Below are positions 1-64,000 of a stretch of DNA of 64,000 bases, piece by piece. Below the pieces are notes generated by a model, which did no database searches, was not told the DNA's origin, and saw only the letters and a program-made list of their open reading frames with translations. Within the stretch, counting starts at the first letter, position 1, and each line of letters opens with the position of its first letter. The position numbers were made by a program, and so were the translations under genes. This DNA is from Gracilinanus agilis (lineage: Eukaryota): NCBI RefSeq assembly GCF_016433145.1, contig NC_058134.1:292421770-292485769 (forward strand), in the 5' to 3' direction.

Positions 1-420
1 GTGTACGTACTCATCCCGAGCGAGCGAGCCCAAGTTTCTTAAAAGGCAGGAGCTGATTTTCATTTTGTCAAAGGGAGCTCCCCGCCTGGGTGGGGAGAGG
101 AGGGGACGTGCTGATTTGGTTTTCTCATTTTACGAATGAGGAAAAGACCTGCAGAGCCTGAGCCGCCTGCCCGCTGGGTCCCGCCGCCACGGGAGGTCCG
201 ACTCCGACTCCGGAAGCAGAGTTTCGGCAGGAATTTTCTGGTTCATTCCAATTTATGCTATTCATGAAAATAACCAACATAAATCCCTGTCCCCAGTGAT
301 GAATGAGACTCTGGGGCGTCCGCTTTGAGCCATAGAGCAGCGCTTGGCCTGGAGGCTTTCTCGAGGCCAAGCCGGGGCTCTTCACACTGAGTCAGGAGGC
401 CAGCATCGGCTCAGAAGTCT
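1..420. promoter_or_regulatory. 3' edge of CpG-rich region at the start of CERS5 intron 1
   Basis: High GC and CpG density (cgagcgagcgag, ccgccgccacgg) at the window start; CERS5 exon 1 is not found inside the window. Confidence 0.55.
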
Positions 421-2589
421 GCCAGGGAAGCTTCTGAACCCAAGACGGCTCACACTTCAGTTAGCCTGTTTGCTTTATGTCGAAGCATAGAATGATGGAC
501 CTGAGAGATGGCCCAGCCCTGCCCTCCCATCCTCTGGCTGAGGAGAATGAAGATGATGATCCAAGGGAGGAGTGAGCTGCCAGGATGGCCTCAAGTGCAA
601 GCCGCCCATATTTGTATTACGACACTTGACTGTGAGAGAACAACCATTATACACAAGATATTTTATCAGCAAATTGTAAAGGAATATGTTTTACATCATT
701 GGCTGGTTGCTTGGAAATTTCAGGAAGTAGAATGGGATGCTTAGTTCCTTAGGAACAGTGCTCATTGGGCCCAAGAACTTTTATTTTGTTGAGGGGGTCT
801 GGGGAAGCACCTCAGGGCATTAGCTGTCCATCTCCTAAGCCATCTGATCTCTTTCCCATCTATTCCAAGTGAGGCCTAATAAAGCTAAGAGACTTGCCCA
901 GAAGTCACATGGAGGCAGAGGCTGGGGCCGGGCAGCTTTCAAACCTGGACCCCCTCCCTAGATGATGCTGTTTTCCCAAGACCACCTACCCTCTTGTGTC
1001 TGGCCACACTGCCAGAAGGAAGAAGAGCAGCCAATTACAGGCAGGTGTAGACCGAAGGGAAGTGCATCAAGTTTCTCATTTTCTCTCCCAGGGCTGGGGT
1101 CCTGGTTCTTCAGGGCTCTTTCGGGCCAGGGCTGGCTTTGACTCCTGAAAAGTCGCTGCAGGACCTTTTCTTGGCTCTGACACTCTTGAGAGTGGTCTCT
1201 CTACATTGCCATGGGGAGATTTTTATGTTTTAAGATTGGGGGGGCTGTTTTTTAGGGAGTAGGTGGGAACTGGTTCTGTGATCTCATTAGTTAAGGGAGA
1301 GGCTTCTTACAGTTTCAGAGAGTTACCTGGGATTTAAAAATTTGCCCAGAGTCATGTATTCAGTGCTTTTAGTCCCAGCTGCCTTGGTACCCCATTGGGG
1401 TTGTTCTTGCAAAGATATCGGGGTGGTTTACCATTGCCTTCTCTAGGTCATTTTGCAGACAAGGAAATGGAGGCAAACAGGGTTAAATGACTTGCCCAGG
1501 TCACACAGTGAATGAGTGTCTAAGGCCATATTTGAACTCAGAAGGAGGAGTCTTCCAGGTCCCCCTCGCTGTCCCCAGAGTCCTACGGAGCCAGTATGCA
1601 TCTTTGGGGCTCTGTTCATACTACGCCACACCGGCTGTCCTGTTAGGAGACACAGTCCATATTAGGCACCTGGAACAAAGACCTTTAGTTCTCCCTTCAG
1701 GAAAGCCGCCTGGTTGGGGAATGAGCTGCCTTGAAAGACAGGGAGTGCCCAGTAGGTGGGTGTATACCTGTTGGATGTTGTGTTTAGATCATAAAATGGA
1801 AAATGCCGTGGATTTTTAGCTCCAGCTCTCTAGGTGCACGTCCCAGCTCTGCTAATTCGCAAGTCAATCCCGGGTGAAGCAGTTGAGCTTTCTGCAGCTG
1901 GTGGGTGCTGGACAGTGTCTTTTCAGTGTCCTTTCAGTGTCCTCTCAGCTGGTGTTTCTGCCCTTGCCTTTCCCCGAGCTTCTGGGTGCTTCCTTCAGCC
2001 CCGGCCTGGGCTCAATGGGGAGGCTTACATTAGAGTCCTCAGGGGCATCAGGAAAGAAATACCAGCCTTGTTATTCTGGGGAGGAGGCTGCCATGGCATG
2101 GCCACCTTCCACCATTTAAGCCATCCTTTCCAAACATTTTTGATCAGATGTTCATCCCCTCCACAAAACCCGCCTGAGCCTGCCCCCCCCCCCGGGTAGA
2201 TAAATTCATCTGTGCTACAAATAATCGTGAAGCGGGCACAAATGAGAGAAAGGTGATTAAGTATTAGTTTTTGTTTTTAACCTGAACTGGTTCACCAACT
2301 GCAGTGGCAAGTGAGGACTTTTCCTATTTGCAATCAGTGAAGCCTGGGGACTTGAGGCAGTCTTTGCCAGAAGCAGGTCTCCCCTTCTGGTCTTTCTTCC
2401 TCCTCCCTTACCTTTCTGAGGAGGAGTGAGAGTCTTGAAATTGAATGGGATTCGCCATGATTTTAAGTTCATTCTGTTTTGCTTCTTGGTTTTAATGGCT
2501 GCGATGCCTGGAAAAGATGCCCAGATCCAGATAGAAGTACATTGCTGGAAGCACTTGCCAATAGTGATACTCATTTATTTATTTTTTCA

Positions 2590-2775
2590 CCTTTGCCTTC
2601 AATCTTAGGATGGATATTAAATATTGGTTCCAAGGCAGAAGAGAGCTAAGAGCTAGGCAATTGGGGTGAAGTGACTTGCCCAAGGTCTCATAGCAAGGCC
2701 TTATCTGAAGTCACATTTGAACCCAGGACCTCCTGTTTCCAGGACTTTCTATCTGCTGAGCCTCCAAGCTACCCC
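2590..2775 (-). mobile_element. Older marsupial SINE1/core-SINE copy
   Basis: ttggttccaaggcagaagag...gtgacttgcccaaggtc...gctgagcc...agctacccc is the reverse of the SINE1 layout. Confidence 0.7.
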
Positions 2776-3564
2776 AATATTCATTTTTCAGCCCTGTCTA
2801 CCAATTCTGCAAGTTTTTTGTTGAAATTTCAATAGTAAGTTTTCATCTTCCCTGATTTCTGTTTTTGCCTTTTCTTTATTTCTCCAACACTTAGCATAGC
2901 ACTTGGTGCATCGTTTATAAGTGCTTGGTCTTGCAAATTAATTTGAAGCTGTTAGATTTTTATATTTTTCACAGATGGTTCAAAAACTTGTCATTTGGAA
3001 TATATTTAATCAGGTTAGAAAGTTCCGTTTCCAGGTTTTTTAATCATTACAGTTGGAGGGTTTTTATAGGTGGCATGCCCCAGTTGAGAGCTGATAACTC
3101 AAGTTTTACAGCAGGTACTTAGGGCAAAGTTCATTGGTGAGGACAGTAGATTCATATTTTGCATAACGTTGATCAAATGCCTTTTTTTATCTTTTTTATC
3201 TTATTTGTTTAAATTCTTATTGCCTTTACCTTGTAATGGAGATGAGAAAGAACTCAGATGATCTGAACTGTCTGCTCTGTGCTTTTCTTGTTTCCTTGCG
3301 TTCACTTTGTTGGGTTTCGCTATACCAGATTCTTTGCAAGAATCTTTTTTAAGCTCCCCTTTTTAAAGCTATATTTTGTGAGGGTTGTTAGAACTAAATA
3401 ACTGGTCAAACTACAGTACATCTTAGTACGTTGGAGCAAAACAGAAAGGGCGAGGTAGCCACTCTATTAAAGACTGTGAACAACTACTTTTCAGATGTCC
3501 CAAGTAGTTTATGACATGTGAGCACCAGCTCTACATATGGAGTTAGAATACATTAGTTGTTTTT

Positions 3565-3765
3565 TTTTCAAACCCTTATCTTCCTTCTTAGAATCAGTAC
3601 TGGGTATCGGTTCCAAGGCAGAAGAGCAGTAAGGGATAGGCAGTTGAGGTTAAGTGACTTGCCCAGGGTCACACAGCTAGGAAGTTAGCTGAGGCCAGGC
3701 TTGAAACCAGGTCTTCTAATTTCTAAACCTGGCTTTTCTATGCACTGAGCCACCTAGCTGCTCCT
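3565..3765 (-). mobile_element. Marsupial SINE1/core-SINE copy
   Basis: aaacccttatcttcc...aaggcagaagagc...gacttgcccagggtcacacagctaggaag...gagccacctagctgc. Confidence 0.75.
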
Positions 3766-4599
3766 GTACATTAAATATTGATAAAGCCTAATTCTAAAGA
3801 TAAAAACAAGTGTAAAGAGAAGTTCTTACATTTTCTTCCTGTACCCCAGTGGATCATGCCCCACATTAGTGATAAGGACCACAGATTTCGAACTAGAAGG
3901 ACTTTAAGGATCATTTAGTAGAAGCTCATTTTACAGCTGAAGAAACTGGGAGCCAGAGAGGGGAAGCCGATTGGCCCAAACTCAAAAAAAAAAAAAAATA
4001 GGTAGTAAGTGGTAGAAGCAGGATTTGAACTCAAATCCTCTGTACTGTACTGCTTCTTTAAACCAAGTTATATCTGAAATAGTAATCCCCTCCACAACAT
4101 ACACAATGAGTGGTCATGAATGATCCTGACTTTGCTTGAAGATCCATAATTAGGAAGTGGCCAGTTCCATTTTTAGTAGCCATAATTGTTGGGAAGGTTT
4201 TCCTTACACTGAGTCTAAATCTCACTCTGCACCTTCTGCTCGTTGGGCCTTGCCTATGTCTGTCTGTCTGTCTGTCTATCATCTGAGGCCAAACAGTCCT
4301 TCTTATGATATTCCTCAGATGCTTCTCCACGTTAACCCCCTAGTTCATTTAGCCTCGCCTCCTCCAGGATTCCTTCAGAGCTCTTCCTATCCAGATCTCA
4401 AGCTTTTTGTAATCGAGGTTGCACCAGGCATGGTTTCCCTGGAGCGCAGTCCTTTCCACCACAGCACTACTACGAAACTATGCTAAGCTCAGGGGAAGAA
4501 ATTTAAGGACTTTAAATTCAACAAATATTCACTAAGCAATTACGATGTGCAAGACGAGGGATGAATCTCAGAAGTAACTGTAGAAACACACAATTGGAT

Positions 4600-7150
4600 A
4601 GTTAGAAGAGATCTCAGCAGCCCTTTAACCCATGCACAGAAAGGATCCCTTCCATATCTCCAACATGAAGACCTCCTGGGGGACTCACTACTGCCCAAGC
4701 CGTCCATTCCACTTTTGGACAACTGTAATTGTTATAAGACCTAAATTAGCCTCTTTGCATCTTTTGTCCAGTGCTCTTGGTCTCACCCTCGGAGGCAAAA
4801 CAGAAAAAACTAGTCTGGATCCTTCCCACATGTAAGTCCTTCAATAACAGCTGTCATGGTGTCCCCTCCCACCTTCCAGGCTTCTCTTCAATGGGTTAAA
4901 TGTGCTTGAACAGTTCCCTGCAGCCTATCCTTAATGCAACATAGACTCAAGGCTTTTCAGCATTCTTTTGCCTACTTCTGGATATTCTCCAGTTTTTCGG
5001 GATCCTTCTTAAGACATGGTGCCCAAAACTGAACCTCCTCCAAATGTGGTGTCCTGAGGACAGAACACAGTGGAATGATCACTTCCCATTCCCCATCTCC
5101 CTTTTAATGTGTTTCCAGCTCATGTTAGCTTTTGTGGTTACCACATCACCCTGTTGACTGGTATTGAGATTACATTCCATTAAAAATCCTCTTTGGAGTA
5201 GCCATTGCCTATTGTGCCTCCCTCATCTAATTGTGAAATTGGGGGGGGGGGGAGGTTTGTATCCAAGGGAAAAATTTTACATTTATCCCTGTAGAATTTC
5301 ATCTTATTAGATTCCGGCTAGTACTCTAACCTTTTAAAAGCCTAACGCATTGTTATCCAGTGTTTTAGCTCTCCTCACCTTTGTGTAACCTGCTGGTGTG
5401 ATGAGGGTATGTTCCATCTGTGACTTCATCCACTGATGGAGAGCCAACCAGATTCCTGGGGCATTTCCCAAGACCTTGGCCATGCTGGTGTTGAACCATT
5501 AACTATCTTTTGAGTCTGGCCATACAATCGATTTTGATTAGGATTGTATTTTTGCCTAATCCAGATCTCTCTGTCTTCTCTACAAGAATAGTATGAAATA
5601 TTTTATTAAAAGCTTTGCTAAATCTAGGCCAGCTATATCTTCATCATTTCTCTCATCTATAAATTTGGTATTCCTTTCAAAAAAATAATGAGCCAAGCAT
5701 TGTTTTTGATGAAGCTCAGTCTGGCTTTTTGCAATCACAGCTTTCCTTTCTAGATACTTTGAATTGTCTTCTGGGATTTTCCCAGGAATCAAAAGTCAAA
5801 CTTAATGGCCTACAATCTCTTGTTCTCCAGTTTTATGGTGGTACTTCTATTTTCTGTGACCTTTTCAATTCTACTTACAGCAGCTCAGAGGTCATAGCTG
5901 CTGATTCTTTGGAGCCCCTAGGATGAAGTTCATCTGGGACTTGAATTCATTCAGGGGCAGCCAACTATCATCTTACTGTCTCCTTAATCTTGGGTTTCAA
6001 CTTGCTGGTAATCATTTTTGTACTCTTATTTCCAGTATAAAAGATCCTTTTCTTTTGCCAATAATAGACGAAATAATAATTGAACAACTCTGCTGTCTCT
6101 TGTTTGTCAGTTATCATCACCCCATCCACCCTGAGCAAAGGTCCTATCTCTTCTTTGCTCCTCCCCCTTTTTTTTAGAAGAGCTAAAAAATAAGCAGAAA
6201 CCTCTTTATTTTTTTTTTTTTTGGTTTTTTTTTTTTTACATTTATTAATATTCATTTTTAACATGGTTACATGATTCATGCTCCTCCTTTCCCCTTCAAC
6301 CCCCCCTCCCCGCACCCCCCCTACCCATGCGCATTTCCACTAGTTTTGTCATGTGTCCTTGATCAAGACCAATTTCCAAATTGTTGGTAGTTGCATTGGT
6401 GTGGTAGTTTCGAGTCTACACCCTCAATCATGTCCACCCCAACCCATGCGTTCATGCAGTTGTTTTTCCTATATGTTTCCTCTCCTGCAGTCTCTTCCTC
6501 TGAATGTGGGTAGCATCTTTACCATAAATCCCTCAGAATTGTCCTGGGTCATTGCATTGAAACCTCTTTATTTTGGTGGTGGTTGTCCTTAGTTTCCCCT
6601 CACCAACCTTGGCTCATTTCCAGCTTTAGCATTTAAGATACTTTTGTACAGATATGTCATCTCTTATATTCATGTTCTGTTAACTAGTCTTCTGTCTTCT
6701 GAACATTTCTTTTTTAACATTTAAAATGATAACTTAAGGTGTGTTTCAAATTCTGGATTGATTTCCCCTCCTTTATTATCAATTCTAAGGTGGAGTGGTT
6801 ACTTTCCCCCAAGATTCCTATCCTTTCCACCAGAACAACTAGTTCTATGTTAGCAAGAATTCAATCCAGAATAGAATCTTCCTTGGTTGGTTCCTTTACC
6901 CTTTGAAAGATCACATCATCAGTAAGGCAAATCAAGAAATTATTACTCGCTCTGCTTTTAGCAGACAAGAGAGCTTTAGTGGATGTGTGGATAATTGAGA
7001 TCCCACAGAATTGCCAGACTCGTGATCTGTTTCTCAAATTACTCATCTAAATTTCCTCTTTCTGAACAAGTAGTCTGGAATGTAGTCCAATGACAAAACT
7101 ATTTCTGTTTCCTCTCCATCATGCTTCCCCCTTTGGTTCCTGAATTTCCT
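4600..7150 (-). mobile_element. Ancient CR1/L3 LINE, decayed ORF2, interrupted by L1; boundaries approximate
   Basis: Minus-strand peptides IPGKIPE...KFIDERNDEDIAGLDLAK (compare CR1 RT VDxxYLDFSKAF), DKQETAELFNYYF, and QRVKEPTKEDSILD (endonuclease region). Confidence 0.7.
6213..6558 (-). mobile_element. 5'-truncated young L1 (3'UTR plus polyA) with 16-bp TSD gaaacctctttatttt (6197-6212, 6559-6574)
   Basis: Poly-T, L1 3'UTR-like sequence and an exact flanking duplication. Confidence 0.85.
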
Positions 7151-8223
7151 CACATGAATACACCTCCTCAATATACTTTTACCCTCTTGCTCGTTTACCT
7201 ACTTCATTTCTTTTCAGTAAGATACAAGTACTTGCCCAAAGCCATAGTCCAGTCATGAGTTTCATCTTGCTAAGTCTCTGAGATAACTGTGAACTCAAAT
7301 TGACTCTTTGTACCAGGACGTATTATTTGCTACCCAGTATAATGCCTGAAGCATAAATCTCCTTTATAATGTATCCCTGACACAATCATCCATCCTCTAT
7401 TTGAAGGCTTCTAATGATGGAGTAATCACTACTCCTCAAAGGCATTCTTTTTCATCTTTGGATGCTTCCAGGCCTAGAAAACTCTTCTATTTAGTTATAA
7501 TCAACTTCTCTGATATTTCCATATAGTCATTCTAATTTTTTCTTTTGTGACCAAGCAGAATTAGACTACTCTGTCTTCTAAATGAGAGCCTTTCAGGTAA
7601 CTAAAGCCTGAAATCATACCTCATATACCACCACTCTCCTCCACTTAAAAAATCTCTGGTTCTGCATATAATCTCCTTCTTTCACAGCTTCCTGGCTGCC
7701 CTTCTCTGACTAGGCTCTGGTTTGTCATTGGCCTTTCTGAAGTGAATGCTTTGAATTGAACTCAGTACTCTAGATGGAGACCAGAGCTGAGCACAGCAGT
7801 TATCCCAACCCATTTGGATGGAGGGGATGATCATAATCTAGTCCACCGCTGGTGAACCTTTTAGAGATTGTGTGCTCAAACTGCGCCTTCCAGATGCCTG
7901 TGAGCCCCTGCATTACCCCAGAGAGCAGAGGGAGGAAGTGCTCATATTGGGTGGCTGGATCTCCATCCAGGATGGGGCTCCTGGAGAAGAGGGGAGGAGA
8001 GGATGTGGGGAGCAGTCCCTCTGGCACGAGGAAGCACGGTGCCATATCTTCACCAACATGGATTCTAGTCAATTAGTGGCAGGCTCTGAAATGAAATGTA
8101 AAAGTTTTAACTCTCAGCACATTGCTAGCCCCTGTGGATCCCACCATCTTCCAATCAAGTTCTTTCCTTCCTGAAACAAATTATAATTATGTTTAGACTT
8201 GGCCTTTGGCTTGCTCACTGCAG

Positions 8224-8329
8224 GTTTATTGCAAAACCATGTGCAGTTCATCTTGGCATCCAGGAGAAAGTTCCTCACCAGGCAGATCCCAATGCCATCC
8301 TTGAGAAGGTATACACATCCATCACCAAG
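8224..8329 (+). CDS. CERS5: CERS5 exon 2 (106 nt)
   Basis: tgcag|G TTT ATT GCA...ACC AAG|gtgagt; [35 protein letters not shown]; not in the ORF track. Confidence 0.95.
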
Positions 8330-11300
8330 GTGAGTAGCTAGAAAAGGGGAGAAATCATCTCTTAGGGGAAAGGTTTTGTCAGGGATGTGAGCAGGGGGAG
8401 ACAATATCTGACTGGTTTTTACCCTAAGAGAGGGGGTCCAGGCTTCCAGAGCTACAATAGAGAACAGGTCAGGAACTGATGGAGCTGCACTCCGGCCAGG
8501 TCCTACTTGGTTTCTATGAGCCAGTGTCTACCACATCCTGTTCTGAAAGGGGGAGATGGAGCATATATGACTCAATTGACTTTAGGCAGGAGATCGGATA
8601 AAAATGAGCCAAGAAGACCCTTCATTGTATAGGGCAGGGGATCTCTTCTGCATCTGCAGGGACTGGGGCAATGTTCTGATTATGGTCTTCCATCTGCAGT
8701 GTCCTGATGGGAAAAGGCTAGAGGGCCTCTCAAAGCAGCTGGATTGGGATGTCCGAAAAATCCAAGGCTGGTTTCGCCATCGGAGGAACCAAGACAAGCC
8801 CCCAACACTCACTAAATTCTGTGAGAGCATGTAGGTGTGCAGGCTGGGGAGTGAGGAGGTGGGTAGGGACAGGCTGCTCTCTCCCTTTGTATCAGGCACC
8901 TGTGGCTGGGGGTGAGTCAGCACATGGGCGCTAGTGCAGAATCCTTGGGTATTATCTGTAAGTACCTCTGAAGAGGGAGGACTGTGGAGGCTTGTCATTC
9001 TTGACATCTTGGCCCCCCTGAGTACTAATTAAGCCAGATGGACTTCTAGCCTGTTCTGTGTAGGAGGCAATTTCAAGGCTGTGCACAGCCATAAATACTG
9101 CTGGGTGGTGCCAACTCTGATATGACCTGTCATCTGGGAAGCAGGGAGTTGGGAGGCTGCTCCTTGGCCATTTGCATAAAAAGGGAAAATTAAGCATTTT
9201 TCTGGGCTCCACCCTTCTCTAGACCCACTCCCTCCCAGCACGGAGCCTATTCAGAAGACAGAAAAGTAAATGATACCCAGTGAAACAGATATCACAAACA
9301 GAGGCCAGAGAATAATTATAGAGCATGCACACACTAGCGGGTGTCCCTAGCCTAAATTCTTATTCTGGGATCTTATCAGTAGCCTGAAACTGGCCCGTCT
9401 AGACAGATACCATTATGACTTCCCCTTCCCTCCCTACCCCAAACTTCCCAGAGACTTTGTGGTAGTTGGGCTTCTGTCTAACCTCAGCTCTCTCCTTGCC
9501 TAGGTGGAGGTTCACTTTTTATTTATGTATATTCGCCTATGGAATCCGGTTTCTCTGGTCGGTGAGTCTGACCTGGCCACTTGTTGTTGCTCTATTAGCT
9601 CCGGTCCTGGGTGTCAGAGTTGAGAGCCTGCCTCTTTTTCTTGTTTTTTTTTTTTCCTTTTAATGGTCCCATCCCAGGCTTAAATGCTATGCAAATTGTA
9701 TCCTTCCTAAGAAAGCTGCCCTGAGGAGGTCTAAAGTAGGAGTTCTGAACTTTTGGGGAGGCCATAGATCCCTTGGGCAGTCCGGCAAATCTAGGGACCC
9801 CTTCTCAGAATTGTGTTCTTTAAATAATAGAAGAAAATGCTAAGTTTCGGTGAGAAGTTAGTGAAAATAAAGATGTCATTTTTCCTCATCTAACTTCTCA
9901 GACTCCCTGAAATCTAGACATTGATCCCAAGTTGGAACTCTCTCTCTAAAGGGTTCTGCGGAAGGGCAGCTTTTGACTTCTTAACTTGGCCTTTTTTTCA
10001 TGGTACTATTTGAATCAAATGAAGCCTTTCCCTCCTGCTATTTCCCAGTGTGCAGGTGGAATTTTATGGGCAGACTCCGTTGTTCCACCTACCTTGCCTT
10101 TCCCTCAAGCTACCTCCAAAGCATTTTATACCTGTGGAATAACAGTTTTATTGTCTTGAACAAATTGAATTGGAAGTTGGCTGCAGATTCATCTTTCCTT
10201 TCCTTCACCTCTCCCGTGACAAAAGAGTAGGAATGTTAGGTTAAAAGGATCTCAGGACCAAGCTGGATCCCTGCAGACTGACCGAGGTTCTCTGTTCTTT
10301 CCTCAGTCACCCTGGTTCTGGGACACCCGACAGTGCTGGCACAGATACCCCTACCAGGTAAGAATGAAGACTTCAACAAAAAGCCCCAAAATCTCAGAGA
10401 TCTCAGCTGCAGGGGCCCAGACGGGTCTATCCGGAGTGACATTGTTCTCCTTTTGCCCATGGTTGTAGCCTGGTGGAGAAACAGGGCAGAAAGGAAGTCT
10501 CTCCCTGGTGTTCCGAGCCCAAAAGAAGATTGTTGTCTAGGCCAAAGCTAAGGCCAATTCTTGGGGAGGAGTCACTCTGCATAGAGGCTTTTCTTTTTAA
10601 AAAGGAAAGGCAGCAGCTTTGATTCACTGATGTTCTAACTAGTTCTTATCTTTCCTAGCCTCTCACACCGGGCCTTTACTACTACTATATCATGGAACTG
10701 GCCTTTTATTGGTCTCTTATGTTTTCTCAATTTATAGACATTAAGCGAAAGGTAAGAACATTGTCTCCCAATGTGCTCCTATCTTTCTCCTCCCATTCTT
10801 CTCTAGTAAATACCTTTACTACCACTGATGGATCCTCTTTTCCCTGGTCAGGATCTCAAAAGAATAGGTGGTAGGTTTAATGGGGTTGTCATTTGGGGAA
10901 GAGAATGTTATATAGCATTGGGAAACAAGGATTTATGGATGTGCTCAGTTCTGTTTTAGACCCTGAGAGCAGATCTGAGCTAAGAGACAAGTACCTGGCA
11001 GAACTCAAATGAAATAACAAAGTACTGTTCAAACAAATGAGAGGACAAAGTAAGGATTTAGGACTGTTGGGATGTGAATTCTACCTGCAGTTGGTGATCC
11101 CTGTTTTGTGTATCCTCCTCTCGACACTTTGGTTCTAAGAATCACAAATCATTAGAGCCAGAAGAAATTTTAGAAATCATTTTGCTCAGATCCCTAATTT
11201 TGTCCAGATTGAAAAAAGAGCCATTGGGAGAACTTCATTTTATAGATAAGGAGACTGACTTTTTCACAGTCACACAGTGAATTAATGGCAGAGTTTAGAA

Positions 11301-13725
11301 CAATCTAGTTCCGACTCCCAAGTCCTGTGCACTTTTCATTGCATTAAGTGACTTGGCAGCCGAGACGGAACCAAAGATGTAAACTCTTAATCTCCAGAGG
11401 AGAAGAACCGGATCGAATTAATGTTCTTTGTGCCTTCCTGGCATAATGGATGTATGGCTCTGCTAACTTGGAACCAGACTCTCGAACATCTTTTTCTTTT
11501 TATTTGTTTTGTTTATTTATTTGTTTGTTTTTTGGACCCTTAACTTCTGTGTATTGGCTCATAGCCTCTTAGCTGCCTTCTTGAACATCTTTTTTCTGAA
11601 TAAAAAGTTAGAAATAGCCCTAATGGGAACAGGTTGAGATGGATAAACAAGTGGTTTTCAAAAGTAGAAACTTGATATTTGCCTCAGGGATCCTCCACCA
11701 GGCAGGAAGTCCTGGACTTTTTCCTTGGTACCAGTGATCCAAGTTCATCTCCTATCCCTTCTTCCTTATTGATCTACATTAGGGCTATATGTTCTTAGAA
11801 TATGGAAAATGCTTGGCAACTAGATCCCAAATATAGGCAGACAGAAGGTATTGGACTGGATGGCAGCTGAGAAATGGGTGAACCCAGAACTAGTTTAGCA
11901 TCCATAGCTTATGCATTCTGTCAATACGTTGGGCATAAAAAAATTAACTGTCTCCCTTTTAGGTCATACTAACAGATTTTAGGGCTGAGAGCTAGGGAGG
12001 GTAGCACCTTGCCATGGCCCAAATACAGAATGGAACTGCCTCAGGGAGGGATGGTCACAGAAGAAAATCCCGAGACATGGAATCCCTCTTAAGGCTTTGG
12101 TTGAGGGGCTCCCACCCCTCCGGACTTTGCCTCATCCATCCTTGCCTTCCTAGGATTTCCTAATCATGTTTGTGCATCATCTGGCCACCATTGGACTCAT
12201 CACCTTCTCCTATATCAACAACATGGTACGGGTGGGAACACTGGTCATGTGTCTGCATGACTCCTCAGACTTCCTGCTCGAGGTGAGACTCCTGGCTCCT
12301 CTCCTGTTGTGTTTCCTTTCCTGCTTCCCCCCATTCCTGATAGATCTGCTTCTCTCCCACTTCTTTCTTTTTTCCCTCCCCAGGCAGCCAAATTGGCCAA
12401 CTATGCCAAGTATCAGCGGCTTTGTGACACATTTTTTGTGGTATTCAGTGTCATTTTTGTGATCACTCGCCTTGGCATCTATCCATTCTGGTGAGTGCCT
12501 GGGCCCTGGGGCAGTAAACATTCTATTCAGTGGTATCCTGTTGGCAAGCTAAGGGTCAGAATCTGGGAACCCTACTCCTAAGAAACCTCTATCCCCTGCC
12601 AAGTCTGAGCGTGTGTACTATTTTAGGACTTTAGCTGCCTTAAGCAGTGTTGCTTAGGGTTGGGGGCACCCTGGCTTATCTGGTGCTCATAGCCACCCTG
12701 ACTTTTAGCTGACAGAAGCACCCGTTTGGGGAGCAATTTCATCAAGTAAAAAAAAAACTGGAAAAAAAATAGCCCCCGTTTCCCAAGGATTTTTGTTTGT
12801 TTGTTTTGATACTGCCTCCCATGATCTGACTCCTGGCTTTCCTTCTTCAGGGTCCTGAACACAACCTTGTTTGAGAGTTGGGAGATGATTGGACCTTATC
12901 CCTCCTGGTGGCTCTTCAATAGCCTTCTCCTAGTCCTACAGGTTCTCCACATCATCTGGTCCTATCTGATTGCTCGAATTGCCTGCAAGGCCCTGGTTCG
13001 AGGAAAGGTGAGGGCTAGACTGATTCCCTCCTCTCCTCCCTTTTCTATATATTTAGTGAACTTTTTTTACAGATGAGGCAGGGTGTCTGACTTTCTTCCA
13101 AATACCTCCAAATATTTCACTCTCCTTCCTCAAGGGGCCAAGGGGAAGAAAGAGCTGAAGTTCTCCAGATTTTCTGAGGTAGCCTTCCTTTCCCTCCCCT
13201 ACCTCGTGGAATGCATTATTTAGATGTCTTTCATGTCCCAGGGTGACTTACTGAAGTGTTTTGAAGGAAACCTGGAAGAGAATGGGTTTGAGAGATACCT
13301 TCTTGCTATCCTGGGCAAAGTTCCTGTGGCCCTTCTACACACCTGGCTCCTGCTTGACTAAAACAGAAAGGGAGGGAACTTCAAGGAGGCTCCTAACCGA
13401 GTTATTTAAGTTGTGGAGAGGTTAGGCTGAGCGTTACAATTTCCCAGCGCCAGGTTGACATAGAGGAGTGGGACAGAACACGAGAATGAGGTCTTCCATG
13501 AATGCCCCTCATGGCTGCTGCTAGTTCTAGAAGCTGCTCAGTGTCTGTCTTCCTTGCTGCAGCTGTCCAATACCTGTCTTCTCTCCGGCTTCTCTCTCCT
13601 AACCAGGTGACCTAGCCAGGAAGGACTAGACCTCGACTCTCTTCTCCACTCTTTTCTCACCTCCTTCCTTTTCTCTGTGCCAAGTGGGAGCTGGACAGTT
13701 TCATCTCTTGCATGTAAGTGTAACT

Positions 13726-13763
<38 letters not shown>

Positions 13764-14761
13764 TCGGTGGGCCTTGTCTGTGTGTCTTCCTTTTCCCTTT
13801 GTCCTTCTGTCTTCTCTGAGGGCTCATCCTCCCTGGGCACTCTGGGCACTGCTGAATAGAATGGAAGCCCCGCTGGGAGGCACACGCCTTCCTTTGCCTG
13901 TGCTGGGGCCAGCTTGCCCCCTGGTGGAGATTTCTTGATGATAAACATCCAAGCCAGATTCAGTTTTCTACAGATTATTACAGCTCATTCCCCAATTTAC
14001 AGTGACAAACCTGGATTTCCAAGAATCATGGGAGCTCATATAGAATGGAAAGGCTGACAAGAGTGCTTTCCTCCAGTGAGCCTGAGCATTGGAGCTCCAA
14101 TGACTTGCCCAAAGCTAGCTGGCTGAAGGGCCAGGAGTGGTTTAGGTCAGGCTCACTCTAAGTCCGTTTCTGTTATGCTCTGCATCATGGCAGACCTGGA
14201 AGCAGACCTGAGCCCAGGGATTGGGGAAGGTAAGCCGCTTCAAGCTGAGGCCAGAGAAAGCACAGTCTCCTGGATACGGCCTGGCTTGGGAGACCCAAAC
14301 AGCTAGCTTGGGGGGAATTCCGAGAGGAAGAGGGGGTTGAGCAGGGTCAAGTGCCTCCTGTTACTGCTGATAAGACCCATGTTTTCCAAGTGGTTAGGGC
14401 TTACCCCTGGCGTCTGGGAGCAGAAGAGGAAGCCTGGATCTTCCTCAAGACTTTCCTCTCTGGGAATTTAGCTGTTTTCTGGAAAGATGCAGAGACAGAT
14501 GGAAGTTGGACCTGAAATGAGGGACTAAGAAACCAGAGACTACTTGGCAGGGAGCATGGACTCTGGCAGCTCTGGTCTCACTATTATTCCTTGGCCCCTG
14601 CTACGTAGGTATCAAAGGATGACCGAAGTGACGTGGAAAGCAGCTCAGAAGAGGAAGATGTGCCCACTGGCAACAAGAAGCATCCATATGATGGCAATTC
14701 CAGTAATGGGGCCAACCAAATCAATGGTCACCTGAGAAACAATTGCTGGGCACAAGAGTAG
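8224..14761 (+). CDS. CERS5: Ceramide synthase 5, spliced CDS exons 2-10 (5'-partial): 8224-8329, 8700-8830, 9504-9561, 10307-10357, 10659-10751, 12154-12282, 12384-12490, 12851-13007, 14609-14761
   Basis: Joined translation FIAKPCA...[11 protein letters not shown] (Hox-like)...[11 protein letters not shown]...[11 protein letters not shown] (Lag1p/TLC)...[17 protein letters not shown]; all introns GT-AG with matching phases; synteny with COX14/GPD1. Confidence 0.97.
8700..8830 (+). CDS. CERS5: CERS5 exon 3 (131 nt), Hox-like domain
   Basis: ctgcag|TGT...AGC AT|gtaggt; [43 protein letters not shown]. Confidence 0.96.
9504..9561 (+). CDS. CERS5: CERS5 exon 4 (58 nt)
   Basis: cctag|G TGG AGG...TGG TCG|gtgagt; [19 protein letters not shown]. 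Confidence 0.95.
9737..9935 (+). mobile_element. Degenerate hAT-Charlie MITE (Charlie4z-like)
   Basis: ggagttctgaac...gaccccttctcagaa...gttggaactc resembles a remembered consensus. Confidence 0.45.
10307..10357 (+). CDS. CERS5: CERS5 exon 5 (51 nt)
   Basis: ctcag|TCA...TAC CAG|gtaaga; [17 protein letters not shown]. Confidence 0.95.
10659..10751 (+). CDS. CERS5: CERS5 exon 6 (93 nt)
   Basis: cctag|CCT...CGA AAG|gtaaga; [31 protein letters not shown]. Confidence 0.96.
11498..11560 (-). mobile_element. Short 3' fragment of SINE1 with T-rich tail
   Basis: acccttaacttctgtgtattggctc after a T-rich run; flanked by duplicated gaacatcttttt (11486, 11583). Confidence 0.5.
12154..12282 (+). CDS. CERS5: CERS5 exon 7 (129 nt), Lag1p motif
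   Basis: cctag|GAT...CTC GAG|gtgaga; [43 protein letters not shown]. Confidence 0.97.
12384..12490 (+). CDS. CERS5: CERS5 exon 8 (107 nt)
   Basis: cccag|GCA...TTC TG|gtgagt; [35 protein letters not shown]. Confidence 0.96.
12851..13007 (+). CDS. CERS5: CERS5 exon 9 (157 nt)
   Basis: ttcag|G GTC...GGA AAG|gtgagg; [52 protein letters not shown]. Confidence 0.96.
13607..13713 (+). other. CERS5: Candidate CERS5 cassette exon (107 nt) in intron 9 with in-frame TAG at 13613-13615
   Basis: Acceptor cttctctctcctaaccag|GTG after a long pyrimidine tract; donor CAT|gtaagt; reads [34 protein letters not shown] in the exon-9 frame. Confidence 0.65.
13731..13760 (+). repeat. (TGC)10 / CTG trinucleotide repeat
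   Basis: 30 nt of perfect tgc units starting 18 nt after the cassette-exon donor. Confidence 0.95.
14609..14761 (+). CDS. CERS5: CERS5 exon 10 coding part, ending at TAG
   Basis: cgtag|GTA TCA AAG GAT GAC; [50 protein letters not shown]. Confidence 0.96.
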   Translation, partial: VSKDDRSDVESSSEEEDVPTGNKKHPYDGNSSNGANQINGHLRNNCWAQE

Positions 14762-14969
14762 GGCAGGCTGACACGGAGGCCCGAGGACACGTGAACTTTC
14801 AGGGTCACTGGCAGCCTGCTCCCCGTGTCCTGTTTTCCCACTCATAGCCCCACTCTTGGGTAACAGACCCACCAGGCACTGAGGAAAAATCATGAAGCAA
14901 ACATTTTCACTTTTTTAAAAACTCTGCCATTTTGTATTTAATAACTTCCTCGTCCATAATGTTATTTGC

Positions 14970-15035
14970 CGTGTGCATATGTGTGTGCGTGTGTATGTGT
15001 GCGCGTGCTTTTTGTGTGTGTATATACATCATGTG
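14970..15035 (+). repeat. Imperfect (TG)n tract in CERS5 3'UTR
   Basis: gtgtgcatatgtgtgtgcgtgtgtatgtgtgcgcgtg...gtgtgtgtatat. Confidence 0.8.
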
Positions 15036-15476
15036 TGGTTTGGTGGGTTGGGGCACAATTCTGGACTGGACTTCTGAGCTCTGCCTTGCCCCTTCACCCC
15101 CAATTTCAAGTCTGGCTGCATTCCTAGATCATGTTGACTTGGCCTGGACAAGCACTCCCACCTTCATTGCTGCTTATGGCTCCGGCCGCTTGGACTTTCT
15201 GAATAGAGCAGCCAAGCTCAGCCCATTTTCTGCACTGAAGCTGATGACAGTTCTGTTGGGACAAAAGAACTCTAGATGGATGGCCAGAGTGTGCCGTGGC
15301 CTTTGGCTGGACTCTATGTCTACCAACCTCTTTCTTCCCCCTCCCCAGCAGCAACAGCACCTGCTGATATCCTGCTCATTACTCAATGGTACTTGGGGGT
15401 GGGCTGATGTTGGGGGAGAGCAGCAGCCACGGGGGCAGTTGTTACCATTTTATATCATTGTTTACTCTTTTCTGTG

Positions 15477-15519
15477 ATTAAAAGTGCTTCAGCCCTCCTC
15501 TGGTGTCCTGGCTATTAAA
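15477..15519 (+). terminator. Tandem ATTAAA polyadenylation signals of CERS5 (15477-15482, 15514-15519)
   Basis: Two ATTAAA hexamers about 0.72-0.76 kb after the stop codon. Confidence 0.6.
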
Positions 15520-15944
15520 GTGACTATCCCTAGCTAGCCTACTGGATCATAAAGATAATGGCCGAGTTGTGATTAAAACCAGGCCCTCTACATCCAAACC
15601 CATCACTCCTCTCTACTATTTCATACTATGGGTTGGGTTCCCCATCACAGGAGTTTTTATGAGCCTTCTCAACTTTAAAGGAATTCTTATTTCAAGATCA
15701 GGCTGGACTATATGCCCTCTGAAGCTTCAACTGTTGTGGTACCATATAAAAATACTATCACAAAAGAAGAGGAGCCAAAGTGAAGCTATCCAGATTGCTG
15801 AGGTTTATGGTCCTGAGTTGTTGAAAGCAAGCAATTTATCCTTCAGAACTATGTAATTCTTGCCTATTTTGAGGAAGGGGATTTTAATATGAAAGTCTGC
15901 TGAATCTCAAGGAATTATATCTTTTACATATAGGGTTATCAAGC

Positions 15945-15945
15945 C

Positions 15946-16020
<75 letters not shown>

Positions 16021-16025
16021 TATAT
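15945..16025. repeat. Compound (TA)n(TG)n(TA)n(CA)n microsatellite
   Basis: 81 bp of uninterrupted pyrimidine-purine alternation. Confidence 0.95.
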
Positions 16026-16026
16026 T

Positions 16027-16180
16027 GCTTCCAAGGCAGAAGGAGTAAGGGTAAGTCAACTGGATTTAAGTGACTTGCCCAAGGTCATGGTGCTAGAAAG
16101 TGTTGAGTCCAGACTTGAAACTAGGACTTCCTATCTCTAGGCCTGGTTTTCTCTTCACTGAACCATTTGGCTGCTCCTCA
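16027..16180 (-). mobile_element. Marsupial SINE1/core-SINE copy
   Basis: ttccaaggcagaaggag...gtgacttgcccaaggtc...ctctaggcctgg. Confidence 0.7.
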
Positions 16181-16865
16181 ATCTCTCCTTGAGGATAATC
16201 TTTTAGCCTTACTGAGGATAACTGAATCAGGTTTGCTTTTGAGTACAGCTATTTGAAAAAAAAAGCATAAAATGCTAATATATTCAGTGAGTACAGTATC
16301 AGTCAGACTATAGAGTAATGTGTTCAGTTCTGGGTCCTATTAATGACGCCAACAATGAGTACCAAATTGAGGGGTCTGGAAACCCTAAGGATCAATAGAA
16401 GAAACTGAAATTTAGGCAAAAGAGACTTGGGAAGTAAGAAAGCATACTAGCTCTTTTTCACATGAAAGGATTAAGATTTAGGAGAAAGGGAGGCAAATTT
16501 TGTTTCATATAAGAATTTCCTAGTATTTTAGAGCAGTCTGATGATGGATTGGGCGGCTTAGCCAAGTTCCCAAGGACTGAAGGACCATAGAAGACAGATG
16601 ACATCTGTTAGGGATATTATAAAATGACTAATGCTTTGGGTAGAGGCATGAATAAGTGATCCTTCCAATCACTTTCTGCTCTAGCTATCCATGAAAAACA
16701 AACCCCACCCAAATTTCACAGGTACCAGCCCAAGTATTCAAACACAGGGGAGGAGAGGCTGACTGGGGCACTGAGCTCTAATCTCTGTGACTTCTGCCCT
16801 GATCAAACAGAATAATCCCCACCTCGAGTAAACAAATAACTATGAGTCTGAAATTGCAAACCATA

Positions 16866-16871
16866 TTTAAT
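16866..16871 (-). terminator. ATTAAA polyadenylation signal of COX14
   Basis: tttaat on + strand, about 190 nt past the COX14 stop. Confidence 0.55.
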
Positions 16872-17059
16872 GCCTTTCAACAATCCTTCACTGTCACTCC
16901 TCTGCTGTGATCCATCACAGAGCATGTGAATACATTGCTCTGATCAAAGATGGAAGCCACAGAGACTCCAAGACAGGGCTAGTAACCACCCTTCCTTGCA
17001 AATAATTAATTCAAGTGTTCTGCAGAATGCCTCAGGCCTCTGTATATAGGAGGATATCT

Positions 17060-17239
17060 TCAGTCCTGCAGACCACTTTGAGTCTTTTGTTCTTCAGCTG
17101 CCTGCCGTAGGACACCTCGATGCTGAAAGTAGCGATAGGCCCGGGCACTGCACAGGAAGCCACCATACACAGTGAGCAACATCATGGAGGCAGAAAAGGC
17201 TTTATAACCAAAGTCAGCCAGTTGTTTGGATGATGGCAT
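17060..17239 (-). CDS. COX14: Cytochrome c oxidase assembly factor COX14 (59 aa, single coding exon; acceptor at 17248/17247)
   Basis: [59 protein letters not shown] resembles human MPTGKQLADIGYK...RQAAEEQK; ttttctttgcag|gttacaaaATG; synteny. Confidence 0.95.
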
Positions 17240-17820
17240 TTTGTAACCTGCAAAGAAAATGGACTCAGATCCAAACCCTTGAATGCGATACACATATTTC
17301 CAAGTGCTTACCTTTCTAGTCAGAACCAGCCATCCCAGCAATATACAATATATTTCCTGCATAAAAAGGCTTAGGTGGGTATGAGGTAGTGAAGACAAAG
17401 CCTTCCTTTTGGAAATTCCCAGGACAAAGAAGCACACAGGATAGAGAAAAAAAACGGAATGAGCAAGAACTAAATTAGGAGCAAGTTGACAATTATTATT
17501 TATGTTGACAAAGCAAGATTGAATTCAAAAATTGTTTCACTTGGTTTGTAGAACATGATCTATTTTTTTATTTGTAGCAGATTAACCTTAATTTTGTTTC
17601 ACTAAGGCTAATAATTAAATCTGCATGTCTTGAACTCATGATAACAAGATCAAGTGGTCAGTAGAAGGTAGGTATAAAAGATTAAGCCCTGACTATTAGT
17701 CATATAAAGGGCCCAAAGTGTCTTACACATAGAACATGATCAATAAATGCTTTATAACATGAATTGTAATCTTTCAACTAGATGACCCTTGTAACACTTT
17801 CTTTAGGAAAAGATATTCCA

Positions 17821-18314
17821 TACTATTGTGCTGTAAGGATTGATGATCTGGAGGACTTCTTTATGAACTGGAAGAACCTCCAGGAATCTGATGCAAAGTG
17901 AAGTGAGCAGAACCAGAAGAACATTGTACACAGAAAGTAAAACACTGTTGAAAAATCTAATGTAATAGATCTTGCTACTAGTAGCAATGCAACAAGCCAG
18001 GACACTCCTGAAGGACTTACATGAAAAAATGCTATTCACATTGAGAGAAGGAACTATGGGAGTAGAAATGCAAAAGCCAAACACATGACATCACTTATCA
18101 CATGTACATATGGGGATGTGGTTGGGATTTAGGTTTTAAAAAATCACTCTATAGCAAAAATGAATATGGAAATATCAAATGACAATATTTGTACAACCCA
18201 GTTGTACTTGTTGGCTCTGGGAGCGAGGAGGGAAAGAACATAAATCAGAAACATGGAAAAAATATTTTAAAATAAAAGTACAGGCAAAACATTAAAAAAA
18301 AAAAAAAAAAAAAA
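17821..18314 (+). mobile_element. 5'-truncated L1 with polyA and 16-bp TSD aggaaaagatattcca (17805-17820, 18315-18330)
   Basis: L1 ORF2 end and 3'UTR (ctgatgcaaagtgaagtgagcagaacc), aataaa, A-tail and exact TSD. Confidence 0.88.
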
Positions 18315-19849
18315 AGGAAAAGATATTCCAGCTTCTAATACAAGTCTCTGGAACATCTCTACAAGATTTAGGTTTCTAGCCTGAGCCCTCTTTATAAAGG
18401 TGCTGTCTTGGAGATCTCATTGGCTTCAACAAGTGTCTCTCCATTTCAGCTGCTTTTCAAAACTCTAGAAGTAGCCATAATCTTTCTCTTCACTTGGGAC
18501 ATACGTCATCAACTGTCTGCTGGAGCTGCCACACAAGGTCGGTAGCGCCAAAATTGATCTCATTATCCTCTCTTCTTCCCTACCCCCTAGTGGACTCCCT
18601 ATTTCCCATGAGAATATCATCACTCTTAATCAACTCAGGTTCACAAACTGAGTCTGCTCTGAGATGCCCAGGATACTTGACTGACAAAGGAGCTCCTCAA
18701 TGGGTTCTCTCTGATAATGTAGATATCAACTATGCACAGATTATCCTATAAGACCCTGGTCTAGTTCCAGTACATTATCTGTACTGAGGTGGCAGCAACA
18801 ACAATGGTTATGATATATTCCACATGCCAAGAGCTTCCTATAATTCTTGTCATTATGTATATCCTCATTGACTAATTATCTTCATGCCATGCTGTCTGCC
18901 CCACCTTTTCTAGTCAACCATCTTTGAAGGATCTGTTTAATACCACCTTATCCATGCAATCCAGAGATGTGATAACAGCTCTGGTAACAATGGGAAAAAA
19001 ATGAGTTTTTTTTCCAGATAGCTGCTATAAAAGAAGAGGGAAGAAGAAGAAAGAAATGAAAAGCAATGGGTCTTCCATATTTTGTATTTAGCTTAGCTCA
19101 TGAGACACAATTCTTTCTTTTTCTTTGGGGCAGGTAACACCCTTCAAGTCACTGTAAAGCTCTTTGTTGGATAAAAATTTCTTTCTGAAATCAATCAATT
19201 AGAACTTGTGAACAAGTCAATGTATCTCCTTGAATCAAAGGCAGTGGGCGAGGGACTCTGTAAAAATCTAGACACTGAATTTTGGAGCAATGAAGCAGTT
19301 TTCAAACCCAGAAAAGCTCAGAGAATCAGCAGGAAAAGGTCTGTCTCCATGGGGTAAGGGGGAAGTACAATCCTGAGCAAGGGAAGGCCCAGCCCCCACA
19401 GCAGAGAAGACTCAACCCAAAGCAAGCAAGCAAGCTAGGAGCAGGCTGGGCAGAACGGGAAGGGGTGGGGGTGGCAGATAGGCCTCAACAGGACACTGGT
19501 ATACAGTGCCCCCTCCCCTTCCTGGGCAGCTGGATTCCTTCCTAGACATTTATTAAACACTATGTGCCAGGCACTGTGCTAGCCAGTGGGGACAAAAAGT
19601 TTAATAAAACCTACTCTGGAGGACTCTGCACAAGAGACAAGGGACTAGAGAATGGGCCAAGAAGCCACAAAAGATCTATGCTCAAGGGCCCCTCTGACTT
19701 GTGACCCTGGGCAAGTCACTTGGCTCTCAGCACTCTTGGAATTCTCTTAATATTTTTAATGGCAGCGAAGACATCAGAGACATTAGAGAGTTCCCTAGAC
19801 CAATGAAATTGTACATTTAGTTCTTATTCCTAAACAACAAAAATAAAGA

Positions 19850-20440
19850 GAAAGGCAGTCAGTTAATAAGGAAAGCCACTCTTGGTTAGAATGTGAGCAA
19901 TTCTGGTAGAGGTCAGGGAGGGAGGGCCTTCCAGGCATGGGACAGCTAGGACAGAGACAGAGATGGGTCCTGCTTGGAACAGAGAAGAGCAAGTGGCTGG
20001 ATCACAGTGTGCATAAAGAAGAGCAAGGCCCAGCACAGGAGGAAAGATAAGTTAGACACAATGTGAAGGACTTTAAAAGTCATCCAGAGCTCATATTTTA
20101 TCTTAGCAGCACTCGTGATCGTTCAGGCTCTGCAGCAGTGTGACAGGGGAGAGATTTGGGGCAGGGAGAGAGACTGGGTGCGAGAAGATGAGGAAGGGCC
20201 TAAAGGAAGGTGAGAACTGTGCAAAGACAGAGGTGGTCAGATGGGAGAGAGTCACAGACTTAGCCACTGAATGGTTATGTGGGGTGAGGAAGAGGGAGGA
20301 CTTGAGGATAATGTCAAAGTTACAAATTGAAGGCAGAGGGTAGGTAAACAGTGTCAAATGCAGCAGAGGTCAAGAAGGATGAGAACTGAGAAAAAAGGCC
20401 ACTATATTTGTCAGCAATGATCTCTCTGGAACAGTTTTGG
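19850..20440 (-). mobile_element. L2 LINE fragment (boundaries approximate)
   Basis: Purine-rich antisense L2 signature (gcagcagaggtcaagaaggatgagaactgagaaaa). Confidence 0.6.
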
Positions 20441-21246
20441 CTCTCCCACCCTCCAAATCTTAGCAGTAGCTAAATCTGGCCTTCCCTATGTCCCAACATC
20501 TACCTCCAAATAGCAAAGATTTACAGTTTTCATAAGGCAAGGACTTTAAAAGGTGTGTTCTCTTTAATTTTTTTTCTTTGTCTATCTCTAGTACCTTACA
20601 AATAATATACATATACCCATATGTCTGTTGAAATGAATTTAAGATGGGGAAGAGTTTAATACATTTATGTATTCAATGCATACATTTTATAAATATATGT
20701 AATACATTTATGTAAGCACATAATGCATTAATACATTAGGTGCCCTAAGGGCTAAAGATCCTGGGTTGAGGATGAACAAACCCAGCAATGGGCTGATAAG
20801 CAAGAGTAGGATCAACAGAGCTGGAATCCTCAGTTCCCTTCTCTACCAACTGTGCTGAGCCCTGCCACCAATTAAAAAAAGGGAATAAGTTCTGAAAAAG
20901 GAACAAATTATTCATTCAATTTGATACTTATTAAGCCTGGTAAGCCAATTTTTAAAAAATTAACAATAATAATGATAACCAGCAGGTCAAGTATCTTTCA
21001 GAGGTGAATTTCTAGCCAAGGAAGAGACAGAGATGATTTGAAAAATCAGTTTTTACATGGACAAAAATTAATGCAACTAGGACAAGAAGGGTACCACTGA
21101 ATGGAGGAAAAACCTTTGTTTCCAGTATCTCTGTTAAGGTTCTGATATACGAGAAATACAAGCAACAGAAAAAGATTTGACAAGTTATTCCCTCAGAGAT
21201 AAAAGGTCAAAGGATATGAACAAACTCTTCTCAAAAGTCTATTAGT

Positions 21247-21439
21247 TGGGGGCAGCTGGGTAGCTCAGTGGATTGAGAGCCAAGCCTAGAGACAGGAGGT
21301 CCTAGGTTCAAATCCGGCCTCAGACACTTCCCAGCTGTGTGACCCTGGGCAAGTCACTTGACCCCCATTGCCTACCCTTGCCAATCTTCCACCTATAAAT
21401 CAATACACTAAAAAGTTAAGGGTTTAAAATTTAAAAAAA
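21247..21439 (+). mobile_element. Young SINE1_Mdo-type SINE with 14-bp TSD aaaagtctattagt (21233-21246, 21440-21453)
   Basis: ggggcagctgggtagctcagtggattgagagcc...ggttcaaatcc (Pol III A/B boxes)...aagttaagggtttaaaa. Confidence 0.92.
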
Positions 21440-21454
21440 AAAAGTCTATTAGTA

Positions 21455-21650
21455 GAGGGAGGAAGAGCTAGGTGGATTGAGAACCAGGCCTGGAGAGGGA
21501 AGGTCTTGGGTTCAAATCTGATCTCAAATATTTCCTCACTGTGTGAATGAGCAAGTCACTCATCTCCATTGCCTAGCCCTGACTATTCTTCTGCCAGGGA
21601 ACCAATATACAGTATTGATTCTAAGACAGAAGGTATGGGTTAAAAAAAAA
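21455..21650 (+). mobile_element. Older SINE1-family copy directly downstream
   Basis: gctaggtggattgagaaccaggcc...ggttcaaatc...caagtcact...aatatacagtattgattctaagac. Confidence 0.75.
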
Positions 21651-23797
21651 AAAACAACATAAGAAAGATTATTCTAAATCACTAATAATACAAGAAATAT
21701 ATATCAATGGCACTAGAGTTCCACCTCACACTCAGTAAACTGACAATAATGACAAAAGATAGGAATAGTCAATATAGGAGAAGCTATAGAAAAACAGGCA
21801 CACTAAATATATTTTTGGTAGAACTATAATTGGCTACAACCTTTCTAGATAGCAATTTGGAATTATGCAAATAAGAGTTAAAATTTCGAGTGTTAGGCAT
21901 ATACCCCAAGGAGGTCACTAATCAGATGGTTTCATATACACCAAAATATTTCTAGCAGCACTTTCTATGGTTACAAAAAATGGAAACAAAATAGATATCT
22001 ATCAATTTGGAAATGGACAAAAAAATTGTGTAATGTGGTATGGGTAAATGAATATAATGGATAATTACTGTGCTATAAGAAGCAATGGGTATGTTAATTA
22101 TATAGAAGACTTAAATGAACAGATGTCATGTCAAGAAAACAACATATACATCCAGCTAAATGTAAAGAACAACAAAACAATCAAAAATGAATGCTGCAAA
22201 ACTGCAAAGAACATGGACACTTCACCCCTTCACTCCTTTGCAGAAAATAAGAAAATCCACTGATATGTTAGATTTTTTTTGACATTTTGACTTTTTGCCA
22301 AATTTCTTTCTCTTTCTCTTTTATTTTTTTAATTCTTGGTATGCAGAGTGAAGTAGGCAGAGCCAAGAAAGCAATATACACAATGTATACACTACGTCCA
22401 CTACATATAGTGTATAATGGAAAGAACTATCCAAAAAAATAAAAAGTGAATGTTGAAAAATAACAGAGAATCAGCATGGCTCTGAAGAGACACTTTTATT
22501 TTAAAGAAGTGAGAACTCCACAAGTGTGGTAACAATGCACCTATTTTCAGACTTTTTCTATGTATCAATCGGTTATGCTAAATTCCCCCTTTTTGTCTTT
22601 AAAAAATATTATTTCTTATAAGGGATGGCAGAAGGATACTGAGGGAAATTGCCCCAAAAGAAATTAATATGTGAAGACAGCAATAAAAACTTAATTTTAA
22701 AATAATTCTTTGTGCATTGCTGGTGGAGTTGTGAATTGATCCAACTATTCTGGATGGCAATTTGGAACTATGCCCAAAGAGCGCTCAAGACTGCCTGCTC
22801 CTGGATCCATCCATACCACTGCTGGGTTTATACCCCAAAGATATCATAAGGAAAAAGACTTGTACAAAAATATTTATAACCATGCTCTTTGTGGTGGCAA
22901 AAAACTGGAAAATGAGGGAATGCCCTACAATTGGGGGATAGCTGAACAAATTGTGGTATCTGCTGGTGATGGAATACTATTGTGCTCAAAGGAATGAACT
23001 GGAGGAGTTCCATGTGAACTGGAATGACTTCCAGGAATTGATGCAGAGTGAAAGGAGCAGAACCAGGAGAACATTGTACAGAGACTGATACACTGTGGTA
23101 AAATTAAATGTAATGGACTTGTCTACTAGCAACAATCCAGGACAACTGTGAAGGACCTATGAAAAGAACACTATTCACATTCAGAGGAAGAACTGTGGGA
23201 GTAGAAACACAGAAGATAAACAACTGCCTAATCACATGGGTCGATGGGGATATGACTGGGGATGTAGACTCTAAGCGATCACCCTAGTGCAAATATCAAT
23301 AATATGGAAATAGGTCTTGATCAATGACACATGTAAAACCCAGTGGAATTGTGCACTGATTATGGGAGGGGGTGGGAGGAGGGGAGGGATAGAACATGAA
23401 TCCTATAACCATGGAAAAATGTTCTAAATTAATTAATCAAATAAAAGATCTTAAAAAAATAAAACGAAAAGGAGTAAAACAAGGGGAAAAAGAAATAAAG
23501 CAGTTCTTTGTTAAAAGGGATGCTGCTGTAGGAGAGGTATTAGGGGCAGGAGCAGAAGGGAAGCTCTAGATGGTATAAAAACAGAAGATCAATATAAATC
23601 TACATAAAACAAAAAGCAAAGCAAAACAACCTTGAGATTTCACCTTAGACACAAGTAGAAAAATAGCAGAAATAACAAACAATGAGAACAGTCAGTGCTG
23701 GAGAGATTATGGAAAGACATGCTAACACACTGCTGGCAGAGCTGTGAATTTATTACACAATTCTAGAAAGCAATTTACTCAAAAGGAACGACTAGAT

Positions 23798-23961
23798 CAG
23801 TGGTTCCCAAACTTTTTTGGCCTACCGCCCCTTTCCAGAAAAAATATTTCTTAGCTCCCCCTGTCACATACTATCACTGCCCCCCTTACAGTTATTCACC
23901 TCCTCTCTGGATTGCTGCAGCACCCACCAGGGGGCAGTGATGCCCACTTTGGGAATCACTG
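23798..23961 (+). mobile_element. hAT MITE (164 bp), TIR CAGTG(G/A)TTCCCAAA, 8-bp TSD gactagat/gactagac
   Basis: Terminal inverted repeats and 7/8 TSD read directly. Confidence 0.88.
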
Positions 23962-25170
23962 GACTAGACCATCCACACCTTCTGACCTACATTTCGCTAA
24001 AAACACAGGTCTGATACATACCAAAACATTTACAGCCAAGCTCTGGATTTTAACAAAAGATATGAAACAAAGTAGACTGGGAAATAGCTAAACAAGTTCT
24101 TGTACAGAATGTAAGAAAGTATCACTCTACTATAAGAAATGATAGAGATGACTAGACACGTGGGAAAATTTACATGAAGCAATGCAAAGTGAAATAAGCA
24201 AAACTAGAAAAACCCCATACAGATGACAACATAACAGAAAAGAACAACAAAATAATCAAAACGGAATTCTGTGAAATTATAATGACCAAGTGGTGCTAAA
24301 GAAGATCTACGAGAAAGCCCTCTGGCCCACTTTTGCAGAGGTGGAGGGCTATGAGCATAGAACCGAATGTCACTTTTTTTTTAATATCTTGAGTTAGTTT
24401 TGATGAAAAGTTTGGTTGATGTTTTTTTTTTTAAATATTTATAAGGAACAGCTCTTTAGATGATGGGAAGGAATGTAGGTAATGCTATAAAAAGTCTTTG
24501 TCAAGAACTTACTGTGCTAGGGGCTAGAAAGGGACAGAAAGATTAATGAATTATCAAAAAAAACCTCTCCTGATTAGGCCTAAATTCTAATAAATTTTTC
24601 AAAAAAGAGAAGGCCAATGTGGGATTGAATAATTGCTACCTTTGGTCTTCTTTCCCACCCCCTTTGGGATCCTTTTCCATCAGTGACCTCTTGACTTCTG
24701 GATAGATTCCTTTCCATTGACTCCTTTCTACCAACCTTACTAAAAACTCCTGTCACAATTCCGCCTCTTTCCTTCCAGATGTAACTTTCAAAAAAAAACG
24801 AAGAGGACCACACATTGGCTATAATAGAAGTACATTTAGCCATTTAGCCCTAAGGCTTTCCTTGAACACCTATACTGACTGCTATATATCTTCACCTAGC
24901 AGATGCTGGGTACGCATAGCGTTTAAGTGTTTGGGGGACATAGTACCAAATTGCTCTCCAGACTAGCAGTATACTATATACAACACATATACCACAGAGT
25001 CTGGGACTTATTTAAAGGATCCATTTCAGAAAAGAACAAAGTCAGCATTCTTTGCATGAAAAATTTGAAGATAATCATGGAGTATGGAGTGAGGTTCTCT
25101 CCTTCAAGGAGAAGGGGGAGTATTGGTTGCTGGGTGAGTGATGGAAAGGCTATTAAGAGATAAGGAAGAG

Positions 25171-25374
25171 GGGCAGCTGGGTAGCTCAGTGGATTGAGTC
25201 AGGCCTAGAGACGGGAGGTCCAAGGTTCAAATCCGACCTCAGACACTTCCCAGCTGTGTGACCCTGGACAAGTCACTTGACCCCCATTGCCCACCCTTAC
25301 CACTCTTCCACTTAGGAGTCAATACACAGAAGTTAAGGGTTTAAAAAATTAAAAAAAAAAAAAAAGAGAGAGAG
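25171..25374 (+). mobile_element. Young SINE1_Mdo-type SINE with about 15-bp TSD agagat(a/t)aggaagag
   Basis: Full-length SINE, A-tail plus (GA)n, flanking duplication. Confidence 0.9.
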
Positions 25375-26974
25375 AGAGATTAGGAAGAGTTAGTAATGTT
25401 AGTAATGTTCTCTGTCCCATAGCATATGGTCATGAGGGAAGGAGTAGAAAGGTTTTGCCATGCCTACAAATTACTACAACAGCCAAGAGCCCCTAAGAAT
25501 TTCTGAATTTGCTGTTTAATTACTGATTTGGGAATAGAAAAGAGAGTGATTAAGTGGGCTGGCTCAAGGTGGCAAAAGTGTTGGGAAATCTCATAACCTG
25601 ATAAGTTTCTTGAACAAACTGGAAATTTTGAACAAACTGGGGTTTTTATGTTTCTCTGATAAGCTGAGACTTTGATGTTTTATGGTCTTGCTGTGCAAAT
25701 GAGGTAAATAAATAGGAATTATGAGAAAATTTTCTTGGCAAGAAATAAGTTGCAGAGGAGCACAATTCCAATTCCCAATGTTCTTCTGGTGATGCTATAT
25801 GTTTGTAGAAATATGGAACACCACAATCTCAGAAGGCTCAGAATTACAGAGATTTTTAAGGGCAAGAAGCCTATCTTATTTAATCTGTTTCTCTGCCAGT
25901 ACCTAGCAATTCTAAATTGAATTAAACATTCTGTGAGGCTCCAGATGGTGGATCTAGGAATAGTGGGTAGATTTTACAAAGGAGCAGTTTCAGTTTGATA
26001 TAAGAAAGAATGCAATAATTAGAGCCGTCCAAAAAAAGAATTGGCAAGCCTGTGATGTTCATGTCAGGGGACACAGACTTTCATTTTGGTTTTGTATCCT
26101 AGTGCCTAGCAGAGTACCTGCATATAGTAAAGGCTTAAGAAATGTTTTATTGAATTGAATCCAGATGGGTTTTAAGTTCCCTTCTAGACATTTAGGATTC
26201 TATTCATTTGTAACCAAACTTCTCAAAAATTTATATATATTCATTACACCTTACCTTCCATAGCCTTTTGTAATATGGCTCCTCACCAACCTACTTAAAC
26301 TACTCCAAGGTCACCAATACACTCTTCCTTGATTAAAAAAAAAAGCCTCCTCTGATATATCTGACAGCTGAGAAACTCCTCTATCCTGAAGCTCTCTCCT
26401 TCCTTGGCCAATCATTCTCCTCCTTATTATTATTGATAATAGCTAACATTTTATATAGAGACAATTTCTAGATTTGCAAAGCACTTTAAATTAGATCACT
26501 TGAGCCTGACAATAACTCTGCAGAGTAGTTCCATTATTATTCCCATATTAAAGAAGGGGAAAGTAAGGCTAAGAGGCATTTACTGACTTGCGCAGGATCA
26601 CATAGGTAGTATCTATATAAGTATTCACTTCAGATCTCTCTGACTCCAAGTCCATTGCTCTATCCACTATGCCACATAGCTATTTCCCTATTGTTTACAA
26701 AATGAAGTTCACCTAATTCCTACTACTTCCCTAAAGAAAATCTATTCTGCTCAAATTGGTCTCTTCATTGTTGCCTGAAGACAATCATCAAATTCCTACC
26801 TCTGTTATAATGTCCCCATTAACTGGAGTGCCATATCCCCCTCCACAGATATCTACTTCCTTTCATTCCTTCAAGGCCCAGCTCAAACCACCTTTTGTGA
26901 TACCCTGTTGTTATTGTTAGAGCTTTGTTTTCAAAGAGGACCAGTGACATTATAAGAGTTATACAAGTCATAAG

Positions 26975-27310
26975 TCTCATTGTCTCCTTCAGTGGCAAAA
27001 CAAAAGTCAAGACAACTGGCCTTAGCCTGGGATGCAGGGGATGGACTCAGCCTCTACAATGGCTGACTAAGCTCTAAGCATTCTATGGCACCTGCTTCAG
27101 CCACATTCACAGCCACTGAAAACAAATTGTTCTCACCCACCCATTCTGCCAGGGGAAGTCTTTACATGTGACATTTCCTTAACTCACTGATAGGTCTGAG
27201 GCCTGTTAGCTACCCTCAACCTGGTTTAGTCCCCTACCAACAGTTTTATCAAGGTGTAGCTGCTGCATTGTGCTACAGCTTTTTGGAACCCCAGGTGGGT
27301 GAAAGACAGT
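26975..27310 (-). mobile_element. RTE-related marsupial SINE or RTE fragment (WALLSI/MAR-like; family and strand tentative)
   Basis: aagtcaagacaactgg...acaaattgttctcacc...ccctcaacctggtttag resembles a remembered marsupial RTE-derived consensus. Confidence 0.5.
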
Positions 27311-27449
27311 CAGCTGTATGGAATATTCAAGAAGGATTAGCATGTGAGGGCTTGACAAGCCCTTTTCAGGCAGCCACCTTTGATGTCTACATTTCGCCCA
27401 ACTCTTACCAGATGTGCATTCTAAATTTGATTAGATCTATAATTTAGGC

Positions 27450-28000
27450 AAGAATGGGATTTTTCAGGGCTTTTGGGAAAGGATAGCTGAAGATGATTGT
27501 AAGTAGTACTTGATTATAAGGGGGAACCTGTATCTCACCTACTTAGTGTTCAATCTGCTAAATCATATTGCTTATGACAGATTCAAACTGGTGCAGAATT
27601 CAGAAAGTGTATCAAATCATGATGTTGAAGAAAGGGACCTAGACTGTCTATCAGAACTGGGATCCAATTCTGACAGCAAAAAGCTAGATGACCTCAGGCT
27701 TATAAGAGCCATGATCCTTGTTCTTAAGTGTAGAGCCTAATGATGCTGAGCAGTTAGTCCTAAATCGTGATTAGTGAAATTTGCTATTTCATGAGACAGT
27801 AATTTGGCATTATTGTAAATTCTGATTTCAGGTGTGATTGTCTGCATTGTCATAACAAAAGTCATCAATAAAAGCTGGCTACATCTGGAATCCCTTGCTG
27901 AACTCCAATGATCAATCTGTCAACGTATTGCTCCTTTTAATTCTTTGTCCTATGTTTTGCCTCATTAATCTGGTCAAAAGGCAGAACAAAGAATTTTTCT
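27450..28000 (-). mobile_element. Highly decayed CR1-type reverse-transcriptase fragment
   Basis: Minus strand GVQQG...FIDDF...(E)FTxxAKLL across frameshifts, compare RT GVPQG...FINDL...KFADDTKL. Confidence 0.4.
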
Positions 28001-29689
28001 TTTAATAAAAACTCTCCTAGGCACTGTTACAAAACACAATTCTATCCCAAAAAGGCAGAATTTTCTAAAAAATGGTTTAAGCTTTATGATGTGGCTTGAA
28101 ATATCCCACAAAACCCTGCCCAGTAACTGTAAACAGGCAAAATAACATGGAAGCAGTAATTAGTATGGGGCCAATTATAAGAAAATTCCTCATGCAAGGC
28201 CTAGGTCTTTGGTTGGGAGCCCATTCAGTTTCCTAATCACAAAGGACTAGGTTCAAACAATGCTCAATTTCCACAATACAGCCTTCCTTTAGAATCTCGG
28301 CAGAAGTAGCAAAAATCTAACTGAAAATTGCCCTGGGGTGTTTAACATATCATTAGCATTCTATTTACATGGGGTGTGCTCCCTCCAGTGGGCAGAGAGT
28401 GAATTATGGATAAAGCTACAAAGACCAAAGCCAACCACAAGTAAAAAGACATCAATTCCTAGGGAACTACTCAAACAAATGACCCCTTCCTAAGTAACTA
28501 ATCAAGATAAAAGGCATTCTTGAAAATGCCTTACCCAGCGCCTTAACTTACCTTACTTACTATTTCCTGCTTCTTTTACTGGCAACTCCATTTCTACATT
28601 CTCTCATAATAATGCTTTTTCCCTCAGCATGGAGTCCATTTGAGTTCTCAATTCTTTGGACAAGACCTAATTTCCTCTCACCTACGTCAGTTTTAGGTTT
28701 AAAAAAAAAAAAAAGACATAGGGAAATTATAACAGTAAGAAGACATAGATGTTAGTCGGGTTACAAGTAGACAGCCCAAGAACTCTACTAGTTTCCTAGA
28801 GATGTCAGAAGACATTGAGAAAGGTCTCCAGGAAATACAGTGATAAGTTTCTGAGAGAAAGTCACAAAGGATGAGGAAGCATGGGCTGACACCTACATCT
28901 TTGTGAGCTCCCAAGAGGTTTTTTTGCTTGTTTCTTTTATTGGTTTTGCCTTTCTTTATATTCCTAGCAATTTATATAGGGCTACTAGGCATAGAATATA
29001 CCTCACTAAATGCTAATTAATTGCTATAAATGGAAGATCTTTTTCAGTATTTCAGAATAAGTTCTATAAGATAGATGGATCCAAATAGAGGTGGAAGTTC
29101 TGAGGGGATGAGTTCAATTCCCATTTGGAAGGGCATTCCAGAAGGTTTTATGTAAGAACTAACACTGAACTATGAAAGAAGAATAAGATTTTGACCGACC
29201 TCCCTGGTTTCCTTTAGGTTCCACCTAAAATTCCACCTTCTGCAGGAAGTCTTCTCTAACTCTAATTCTAGTGCTGTCTCTCTTTTAATGATCGTGTTTG
29301 TAGCTTGCTTTGTAAGTATTTGTTTGCATCCTCTTGCCAGTTAGAATGTGAGCCTTGAAACCAAGGTCTGTCCTTTCCCCCCAAGCTTAGCACAGTGCCT
29401 GTACCATAGCAGACGCTCAATAAATGTTTGCTGAACTGACTGTGTAAATTAGGAGAGGGAAAGAGAGGATAGCTAGAGCGGGATCAAAACGAAGGGGTCA
29501 AGCTGTTGGGGGAAGGTCTACAAGGGTACCACGTGCGGGTGAAGCATTAGGCCTAGAAGGAGGGACTGATGATTATTCAGTGGCCCCAAGGCTGCTCAAG
29601 ATGGGCCTCGAAGCAGAATAGTTGGGATGCAGCGATGGCACAAGAACCTAGGATAGCGAGGTAGTCTCTTCCCCACAGGCCGATGCAGT

Positions 29690-30500
29690 CAAAGTGGGGG
29701 GTTGGGGGGGGTGGGCACTCGGCAGCACCGCAGGAAGATCAGGAGGGCTTCAGCGCCCGTCCACTGGACAACTCGTCCCCCAGGCCCAGACCGTCCGGCT
29801 GCAGCGGGCCTCATTGCCCTGCAGCTCAACCTTCCCCGAGGTTGAGACCCAGAGTGACAGGAATAAGCTTCGGAGCCCAACCTCTGCCCCACCACCCTCT
29901 CCAGCCTTGCCTCTTCCTCCCCACGGATCCTCCCTCATACCTGGACTCCCACCGCCCTCACACCTAAGAGCGAAGCCTCCCTAAATCCTTCCAAGCCTTC
30001 GTCACTGCGTCACTTCCTGCATCAAGGTCAGTTGGGAGCGGAACCACAGAGATGCTCCCGTGAAGGCCGGGAGGAACGGAAGTCAGAGCCTTGAACCTTA
30101 AGCTAAGAGCTTAAGCAGAAGGTTTAGGGCGGAAATGGATTTTTACCCTCTCTGACCAACTTCCGGCCTCCCTCGGGAGGGAAAACTAACTTTCCGTAGC
30201 CAGCTAGAGTATACTTCCGCTCTCTGCGGCCAGGCCCAGGTCGCAACTCGGACATGACTCGATGAATTTCCTGCTCATCGAGCCAATCATGGGCGTCCTA
30301 AAAGTCTTCAACGATTAGTTTGGAAGCACAGAATCCTGGGCTTTGTAGTCATTCCTCATTACGGCTCCCTGCCGCTAGGTCTGTGAGGTCTGTCACGGGA
30401 AAGGCCAATCCCAAGCAAATGTGAGATAGTGACGTCACTAGTCATCAGGCAAATCTTTTTCTGGCGAGGTTGGCTTCAGTGCGCCCCCTAGTGTTCTATC
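29690..30500 (-). promoter_or_regulatory. CpG-island promoter of COX14 with clustered ETS/GABP (CGGAAGT/ACTTCCG at 30077, 30159, 30213), CCAAT (30283, 30405) and CRE (30430-30437) motifs
   Basis: CpG-rich; motifs read directly; typical of nuclear-encoded mitochondrial genes. Confidence 0.75.
29941..30100 (-). other. COX14: Probable non-coding exon 1 of COX14 (5' end approximate)
   Basis: Strong minus-strand donor CAG|gtatga at 29941/29940 inside the CpG island; eutherian COX14 has a non-coding first exon. Confidence 0.45.
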
Positions 30501-30819
30501 TTGAGGTTGCCAGGCTAGATTAAATCCCAGAAGAACGCCAGGGGGAATTTAGGGTGAGTAAAGGTGCTGCCTGGAGAGAAATATAGCCAAGTTGGGCAAT
30601 GGTCATATGGAGACTGGGATTTAGAAAGCCGTAGTTTGTTATTTCCCCAGTTTTAGAGCTGCCAGAGACCCCTGAAGTCTGGGGTAGTTGTTTGGAAGAA
30701 TCATAAGGAGAATTTGGGGAAGAAGCTGTAGGGAAGAAGTTCTGGACCCAGAGGCTGAAGAAGACCTGAATTCTGGCCCCAGCACCAACCTGCGGGGTGA
30801 CCCTGGCCAACCTCTCCAG

Positions 30820-31200
30820 GCCTGTTTCCATCACTCTACAATGGCCACAGATCTAGCCCAAACCTCTTGTTTTGCAGGTAATAATAACACAATAGCAATG
30901 TTTAGTTAGGTTGGAAATACAATCTGCTTTTCTCCTAATTGGAAATACAATCTGCTTTTCTCCTAACACAATCCTAGGAGACAGGTTCTATTTTTTTTTA
31001 TCTCCATTTTATAGATGGGGAAAACTGAAGCAGGCAGCCTTTAAGTAACTTGGTCAAACCACTAGGAAATGTGCCAGGGTGTTTTGAACTTAGGTTCCCA
31101 TCATTCTAGCCACTGAATCACTTAGTTGCCTAGGAAAGAGGCCCAAGGAGAGTGATTTGAACCCAGGTCCTCTGACTCTAAATCCACTATTCTTTCTACT
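30820..31200 (-). mobile_element. MIR/core-SINE remnants
   Basis: ccattttatagatggggaaaactgaagc...tttgaacccaggtcctctgactc. Confidence 0.6.
30911..30966. repeat. Perfect 28-bp tandem duplication ttggaaatacaatctgcttttctcctaa x2
   Basis: 30911-30938 is identical to 30939-30966. Confidence 0.95.
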
Positions 31201-31386
31201 GCACAAATCATGAACTAGAATGAGAGGGTGGGGCAAGAGGATCTGAGGATGGATGACAAATTTGAGGGCTGTCAGAACAGTAAATATGACATTTTCCTCC
31301 CCGTACAGAAAAGAAATAAGGTTTGGAGGATGTAAAGAGTCCAGGATGTGACTAACACAGAGACTCTGTTCAGAAAATAACCTGAT

Positions 31387-31392
31387 TTTATT
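31387..31392 (-). terminator. AATAAA polyadenylation signal of GPD1
   Basis: tttatt on + strand about 1.9 kb past the GPD1 stop and upstream of the COX14 promoter. Confidence 0.6.
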
Positions 31393-33323
31393 GTATAAAA
31401 AAGATCGTTTGATTTGAAGGATTCAGATTAAAGTTAGGGATCAATAAGTTAGTGTCAATAAGTCATATTACTTTAGTTTAGATCTATTTCCAGGGGGTGG
31501 GGAGTTCTTTAGTCTTTCCATCTCAGCTTCCTGAGGAGGAAAATTGGTATGACAGTACAGCTCCAAAAGCACTGGGAGGCCTCTCTCATCTCAGTTTTCC
31601 AGGGGCTTGGTAGTCCTTGCCAGGCAATTCATTTCCTGAAACTCACAGTTCTTACCCCAACAGTGGCTAGAGGCCTTTAATGAGTCCCTGGTATGGGGAG
31701 GGAGGTGGTATAGAGTTACCATTTCTTGGTGGACCACAGACATTCACTGACTAGTGTCCCCTCTGCTGGCTGGACAGAACCCCAAAAGACTATTAATAGA
31801 GTAGCACCCAAGCTGCTGATCTATTGACATTCCTGATGCTGCCATCTGATCTTTGACTAAGGCCATTGCCAAGAACACTCACTCACTCACAGACAGTCTC
31901 TCCTTTCTCCTTCCTTCCCTTTCTTTCTCTCCTCCCTATTCCCTTTCCTTCACTTAGGTGTGGATATTTCTTCTCTCCCCTACACCCTGGATTTGATGTT
32001 TTTGAGGCAACGTAGACAGGCATTCCTCTGAGAACACTCCTAGCTCTTAGGGAGTGGACCCTCTCTCATCCAGAGCCCTGCTTCCCCTTGGGCCCCACTA
32101 ATTCTAATTCTGCATGTCGGGCTGTGGCATCTGGGGATTCCTTTTCCCTCAGCCTGTCCCCCACCCTCCCTGCTTCTCATGTGAAGACTCCCCAAAGCAG
32201 GAGGATAAAGGGCCTGTGTTCCCTGGAGCACCCTTCCCAAAGCCCATGAGATCAGCAGTGGTTCCTTCTGCTTGGCTGAATTGAGGCTGAGGAGCATGAG
32301 TATTTTAGGAAAGGGAGGGGTGGCAGTCAGGGAGTAATTCCCTGTAGGGAAGTCATATCCTCAGCTGAAGGCTAGGGGGAGGGCAGGCAGGGGGTGGGAA
32401 ATGAAAAGGTCAGAGTCAAAGCCACTCTGAAAAGGTACAGGAGGTGCCTCAGTCAGCAGATTAAGTTCCTGATACTCAGTGAGAGAGAACTGGGGGAGAG
32501 CAGGGAACTCACTAGAAAGGTCACTCGCGTAGGAGAGGAGCTCCAGGGCCATGGAAAGTGCCAAAGCTCAAAAAGCCAGGAACCAGGAAGGCCCCAGGGA
32601 GGAGACAGGGCCCCAGGGCCTCTGATGCCAGGCCAGCTGATTTGGATGCCAGGGGAGGAGGGGAAGGGACATGCTCAGAAGGTTCTGAGGACAGAGATGT
32701 TGCTAGGAGAAGCTGGACAAGAGATGAAATCTTTGTATTTTGTTACAAACACTGAAATCCATTGACACAGGATGGTGCCCCTGGTAGGGTCAGAGCCAAG
32801 GAGTTTCACAAGGCTCTATCTTCTCCCTCCCCCAACTGGAGCCCACCTCCTGAGCAACCTCTGCCCCAACTTCCTCACTTCCACAAGAAGCAGCCACTTG
32901 ATTGGGCATGGGGCCTGGAGGGCAGGGCTCTTAGCTTTGGCCATCATTTTTTTAGGTCAGCAAAATGCAGCAGCCATCCTAGCCCCCAGTTATCCAGAGG
33001 GCGTTGAGGTTCATTTCCCCCATACCCAAATAGAAAAGAAAAGTGGCCTGACCCCCTGGAGAGGAGGAGGGGGAAAGAGGAAGATACAAGAATTTAAGAA
33101 TCTCCAAGCTGAGATGAGGTCAATTGCTTGGGTCCGGTTTGGCCCCCTGTGCAGAGGTTTCCATGGGTCCTTAAGCCCCAAGGCTCCCCGTACTCTGAGG
33201 AAAAGAAAGGGCCAAGCTGAGGTTGAGTGACTGAGAACCTTTGAAAAGTTCTCAGGGCCCAATATGCCCCGGAGTCCGGTTCAGGAAACTGGGTGTCTCC
33301 AGTAACCCAAGCTCCAGTGCTGC

Positions 33324-33420
33324 TCACATGTGTTCTGGGTGGTTCTGAAGGCACTGGATAAATTTCTGGACTGGGTGACCCTCATAGCACACCTGGTACA
33401 CTGCCGTGAACAAGGGGAAC
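33324..33420 (-). CDS. GPD1: GPD1 exon 8 coding (97 nt), ending at TGA
   Basis: cccag|G TTC CCC; [31 protein letters not shown]. Confidence 0.96.
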
Positions 33421-36400
33421 CTGGGTAGGACAGGAGAGAAAGAGGGATACACTGGGTCAGGCAGGAATCTCCTCCCATTTCACTTGTAATGATGGTTTTC
33501 AAATACAAACTCCTCAACCTTGGTTGGGGTGAAAGACCCCTTCACTAATGGACCTTCTTACCCTTCACATGTTCCTACCCCCACAGATAGTGGCTACTCT
33601 CCTGGCCTGGAGGACCCTCATAGCCACTCCTTGTCTCTTTCCCTGCTGGCTCCCTTCTTCCCCTTGCCTTGGCATTTCCTCCTACCAGAAGATAAAAGCT
33701 GTGGCCAAATGCTTCTCTCTAACTTTCCTCTGACCAGCCCTCTTTCCTGCCACCAGGAAGCCTTCCCAAACTCAGCTCCAACCACCCTAGCATCCCTGTG
33801 GCTGTGTGTGTTTTTAGAGTGAGCCTCTGATTGCAGGAGGAGGGCAAATGAGATGCCTGATTCCTGTGCCCCTCAGATCCAAGGAGGGTGAGGAGCAGCA
33901 GGGAAGGGTACATGAGGTCTGCTCCAGGGTGACACCACTCACTTGTCCACTAGGCCCTTGTGCTTCAGAATGCTGTGCAGCTCTCGAGCTGTCTGGGGCC
34001 CTTGAAGCTTCTGCCCATTCAGCATCTCTTTTTCCAGCTGTTCGATAGACTGTGAAAGAGATAGAGGGAAGGAAGTAAAGAACAGAGGGTCTCAGTGGTC
34101 GGGATCAGATGGAGCCTAATCTCTCAGATGGGGACTTGGGACCCTGGGGAGGAATTGGGGGCGGGGAGAGTATGCCCCAAGCCTCTTCTAGCCTTCCTCC
34201 CCCCCCCCCCCCAGGAGCCTTTCTCCTCCTTCCATCTGCCCTGATGGACCTTCTCCTGCCTGTCAGGACTCCACCTTCTGAGCCCCCACCTTTCCAGTTC
34301 TGGCAAACGCTTCAGCCACTTTTCGGTTCCGGCCCCCATAGCAGGTAGTGATGAGGTCAGCAACCCCACAGCTTTCCAAGAAGGTAGCTGAGGAGACTGG
34401 GCCTTTGCAGAAGAGCTTGGAGAATGCTATCATTTCCATGAGTCCCAGCCGGATCACAGCAGCCTTCGTGTTGTCCCCAAAGCCCAGGCCATCACAGAAG
34501 CCAGCTCCAACAGCAACCACATTCTATGGGAGTTGGGGAACAAATGTCACCTCTTCCCTCCACACCATATGCCCTTCCTCAAACCTGGTCGGAAGAGAGG
34601 GGCCTTACCTTTGGTCACATCTGAGTCATTGCCGGTTCTTAACCAGGGTATGTTAACTAGTGCATGTGGTGTGTTTGCTTTTGCTTTTTAAAAAAAATAT
34701 CTATTCATAACTTTCAATATAATTGGCCTTCTTTGTAATTAAAAAAATTATTGTATGCATTTAAAAATCCAGCTAGGAGGCACAATGGATAGAGCACCAG
34801 GAAGCCGGAAGTTCAGTCTGGCCTTAGGTCCTAGCTGTGTGACCCTGGGCAAGTCACTTCACCCTGTTTGCCTCACTTTCCTCATCTATAAAATGAGCTG
34901 GAGAAGGAATGGCGAACCACTCCAGTATCTCTGCCAAAAAAACCCATAAAAGGCATCATGAAGAGTCAGATGGGACTGAAATGACAGCAGCTGGGAAGGG
35001 GTCTATAAGCTTCCCTACATGGCTAAAGGGTTCCATGACAAAAATGGGTAACTGGGGCCCTAACCTGTTTCCAAAATACTTTATGCTGCCCTGCTGCTGA
35101 ATACGATGACTAGTCCTTTTTCTCTGGGACAGCCTTTCCCAGCTAACCTAGATGGTAGAGTACATAGAGAGTCAGGAAGATTCTGGTTCAGACCTAGCCG
35201 CAGCCACTCACTAGCTGTGTGACTCAGGGCAAGTCCTTAATGATGAATTGAGATAATACAGTATAGTGCTTAGCTCAGTGCCTAGCAGGAACTTAATAAA
35301 TGCTGGTTCTTCTCCTCTAACCAATGCCACTTCAACCTCCTTGCTCTAGAAATCCTTCCCTGATTAATTCACCCCTCTAGCTTTCTGGCTAGATTTCTTC
35401 TAGTCGCCCCTTGCTCTTTTCTTATCTCCAGGACTGTGTCCTTGGTGTGTTCCCTGTCTCTCTCACTAGCCTAAAGCTACTCAAGGACAGAGGCTGAATT
35501 TTCCTCTAAGACAGGGCTGTGGCAAAGGTAAAAAGCAGTGCAGATGAGTGTGGGTGTTTTTCATCTGGGGGGGGGGTGCAGGGGTGTGGGGAGGTGTGGG
35601 GAGGTGTCTACTGGGGATCAGAACAGTTTCCCTGAGTCGCTCCACTGGAATTTTCTCCAGTCTGGAGTCCAGGCAGCCTACAGTTAATCTCATGGATCCC
35701 AATAGGACCCTGAGCCCTTTCCCCCCTTTCACCTTGAGGGCCCCACAGATCTCTACTGTGTCCACTTCTTGCACCACAGTTATTCGGAAATTTGGTGTCT
35801 GCAATAACTCCTTCAGCAGCTGCCCTTGGGCCAGGTCCTTGCAGCCTAAAGGGGAAGGAAGGGATGAGACTGAACAAGAGCTGTCACTTAATGGCAGCTG
35901 TTCTCCCCTCTGCTCCAGACAGAAAGAGGGTAACCCTTTCACTTCCCTTACCCTCCAGGACCCCTCTATCCTCCCCGCTCTGCTGAGCTTAGTATCTTGT
36001 AGCTTAAGCCCTTCCTTAGTATCTTGATGGGGGAAAAGAGATGGGCTGGACTGTAGTGAGAGTAGGGAGAAGAAAGCCTCACCAATGGTGGTTTCACAGA
36101 ATTTCTCATCAGCCACCTCATTGGCAATATTGGCTCCCATCAGCACACTTATAGGGATGTCCAGTCGTTCCTGGATCACCTCAGAGATCAACTTCAGTCC
36201 GTCAGGGCCTTCATCCACACCCTGGGCACAGAAAGGGACTCAGAGCTAGCTTTTGTTTGTTCCACTATCCCAGTGATTCCCAAAGTGGGCGCTACCGCCC
36301 CCTGGTGGGTGCTGCAGTGATCCAGGGAAGCGGTGACGGCTACACTTTTTTTGTATTACATTCCATTCTGAGTTCAATAAATAGTTTCATAATTTCCAGG

Positions 36401-38523
36401 GGGCGCTAAATCATATTTTTTATGGAAAGGGGGTGGGTAGGCCAAAAAAGTTTGGGAACCACTGCACTATCTTGAGTCCCTACCCATGAAGACCATCTCT
36501 CAAAAACTATCATTCAGGAGCCTGCCTCTCATTTAAGATCCTCCTCCCATTCCCAGCTCAGGAACTGGACAAACTTTCCTTAGTCCTTCCCCATAATGCC
36601 CCAAACCAACCCTTCACTCCTCTCCCCCATTTTTCTGGATTTTAATTTTCAAATTGCTGCTCTGGTCCTCACCCCAAGCCCCTCACCACAGCCATTCCTT
36701 CTCCCCCCTCCCTTCATCCCAGGTACCTTGATCAGAGACACCCCAATGGCATCTCCCTTCAGATGACCCTTAAGCTGGTCACAGATTTTGCCAATGAATT
36801 GATGGGGCACCACGAAAACAAGGATGTCTGCATCTGCTGCTGCCTGGATCACATCTGGTACAGCTACCTACAGGAGTGGTAGAGTAGTGCTGACAGGACT
36901 ATTCTGGGGGGGGGCGGGGAGAGTGATGGAGGGAGAAGGGAGCACTGAAACGGGTGCATGGGGGCAGGATTGGGTTTCAGGAGCAGAGCCTAGGAGTTAT
37001 TAGGCTTGAAGAGACAGGCCATTTTCCCAGTCTCCCTCCCCAATAGCTCCAGCTATTTTGGGGGGTAAAAGATTCTTGGAAACAACTTCTGAAACCCAAC
37101 TTGCTCCCAAGCCTCATCTAGGGGCATGACAGGTAACTCCAGAGATGGGCTGGGCTGGAGAAAGCAATTTGGAGGAGTTTCAGGGACCAAAAAATGAGGG
37201 TTCGCAGCTAGGAAGGTCAGAGCCCCAGACAACATGCCCTCCTCCCTCTTTTCAGGGGGAAAATGAAAGACAAATGAGTTTGGCCCGGCTCCTAGAGTCC
37301 ACGGAGCAGTCTCCAAGGTCAGCCACTGGGTAAATGAGTAACAGGATGAAAGCCAGGGGCATTCTCCTGAACCCCAGAGTCTGGAAGCCTGTCCTTGGTT
37401 GCCACAGAGATGAGTTGCTTCAACAACCCCTCCTTTCCTCAGCCAGCCCAGCCCTGGAGCCACCTGATGGAAGTGGGGATTTATCTGGTCATGAGATACC
37501 CCAGGAGATGACAATCGGGGCATGGAGATCCCTTGGACAGACAGGTTCTGCCTCACAGAACTCAGTCACTTTCTGGTTCTAGGGCCAGCTCCTCTGTCCC
37601 TGCTGCCATTCATCTGTCCCCCACCCAACCCTTGAATATGCCTTCACATACTCTGTGCCATCACTGTCCCTGCCCCCATTCATGTTCCCCCACATACTCC
37701 ATGCCTTCACTGTTCCCCTCTCCCCCAGAGTGTGCCCCCGATACTCTGTGCCATCACTGTCCCCACCTCCCTGGAGAGGGCCTCACCACATTGGGCGGCA
37801 GCTTGTGCCCAGGCAGGTATTTGACATTCTCATGCTTCGTGTTAATGATCTCTGTTAGCTTTTGGCCTGAAACTTCCTCCTCAAACACCCACATGGAGAC
37901 CCGAGGGTCAAATCGTGCCAGCTGGGTCACATTGCCACCCACAATCTTGGCAATAGCTGAGCCCCTGAAGAACGGAGGACAGAGTGAGATTGGTGGTGGG
38001 GGACGGCAACTTTCTAAGATCTGCACAGCGGAAGAGGCCATGGGAAGAGCCAGCACCTGTCCTACCAGATGGAGCCCTCCCCCTCCCCAAGGAGTAATGG
38101 GATACTGAACGCTCCAAGAAGTTGAGGAGATGAGTGAGGCTTAGACCTGCTGACTAGGGACAAGCCCCACGTTCCAGAGTCATATCTTCCTGCTGGCACC
38201 CCGCCAGAACTTAAGACAATCAGATGTTGGTGGGGAAGAAAAGTGGAGGGGGCTTCTTTTCTGTGGGGACACTGGCACACCCGGAGCAGCCTGAAGCCCG
38301 TCCTGCCATTCTTGCTCAGAAGGCGACCACAGGGCTGTTGGGGCAGCTGCTGGGGCCAAGGCCGGGCAGAGGGTGTTTCCTCCCCTCTCCTCTCAAACCC
38401 TGGACCCTCACATATCCAGGGCATCGGCCCCAGTCATATCCCTCCCTTCACCCCCACCACAGTCTTCAGCAGGGGCTCTTACCAGTTGCCTGAGCCCACG
38501 ATGCAGACCTTCTTGCCAGCCAT
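33324..38523 (-). CDS. GPD1: Glycerol-3-phosphate dehydrogenase 1 (cytosolic, NAD+), complete 8-exon CDS, 1050 nt / 349 aa
   Basis: [23 protein letters not shown] (Rossmann motif)...[16 protein letters not shown]...[13 protein letters not shown]...CLQNHPEHM*; exon sizes 41/178/141/139/113/234/107/97. Confidence 0.98.
33943..34049 (-). CDS. GPD1: GPD1 exon 7 (107 nt)
   Basis: cacag|TCT ATC...GAC AA|gtgagt; [35 protein letters not shown]. Confidence 0.96.
34290..34523 (-). CDS. GPD1: GPD1 exon 6 (234 nt)
   Basis: catag|AAT GTG...GGA AAG|gtgggg; [22 protein letters not shown]...[18 protein letters not shown]. Confidence 0.97.
34778..35000 (+). mobile_element. MIR/MAR1 core SINE in GPD1 intron 5
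   Basis: gctgtgtgaccctgggcaagtcacttcaccctgtttgcctcactttcctcatctataaaatgagctggagaagg. Confidence 0.85.
35733..35845 (-). CDS. GPD1: GPD1 exon 5 (113 nt)
   Basis: tttag|GC TGC...CTC AAG|gtgaaa; [37 protein letters not shown]. Confidence 0.96.
36083..36221 (-). CDS. GPD1: GPD1 exon 4 (139 nt)
   Basis: cccag|GGT GTG GAT...ATT G|gtgagg; [15 protein letters not shown]...[18 protein letters not shown]. Confidence 0.96.
36271..36464 (-). mobile_element. hAT MITE (194 bp), same family as 23798-23961, TSD cactatcc/cactatct
   Basis: TIRs cagtgattcccaaa ... tttgggaaccactg; 7/8 TSD; in GPD1 intron 3. Confidence 0.88.
36727..36867 (-). CDS. GPD1: GPD1 exon 3 (141 nt)
   Basis: tgtag|GTA GCT...ATC AAG|gtacct; [24 protein letters not shown]...SLIK. 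Confidence 0.96.
37648..37770. repeat. Degenerate 46-47 bp minisatellite (3 copies) in GPD1 intron 2
   Basis: atactc(t/c)(g/a)tgcc(a/t)tcactg starts at 37648, 37694 and 37741. Confidence 0.8.
37787..37964 (-). CDS. GPD1: GPD1 exon 2 (178 nt)
   Basis: ttcag|G GGC TCA...AAT GTG|gtgagg; [30 protein letters not shown]...HKLPPNV. Confidence 0.96.
38483..38523 (-). CDS. GPD1: GPD1 exon 1 coding (41 nt)
   Basis: ATG GCT GGC AAG...AAC TG|gtaaga; [14 protein letters not shown]. Confidence 0.96.
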
Positions 38524-38588
38524 GGTCCAGCCTCCCTGTCTGGACCTGCTCTGTGCCACACTGCCCTGCTTCTCCGTCTGCTGGGAGC

Positions 38589-38594
38589 ATTTAA
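38589..38594 (-). promoter_or_regulatory. TATA-like element (TTAAAT) upstream of GPD1
   Basis: About 66 nt upstream of the ATG in an otherwise GC-rich stretch. Confidence 0.35.
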
Positions 38595-39849
38595 CCATGG
38601 CCCGACGGGGCAGCCAAGCTCCACCCCTCAAGAGGGGGTGGGAGTGAGGAAGAGGGAGCGTCCAGCAGGGACAGGGAGGAACAGAGAGAGGAGGGGACAG
38701 GGAATCGGGACAGAGACTAATCTCAATCTCCCTCTCCCCTCGCCTGGCATCCTAGGAGAGCTGGCTTGTTAAGGGAGGGACAGAGGTTCTTCTTTCCTTC
38801 AGCAGATCCAGGAAACACACCTTTTCAGACCATCTGCCACCCCTTTATTATTCCTAACACTGCCTGGCGTACCCTGTGGCTTTAGGGTCAGGGGACCCCC
38901 AAAGTGGCAGGGCCCATCTTCCAAAGGAGCTAGAGCTGTAACAGGCCTGGCTTCTCAACTAACACACCAAAGATGACTGAGGCATTCTGGCCTCAGATGG
39001 GCAAGTCTTCAAGGGCTGAGTGAGGGCCCCACAGAGAGAGCTCACCTTTGGTTTGGGGATGACAGGTTAGAAAGATCCTGAGGCCTGGCAGGAGGTCAGT
39101 CAATTTTCGCCCTCCCCCGCCCCATACACGACTCTGGACAGACCTGGAGCTCTGAGGGGAGCAGGTGAAGCTGTGACACCATCCCCACAGGTGGCATGGC
39201 TGCCAGTTCTATCCCTACCCTGGCACTCCCACACATTTCCTCTAGAGCGCCCGTGTGGAGTGTCAGGAGGCAGGCAAGAAAGTGTTCTGCAGGGCCAAGT
39301 CTGCACTCACATTGCCCTGTTTGGTTAAGTGGGAACAAAGGTTCCCAAGCTCCTTGGAGAGGAAGGGTCGGGGTGCTCTTGAGCACAGCTGCCTTTGCAC
39401 TTTGGCCCAGAAGGCAGACCTGGCTCCAGCTCCAGCAGCTTTGGCAGGTTCTTCTCTGCTGGGCTGCTGCTAGATAAGAACTGGAGGCAGCAAGGAGAAC
39501 AGGGGAGGTGAAGGTTCACAATGGAGGGAAGCGCGTGCTATTGCTAAATCCTAGAAGAGGGATCTATGGAGACAGACACACCGCAGAAGAGAACTCATCC
39601 CAGGGGCACAAAATTTCCCCGAAGCTCGAAAACTCCAGGCCAGCTTCCTGCCCAGAGCTCTTCCCCCATCTTCCTCCTGGCACAGAGAGGACAGGCTGGC
39701 AGCAGAAGCCGAGCACCAGCTGGAACCACTGGAGGATAGGCCAAGGCAGCACTATTGTGTCCCTGAATGTTTGCTTCCCAGGGTCAGAAGCACCACAGAA
39801 TGGAGGTGAATCTCAACCTCTGGATCCATTCCACAGTGGCATGTTTTGC

Positions 39850-40005
39850 CACTAGAGGCGGCTCAGGGTCTGGAGTCAGGAAGGCCCGAGTTCAAATTCA
39901 ACTTCAGACACTTAGCTGTGTCACTCTGCTTGCCCTGGTATCCTTGACAATCACTACCTCACAGGGTTGCTGTGAATCAAATGTTTATAAAAATGCTTAG
40001 TACAC
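39850..40005 (+). mobile_element. MIR
   Basis: ctggagtcaggaaggcccgagttcaaattc...agctgtgtcac...acctcacagggttgctgtga. Confidence 0.7.
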
Positions 40006-40334
40006 AGTAGAGCTCTACACTTACTGCCTTTGCTCCACTTCATGGCCAAGATGCCTTGCTCATCTGATTCCTTCATTCCCCCTCAGAGAAGATGGGGCAG
40101 GGATATGATAAAGAGGACACAGAAGTCAGGACAGCCATGTCACAAGTCTAGTTTCTATTAATTAATGCTAGGCCTCCTTAAAAGGACTACAAAATTATTT
40201 ATCTGCAGCCAAGAAAATATTCAGAGAAGGCAAGTGCCCTGTTCAATGTCCTTCCTGCCAAGCTATGGGCCCTGCCTCCCTGTTCAGACCCAAGCAGGTT
40301 CCGAGATTGGATTAGGAATTATAAACTCACATTG

Positions 40335-40560
40335 TTGTGCAGTCATGTCTGATTGTGACACCATTTGGGGATTTCTTGGTAAAGATCCTGGTTTGCCATT
40401 TCCTTCTCTAGCTCATTTTGTCGATGGGGAACTTGAGGTACACAGGGTTAAGTGACTTGACCAAGCTTACTCAGTAGAGAAAGCTTCTTTGGATTTTAAT
40501 TCAGGTAGATGGATCTTCCTGACTCCAAACCTAGTGCTCCATCTACTGAGCCATCTGGCT
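40335..40560 (-). mobile_element. MIR/MAR1 core SINE
   Basis: ttgtgcagtcatgtctg...ggtttgccatttccttctc...gggttaagtgacttgacc. Confidence 0.75.
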
Positions 40561-40958
40561 ACTCATAATCTAATAGATCCCAGCTTAACTGCACAGGAAT
40601 TTATAGTTCCCTCCTAATTCGGGGAAGCAGAGATCACAAAAGTTCCCTAACTATAGCCAATCCCTTTTCTCCTTCCAGCAAGCCTGGGACCAAACTGACT
40701 GGCGGAGGGAAAGCCCAGGACCATCTTCTAAATAACTGAGTTTACTGTAGGGAATCTCGTTGCAGGTTAATGTCCTTTGGGGCTCAATTACCCTTGAGGG
40801 ATCCTTCTGGCCCGAGTGCTTGGTTCACTTTATAGAATAAAAAATAACAGCTTACTATCCCCAACCCCAGATCCTCTGGCCATAAAAAGAGAATCCTTAG
40901 GAGGGAGGCAAGGAAAGCAAAGGAGAGGCCACCCAGGAGCACGAAGAGGACCTGGTGA

Positions 40959-41054
40959 GCAAGGCTTGATGGATGGATGGACGGACAGACAGACACACAC
41001 ACACACACCTGGCAAGCAAGGCTTGATGGATGGACACACACACACACACACACC
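40959..41054. repeat. Two-copy duplication (period 57) of gcaaggcttgatggatgga plus (CA)n
   Basis: Units start at 40959 and 41016. Confidence 0.8.
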
Positions 41055-41435
41055 AGCTAATTCCAGAAGTTCAAAGTTGGGTGTCCTAGGGAGTCAAAGG
41101 CTTCCAATGAACCTGGGAAAGGTCAATGTAGAAAAGCAAACTGTGAAGAGACAGGAGCTGGCATAAGCCACAGGCCTCCCCAGATGTTAAGAACCTCTGG
41201 AAAGACTGACAGGGAGGACCAGGAAACAGGTTATGACAACCCCCAAAACTCCCTTCCATACCTGAAAATGAACCCTGGGGAGTTATCTTAGGCTTCCTAC
41301 TGTACCAAGTTCCCTTTCCCTGAAGAGCAATCCATAGAAAACAGAGGCTGTGAGCATGGTAATCGGTACTAGAGGACATGAGATCAAAGAGGAATTCTCT
41401 ATCAAGAAGGGGAAGCCCATCCTTCAGAAGATGCT

Positions 41436-41441
41436 TTTATT
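41436..41441 (-). terminator. AATAAA polyadenylation signal of SMARCD1
   Basis: tttatt on + strand about 1.54 kb past the stop. Confidence 0.65.
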
Positions 41442-42978
41442 AAAACTGGGTGACATCTATAAGGGGACAGTACAAAAAAAATTTTGGTCCATGAAAAAAC
41501 ATAATATTCAGTTAATAAAAAGTTATCTGCAACAGGGACACTGCCTAAGTGGTGGGAGGAAGGCCGGTGTCTGAGCTTCCTTCACACAGTCCTGGCCAGG
41601 AGTGGGGCCAGGGCTCAGCCGCCTGCCCCCCACAGAGGTCTGTGAGGTGTCATCGTAGTGGTGGAAGGGAAGCTTTTCAGAGGGACACGGAGCAGGCACG
41701 GAGGGATACTCGCAGGAGCCTGAGGAGGGGTGGGGAGGCAGGAGTCTGTCAGTTCTGGGGGTTTTGGAGCCGACGCCAAACCTTCTGCCCCTTCTGCACC
41801 TGGCTCTCTCCCACCCTGCTGTGTTGAGTCTGCGAGCCTGAGATATGCTAACTTAAGGGGGGAAATTCAACCTGGAAAAGGAATATGGGGTTTTCCTGGA
41901 AAGATACAAAACCATCTCAGCTCCACTGGGCCAGGCTCCTTGGTCCTGCTGCTTACCTGAGGGGCTGAAGGATTTCGGTTGGGGTCATGGGTAGAGTCAC
42001 AAACCCAACAAAGAGCCGCTCTCCAGCCCTCGGCTCCCCTCGTTACCCGGGCCCCAGCCCCACTACAGGAGCTGACTAAAGGGGCAAGGGGCAGGGAAAG
42101 ATAGCCGAGGGCTTTGATCCATTGGGTTTGAGCTGGATTTCTCTACAAGGGACGAGGCTGTGTGGGAGGGGTGGTGGCCACATCTCCAGGCAATGGCTGG
42201 AACGGTTGCCTTGCTGGCAGTGACAACACACGAGGGAATGGATGTGGGGAAAAGGCAGGGCTCCCAGCCCAAATGCCCTGGCTTAGGAGGAATCCTAAGG
42301 AAAAGCAGCAGCTAGAGGGAGTGTGCCAGGTGGGAGCAGCAGTCAGGGAACAAACTCTAATACTGATGTGAACCCCTGGGGAGGGGGGGGGGTCAGGGAA
42401 GAGCTGAGCCAGCAGGCCATCCTAGGCTACAACCAGGCCAAATAGTCTAAAGGTTCCCTTGGGTCCCTGAATATCCCATTAAGATAAGAGTTTGTACCAA
42501 ACTGATGAAAGGAAAGAAAATGGGATTCTATGTAGGGACAACCAAAACCAATTAACTTAAAGAATGCCCCCAGGTCCAGACCTGGGCAAAGGGGCTATGG
42601 CCCTCAAGTCCTGGGTCTCATAAGGGCAAGATCAGCTTAGTTGTTTCCCTTGAAGATCACTTGGCCTTGGGCCCAATCCATTCAGAGCATTGATTACCAC
42701 TATAAGTTCTCTCACTAATACTAACTAGAGGTCCTATGTAGACCAGGAAAAGGGAGAGGCACATGGGAGTTTTTCGAGGCAAAGGGGAGGTGAAGAGATT
42801 GGGGAGGAGAGAATATTTGTCTCGAGACAGAAATGTGGGACCCTCTTCATCTTGGTGTCATCCTTCAACCAGCAGCTTCCCCTTGGATCCCCAAGCAAGA
42901 CTAGGGCAGGTGCTAGAGGGAGGCACGAGAGCCTAAACGAAGAATTGGCGTGGCCAGGCTGAGGATGTAGGAGGGGCT

Positions 42979-50429
<7,451 letters not shown>

Positions 50430-51289
50430 CTATGAAGTGGGCTAACTGGGGCTTCCTTCACAAGGTCCAAGAAAAGGACAAGAGATCTGCCCAAGGTAAA
50501 TTTTTATCTAGGCTAACCCCAACAATTTCAGGGTTCACTTCCAGTTCCTTTAATAAACGAAGATGCTTCCTTGTTATGCGGGCTTGGAGATTTCCTTTGT
50601 TACCTGTTCCCCTCAAGTCTCCTAATTTCTTTTTTTTTTGCCTAATTTCTTTTTGCCTAATTTCTTTTCCAGTTGAACTCTTTTTTGAAAACTATCCCTT
50701 CAACAGTCATCAGGACTGTTAGGAACACCCCACTCCTACTCCCATCCCCATCCCACTTAAATTCCTAATCTTGTATGCCAGGCCTTGCTTTTCACCAGGT
50801 CTTTCATTACTGTTCCACAATTTTTCACTAATTCCATACCTTTCCAATTAAATTGAACCACAGGCTGTTAAGAGTTAGGCTGAACTTGGCTGAAAACAGA
50901 CTCCCTAATTTTAACAAGGAGGAAGCTGAGCTGCTAAGGAGTTAAGGGACATACCAGAGGTATGTAGGAAATCAGTCCTGTTGGGAGCTGGACAGGACCT
51001 ACAGATGAGGAAGCTGAGGTCAAAAGGGCTAAGATAACTTTCCCAAGATCACATAGGTACAAAGTGGCAGGCCCAGGATTTGAACCTATGTCCTCTGCCC
51101 ACTGTCTAGAATCTTCTCTCATGTTCCAGGCCTCTCCCTGACCCCACACCGGGATGGAGATGGAGCCAGGCCCGGAAGCAGCTGGTTCTGCTGCTCACTC
51201 CACTCTCCAGAGCTGTCCCACCACGAGGACCTCACACCCCATCCTCCCCTCCCGCCTTGTGGGTACCAATATACAGCCCCGTACTCCTC

Positions 51290-51870
51290 CATCTTAATAC
51301 CCCGCTCGCGCCCCCCCCCCCNNNNNNNNNNNNNNNNNNNNNNNNNNNNNNNNNNNNNNNNNNNNNNNNNNNNNNNNNNNNNNNNNNNNNNNNNNNNNNN
51401 NNNNNNNNNNNNNNNNNNNNNNNNNNNNNNNNNNNNNNNNNNNNNNNNNNNNNNNNNNNNNNNNNNNNNNNNNNNNNNNNNNNNNNNNNNNNNNNNNNNN
51501 NNNNNNNNNNNNNNNNNNNNNNNNNNNNNNNNNNNNNNNNNNNNNNNNNNNNNNNNNNNNNNNNNNNNNNNNNNNNNNNNNNNCCGGAACCGGAACTCCC
51601 CCCTTTCTCGGCCCCTCTCCCTCGCCCCCCGCCCCCGCCCCCCTCGGCCCGATCTCCGGGGCTTGCCCGGGCCCGGGACGGAGAGGTTTCGCGAGGCCGC
51701 GAGCTAGAGGGGGCGGCGGGAAGAGCGAGGCGGGCGGCCCCCTCCCTCTAGCCTCCTAGCCGCTGGAGGAGAAACCAGCGAGAAGAGGCGGCGGGGGAGA
51801 GAGGCCCCGAACTGCGCCCCCTGCAGGCCGGAGGGCGCCCGTGGCTGGAGCCGTCCAGGCATGAATGCCG
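51290..51870 (-). promoter_or_regulatory. CpG island: SMARCD1 promoter, 5'UTR and exon 1 region (partly gapped)
   Basis: Very high GC and CpG on both sides of the gap; GC boxes and ccggaa repeats. Confidence 0.8.
51322..51583. other. Assembly gap (262 N), expected to contain SMARCD1 coding exon 1
   Basis: Run of N; exon 1 coding sequence and its donor are absent from the flanks. Confidence 0.9.
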
Positions 51871-52725
51871 GAGCCTGGGGCAGCTCTAGTCACTTCTCAA
51901 AAAGCTTTGGTTCTCGTTCTGGGAAGGACACGAACTCCCTTTGTGCAGAGAAGGAAACTGAGGCTCGCCAGGCTATCGCGTCTTCTTATCTTCAAGCAGC
52001 CCTGGGGAAGCCTGCGCTGGCATTCCCCCGTTTTATAGAAGAGGAAACTAAGGCATACAGGTGAAGAGAGGCCTACGGTCGCCTCATTCCCCGTACTCTG
52101 CTTGGCCTAGATCGAAGACTGGTTTCCTTCGAGGCCATGAAAGATCCTCCATGCCAGACTGTATTAATTCTGGCAGGACCTTGGTGAGGGGAAAGTGCTT
52201 TAGAGAACTGATGGAGAAATCCAGCGATGCCCAAGGGCACTCTGCCAATAAATGGGCCACTTGGAATATGAATTGCATCTCTTTGGTATCCCAACTTGGT
52301 GTTTTTTCAAAGACCAGTCAGGCATCTCACCAGCAGCTGACCTTTGGCTCTGCTGCCTCTCCAGCTTTGCCATAGCCTCCACTTCTCCCAATAGAGCACT
52401 AGTCTTTGAGTCACAAAGACCCATTCAGAATGGGGCCTCCAACACTTTCTGGGCACCCTAAGCGGATCACTTGGTTTCCATTGAAATGAAGAGATTGATT
52501 TTTAAAAAACAGTATAAAGTTCATGTAGATACTGATATTTAACCTAGACCCACACTACTTCAAGTAGAGCCTTTCTTGGGGAATCTCCCACCTCCTCCCT
52601 CCTGACGCACTGGTGCCAAACCCAGTTAGTGTTCTAAGTTCCGAGCCCAGTGTCAGGTGGTATTCAACACATACAATGAATGAACAATTAATAACAAACA
52701 CTGAGGGGAGATGTTTGAAACCCAT

Positions 52726-52731
52726 TTTATT
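52726..52731 (-). terminator. Distal AATAAA polyadenylation signal of ASIC1
   Basis: tttatt on + strand about 2.2 kb past the stop. Confidence 0.55.
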
Positions 52732-54652
52732 AGACCAGAGGAGTGTCTCACTCACAATCCTGCTTGCTGCTACCATTGCTGCTTACAGTATAATTCCTCC
52801 TGTTTCCCAATAGGCAGTTTGGTTCTCTGTCCAAGTGAAAACCAGGAACCAGATGTTTATGGACTCCCAGCAACATCTTCCTCCCCACCTCTTACCTATC
52901 CCCCTACCAATGGGCTGGAGAGAACCAGTATTTCCTGGAATTAGAGGCCTCACCCTCATCATCAGAGACTGGGTTGGCCAGGGCCTTCCCCCAGGGAACT
53001 CTTATGGAAGAGGGCTTTAGGATATGTCTGGAGCATCTGAGATAATCTAAATAGGATGAACCGAAAGAGCAAACTTCTTTTCATTCTACATCTCAGGGGG
53101 AGGATGGGGAGATGGTATAACAACAGGAGTTCTCAACTCTTAGTCCTCTCTCATTATCAAGTCCAGCCTTGCTCCTCAAATCTGAACATTGGAGATATAG
53201 GCTTGGACCCCAGGTAAGAAAAGAGAGGATGGGTAGTCCATATGGGGGAGATTTGGGCCCTAGCCAATAAAATCTTGGGGATGAGGGCCTTAAATACTAT
53301 CTCCCAGCCACCTATATTTTTCTCAGCGGCTACTCTTCGAAGCTGCTGCGGTGTGTGTTTCTCACCCTTTACACTGTCTCTGATGCCTTAACTCCGTGCT
53401 CCAAGTACTCCATCACCTATAACTCTCCTTGGCTTGAGGCCAGGAGGAAATCTCCATCCTCTGAGCTAGCTGACAATTCTCTGTGCTCACCCCTTCCCCC
53501 AAGAGGAAAATGCCCGCCAGAACAGGAATAATGGGACTGATAAGAAGGAAGGAAGAAGCCTTAAGGCTATAGGGAGGGCAGAGAGTGCCTCAAGCATGGG
53601 AAGGTTGGGTTGGAGGGAAGGGAGGGCAGGGCAGAAAGAGGCAGAGCTTGTGATTCACAGCTTCCTTTATGTCCAAGACAGTGAGAGAGTTACAATGCAT
53701 ACGTCGTCTCCTTGTGCTTCTCAGGGGGATGTTTGTACACAGTACAGACACTGGAGGAGAGAGTCCAACACTTTATACAGGTGAAGGCATTCAGAGGGAT
53801 TGGTAGTGGGGTGGTCAGAGAGAGACACAGAAGGAGATTTGGGAGAAAGTAGGGATGAGACTCAGACACACAGGGGATGGGGATGGACAGAGACAAACGG
53901 GGGGGGGGGGCTTAAGGAAGGGAGTATATACAGAGTTATAGCAATATAGAGTCTGTATCATATAGAAATAGAAAATGCAGATGAAGTCATAGAAAGAAAC
54001 AAATGGAGTAGAGAGGACAAAGATTTGGGGAAGTTCCATAAGAAAATTTATGGATGTGGTCCCATGGAAGGGACCCCTGGAGGGAGGAACTGGGGGTTAG
54101 GAGAGAAATAGGTACCAGTTCCCCTCTCCCTGAGTTGGGAATCAAGTGCCTACATCTTTTACATGGGATGAGGATGAGGGATCCCATTCAAAAGTTTTTA
54201 ATTTGAGGATAGGACCAGGGCATGTTGTTATGAAACTTGTTTACTAAGGACTTATGCCTTGTCCTGCCCCAAGTCCCTTGGGAAACACTATCCAGACATT
54301 GACCTCTGTGGGGCACCCAGTAAGTTTAAGGAAGGGAGGAGGGCCAGGGGCCTCGGTTCCTGCCCTAGTGATTTACAATTGGAGGGGGGAAAACACTGTA
54401 CTTAAAGGATCTCTTAAGGCTAGGGAAGCCCTCCTCCCCCATTAGCCCTCCCTCCTAAGGTACATTCTCTGTCTGGGGCCCAATTCAAGACCCCTAAGGA
54501 TCCTTTCCACTCATGTCCTCCTTGCTGGGAGAGAGCTTCAGTGAAGCAGGATGAGGATTGATTTTCAAACAGACAGGTCAGGCTAGGAGCAGGGGGAGGC
54601 AGCATGGGGCAGAAAGGGACAGCCTGGGGTCCCTTGCCCCTTTTCTTTTTAG

Positions 54653-54658
54653 TTTATT
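54653..54658 (-). terminator. Proximal AATAAA in ASIC1 3'UTR
   Basis: tttatt on + strand about 255 nt past the stop, in an A-rich block. Confidence 0.3.
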
Positions 54659-54911
54659 TCTGTTGTTATTTGTTTTGTTAAAAATAAAAATGTATGGGTA
54701 TGGACGGCAAGGGAGTAGAGAAGAGCTCTGGACTCAGGACCCCCTTCTACCAGTTCTAGGAGGGAAAGTCTTTGAAGGGAGTTAGGAGCTGCCCTTGGAG
54801 TTGGGGGAAAGGGGCATTGGTAAGCCCCAGGGCAGGTGAGCAGCTTGATTTCCCATGTTTTCCTTGTTCTCCTCTTCCCTCCCAGGCCTTTGGTATGATG
54901 ACTGGCAGGGC

Positions 54912-60155
<5,244 letters not shown>

Positions 60156-61009
60156 CTAGTGGGAGGCAAAGAGACAAAGCCTGAGCCTGAGAATCTTCCC
60201 CTCTGGAACCTTCTTGTCCTTCAATACTAAAACAAATTACCCAGATTTTGCCCAGACTCCTGAACTAGCCCTCTTACCAAGAGCTTGAACTTTTAGCCCT
60301 ATACCCACAGGAAAGAATATACCCTGCCCCTGCAATGTGACACCAACATTCCATCTGGAATATGGGTCTCCTCAAGTCTCAATCCATCAGTCTCAGATCA
60401 CGTCCCTCTCATACCCCTATAATCCTGTTTCTCTTGGCCAATAGCTAAACTTTTTGGTTTTCTATTATTAGTTCCTTAATCAATTTATCAATTATAGCAC
60501 AAAGTTTATCACCTAATCCCTTTCCATATCGTCATATTCATTACTGTCCTTTGGGCAGAAGGGGCCCAATCAGTAGGCACATTCACCAGGTCCTATATCA
60601 TTATGCCAGTCACAACTGACAAGCAAAGCTATTAATGAGTTTGACCCAGATCCTTGACCTCCCCGGTGGAGAGAGGTGCTCCATCAGTCCGATGTAACTT
60701 CCTTCATTTTTCTGGTTCCCTTCTTACAGAAAGAGGCAGGGACAGAAAAAGATTTGAGATGTTGAGCTTAGTCTAGGTGAATATTCCCTTTCCATAACTG
60801 GTACCTAGGCTCTTCTTTGCTATCTCCTGGAGTATTAAGAACCACTAACCAAGGAACACTTGAAAAAGTATTTCCATAGAGAGCCCAGAAGAAATCTCTG
60901 CTTACAAATAAAAAGGCCCTCAACTTAACAGTTGGCCCTCTCAGTGTTTATCCCATAGCCCACATGATTCATTCTTTTTGATCCTCTCAGAAGAGAGGAA
61001 GCACCATCT

Positions 61010-61255
61010 GGTGGATAGAGAGTTGGAGAAAATATTCTTGGATTTCAAGTCCTAAAGAGCTGGGTTCAAACCTCACCTCTTGACATTTACTAGCTGTGTG
61101 ACCATAGGTATTTACTTAGTTTCCCCAAGTCTTACTTTCCTCATCTATAAAATGGCACTAATACTTACCTTACAGGTTGTTGTAGGGACCAAATGAGTAA
61201 TGTATGGAAAATATCTTACACACTTTAAGCACTATATAAATGTGCGTAATTATTA
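61010..61255 (+). mobile_element. MIR
   Basis: ctgggttcaaacctcacctct...tagctgtgtgacc...tttcctcatctataaaatgg...acaggttgttgtagg. Confidence 0.8.
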
Positions 61256-61376
61256 AATCTATCTCACAGCACTAATTAAGAATAATCATTTTTCACAAAC
61301 TGGGAGTATGTGGGTGTGGCCACGGGTACTATCACCTTTGAAAAGTATAGCATCCCAAAGGAAATTATAGAATTAA

Positions 61377-61574
61377 NNNNNNNNNNNNNNNNNNNNNNNN
61401 NNNNNNNNNNNNNNNNNNNNNNNNNNNNNNNNNNNNNNNNNNNNNNNNNNNNNNNNNNNNNNNNNNNNNNNNNNNNNNNNNNNNNNNNNNNNNNNNNNNN
61501 NNNNNNNNNNNNNNNNNNNNNNNNNNNNNNNNNNNNNNNNNNNNNNNNNNNNNNNNNNNNNNNNNNNNNNNNNN
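61377..61574. other. Assembly gap (198 N) in ASIC1 intron 3
   Basis: Run of N. Confidence 0.9.
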
Positions 61575-61720
61575 TAGTGAAGTCTCCTCAGAATGATGTT
61601 TTTAAATGCATAAAACAAAATACACAGGATTACAAAAGAAACCAATTAATACTCAAATACAGTCATTGAGTTACATATATTTTTAAAAAGTTAATGGACT
61701 CTAGAATTACGAACCCCATA
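61575..61720 (+). mobile_element. hAT-Charlie MITE fragment (Charlie4z-like), truncated by the gap
   Basis: ctcagaatgatgtttttaaatgcataaaacaaaatacacaggattacaaaagaaaccaatta resembles a remembered consensus. Confidence 0.6.
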
Positions 61721-63279
61721 TAGAGAGATAGCTCAGGAAAAAAGAAACAATGAGTATAGTTGGGTCAGAGATAAGAAGAAGAAAATCATTATTTCTTTGC
61801 TGATTCCTAATTCCCACCCTCAGAAGAATCTGGGGTCCCAGAATCCAGTAAGCCATGAGACATGACTGCTAATCCTCTCCACAACTAGGAAAAATACTCT
61901 TTCCCCTCCATTTTGAGGACAAAGTCCAGATAGCATAGCCATTTGTCTGGGACTCCCCAATTCTCTTCTCTTAAACCAAAATCAAAGCTTTGGATTTTTT
62001 GACCTCCCATCCAGAGTCACAGGGAGCATGGAGTCAGATGATTGTCAGGAAGGTATTGCTAAGGCACAAGGTGTATTGGAAAGAACAATAGCTCCTGGTT
62101 TACTTGTTTCACTTGTTGTGTGACCTTAAGTATGACACTTCCCTTCCCTAGGCCTCAGTTTCTTCATCTGAAGAATGTGGGAGCAGAGACAAGACAAGGA
62201 AGTCAAAGAAAGAAACTAAGGTGTGGTATATACCAAAACATTCAACACTCTTTGTGGTAGCAAGGAACTTAGAAACAAAAGGGGCACCCATCGTTCATCG
62301 AGAAACTCCTAAAAAACTGACCTTGCTATATGTATATAAAACCATCTTCCTGTATTGTAAGAAATGACAAATAAGAAGCCAGAGAAATGGGGAGATTTGT
62401 ACGGACTGATGTAGTTCAAAATGAGCAGATCCAAAAAGAGATCAATACATATAATAATTGTAACCACGTAAAGGAGTTGAACTCTGCGCAATAGAAAAGC
62501 CAATGAAGTTCCCAGGGAAGAGATAATGGATCACTCCTCCTCTCTTACAACAGAGAGGTGGGTGACTACCAGGACAGAATAGTGTATATAGTTTCTGTAT
62601 TAGATGTTTCCCTTGGTGACAAGGAAGTATTCATTTTGGAGCAAGTAATGGGAAATAAATATGGTTTAAGGATAAATGGCATCAATAAAACATTTTTAAT
62701 TAAAAAATAAGAACTAGATGATTTCTAAGAATATTTCCACTTTTTTTATCTTATGATTCTGGTAAAAGTCTCATATATATATATAAATTTTTTCATTAAT
62801 TCATTCAAGATTTGAATATTTAATGTTCTACAGAGGATTTCAAGGAAGTAGAAGGTGTAGTATCTGTTGCTATTAGGGGAAATAATGGGACTAAGAAGGG
62901 ATGGGGGATGTGGCGGGAGATCTGAGTTGTGAATCTGGAGCCCAGATGACATAAACTTTAGGACATCCTGCTCTGAGATACTGCTGCCACCTCGTGGTTC
63001 CAGAGGAGAAATTTCAGCTTATTAGTGGGCACTGCCAACCTTTCTCCCCAAAGCTTCTCTTCTCTACTCCTAATGTTTCTTTCCATCTCTCTAGGATCTT
63101 TGGGGAATTCTTTTGGGCTCAGGAGCTCAATAATTCCATTTTTCCCAGGTCCCTATGCTTTTCTGATGTGACATAGTCTGTCCATTCCCAATTCCTGCTC
63201 CAATGAGGATCCTGACAAGATTTTGAAGCTAGACTTTAGAGAAATTGAACAGTACTATTTGTGCCCAACCTGCAGTCTT

Positions 63280-63415
63280 CCTGTGACCACGGCAGAGCCT
63301 TCTGAGCTTGTAGTGGTCTGATCAGCCACAGCTGGATACACCGTACATCAACGCCAACGTCGTGATGTAATTTTGGTCTTCTTTAAGTATGAGGGACAAT
63401 GACAACAAAAACTTG
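63280..63415 (+). mobile_element. 3' fragment of an RTE-related marsupial SINE (WALLSI4-like; family tentative)
   Basis: tctgatcagccacag...gatgtaattttggtcttcttt...gagggacaatgacaacaa resembles an RTE-type 3' end. Confidence 0.5.
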
Positions 63416-63654
63416 GAGGATGGGTGGCAGGGTACCCTCTGACCATACACTGTACAGACTTTGGAGCTGTTAGGCAATATTGGAGCTGGGAGTGAGAACC
63501 CAGGAACCACAATGATTCCCAGTTCCTAATACTAACTCCCCTTTCTCCAAGGATTCTGAATAGCTGCAGATGGATGGAAGCCAGGCATGGGAAGATCATA
63601 TCCCATTACTGCTCACATATATACTCTTGACCTTGTGAGGCAAAGGAATGCACC

Positions 63655-63702
63655 CCCCCACACACACACCCATACACATACACACACACACACATACACA
63701 CA
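63655..63702. repeat. Imperfect (CA)n microsatellite
   Basis: cacacacacaccccatacacatacacacacacacacatacacaca. Confidence 0.9.
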
Positions 63703-64000
63703 ACTGGGGAGAAAAGATAGAAGTTTGGAAAAGTGTTGGGACAGGAAGGGAAGAATATACCTCTATATAGGCCTAGTCTTGATGCCATGAGAGGTAACTA
63801 ATTGTCTGCCAGATCCTCCCCCTACCTCTATCTTGTAATGGACAATGGCAGAATCTTCTTTCCTATTCCTCTGTCCTTCAAATTCCTGAGTATTGACCAA
63901 ACCTCATAGGATCCCAACCTTAGATCTTCTCTTTTCTCCTTCTTTTAAGCCTTCTTTTGTTCCCTTCTCAGATCTCTACTTCCAAGTCCTATTCCAAAGC

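Follow-up and report, generated by a model that had tools for sequence, protein, structure and literature searches.

The window, that is, the whole stretch of 64,000 nt (64 kb) of Gracilinanus agilis DNA that was analysed, carries on its plus strand the 3' part of CERS5. The CERS5 protein annotated in this species, XP_044534150.1 (P0155), is encoded at window positions 8189-14761 and contains the normal C-terminal tail only. Window positions 7189-15761, compared outside 13684-13725, are identical to record CM028239.1 of assembly GCA_016433145.1 (L008). The initial annotation had assigned the gene to CERS5, and this assignment was borne out. The intron between these two exons is 1.6 kb long and contains the unit described here. 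The features of the region are the following:

12851-13007, plus strand: CERS5 exon 9, which is 157 nt long and codes for the last transmembrane helix; it ends with ...ALVRGK in phase 0 and is followed by gt at 13008
13553-13606, plus strand: end of the upstream intron, with pyrimidine tract and acceptor (...ctcctaaccag); the local alignment with the gecko intron reaches back to 13553
13607-13713, plus strand: putative CERS5 cassette exon, 107 nt, with AG acceptor and GT donor, unannotated in this species
13613-13615, plus strand: in-frame TAG, third codon of the cassette, 98 nt upstream of the 13713/14609 junction
13714-13725, plus strand: donor (gtaagtgta...), whose first intron bases are kept in bird and gecko
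13727-13761, plus strand: (CTG)11 microsatellite, beginning 13 nt past the cassette donor, specific to opossums
14609-14761, plus strand: coding part of the last exon, encoding a 50-aa cytosolic tail identical to that of XP_044534150.1 (P0155)

CERS5 as modelled in Gracilinanus is 339 residues long, as compared to 393 in Monodelphis (P0244). Since it is shorter, its first coding exon or exons are probably missing and are expected upstream of 8189, in or before the window. Three runs of N are present in the window, at 51322-51583, 59402-59602 and 61377-61574.

The unit between exon 9 and the last exon had been described in the initial annotation as a 107-nt exon-like sequence with near-consensus splice sites, opening with VT and a TAG that is its sole stop and that precedes the last junction by 98 nt. 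Our coordinates and translation agree with this description. The acceptor AG is at 13605-06 and the donor GT at 13714-15, and the exon-9 frame continues through the cassette as VT-stop-PGRT...ISC, with the TAG as the only stop in that frame. A simple splice-site weight matrix, whose values are approximate, gave the cassette acceptor 9.45 bits, as compared to 14.5 and 7.0 bits for the acceptors of exon 9 and of the last exon, respectively; the cassette donor scored 9.07 bits, as compared to 11.0 bits for that of exon 9. When AG..GT pairs at a spacing of 50-250 nt were counted along the 64-kb window, 14 pairs on the plus strand and 10 on the minus strand scored at least as high as the cassette. 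About half of these pairs coincide with coding exons and about half do not, which corresponds to roughly 0.1 chance pair expected per 1.6-kb intron. Splice-site scores alone are therefore weak evidence for an exon, because comparable pairs arise by chance.

The composition of the unit is more distinctive. The exon and its acceptor had been noted as very CU-rich, and in fact the density of PTB-type motifs in segment 13560-13683 falls in the top 0.05% of window segments of the same size. The (CTG)11 microsatellite past the donor has a shorter counterpart at the same place in Monodelphis (L009, about 28153-28175) and no counterpart in Limosa or gecko. CUG repeats hold YGCY motifs, the kind bound by MBNL proteins, and for this reason one might speculate that (CTG)11 serves as an opossum-specific downstream splicing enhancer.

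A PTBP1-regulated cassette at this position in human CERS5 had been mentioned in the initial annotation, and the literature confirms it. The event, named 'CERS5-E10', is a skipped exon whose length is not a multiple of three; its inclusion shifts the frame to an alternative stop in the last exon, and in this way replaces the cytosolic tail that bears four phospho-serines (PMC11142752). Inclusion of E10 is favoured in normal brain, knockdown of PTBP1 modulates E10 splicing with a drop in C16-ceramide, and in CERS5-knockout cells C16-ceramide is restored by the skipped isoform only (PMC11142752). In hg19 coordinates, the exon at chr12:50528329-50528485 (157 nt) is followed by E10 at 50526745-50526847 (103 nt) and then by the last exon (PMC11142752, supplement). 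The exon upstream of E10 thus has the same length as opossum exon 9. The switch has been observed in mouse as well, where an alternative Cers5 exon is retained in Ptbp1-knockout spermatogonia and where the forward primer used for RT-PCR encodes PYPSWWLF, a sequence of exon 9 (PMC7593632).

The opossum unit was compared with bird, gecko, mouse and Monodelphis sequences. In the last intron of opossum CERS5, the cassette is the sole island that aligns to the corresponding intron of Limosa and gecko, with local scores of 42 and 41, whereas shuffled controls gave at most 20 and other parts of the intron 14-15. The genomic copies found in these species are the following:

L002:10671-10772, Limosa: ...cccag, GTGACCTAG ... 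GCAT, gtaagtgt, with both splice sites
L007:21741-21835, Gekko kuhli: ...aatcag, GTGACCTAG ... GTAT, gtaagtgt, with both splice sites
L009:28034-28140, Monodelphis domestica: 107 nt, with both splice sites and GTGACCTAG present

Over the 5' 77 nt of the cassette (13607-13683), identity amounts to 78% with both birds, 73% with mouse and 72% with gecko. The final 30 nt, compared by eye, are the same in Monodelphis and show about four differences from Limosa. Between Gracilinanus and Monodelphis, the identity of the 5' 77 nt is 98.7%, as compared to 98.1% for exon 9, the constitutive exon upstream of the cassette event, 88.9% for the coding part of the last exon, and 84-86% (gaps ignored) or 67-70% (gaps counted) for the flanking introns. 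The sequence beyond codon 3 is non-coding in opossum, and yet it is conserved at this level between the two opossums and can be aligned to sauropsids. Such conservation of a non-coding part points to a constraint acting at the RNA level, as for a regulated exon. If the distance between exon 9 and the last exon is set to 1, the cassette is located at 0.37 in opossum and at 0.38 in human. Judged by position and sequence, the opossum unit is the orthologue of human CERS5 'E10', the human exon entering the comparison through its coordinates and length only. The sampling was thin, as the genomic loci compared came only from two didelphid marsupials, one bird and one gecko. No Rfam match was obtained for 13008-13683. 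Named primates are found among the protein matches (P0046, Pan troglodytes; P0054, Saguinus oedipus), and two further matches, P0013 and P0014, we take to be human or primate CERS5.

The exon is spliced into RNA in other species. A word search with a stretch of exon 9 led to P0030, an open reading frame ending with ...ALVRGKVT. The contig L001, from one sequencing run, joins exons 7, 8 and 9 to a 103-nt cassette (L001:719-821) and then to the last exon; this cassette starts with GTGACCTAGCCAG, exactly as in opossum. L001 can be attributed to a bird, because its canonical tail differs little from the one found in CERS5 of Limosa lapponica (P0090). A second bird open reading frame, P0242, likewise ends with ...RGKVT. 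Among the matches listed, no opossum protein of 110-350 aa ending with ...RGKVT was found, and the NCBI annotation of both opossums lacks the cassette isoform and contains the canonical product only.

In placental mammals the orthologous exon is translated further. Fourteen mouse-like RNA contigs contain a 107-nt cassette (L003:423-529) that lacks the TAG and whose frame stays open until it meets a stop in the last exon. In annotated placental isoforms, ...RGK is followed by VTY in two bats, camel and rat, by VTC in ground squirrel and by VLS in mouse. The comparison across therians called for by the initial annotation finds the exon in mouse RNA and in placental isoforms, with a sense codon at position 3, and in Monodelphis with the TAG. 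In rat, isoform X3 (P0184) has an in-frame insert of 36 residues followed by the normal tail, so that loss of the tail is not universal in placentals; these two murid rodents differ in the outcome of inclusion, which is an in-frame insert in rat and a 107-nt frameshift in mouse.

Other alternative ends are seen at the same junction. Isoform X2 of the owl Athene cunicularia (P0241) continues past ...RGK with a different tail (DQLKAQQV...) that bears no relation to the cassette, and birds may have one more alternative 3' exon or site within the last CERS5 intron. In teleosts, the CERS5 isoforms P0221 (Conger), P0217 (Oncorhynchus keta), P0080 (Hucho) and P0213 (Astyanax) carry Ser/Leu/Phe-rich alternative tails after ...RGK, and the end of the Conger tail resembles a frameshifted reading of the normal tail. 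These teleost tails suggest that a CU-rich cassette at the junction between exon 9 and the last exon may predate amniotes.

The third codon of the cassette is TAG in gecko, in Limosa, in a second bird and in both opossums. A base-call error, which had been raised as a possible source of the TAG, does not account for it, because the same GTGACCTAG is present in the independent Monodelphis assembly and in the bird and gecko genomes. Since the TAG is common to sauropsids and opossums, parsimony traces the stop back to the ancestors of amniotes and of mammals and puts its loss on the placental side. The stop therefore looks like the older state and the translated placental tail like the derived one; the exon itself looks at least as old as the amniote ancestor, with GTG ACC TAG as its ancestral opening. 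The frame that follows the stop shows no such constancy. The length of the cassette is 107 nt in opossum, 103 nt in the bird transcript, 102 nt in Limosa, 95 nt in gecko, 107 nt in mouse and 103 nt in human, and the tails of placental isoforms imply a cassette of about 109 nt in bats and about 108 nt in rat. Every residue modulo 3 is thus represented, and the downstream frame is unconserved. In both birds and in gecko, moreover, a second in-frame stop is found past the TAG. The distance from the TAG to the last junction is 86-94 nt in sauropsids.

Taken together, these results make it likely that 13607-13713 is the opossum orthologue of the PTBP1-repressed CERS5 cassette, that it carries an ancestral stop at codon 3, and that its inclusion removes the regulatory tail. 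Control by PTBP1 would apply to the opossum exon on account of its motif density and of its homology to the human and mouse exons, and on the same grounds opossum cells with little PTBP1 would be expected to include the cassette in CERS5 mRNA. Inclusion would end the frame after two extra residues (...RGKVT), so that opossums could not produce a tail of the placental type in this way, as had been proposed at the outset. The 50-residue tail that would be dropped contains the DxRSDxE motif and a serine cluster phosphorylated by CK2. Phosphorylation of C-terminal serines by this kinase raises the activity of ceramide synthases (reference 37 in PMC11142752).

What would become of the inclusion mRNA depends on its surveillance. 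EJC-dependent NMD is elicited by a stop whose distance to the last junction exceeds 50-55 nt, and with its stop 98 nt before that junction the opossum inclusion mRNA is a predicted NMD substrate. The outcome would be decay of the mRNA and/or an enzyme of about 345 residues in which the catalytic core is intact and the regulatory tail is gone; by decay or truncation alike, tail-bearing CERS5 would fall in cells with low PTBP1. The bird inclusion mRNA was assembled as a contig, which suggests that it is not rare. This is hard to reconcile with efficient NMD, and we are slightly in favour of the view that some truncated protein is made. In placentals, the TAG would have changed to a sense codon, giving replacement tails that now vary among lineages. 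This variability suggests that the selected effect is the loss of the normal tail rather than the new peptide. A bolder reading, which we put forward tentatively and with some doubt, is that the main and original function of the exon in amniotes is to provide a stable tail-less CERS5 (...RGKVT) that cannot be activated by CK2 in cells with low PTBP1, such as neurons, the mRNA largely escaping NMD. If so, the placental tails would be neutral by-products of the loss of the ancestral stop, and the phenotype of the human inclusion isoform would be due to tail loss alone.

The frequency of equally scoring AG..GT pairs in the window (14 and 10 on the two strands, about half of them non-coding) leaves room for a chance pseudoexon, made of splice-site look-alikes in a CU-rich intron and never used. 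The comparison between species makes this extremely improbable, as opossum shares the unit with bird and gecko and the remaining intron cannot be aligned, its 98.7% identity between the two opossums stands against 84-86% for the intron, and RNA of bird and mouse contains the homologous exon in spliced form. The marsupial element might instead be kept for another role, for example as a decoy exon or as an intronic regulator of splicing or retention that binds PTBP1 and U1/U2, and rarely or never enter the mature mRNA. Conservation extends to the splice regions on both flanks, as a decoy would likewise require, and no marsupial isoform with the exon is found in the annotation or among the matches listed. 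However, it is a true cassette exon wherever RNA is visible (two bird runs, mouse, annotated placental isoforms), and in opossum neither splice site is disrupted, with scores comparable to those of real sites; we consider a role of this other kind unlikely.

Two further readings concern the stop. The initial annotation had considered the opossum exon as possibly a lost alternative C-terminus, that is, an ancestral coding cassette hit by a nonsense mutation in opossums. This would agree with the fact that placentals translate through the exon and that the opossum frame past the TAG is open to the end of the exon. The open frame is not telling, because it is what the CU-rich composition predicts, whereas the identical position of the TAG in both opossums, in Limosa and a second bird and in gecko, together with a second stop in the sauropsid frames and a frame that is not conserved across the different lengths, renders a marsupial-specific loss scarcely credible. 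The long tail might instead be made by bypassing the stop, either through UAG readthrough, as had also been envisaged, or through one of two acceptors lying further downstream, by 9 nt (AG at 13614-15) or by 13 nt (AG at 13618-19). An exon starting at 13620 would be 94 nt long, in the same frame class as the 103-nt human exon, and would read a placental-like peptide up to a stop at 14620-22 in the last exon. However, the two downstream acceptors score -1.2 and -1.5 bits with respect to 9.45 bits of the upstream one, which is the acceptor used in all transcripts and isoforms observed in other species (starting with GTGACC, GTGCTC or VT). Readthrough restoring a long form finds no favour in the unconserved frames past the TAG, which in both birds and gecko contain the second stop and whose length modulo 3 varies; UAG-CCA is not known to be a readthrough context. 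A bypass of the stop is thus highly unlikely, and the preferred reading remains that of an ancestral cassette whose inclusion removes the tail.

The product of CERS5 is C16-ceramide, and the enzyme becomes more active when its C-terminal tail is phosphorylated; for the human cassette, a link to glioma growth and neuronal differentiation has already been established. If the exon is at least as old as amniotes, carried an immediate stop at birth, and encodes a peptide whose frame differs among placentals, the human switch could be read as a simple removal of the tail, the exon would represent a clean case of a stop-carrying exon turned coding, and opossum and chicken would be natural models in which inclusion yields the tail-less form only and in which the effect of the switch can be studied. 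A functional exon would then be missing from the annotations of both opossums.

The closest known system is E10 of human and mouse CERS5. The opossum cassette lies in the same intron, after a 157-nt exon ending with ...RGK, and is homologous and CU-rich, with a length of 107 nt in opossum and mouse and of 103 nt in human; in each case inclusion removes, or would remove, the C-terminal tail with its phospho-serines. The difference lies in what follows, as in human and mouse the frameshifted tail ends in the last exon, whereas in opossum, birds and gecko the codon-3 TAG would give ...RGKVT and a stop.

An alternative exon at the same junction (...GK / VSKDD...) is also present in CERS6, the closest paralogue, in the form of a 24-nt microexon (AGKWNPLH). 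Many annotated CERS6 isoforms from shark to bat (P0192, P0206, P0208, P0210, P0232 and others) have an 8-residue insert, [AVST]GKWNPLH, exactly between ...GK and VSKDD, and it can be deduced that the homologous intron of the paralogue contains an alternative microexon of its own. Unlike the CERS5 cassette, the CERS6 microexon is in frame, adds 8 residues and keeps the tail, and no similarity between the two sequences was seen.

With the poison exons of SR-protein genes, the opossum cassette shares an in-frame stop that is separated from the last junction by over 55 nt, a conservation far above that of the intron and as high as that of coding exons, and a probable control by an RNA-binding protein. 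The host gene is different, because CERS5 encodes an enzyme and not a splicing factor, and hence no autoregulatory loop is obvious. The stop falls just where the catalytic core ends, which makes a stable tail-less enzyme a plausible product of the CERS5 exon.
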